A stretch of 64,000 nt of DNA, taken from contig OX597831.1 of the NCBI GenBank assembly GCA_951406725.2, positions 74,586,001 to 74,650,000 of the forward strand, in the 5' to 3' direction. The DNA comes from Octopus vulgaris (Eukaryota). Under the pieces are notes generated by a model that did not search any database, was not told where the DNA came from, and worked only from the letters and a program-made list of their open reading frames with translations. Positions 1 through 64,000 of the stretch are shown here, one piece after another. The position numbers and the translations under genes are program-made. Within the stretch, counting starts at the first letter, position 1. Each line of letters begins with the position of its first letter.

Positions 1-12411: not shown

Positions 12412-12785
12412 CAGACAACCAGCAGCCTTGACATAATGCACCTCATTTCTGTTCTTGACTTTATGTAAACACAACCACCATAACCTGCTGAAACACGCAT
12501 TATATATATATATATGTTTGTATGTATGTATATATATTTACTGTGTGCACATGAACACAAATGCACTGTAATAACGTATGTGTAATAATACAGGAACTGA
12601 CAACGAATGATCCATTTTATTTTTGAAAAAAAACAAACTAACAAAGTAATGTCTTCCAATCCTTTCGTTCTATTTGCTTCTGTGTTAATTTACAGGTTTT
12701 TACACAATCAAACGCAATTAAACAGATTTAAAACAACAACATAAACAAATGCAACAATTCAAGAGGACAGACACACTGACATCAA

Positions 12786-12846
<61 letters not shown>

Positions 12847-12914
12847 CACGCACACATAAATATAAATATACATCTGCATACAAGTTTATCAAGTAACAAC
12901 ACGCTGTGATTTTG

Positions 12915-12966
<52 letters not shown>

Positions 12967-13406
12967 CCACACTTCTTTATTTGTTTACTTCCCACCGTCA
13001 CTACCCAACCCAGATTCTTTCATATCACTGACAATATTTTTTCATCATACTTTATTTTACATTTATTTTGTTCTCGTTGTCCAGTTGTTTATATTTTTAT
13101 ATTTTTATACTTTATACATTATATATTTTCTATATACCCATTTAATTTATATACACACACATCCACACACTGCCTTCCCGGGCACACACTCCTTTAAATT
13201 GGACCAAGCCTTCATGTCTTCCTTTGTAATTTGGTTTGAAACTAACTTTTGTTAAATTATACATACATGAATATAATTACATTTAAACACACGCACATAC
13301 ATACATACATACATACATATACATCGATACATACATACATACATACATACATACATACATACATACATACATACATACATACATACATACATACATACAT
13401 ACATCA

Positions 13407-13438
<32 letters not shown>

Positions 13439-13553
13439 CATCGATACATATATATATATACATTTATATTTATATATATAATAATAATTTGAGGGAATAT
13501 TATTCTTAACTTACAGGGAAAAATTCAATTTAGAAATACTAAATCAAATTTCA

Positions 13554-13631
<78 letters not shown>

Positions 13632-14037
13632 TAGAAAAAACCACCTTTTATCGATTCAAAATGAACAATTAAATTACACCATTTAGAAAATTACATATAA
13701 TAGAAATATTAAATATAAAATAACAATAATATATCGATGATTTAAGTAAATTGCAAAATAATAAATAAAACATATATTTGGTAGAATATATACATACACA
13801 CATATATGTGTGTGTTTGTGCGTGCGTGTGTGTGTGTGCAACGATATATCTTTATGCACACACACGCGCATATCGCTCATACATTGTGATTCGAATAACC
13901 TGGTGTATAAGTCTATGTACGTACAGCTCTGAACGAAGCTTTCAGTCGGTCGAGTTCAGAGCGGTAATCAGAAAGGAGATGACAAAGGCAAGTTCATAAT
14001 GTAATCGTTTGTTGGTTTGGCACCTCTTTTCTTGTAT

Positions 14038-14104
<67 letters not shown>

Positions 14105-14149
14105 CGAAGCTTGCAAGGCGCTATCAACACTTCTTCCTTTGAAAATCTC

Positions 14150-14211
<62 letters not shown>

Positions 14212-14598
14212 GAGATTTTCAAGAAGAAGTGTTGATAGCGCCTTGCAAGCTTCGATTCAGTTATTTTCATCATAACCTATTGATGGAGGCTACCAAGCCC
14301 AAAATTCGAAGTTACTATCTACTTTTTCATTATAAGAGTAATTAAAAAAAAGAACTGATGTTCTACTAAAAGGTATTTAGCAATTCTGTAATCAAAGTTT
14401 GGCTGTTTATCGTTTATGCATAAACACACACACGCACACACACACACACACACACATACACACACACACGCACACACTCGCAGACACATAGACGTAAAGT
14501 ACAAAAGTAATTCAAGAGGATGATCGTTTCGTGCAAGCAGTTATCAAAAATACTTGAGTTATTCATGTAGTTTTATACGACCAATATCATTTCCATAT

Positions 14599-14681
14599 CT
14601 GCCGTCTCTGAAGATCACACGTATTAGATAATCGTCCAGTTATCTAATATCCAGTGTGAAACCGATAGATAAGATCGGCAG
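14599..14681 (+). ncRNA. Hammerhead ribozyme motif with long helix II (probably decayed)
   Basis: CTGCCGTCT-CTGAAGA-TC-ACAC..TATTAGATAA(loop)TTATCTAATA..GTGT-GAAAC-CGATAG-ATA-AGATCGGCAG. Helices I and II pair; helix III has mismatches. Confidence 0.6.
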
Positions 14682-15317
14682 TAATGGATCTATAATACTG
14701 CATACTTTGGTTTATGCACACGCACACATATTTATTTTCATTTAGTGGTAGCAGAGACTTGTCTCTGTTGGCGATGTTTCGGAAATGGTACATTAAAACT
14801 GAAACTTTGTTCGGCAATTTCCGTAAAAAATTATTTCGTTAATTAATAAGTCGAATCATTTATGTTTATCTATTTTTTGTGTATGCATGTATGTGTTTAT
14901 GCGTGTATGTATGTATGTATGTATGTATATATATATGTGTTTATGTAAGTGTTTAGTAAGTATATGTGTGTGTTTATCTGCGTGTGTGTATATTTGTGTA
15001 TGTATACATACATATACTTACGCAAATATAGATATACACACACATAAACATCAGCGGTTCAACTGAAAAAAAAAAAGAATTGTGGAAATAAACATTTTTT
15101 TACGGAAATTGCCGAGACAAATAATTTCACTTTCGATATACCATCTCCGAAACATCCGCCAGATGTCTCTACTCCGGGTTTTTTTTTTTATCCATCTTGA
15201 AAAACAGATTAGAAGCTCGGAGTAATGAATGCCTTACGACTCCAGCTTCTCTGAATACGTCTTGGAAAACCTTCGTTTTCTATTCTTTCGTTTGTAAATT
15301 CAAACATACATACATGA

Positions 15318-15375
<58 letters not shown>

Positions 15376-15659
15376 GATTTAAAAGTATTGATGTAATAAA
15401 TTTTATAAAATTGGATATTTGCTGTTTTTTTCTTTTACTTTTTAATGATTGTTTTATTTCAATAATGAAGATGTCCGTGTTTGTTCCCCCACCACCACCG
15501 CTTGAAAACCGGTGTCGGTGTGTTTACGTCCTTTCATATAGCGGTTTGGCAAAAGAGACCGATATAATAAGTAACAGGCTTTAAAATATAAAATAGATAC
15601 TGGAATCGACTTGTTTGATAAATTCTTCAAGGCAGTGCCCCAGGATGGCCGCAGTCGAA

Positions 15660-16105
15660 AAGATTCAAGAGATGAAGACTCTATTCCTTAGAGCGTAGGC
15701 AAGAAAGATATGCCATAATATACATCTGGAAGATCCTGGAAGGACTTGTCCCAAACTTTGGCATCGAGAGTTACACAAATACCAGAACTGGGCGCCACTG
15801 CATAGTGCCAAGGACTCCAAATTTGCCATCAAGATGTAGGACTAGATACTGCAATACCCTGGGCTTCAGGGTTCCACAGCTCTTCAATATCCCCTCGAAG
15901 GACCTGAGAGACCTGCATGGGGTGGATGTAGGTGTCTTCAAAATAAAGCTGGACCTCTTCCTGTCAGGTGTCCCAGATGAACCAACTTCGCGGCAGGAGG
16001 GGCAGATGAGGGCGGCTGCATCAAATTCTCTCATGCACCAAATGTCAATTGCTAAAAAGCATTCGTGAAGTAAAATCATGTAGCAACACCAAATGGCGGT
16101 GACCC
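15660..16105 (+). mobile_element. CR1-clade LINE 3' fragment, lying between two SINE A 3' halves (about 15470-15657 and 16105-16278)
   Basis: LYSLERRQERYAIIYIWKILEGLVPN...PQLFNIP...FKIKLDLFLSGVPDEP, the characteristic CR1 ORF2 C-terminus. Confidence 0.8.
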
Positions 16106-16634
16106 AGCTGATGCTAGTGTGTTTACGTCCTCGTAACTTAACGGTTCGGCAAAAGAGACCGATAGAATAAGTACTAGGCTTACAAAGAATAAATCCTGTG
16201 GTCGATTTGCTCGACTAAAGGCGGTGCTACAGCATGGCCACAGTCAAATGACTGAAAGAAGTAAAAGAGTAAAAGAGTATACAAATGTTTATTCTTTTTG
16301 CTTTTTCAGCCTTGTCTTTCCTATGTGGTGTGGGAGTTCGAAGTACAGGTGTTGCGAACATCACGGTGGTGCGGAGGTGTTTGGAGTCTTTCATAGCAGG
16401 TGGTTGTGTGTAGGGTCGGGGGGGGGGGGGATGGTGGTAAAGGTGAAGGAAAGAAGATAAACGCGAGAACCGAAACAACAGCCACCATTCACAGCAATCA
16501 ATGAATGGAGAAAGAAATACACCACACCTAATACTACTACCACTACCACCACCACCACCACCACCACTACTTATACACCCACCATTATCCCAGAGGTAGA
16601 ACCTGTTGTCCATTGTAAGTATACAATGTATAGT

Positions 16635-18005
<1,371 letters not shown>

Positions 18006-18354
18006 CGTCAGCAGCAGGAGGAGGATTTTCGTCAGTTTCGTAGGATTATAATAATCCAGTCGATTCTTGATTGATTTTTGTTGTAGAAGAGAGAGGGAGA
18101 GAGAGAGAGAGAGAGAGAGGGGGGGGAGAAATAGAGAGAGAGGGAGAGTTCTGGAGGCGTCTGAAGAGGAAGACAGTATTTCGAGAAACTTTCCGCCCTG
18201 GATTCTGCTAAAGGTAACCAAGGTTTCGGGTGATGGCCATGGTTGGATTTGACCTAGAACACAAGGACCCGGAACATCGCATTCAACTGGACGTTCGTAG
18301 TTTTGTTAATACACCGCTCCTGGATCGTTACATTTCTTTTTACCAACCCTGGCC

Positions 18355-18810
18355 CATGGCTTAGTGGTTAGGGTGCTGGCCTGATGATCGTAAGTTTGTG
18401 GTTTCGAATCCTCGACCGGGCGATGCGTTGTGTTCTGGAGCCAAACACCTCGTTTCACGTTGCTCCAGTCCACTTTGCCGGCAAATAGGAACAACCCTGC
18501 ACCGGCCGGTGTCCCGTCCGTGGTGGTGGGTGGAGTACGTCACGTGATCTATCAGACTTTCGGACGTTGTTGTACATCGCTTGTCACAATGTACTTAGCA
18601 TCGTTTTAGCTCCCGAATGATGTCACCCCACTGGCCAGGCGAGCCGTCCAACATTCCTTCGTTGTAGCTGAGTGGTCACCCATTTACAGCTGAGTAGACT
18701 GGAGCAACGTGAAATGAAGTGTTTTGCTCAAGAACAACGCGCAGTCGGTCTGGGAATTGAAACTACGATCACAAGAGCGCAAGTGCAACATGCCTAAGCA
18801 CAAGGCCATG
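18355..18810. mobile_element. Two SINE family C-related heads in opposite orientation (18355-18480 +, about 18675-18810 -)
   Basis: TGGCTTAGTGGTTAGGGTG...GGTTTCGAATCC on +, and reverse CAGCTGAGTAGACTGGAGCAACGTGAAATGAAG... Confidence 0.65.
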
Positions 18811-19744
18811 CCTCCAGCCAAGGGAGAATCCGGGAAACGTGCTCTTTGAGTGAGAAGGAGCTTTATCCTTTCTTTTTAAAATAGAAAAGGCAGAAATGAC
18901 TTTGGTGAGATTTGAACTAATACCACGAAATATTCTGTCCAACACGCTGACGATTCTGCCAAATTCTTTGAAACAATCCTTCAGTTTAATATATTTACAC
19001 GGTGTCTGACGATAGTTGTACTAGCGTAGCTACAGTGTGTGCCGCCCGCGAATTTTTTTTCCCACGAGAGTTCCGGACCTCAGCAACGAACTCATTTGCA
19101 TACAGCCAATCAGAGCTCACCGTGACCTTGTTCTATACAAACAACTACGCAGAGGCAGCCATGCGGATAACGAAGGTTCAGATCCGTTCAGCTCTCAGAT
19201 TGTGCCTAGACGCAAAGCCCAACATAACAAAACCAGGACGGTGGAGCTCGTTGCTCACACGTAACCATCGTTCATCTTTCTTTTCTTGCACGGACGTTCA
19301 ATAGAGCGGACGTTATTTTTCTCCCTCTTCTATCTTTTTTCTTTTCAAAAAAATATTTTTCACAACATTAACTATTTTCCACTCGTTCTCGTCTAACGAC
19401 CCTCCATGTTTGTTTTCGTTCGGTTTCCTTGTATGTCTCCACTGTCCAGTTTTTGTTCCCAACTATGACCCTTCACAAATCCAAAATATTATTTTGGAAT
19501 TTATGGGAGCAACTGTCTTCGCAGACTCATATTGTCGCTGAATGGTCGAAATGAGGAGTAGATAGACAGTCGACAACTGATGAAGGGTCAGTCTCTATGT
19601 TACTTGTCTTGTTTTCCTTTTTTTTTCCTCTCGTTATTTGCATATTTAACTCGTTTTTTTTCGTACTTCATGTTGTTTACACAGCTGGTGATGTCCTGTA
19701 CCCTATGCATATATACTATTTATATTATTATATATAATAATATA

Positions 19745-19799
<55 letters not shown>

Positions 19800-19990
19800 G
19801 CAAGATTTTTTATGTGAAGTCGTGTGTTGAAACAGATATTGTTGTATTTAGGAATGGTCATTTTGCCAGTTTAGCCAATAAAAACACACGCACTATATAT
19901 TTGGTGTTACTTTGCTTCAGTATTATTTATTTTTTACATTAATCGTAATCTTATTTCGACCAGAGTTCTTTCGTCACACTCCTGTGACAG

Positions 19991-21430
19991 AATTAAGAGG
20001 TAGATCACCCACAATTACTTCTATGGCTAGGAAGACCCATATAGTGAGATGGAGCGGATGGACCAGAGCCATACGGACCCCCTCAAATGTCCATCAGGTA
20101 AAGAAAATGATCGCACATGCATTAGGAGCTAGTATAAGAGTTACCCTAAAAGGCCACACGTTTAAGTTTAACAATAAAATATATGCCCAGGACGAGGGGG
20201 CAGCCATCGGCATTAGTATCGCCGGTGATGTGGCCAACCTTTTCATGGTATGGTGGGACAGAAGGCTTAAAGAACGCCCGACACAGAACTCCATACTCGT
20301 GAACATGTACTCTCGCTATGTTGATGATATCAACATAGTAGTAAAGGCACCCCTACAAGAGAGTACTGTTGAAATAGATATAGAAACTAATACTATGGAG
20401 AGCATCCAGCAAATAGCTAACTCCATCCACCAGAGTATTAAGGTCACAATAGGCTACCCTACTAAACACCCTAACCATAGACTACCAGTACTAGACACAG
20501 AACTATGGCTAGAAACTGAGAATAATAAAACCCGAATCCTTCATTCGTACTATGCCAAACCTATGGCCTCCAAATACTTGATCCACCGGAACTCAGCTAT
20601 CGCGGACAATGCCAAATTCAATATTTTGATGGCAGACCTCGTCAGAATAATGCAAAATGTGTCCCGCATGTGCGAGCCTACAGAGTTAAAGAGACACATA
20701 CAACGTTTCGTTCACCGCATGCAGTTCTCAGGTTACAGCCATAAAGAAAGGATCAGAGTATACAAAGGGGGCCATGTGAAATTTGATAATATCTTATGTA
20801 ATGATAGGAATGGGATTTGCCCTCTCTATAGGAGCAAGTCATGAAACACTATGGAAAGGACAAAGAAGAAAATAGGGAAGGCCAACTCTTGGTATGATAG
20901 CCACAAATACCAGTGTCATGTTCGTCGACACAACCCCTAGAGGTGAACTGGCGAACCGCTTTAGACGGATCCTAGACAAACTTAAGCTAAGGATTAAGGT
21001 TGTTGAAAAGCCAGGCAACCCTATCAAATCCATAATCGGTAGAACCTACCCTTTTAGTAGAACCCCCTGTACAGATAGGTACTGTACTGTGTGTCGATTT
21101 AGCCCACAAACAAACTGTAAAGCCAGAAATGTAGTATATAGTATAAGATGTATAGAGGGACGATGCAGTAACAAGACAACGACATACGTAGGGGAAACGA
21201 CACGAAGCATAGGAGAGCGGGTAAATGTACATTGGAGAGAACTTATGGAAGGAAAGAGCTCATAACTTCTGTACCAACATGCCGAGCAAGAACACGGGGG
21301 CTCAATCAACAACATAGCAGTTAAAATCTTGTCCACACATAGAACAGACGCAACAATCAGACAAATTACGGAGCTACACACATAATAGAAGATAAACCTA
21401 GCCTGAATAGGAAACTGGAATGGAACACTA
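19991..21430 (+). mobile_element. Penelope-like retroelement, 5'-truncated and frameshifted: RT C-half plus GIY-YIG endonuclease (Neptune-like linker)
   Basis: ORF 19912-20844: FKFNNKIYAQDEGAAIG..AGDVANLFM, YSRYVDDI, LPVLDTELW, YAKPMASKYLIHRNSA. ORF 20894-21265: CTDRYCTVC linker then NVVYSIRC...YVGETTRSIGERV (GIY-YIG). Breaks near 20840 and 21265. Confidence 0.92.
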
Positions 21431-21588
21431 GCACCTACCACAACATATGACAGAGGAAGATCCCCATAAACTGGTTACAATATAAACAAAACTGAAAACA
21501 TAATAAAATAAAATACACAGATAAATAAACAAATGGAAATAAATAACTATATACATTTTTTTAATTTCTAAATTTTTTTTATTTTTAA

Positions 21589-21691
<103 letters not shown>

Positions 21692-21795
21692 CATTATTAT
21701 TATTATTATTATTATTATCATTATTACTAGTATTGTTGTTATACATACATACATATATACATACAAGCATACGTAATAATAATAATAATAATAAT

Positions 21796-21864
<69 letters not shown>

Positions 21865-23490
21865 CATGGGATTTGGGCCTTGATAAGTGTGCTAAAGCAA
21901 CTTTTGTAAGAGGCAAGCTCAGGCAAACAGCTTCTGTTAAATTAGATATTGACACTACCATCAAGGAACTTGACCCACAAGAAAGCTACAAATACCTAGG
22001 AATCAACGAAGGAGATGGTATACATCATGCTACTATGAAGGAAAAAATAAGAAAGGAGTACTATAGGAGAATAAGGCTTGTACTGAAGACTGAACTCAAC
22101 TCCAAAAATTGCATTGAGGCCATTAACACCCTGGCACTTCCAGTAGTCCAGTACAGTTTTAACATCATTAACTGGAACCTTACGGAACTCCAACGCTTGG
22201 ACAGGAAGACAAGAAAGTTACTGACATCCAGGAGCATGCACCACCCTAAGGCAGATCTAGACCGCTTGTACCTACCTAGAAGCAGCGGGGGGAGAGGAAT
22301 GATGCAATTGGAGCTGTGCTATAAGACCTCTACTGTAGGAATGAACAGGTACCTATCTAGTACAAAAGACTGGATGCTGCGACTTGTGTGTGAACACGAA
22401 AGCAGCAAAAAGCTGCATTCTATTGTCAAGGAAGCTTATAAGTTCGAAAGGGAACTAGGCATTAACCTTGAATCAGGTGAAGAGCCAGAAACCACTGCTA
22501 CCAAGCAAGCAAAGCGAATCAGGCAGACTGCAAAAAAGAATGGGCAGAATCAAATTGAGAGGCGGTGGAGACAGAAGCCCCTGCATGGACAATACATTCT
22601 CCGAAGCCAAAATGCTGATGTAGACCAAGCAACAACCCATCAGTGGCTGAAGAGTTCTGGATTGAAAGCAGAGACTGAAGGCTTCATAATGGCAGCACAA
22701 GATCAAAGCTTGTTTACCAGAAATTACCAGGCTAACGTTCTCCGAAACGGTACTGACCCTAAATGCAGATTCTGTGACACATTTGACGAAACAATAGACC
22801 ATCTCGTTTCGGGATGTCCTGTGCTGACACCAAACGAATACAAAAATCGCCACGATAGGGTAGGACAGTATATACATTGGAAGATATGTAAACACTACAA
22901 ATCCGACACTCCTGCTAACTGGTATGAACACCATCCTCAGCCAGTTGTTGAAGGTAAAGATGTCACCATCCTCTGGGATTTTCCAGTCAACACTGACAGA
23001 ACGATCAAGGCTAATCGACCAGACATAATTGTTAAAGACAGGGAAGAAAATACCTGCAGACTAATAGAAGTAAGCGTCCCCACTGATAAAAATGTATCTG
23101 TCAAGGAATTTGACAAACTTAGTAAATATAAGGACCTGGAAATCGAAATACAGAGGATGTGGAATCTTAAAACAAAAACTGTTCCTGTTATTGTAGGTGC
23201 CCTAGGTATGATAAAAAAGGGATGTCAGAAACACCTAGACAATATCCCTGGAAAACCATGTCTCAAGGAAATCCAAAAGATTGTGCTAACAAGTACTGCC
23301 CACATCCTTAGAAAAACCCTATCAATGTAAATGTTTGTGTTTGTATTACATGGAGATATTTCTCTACTTCCCCTCCCCAAGCTTTCAGCTATATTTCAAC
23401 AACTCTTAACCTTCACTTGCCCTAGGGCGCTGGGTGTGCCCCGGCAGGTGATTGCATCAAACATGCAGATTAAAAGTAAATGACAATGAT
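21865..23490 (+). mobile_element. R4/Dong-clade non-LTR retrotransposon, 5'-truncated, inserted in (TAA)n
   Basis: Flanked by (TAA)n at 21775-21864 and about 23490-23507; short 3' UTR after the stop at 23330. Confidence 0.9.
21873..23330 (+). CDS. RT thumb region, CCHC zinc knuckle and restriction-enzyme-like endonuclease of an R4/Dong element (partial)
   Basis: 485 uninterrupted codons: GLDKC, YKYLG, RLYLPRSSGGRG, CRFC..ETIDHLVSGC, RHD, NRPDIIV..IEVSVP..KLSKY, PVIVGALG. Confidence 0.93.
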   Translation: MGLDKCAKATFVRGKLRQTASVKLDIDTTIKELDPQESYKYLGINEGDGIHHATMKEKIRKEYYRRIRLVLKTELNSKNCIEAINTLALPVVQYSFNIINWNLTELQRLDRKTRKLLTSRSMHHPKADLDRLYLPRSSGGRGMMQLELCYKTSTVGMNRYLSSTKDWMLRLVCEHESSKKLHSIVKEAYKFERELGINLESGEEPETTATKQAKRIRQTAKKNGQNQIERRWRQKPLHGQYILRSQNADVDQATTHQWLKSSGLKAETEGFIMAAQDQSLFTRNYQANVLRNGTDPKCRFCDTFDETIDHLVSGCPVLTPNEYKNRHDRVGQYIHWKICKHYKSDTPANWYEHHPQPVVEGKDVTILWDFPVNTDRTIKANRPDIIVKDREENTCRLIEVSVPTDKNVSVKEFDKLSKYKDLEIEIQRMWNLKTKTVPVIVGALGMIKKGCQKHLDNIPGKPCLKEIQKIVLTSTAHILRKTLSM

Positions 23491-23609
23491 AATAATAATA
23501 GTAATAAGTGGGTGTATACACATGAACAAAATGAGAATAAACAAAAACGTATATAAAAGTTGATGAACCACCTATTGATCCCCTCCATTTTCTTATTGCT
23601 ATATATAAT

Positions 23610-23860
23610 ACATTCGGAACGCGGAGTGGATGAAACAAAGGCAACTGAAGAAGGGGAATTTTCCTTGTGTTATTTGTCCTGTACAATATTTTTTCGTTGT
23701 TTAAGAAAATTGTTCATTTCCTTGGTTTTGTGTTTATGTTTTCGTTTCTCATTGTGTTCGACGTTTTTGGGGTTTCCTGTACCCATATATGCATGTATAT
23801 ATACATGTAGAGATAGGTACGTACATATATGTATGTATATATGCATATGTTTTTCTTGTT
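23610..23860 (+). repeat. Family X repeat (tandem HHR-like motif carrier); other copies at about 19540-19740, 24050-24370, 25179-25500, 58000-58298 (+) and 57708-57999 (-)
   Basis: Shared CTGA(A/T)GAAGGGGAAT..TTCCTTGTG...GTC.TGTAC...TTTCGTTTCTC.TTG.GTTC...CCTGTAC.C, ending in TA-rich tracts. Confidence 0.8.
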
Positions 23861-24342
23861 GCTTATTTTTTGGTTATAATCACCCCACATAATTTTATGG
23901 ATAATACCATAAAAAAATTCTGGTGTATCTAAGTTAAATACCATATTCATTTGAATATCGTTTTTACGTCCTGTTTGTGTCACATTTTTTTCTTTCCATT
24001 TTTTTCTTTACTCTGCGAAGTAATTTTATTTAATTCTTTCGCAGGAAGGCCTATTTGACGAGTCATGTTCTGTCCTCACCTTCGAAACACGCTGGAGTTG
24101 AACTAGGGACAGCTGATGAAGGGGAATGTTCCTTGTGTAGTTAGTCTTGTACTCTGTTTTTTCGTTGTTAAAAAGGGTCCGTTTCCATGCTTGTTTTTAC
24201 GTTTTCGTTTCTCGTTGAGTTCTACGTCTAGTTGTGGTATCCTGTACTCCCGTATATATATATTTATATATGCATGTATATATACATGTAGATGTAGGTA
24301 CGTACATATATCTATGTATGTATGCATATATTTTATTTATTA

Positions 24343-24370
<28 letters not shown>

Positions 24371-24378
<8 letters not shown>

Positions 24379-25131
24379 ATATTTCGGAATGGTCATTTTG
24401 CCAGTTTAGCCAATAAAAACACACGCACTATGTATTTGGTGTTATTTTGCATCAGTGTTATTTATTTTTTACATTAATCTTAATCTTATTTCGGCCAGGA
24501 GTTCTTTCGTCACACCTCTGTGACCGCATCAGTGGTCCTTTGTTTTCTTCTTTCTTATTTGTGTCTCTCCTTACTAACTGTCAGTCATTTTGTATTTCTA
24601 TTGTATGTCTTCATTTGCGCATGCTTATATCTATATGTGCGTCTATGTTTAGTCAGTGTGTATGTGTGGGGGATGCCTGTAATATTTGTATCTTCTGTTT
24701 ATATACGTTCGTGTAATTTGTTTTTGTTGTTGTTTTTGTTTATTCTTATTTTGTTCATGTGTTTACATCCACTTATTATTATTATCATTACATATATAAA
24801 CAGAAAATACAAATATTACAGGCATCCCCCCACACACACATACACTAACTAAACATAGACGCACATAGAGATATAAGCATGCGGAAATGAAGAAACATAC
24901 AATAGAAATACAAAATGGCTGACGGTTAGTAAGGAGAGACACAAATAAGAAAGAAGAAAACAAAGGACCACTGATGCGGTCACAGGAGTGTGACGAAAGA
25001 ACTCTGGCCGAAATAAGATTAAGATTAATGTAAAAAATAAATAACACTGAAGCAAAATAACACCAAATATATAGTGCATGTGTTTTTATTGGCTAAACTG
25101 GCAAAATGACCATTCCGAAATATAACAATAT
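24371..25131. repeat. Long inverted repeat of family P (arms 24371-24707 and 24791-25131, spacer about 85 bp)
   Basis: Arms are reverse complements with scattered mismatches; the same sequence occurs at 19790-19990, 60722-60995 and, diverged, at 53750-54030. Confidence 0.9.
24966..25009 (+). ncRNA. Hammerhead-like motif of family P (CUGAUGC core variant)
   Basis: CCA-CTGATGCG-GTCACA(GGAG)TGTGAC-GAAAG-AA-CTC-TGG: helix I CCA/TGG, 6-bp helix II, CUC triplet. Identical at 60830-60873; reverse copy at 24493-24538. Confidence 0.6.
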
Positions 25132-25348
25132 CTGTTTCAACACACGACTTCACATAAAAAATCTTGCACAACAAATATACCTTCGAAACACGCATTGAGT
25201 TGAACCAGGGGCAGCTGATGAAGGGGAATATTCATTGTATTGTTTGTCTTGTACTCTGGGTTTTCGTTGTTAAAAAAAGTCCGTTTCCCTGTTTGATTTT
25301 ATGTTTTCGTTTCTCGTTGTGTTCTACGTTTATTTGTGGTGTCCTGTA

Positions 25349-25395
<47 letters not shown>

Positions 25396-25859
25396 TTGTA
25401 TATATACATGTAGATGGAAGTATGTACATATATGTATGTATATATGCATATATTTTATTTATTTATTATATTGTTATTATATGACCGAACGCACGTGTCG
25501 TTTCTCTTCTCCAAGTAAGTTTATATATATATATATATAGAAAATAGTAAAAAGTGAAAAAACTACAGAAGGCTTAAAGGTTAAAAAATATATATATTTG
25601 CGTCAATATGTCTGAAGAATATTAAAAAAAATTTTTTTCCCTTACAATGACATAATTTAGAAGAAAGACCGGTTTCGCGTTTAGCTTTTCAAATTTCTTG
25701 CGACGTTATGTTTATGTTGAATAGAGTTATCGTTATGTTTATGTTCAAAAGAGTTCTAAATAAGGGGAGGTAACGAGTGATTTCTTCCGGTGTAAGGGAG
25801 ATAATCGCTTAAAAATTTTTTCCTTTCCCTTGGTGTGAATTTCTCTGTATCAGTATGTT

Positions 25860-26008
25860 GGCATGGTTAAGTCTGGGTTTGTACTTTTCAATGAAGAATG
25901 TTTCCTTGTTTAGTCTAATTTGTGTTGATGATCCGATAGCACATTGGTAAAATGGAAAGATTAAAAATTGTGGTAGTAGTTGCTTTGCGCATTTCTCAAT
26001 GTGCTCAC
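25860..26008 (-). mobile_element. Penelope-like GIY-YIG C-terminal remnant
   Basis: SEHIEKCA...FPFYQC...RLNKETFFIEKYKPRLN; a 3'-half HHR motif GAAAC-CG-GTC lies downstream on the same strand at about 25668-25677. Confidence 0.7.
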
Positions 26009-26104
26009 TATACATACATACATACATACATACATACATACATACATACATACATACATACATACATACATACATGCATACATGTATGCATATATGTATG
26101 TACG

Positions 26105-57209: not shown

Positions 57210-57667
57210 GTATATATATGAATATATCTTCCTGTTTATTTCTTTTCTCTATTTTTGTTTCCCGTCGCAATATTTATTGCTCATCAGACATTATAAAGAT
57301 AAATACTTTCTATTCTTGATATATGCGATACAGTGCGTGACCCGAAACAACGTCTTCACAACTAGGAAACATCGACACATAGAAATAAAAGTCAAGTCTC
57401 TTTTGAAAAGCAGGTATTTTCTCTTTCTGTTATAGTTTTACCTTCTCAGCCATGTTGGGGCTCCGTATTGACGAATTTAGTCGATAGAATCAACCCCAGA
57501 ACCTATTCTTAAGTTTGGTAGTCATTCTATCAGCGTCTTGAGTCGAACCTCTAACAAAAGGGGATGTAAACAATCCGACACCGGCTGTCATGGAGTGGTG
57601 GTGGTGGTGGTGGGGGGACAAATACAAAAACACATACACATATACACACGCGCATATATACGCGCAT

Positions 57668-57707
<40 letters not shown>

Positions 57708-57710
<3 letters not shown>

Positions 57711-58293
57711 AGAACAATCTTACTTAGAAATGGATGCGCGCGTTCCGTCATATAATAAATAAAACATATGCATATATACATACATATATGTAGGTACCTA
57801 CCTCTACATGTATATATACATGCATATATGGGTACAGGACACCAAAAAAAACTTAGAACACAATGAGAAACGAAAACATAAACACAAAACCAAGGAAATG
57901 GACATTTTTCTTAAACAACGAAAAAATAGAGTACAGGACAAATAACACAAGGAAAATTCCCCTTCTTCAGTCGCCATGGTTTCATCTACTCTGCGTTTCC
58001 ACCTTTGAAACGCAGAGTAGATGAAACCATGGCGACTGAAGAAGGGGAATTTTCCTTGTGTTATTTGTCCTGTACTCTATTTTTTCGTTGTTTAAGAAAA
58101 ATGTCCATTTCCTTGGTTTTGTGTTTATGTTTTCGTTTCTCATTGTGTTCTAAGTTTTTTGGTGTCCTGTACCCATATATGCATGTATATATACATGTAG
58201 AGGTAGGTACCTACATATATGTATGTATATATGCATATGTTTTATTTATTATATGACGGAGCGCACGCATCCATTTCTAAGTAAGATTGTTCT

Positions 58294-58298
<5 letters not shown>
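57708..58298. repeat. Near-perfect palindrome of family X, arms about 292 bp, 7-nt spacer CACCTTT at 58000-58006
   Basis: Arms are reverse complements with only a couple of visible mismatches; (TA)n on both outer sides. Confidence 0.95.
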
Positions 58299-58366
<68 letters not shown>

Positions 58367-58589
58367 AATTTAAATTAAATAAGTATTATTACCATTATTA
58401 ATAATATTAATAATGATAATAATAAGGCGGCTAGTAACTTTACACCTTTACAAGTAAAATATATACTAAACATTGGCCGTGTATATTTTAATAGTGAGTA
58501 ATTGGTGGTTTTGGAGCGATGGGTTTGATATAGCAAATGGTATTTAAATACCCCATTAAATATGAATTTAGTTTATATATATATAATTT

Positions 58590-58755
58590 AGGCGCAGGAG
58601 TGGCTGTGTGGTAAGTATCTTGCTTACCAACCACATGGTTCCGGGTTCAGTCCTAGTGCGTGGCACCTTGGGCAAGTGTCTTCTACTATAGTCTCGGGCC
58701 GACCAAAGCCTTCTGAGTGGATTTGGTAGGCGGAAACTGAAAGAAGCCCGTCGTA

Positions 58756-58816
<61 letters not shown>

Positions 58817-59040
58817 TTGTGTGTGTTTGTGTGTCTGTATTTGTCCCCCTAGCATTGCTTGACAACCGATGCTGGTGTGTCTATGTCCCCGTCACTTAGC
58901 GGTTCGGCAAAAAGAGACCGATAGAATAAGTACTGGGCTTACGAAGAATAAGTCCCGGGGTCGAGTTACTCGATTAAAGGCTGTGCTCCTGCATGGCCGC
59001 GGTCAAATGACTGAAACAAGTAAAAAGTAAAAGAGTAAAA
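58590..59040 (+). mobile_element. SINE family A (full length)
   Basis: GGCGCAGGAGTGGCTGTGTGGTAAG head to GTAAAAGAGTAAAA tail. Confidence 0.9.
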
Positions 59041-59279
59041 AAAAATAATATATATATAATATAATAATAAAATAATGAATATATATAATATAATATGAAA
59101 TATATATATGTGTGTGTGTATGTGTGTGCGTTTGTGGGCCCTTGGCGATTTTTCCTTCTCCTTTGGACTTTGCTCAAAAGGTCAAACTCTCACCTTTCAC
59201 CAAGCGTCAAACTAACATATTTCTTGTTCGTTTTTTTTTGTCCTTTTATTCACTTTTTGAACTGTTTGTTTATTGAATT

Positions 59280-59468
<189 letters not shown>

Positions 59469-59611
59469 CCGATTTGCATCTACAATTTTTAGTATAAGCA
59501 AATGACCGAAAAACGATGAGCTAACCTCAGGCTGAATCGAACACACAAATCGACGTTTGCATGGCTCCTTGCAAATCCGATTGGTCAAACGCTCACACTT
59601 TAAACTGTCTA

Positions 59612-59795
59612 ATATTATATATAATATTTTTATAAACAAACCCGAAAGGCTTTGTATGTTACGGTGAGAAAGCTACTATGGAAGACTCATATCATCACAA
59701 TATATTATTATTCAGTTATTATTATACTGTGTCTTCTGTAGTAGGTTTCTCTCCGTAACTTACAAAACCTTCCGGGTTTGTTTATAAAATATTAT
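59612..59795. repeat. Imperfect inverted repeat, arms about 65 bp
   Basis: TTTTATAAACAAACCCGAAAGGCTTTGTATGTTACGGTGAGAAAGCTACTATGGAAGAC / GTCTTCTGTAGTAGGTTTCTCTCCGTAACTTACAAAACCTTCCGGGTTTGTTTATAAAA. Confidence 0.85.
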
Positions 59796-60057
59796 TTGTA
59801 GTATATATATATATATATATATGCTCAGAGCTTAGTTTTTCCTTGGGGCTGGCCGGATCGGAGCGATATCAGGATTAATCAGCCGAAATTGCTAAGATGA
59901 TCCGGTTCCTGACTGAAGATTAGAGGCTTCGAATGACCTGTCTGTTTTTTTTTGTGTCGTCTCTTTGTGTGGTTTGCGTTCTTGTCCCCTTTAATAAAAT
60001 TTTATATATCATTTTTATACATATATTATTGCGGCGTAACGTACCCCTTTCTCCTAC

Positions 60058-60174
<117 letters not shown>

Positions 60175-60201
60175 TGTATGTATGTATGTATGTATATATG
60201 C

Positions 60202-60278
<77 letters not shown>

Positions 60279-60640
60279 TCGTTAATCCAAGCATGAAAAT
60301 ACAAAGAGAAAACAACAACTCGAGGACGTGGAACAAGTATATACGACGGGTTTCTTCGCATGTTGCGTTTGCCAAATCCACTTACAAGGTACTGCTCAAC
60401 CCGATGCTATTGCAGGAGGCACTTGCCCAAGGTGCCAGCTGCAGTGGGGCTGAGTTTGAAGCCACAAGGTTAGGAAGCAAGCTTCGTAACCATACACTCA
60501 TGCCTGAGGCTTTTATTGTTTTATTTAAGTTGAAATCTTTGCCGTCGGCTGCTTCATTCATGATTCAAAAATATGTTGAAACTTATTTAACTTATTAATA
60601 AATAAAAACTCAGGAAACTCCTCTATCGATGTTTAGATTG

Positions 60641-60716
<76 letters not shown>

Positions 60717-60721
60717 GTTTA

Positions 60722-60995
60722 TATATTTGTTGTGCAAGATTTTTTATGTGAAGTCGTGTGTTGAAATAGAAATACAAAATGGCTGACGGTTAGTAAGGAG
60801 AGACACAAATAAGAAAGAAGAAAACAAAGGACCACTGATGCGGTCACAGGAGTGTGACGAAAGAACTCTGGCCGAAATAAGATTAAGATTAATGTAAAAA
60901 ATAAATAACACTAAAGCAAAATAACGCCAAATATATAGTGCGTGTGTCTTTATTGGCTAAACTGGCAATATGACCATTCCGAAATATAACAATAT
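60722..60995. mobile_element. Family P copy with internal inversion; HHR-like motif at 60830-60873 (+)
   Basis: 60722-60768 matches 19790-19835 directly; 60769-60995 matches the following P segment in reverse. Confidence 0.8.
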
Positions 60996-61017
60996 TAATA
61001 ATAATAATAATAATAAC

Positions 61018-61091
<74 letters not shown>

Positions 61092-61361
61092 TAATAACAA
61101 TAATTTCTTTACTGACCACAAAGGGTTTACATTAAGAAAAACTTGATGGACAGTACAAGACAAAACAAATGTGTATGTGCGTGCGTGCGTGTGTGTGTGT
61201 GTGTTTGTCTGTGTGTGTGTGCGCGCGCGTTCTTATATGTTCTTGTGAGGGCTTTGCGTGTAAACAAGATTAACATAATGGGGAAAAATGAAAATAAAAA
61301 GATAAAAATAATATCAACAATAAAAATAAAAATGATGATAATTGCTTCAAATTTTGGCACC

Positions 61362-61396
<35 letters not shown>

Positions 61397-62061
61397 TTTT
61401 TATAATTTTAGCGCAAAATCAGCGATTTTGGAAGGAGGGGCAATCAAGTACTTCGCCTCCGGTATTTGCCGCGTACTTGGTTTTATCGACCCTGCACGGA
61501 CGAAATGCAAAATCAACCTCAGCAGGATTTTAAGGACTCTTTAATGGGGCAGGGCCACTGTTATGACATAAGGAGTCTTGATCGTTTATGGACTCGGTGG
61601 AACACATCAACCCTGAGCAGATTTTACCCCAGTTGATTTCTTCCAGTGACAGCCAAAGGAAGAAAAAGTGAGCGAAAAAGAAGAATATACCCCAGTACAG
61701 GACTGGTACTTTATTTATTAATCCCGAAAGGATGAAAAATAAGGCTGACTTTGGTGGGATTTGAACTCCGAATGTTGGCTGTTGGTACGAATATTGCAAA
61801 GCTATCTAACCGACTTTCTAACGTAGATTACGAAATGTGCGGCTTTACTGAATAACATAATGGCGTACATGTATGTGAATGCGTGCGTGTGTGTGTGTGT
61901 GTGTGTGTGAAAGTGTAATTGAGTGTGTAAAAGGTACACACCCTACGTGCTTCTCAGATCCCTCCCTCCCCCTTTCATTCGATCCATTTTCGCCTTACGA
62001 AGCGACAACCAACCCTAAAAAGAAGTCCTAAGTGATCTGACGTATAGGTATTTAGTAGAGT

Positions 62062-62097
<36 letters not shown>

Positions 62098-62125
62098 AAT
62101 AATAATAATAATAGTAATAATAATA

Positions 62126-62189
<64 letters not shown>

Positions 62190-63321
62190 TAGTAAAAGTT
62201 GCCCAAAGAGAAGATTAGTCATCGTTAGTTTGAGAAGACAGGTGAGAGGAAATTTTGAGGAAATTGATATGGTGTATGGGGTGGGGGAAGAAGGGGGAGA
62301 AAAGAGAAACGAGGAAGGAGTGCAGAGAGAGGAGAGATGATGAGAGAGAGAAGAGGAAAAGGATAGAAGTAAAGGTGTTTTGTGATATAACAGTATTGTA
62401 ATCAAAATTCCTCAGTTGCTTTCATTGCAAAGAGGTTTATTTTTTATTTTTGCTCTTCATATTTTTTTTTCTCCGTCTCTAAAGTCTGGTGACAAAAATA
62501 GCGGTTCTGGGTGTGGTGCCCTCGCGAGTTCTAGTTTTTGTAGGCTGGTGCCCTCTCTTTTCCTCTCTCTCTCTCTCTCTCGCGTTAGTTCTAGTTTTAG
62601 AGATTCTGTAGACACCATTCTGTCTCCTTATTCAGTTGTTGTTGTTGTTGTTGTTGTTGTGATGGAAGTATTGTTGTTACTGTTGTCGTCATTTATTTAG
62701 ATTTAGAGAAAAACATTAATCGTCTTCTTGCTGTTTAAGTCGAGGTCAACCACCATCGAGTCCGTCCTAGCCGAGACCATCCACAATGAAATGTATTCCT
62801 CTTTTTCTTTCCCTTTTTTTAATGACTTAATCAAAAACGAAAGGTCAACAGCCATGATCCCTATTTTGAGAGTCTGGCCGGAGAAAGAAGCAAAGTTATC
62901 CTCAGACGGAGCTCTGATCCGAATACTTGAAGCAGAAGAGACCTCCCTCTGCTAAAATGCTCCCAAATGTCTGATGATGCTGTTAAACCAGGCAACTGAC
63001 TAATTCTACGACCTAAGGATACACACGGCCCTTCATAAGTAACCCCCACACAGGGCCATCGTATAGAATTATACGTTCTCTCGAACAAAACAACGCATTA
63101 AGGTCTGTAGGATTTATGTATTTATTGAAAACAAGCCAGAGCAGATGAACAAATTAATTCTGGCCCTTAGATCCGTGTCCCCTATTTAAACAGATTACCA
63201 TTAGCCCTTCAGATGTGTGGCCTCTAGCTCCGTTGGTGGGAAACAAAGAGAAAGACAAAGACACATACACACACACTCTTTCATTTACACACACGCGCGC
63301 ACATGCATACCCATCCATCTA

Positions 63322-63408
<87 letters not shown>

Positions 63409-63453
63409 CTCTATCTATCTCTCTATCTATCTATCTCTCTATCTATCTATCTC

Positions 63454-63554
<101 letters not shown>

Positions 63555-63559
63555 TTATC

Positions 63560-63850
63560 GTCAATATTGTCACGCCTCCTTCCTTCAAACGGGAAGGAAG
63601 AGCTATTTTCATCATCCTTGTGGCTATGGCGAAAGAATGTATCTGGTGGACGCGTCTGAAAGGATTGGAGACAAACACTTTCCTCTCTGGTCAATCTCTC
63701 ATCAACTTCTTCAAGTACCACTTGAAAAGGAAAGTGAGAGTAGAGAGGCAAGTTTTGTCTAGCGAATGTTTTAAAAAAAGATGGGTGAATGTAGCAAGAA
63801 TGGCACGTATGAATGACGAAGCCACCTTGAGCATAGTCCTATGAACCCAG
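63560..63850 (+). mobile_element. L1/Tx1-like LINE 3' fragment
   Basis: [33 protein letters not shown]...[26 protein letters not shown]; homologous to 40130-40420. Confidence 0.7.
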
Positions 63851-64000
63851 AAATCGAAAACAGAGAGTTGCTTATTTGAAAAAAAAAAAAAAAGAAATAT
63901 AAAATGTGACATCATTGACCGAGGTTACCGTGGTCTTTTCCGTAGGCTTTTCTTTGCACGGGTAAACCTCACCTGTCCTCCCCTTTACACTTCATATTGA

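Follow-up and report, generated by a model that had tools for sequence, protein, structure and literature searches.

A predicted hammerhead ribozyme of S-G-C order in retrozyme-like elements of an animal genome

Introduction

Several places in a 64,000-nt stretch of Octopus vulgaris contig OX597831.1 (the whole of which is called the window here) carry the hammerhead boxes GAAA and CUGANGA. The original prediction, made for the copy at 24050..24152, read these places as tandem pairs of hammerheads with complementary defects, from whose halves a single catalytic core might be assembled. The question is whether the copies hold two damaged ribozymes or one complete one and, if one, in which order its parts are arranged.

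Hammerheads of type SGC (HRIMA-1 and variants) were described in metatranscriptome contigs, and in the accessible text the genomes of known organisms contribute one bacterial GCS candidate alone (Eckert et al., 2023; PMC10085705). The same text assumes that block C, which holds CUGANGA, cannot be interrupted. In its SGC-1 and SGC-2 oligonucleotides the stem II 5' strand is followed by 1 base and then by a strand whose partner lies just 5' of stem I, and this I-II interaction helix is required for cleavage in SGC-3. A 2026 paper, in its available part, cites only Eckert et al. and two other studies for alternative permutations (PMC13725137). The non-LTR retrozymes of animals are described as having type I hammerheads in units of 150-450 bp (Cervera & de la Pena, 2020, PMC7229834; Li et al., 2026, preprint 10.64898/2026.07.22.740005). 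For Penelope-like elements, the accessible text of one study calls the role of the hammerhead in mobilisation unsettled and reports another Penelope hammerhead that cut only with protein (PMC11167929); that of a second states that some clades are without hammerheads and lists 'half core' cases (PMC8557442).

Results

Copies of the motif in the window and in the genome

The five plus-strand copies named in the original prediction are all present, with the GAAA/CUGA(U/A)GA-A-GGG motif at 19548/19577, 23616/23645, 24084/24113, 25185/25215 and 58007/58036. There is a sixth, inverted motif arm at 57970 (-), within 57705-57999. The source genome is large (2.8 Gb) and rich in simple repeats, and the pattern CGAAA-N24-36-CTGAWGAAGGG has at least 8,569 matches in it, compared with 17 for the reversed control pattern. 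A separate pattern near the 3' end of this family, which we call family X, gives 8,186 matches and 0 in the control.

The copy at 23946..24348 (+; subfamily A) is a 5'-truncated part of a non-coding unit of ~820-880 nt and has a TA-repeat end; it matches a natural copy (L023) at 91% in BLAST. It contains the whole predicted ribozyme, with private mutations in stem III and in a further helix, P0. Block S (24064..24076, +) consists of the stem III 3' strand, a GUU triplet and the stem I 3' strand, and the predicted cut lies within it at 24069/24070, upstream of GAAA. Block G (24079..24091, +) consists of CCUUC, GAAA and the stem III 5' strand, and block C (24107..24119, +) of the stem I 5' strand GGACAG and CUGAUGA. 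All three blocks are supported by covariation and block S also by a pile-up of 5' ends. The original prediction had already taken CCUUC as the 3' strand of stem II, with the CUGANGA of the core downstream, and had seen that the core is pseudoknotted and outside types I, II and III; we agree on each of these points.

What the original prediction overlooked is block S. It is present in the copies at 24050 and 19540, the latter being a subfamily C copy (19265..19734, +) with a whole ribozyme (upstream stem II strand at 19507, predicted cut at 19531/19532 within AUA, GAAA at 19548 and CUGAUGA at 19577) and with stems I and III wholly exchanged relative to subfamily A. The copies at 23610, 25179, 58000 and 57997 (-) have lost block S by 5' truncation, and these four arms start 7-14 nt behind the predicted cut: ~8 nt for 23610..23853 (+), in which GAAA has become GGAA, and for 25179..25537 (+), ~7 nt for 58000..58299 (+; subfamily B), which is the right arm of an inverted pair, and 12-14 nt for the left arm, 57705..57999 (-). 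Four of the six arms therefore look 'defective' because they are truncated just behind the predicted cut. There is no intact second core, and a whole copy has one hammerhead rather than a tandem pair. The letters after GAAA that had been proposed as a cleavage block read GUG, not GUH, and sit in the linker after stem III.

Order of the blocks

Block S of each subfamily is complementary to its own partners. In subfamily A, CGUG-U-U/CUGUCC (the slash marks the predicted cut) is complementary to GAAA-CACG and to the GGACAG before CUGAUGA; in subfamily C, CUCA-U-A/UUGUCG pairs with GAAA-UGAG and CGACAA; and in subfamily B, UGCG-U-A/UCGCC with GAAA-CGCA and GGCGA. From 91 pattern-picked copies, 58 were judged non-truncated without use of pairing, 3 flanked by TA repeats were removed by eye and the remaining 55 were aligned by sequence alone. 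The S-G-C structure is paired in 92.4% of 800 cells, with 163 double changes, which are not independent because they come from few subfamily splits, and a score of 0.500. None of 500 shuffles was as high, a count that is not a probability because the copies are related, and slid registers gave 40-53%. An unguided helix scan placed stem I, the pairing of CCUUC with an upstream strand (h, see below) and stem III in its top ranks, and an S-G-C descriptor found 141 motifs in 2.29 Mb of sequence compared with 0 in the reversed sequence. The core has U16.1 in 52 of 54 copies and A, C or U at H in 53 of 53; CUGANGA and GAAA were forced by the search pattern here, and their letters also hold in family Y copies found by similarity (17-20 of 20 for each letter). 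Stems I, II and III surround this core with covariation in family X and in families Y and Z (described below). The order is S-G-C and not the circular C-G-S with nested stems of types I, II and III, nor are stems I and III closed by a block after CUGANGA, as in type GCS. Taken together, these sequence comparisons argue strongly that a whole copy is one hammerhead with the cleavage site first, GAAA second and CUGANGA last, cut at the predicted upstream site.

The original prediction had placed the parts in the order G-C-S, with the cut after a downstream GUC. That GUC is present ~27-33 nt 3' of CUGANGA, is retained in most copies and lies at 24144-24146 in a U/G-rich strand (24129..24147, +) that wobble-pairs with parts of stems I and III in 80.8% of cells, above shuffles. 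The score is however only 0.278, against 0.500 for the upstream block; the stem I pair next to the core is open in 30 of 55 copies and the third stem III pair in 40 of 53. When the best block was searched for freely in 166 copies, it was upstream in 87 and downstream in 7, and copy 5' ends show no excess at the downstream GUC (2 observed, 1.8 expected). Covariation and 5' ends both favour the block upstream of GAAA, and we regard the G-C-S order as highly improbable.

The U/G-rich strand also bears on the second hammerhead that had been proposed. The 'helix I' and local 'helix II' of that unit are paired in 80.2% of cells compared with 80.8% in shuffles, 471 of 500 of which were as high; instead, the segment 3' of CUGANGA folds back on block C in nested folds; it shows no covariation. 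The strand is predicted to form an off hairpin in this way, and it may be what is left of a former type I core. An origin of the motif from three tandem type I units, each contributing one block, was set aside: the fit of spacing and relic boxes was by eye, and the likeness is also expected from pairing. An intron ending at the CAG before the ribozyme was likewise rejected. Of the 55 copies, 29 have A and 25 have G at this letter, which is paired inside hairpin P-1 (see below), and there were no intron joints in the contigs of three putative RNA runs. A search of Rfam with 23560-24240 returned no hammerhead family among 22 matches at E up to 10, and the 150 of 356 matches listed for the whole window were simple-repeat microRNA matches alone.

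Families Y and Z

The same fold is found in two further families. The region 55382-55460 (-) had been noted as a similar tandem of two CUGANGA boxes; the box pair does not stand, as only the window copy, out of 20 aligned, has the CUGAAGA at 55457 (-), and the region does belong to a mutated copy of the S-G-C fold (family Y; 55255..55645, -), with H17 at 55457, GAAA at 55440 and CUGAUGA at 55412. The other proposed tandem, 42480-42550 (-), has no GAAA within 42420-42620. There is a family Z copy at 977..1685 (+), with the upstream stem II strand at 1504, the predicted cut at 1525/1526 (AUC), GAAA at 1542 and CUGAAGA at 1570, and a second at 59821..60019 (+), with the motif at 59847-59925 and the predicted cut at 59868/59869. 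Between these two Z copies stem I shows a double change, from UCAAGA/UCUUGA at 1570 to UCAGGA/UCCUGA. The Y/Z pattern has 1,513 matches compared with 3 in the control, and the tandem units are 691-713 nt (Y/Z pattern) or 830-865 nt (Z) long; units of 708 nt are 99.6% alike. Families X, Y and Z are unalike elsewhere, yet the core letters and U16.1/H17 are kept in all three.

The partner of the stem II strand

In all three families the strand before GAAA has two possible partners: strand h, which lies 21-27 nt upstream of the predicted cut and always places G opposite C11.1, and strand d, which follows CUGANGA after 1, 2, 5 or 6 nt (5-6 nt in Y and Z). In the copy at 23946..24348, h is GAAGG at 24045..24049 (+), with G10.1 at 24045, and d is GGGG at 24121..24124 (+), giving a weaker duplex of 2 Watson-Crick and 2 G-U pairs.

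The duplexes formed by h change in sequence and stay paired (GAAGG:CCUUC, GAGCA:UGCUC, GAACG:CGUUC, GGCCU:AGGCC, GGCUG:CAGCC and GGCCG:CGGCC). In family X h is 96.7% paired, with double changes at 3 of the 5 pairs; in 26 Y/Z copies it is 93.8% paired, and one pair, U-A in 19 and C-G in 7, is kept in 26 of 26. Of the 12 cluster medoids, 11 have 5-6 Watson-Crick pairs with h, and the remaining one is without its upstream part. The duplex with d consists of 2 Watson-Crick and 2 G-U pairs in most X clusters, and of four pairs in the Z and one in the Y medoid. Overall, h outmatches d in duplex strength in 119 of 141 copies, and a stem II 5' strand 0-2 nt after CUGANGA is possible but weak in X and absent in Y and Z, where the gap is 5-6 nt.

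A plain type SGC fold would close stem II through d, with a bulge of 1-6 nt, and leave h, P-1 and P0 as an off state or as a clamp that holds the ends for ligation. This fold is possible because d stays complementary in X, Y and Z. The pairing of CCUUC with the G run after CUGANGA, which the original prediction had proposed, can indeed form in 97.7% of cells of the 55 X copies, but this count is inflated because AGGG was forced by the search pattern, and just one pair is double-changed. Four pairs in Y and Z reach 94%; the downstream helix there is at 76.9%, no better than shuffles (359 of 500 as high), and d makes the G10.1-C11.1 pair in just 11 of 20 family Y copies. A bulge at A9/G10.1 is described as usual in Penelope hammerheads (PMC4209133) and has been seen in a viroid (PMC3705267), so far as the accessible text goes, and natural hammerheads tolerate an extra base there; the varying gap between CUGANGA and d counts against the plain fold.

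The surroundings of h are informative in both directions. Hairpin P-1 (24012..24044, +) adjoins h, and its five pairs are retained in 44-51 of 54-55 copies, with C-G/U-A and G-C/A-U exchanges. P-1 is flush with h and could stack where A9-G12 must sit, and for this reason h might belong to an off state. On the 3' side, the 5' strand of P0 (P0a; 24051..24059, +, damaged in this copy) starts 0-3 nt behind h and pairs with the strand that leads straight into stem I (P0b; 24097..24106, +). The upstream partner of P0b beats the downstream one in 66 of 76 copies of X subfamilies A, B, D and E, 8 of 12 of X subfamily C, 15 of 17 of Z and 5 of 7 of Y. A I-II helix behind strand d is not supported; the partner lies upstream instead. 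On balance we consider it an even question whether stem II is closed by h, with the core split between A9 and G10.1 in a manner that none of the six described permutations shows, and the plain type SGC fold a possibility that the weaker d duplex makes rather doubtful.

P0 and stem III are separated by an internal loop, GAA/AGUA in subfamilies B-D (alignment A1, columns 50-52 and 89-92), which we take to resemble the rigid loop E (bulged G) motif. As P0 and stem I are separated by 0-3 nt, a fold in cis needs a sharp turn at this loop. A strand-swapped dimer would avoid the turn: P0 and stem III would form a straight hairpin, block C (and h) of one unit would dock on the S-G loop of another unit or molecule, and only multimers would cut. 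Such a dimer is compatible with either partner of stem II. The loop sequence differs, however, in subfamily A and in families Y and Z. Penelope hammerheads are reported as active dimers in the accessible part of PMC4209133, but published SGC ribozymes cut in cis, some of them linking the same two points without a spacer (PMC10085705, accessible text). We consider the dimer unlikely.

5' ends of copies at the predicted cut site

In order to compare copy 5' ends with the cut, its site was fixed from the structure; truncated copies were already known from the pattern-picked set. The 92 copies scored came from 100 listed places of the 3'-end pattern and up to three neighbours, after dropping copies with identical last 150 nt or with <330 nt of upstream sequence. 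In family X, 14 of the 92 5' ends lie at -2..+8, compared with 1.9 expected at a uniform rate (P 1.5e-8), and another 14 lie at +9..+21. The rates per base at risk are 0.028 and 0.018 for these two intervals and 0.0016-0.0028 elsewhere, and the peak is at +6/+7 and not at 0. In families Y and Z, 13 of 63 copies start at -2..+13 (3.2 expected), in a set in which GAAA was required and only ends upstream of GAAA are visible.

The same pile-up might come from a structured element that does not cut and at which reverse transcription stalls. In the control element PLE-1 (L335-L364), 9 of 30 5' ends lie 70-82 nt behind its type I-like site, and by eye most of these are inversion junctions; 2 lie at the site itself. 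Pile-ups can therefore arise from other causes. Contigs of three putative RNA runs of organism A cross the cut site or leave it unresolved and, in comparison with L203, neither show nor exclude a cut; the unit matched no RNA record in a comparison of word content. Nested folding, which allows no pseudoknots, favours P-1, P0 with stem III and the downstream hairpin, and assigns next to no probability to stems I and II in most whole copies, so that off folds dominate. Against stalling, the start of the pile-up coincides in two families with the cut rather than with the 3' edge of the strong helices, and all core letters with U16.1/H17 are kept across three families that are otherwise unalike. 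We therefore hold a non-cutting element to be quite improbable, and the pile-up to be good but indirect evidence, read from genomic copies, that the RNA is cut.

The host element

The host of family X is a non-coding unit of 780-880 nt, arranged in head-to-tail tandems and with no Penelope ORF. Copies end 3' at a fixed point in TA repeats and their 5' ends form a ladder; long copies extend upstream into the unit's own 3' part. In 29 other subfamily B copies the upstream sequence likewise stays within the unit, and none enters a Penelope ORF; at L297 two 832-nt units are identical. Inverted 5' parts, partial tandems and TA targets also occur among the copies. The host has the non-coding tandem unit with one hammerhead per unit that marks a retrozyme; its hammerhead is permuted in order and not type I. 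As judged from these copies, it is a retrozyme-like element with a Penelope-like insertion pattern.

No ORF of the same element with reverse transcriptase (RT) and GIY-YIG domains was present in the flanks examined, which cover a small share of copies, and a weak tblastn search with one Penelope protein gave no autonomous partner carrying the motif in 420 loci of the same genome. The RT fragment at 19882-21265 was considered as a parent and rejected, as no family X motif lies less than 10 kb from any of six intact 1,312-aa copies; the fragment belongs to a different element that sits within the same TA repeats. Four organisms share roughly half of the sequence words of one unit or more. A metagenome scan of 94 loci gave 2 weak descriptor fits without h or P0, which were taken as chance.

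Other elements in the window and genome

The intact element, whose 5' ends served as the PLE-1 control above, is a young Penelope-like element with ORFs of 1,310-1,312 aa (L151-L156; parts in the window at 24793-25178 (+), 24371-24795 (-), 19771-21452 and 60765-60995), presumably Neptune-like from its motifs. Its 3'-end pattern has 2,441 matches, and its pLTR has a type I-like hammerhead with CUGAUGC replacing CUGAUGA and a second CUGA(U/A)GC box downstream. Family V (L376:880-1050 (+); L395-L424) is a LINE 3' end with S-G-C boxes. Its P0 measures 7 bp and its upstream stem II 3 bp, additional CUGAAGA and GAAA boxes are present, and there is no downstream stem II partner; at 93% identity there is no covariation signal to assess. 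From its motifs, we take this LINE to have a restriction-like endonuclease domain. A single copy at position 1923 (-) of L048 represents a further S-G-C-like family, and a minimal type I-like hammerhead with CUGAUGA and a short stem II lies at 2150-2195 (+) of the window (GAAACGUA), with similar ones in L035, L046, L057 and L064. CUGANGA occurs 43 times on the two strands of the window compared with 15 for the reversed word, and more hammerhead-bearing families are therefore probably present in it. There are also two open frames: one of 488 aa at 21864-23330 (+), the C-terminal part of a LINE with a zf-RVT match, and one of 424 aa at 11137-12411 (+), whose second half is beta-propeller-exon-like by eye and which is probably a host gene.

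Discussion

The motif shares with type SGC the block order, the full core, a linker of ~3-5 nt between stems I and II and a helix with one strand just 5' of stem I (PMC10085705, accessible text). It differs in being present in thousands of chromosomal copies of an animal genome rather than in environmental contigs, and in having the module 'stem II 5' strand, 1 nt, interaction strand' before block S where the published ribozymes have it after CUGANGA. The published descriptors, as given there, demand CUGAUGAG or CUGAUGAUG and would miss the motifs found here. By analogy, P0 would be the equivalent of the published stem I-II interaction helix. If h and P0a correspond to this module in a shifted, 5' position, the molecule can be read as SGC circularly permuted, with the opening at A9/G10.1. 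Within the literature searched, which includes few subscription papers and leaves most of the supplement of Eckert et al., with the SGC-variant alignments, outside, the accessible text contains no permuted hammerhead in an animal element and no core split at A9/G10.1; the S-G-C order is reported there solely from environmental sequence, and its occurrence in an animal mobile element appears to be new.

As the accessible accounts describe them, non-LTR retrozymes share with the host element non-coding tandem units with one hammerhead each, dispersal as monomers and multimers, and co-occurrence with Penelope-like elements. In contrast, the units here are 690-880 nt long with a permuted hammerhead and are known from DNA copies, not circular RNA. 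TA targets, inverted 5' parts and partial tandems are shared with Penelope-like elements (PMC8557442), and an extra base after A9 with the minimal type I hammerheads of their pLTRs (PMC4209133; PMC11167929), from which the present motif differs in its long stem III, its permuted order and the absence of an ORF in the sequence covered. The intact 1,312-aa Penelope-like element of this genome itself carries a type I-like motif, not S-G-C.

We propose that the order in the RNA would be h, P0a, S, G, P0b, C, with stems I, II and P0 meeting in a junction like that of published SGC ribozymes and the chain opened between A9 and G10.1. A tandem copy would be transcribed, and the predicted ribozyme would cut once per unit to give unit-length RNA from multimeric transcripts. 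The monomers could be ligated to circles or left linear, and a Penelope-like RT/endonuclease would copy the RNA in trans, beginning at a fixed point, into TA repeats. Cut linear RNA would be the source of copies that begin at the cut, and circles or uncut multimers that of copies longer than a unit. The fold-back hairpin with the downstream GUC would shut the ribozyme off once it is transcribed, and this hairpin and strand d may represent off or post-cleavage states.

Our tentative reading, to which we give a little less than even weight, is that the fold adds a seventh topology to the hammerheads, in which the non-circular SGC form is circularly permuted and opened within the catalytic core at A9/G10.1, with an active site made from four stretches, and that it drives long retrozymes that number >10,000 copies in one animal genome and have left cleavage footprints in the germ line. 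Non-circular permutations were described in 2023 from environmental contigs whose hosts are unknown; here the order is found in a chromosome-level animal genome, where it belongs to a defined mobile element whose many subfamilies lend themselves to covariation analysis and whose tandems include young identical ones. An upstream closure of stem II would do away with the rule of an uninterruptible CUGANGA block. S-G-C motifs escape standard type I descriptors, and retrozyme counts and statements that a clade lacks hammerheads (PMC8557442, accessible text) may therefore need a second look. The pile-up of 5' ends would provide a genome-only readout of hammerhead cutting in Penelope-type mobilisation.
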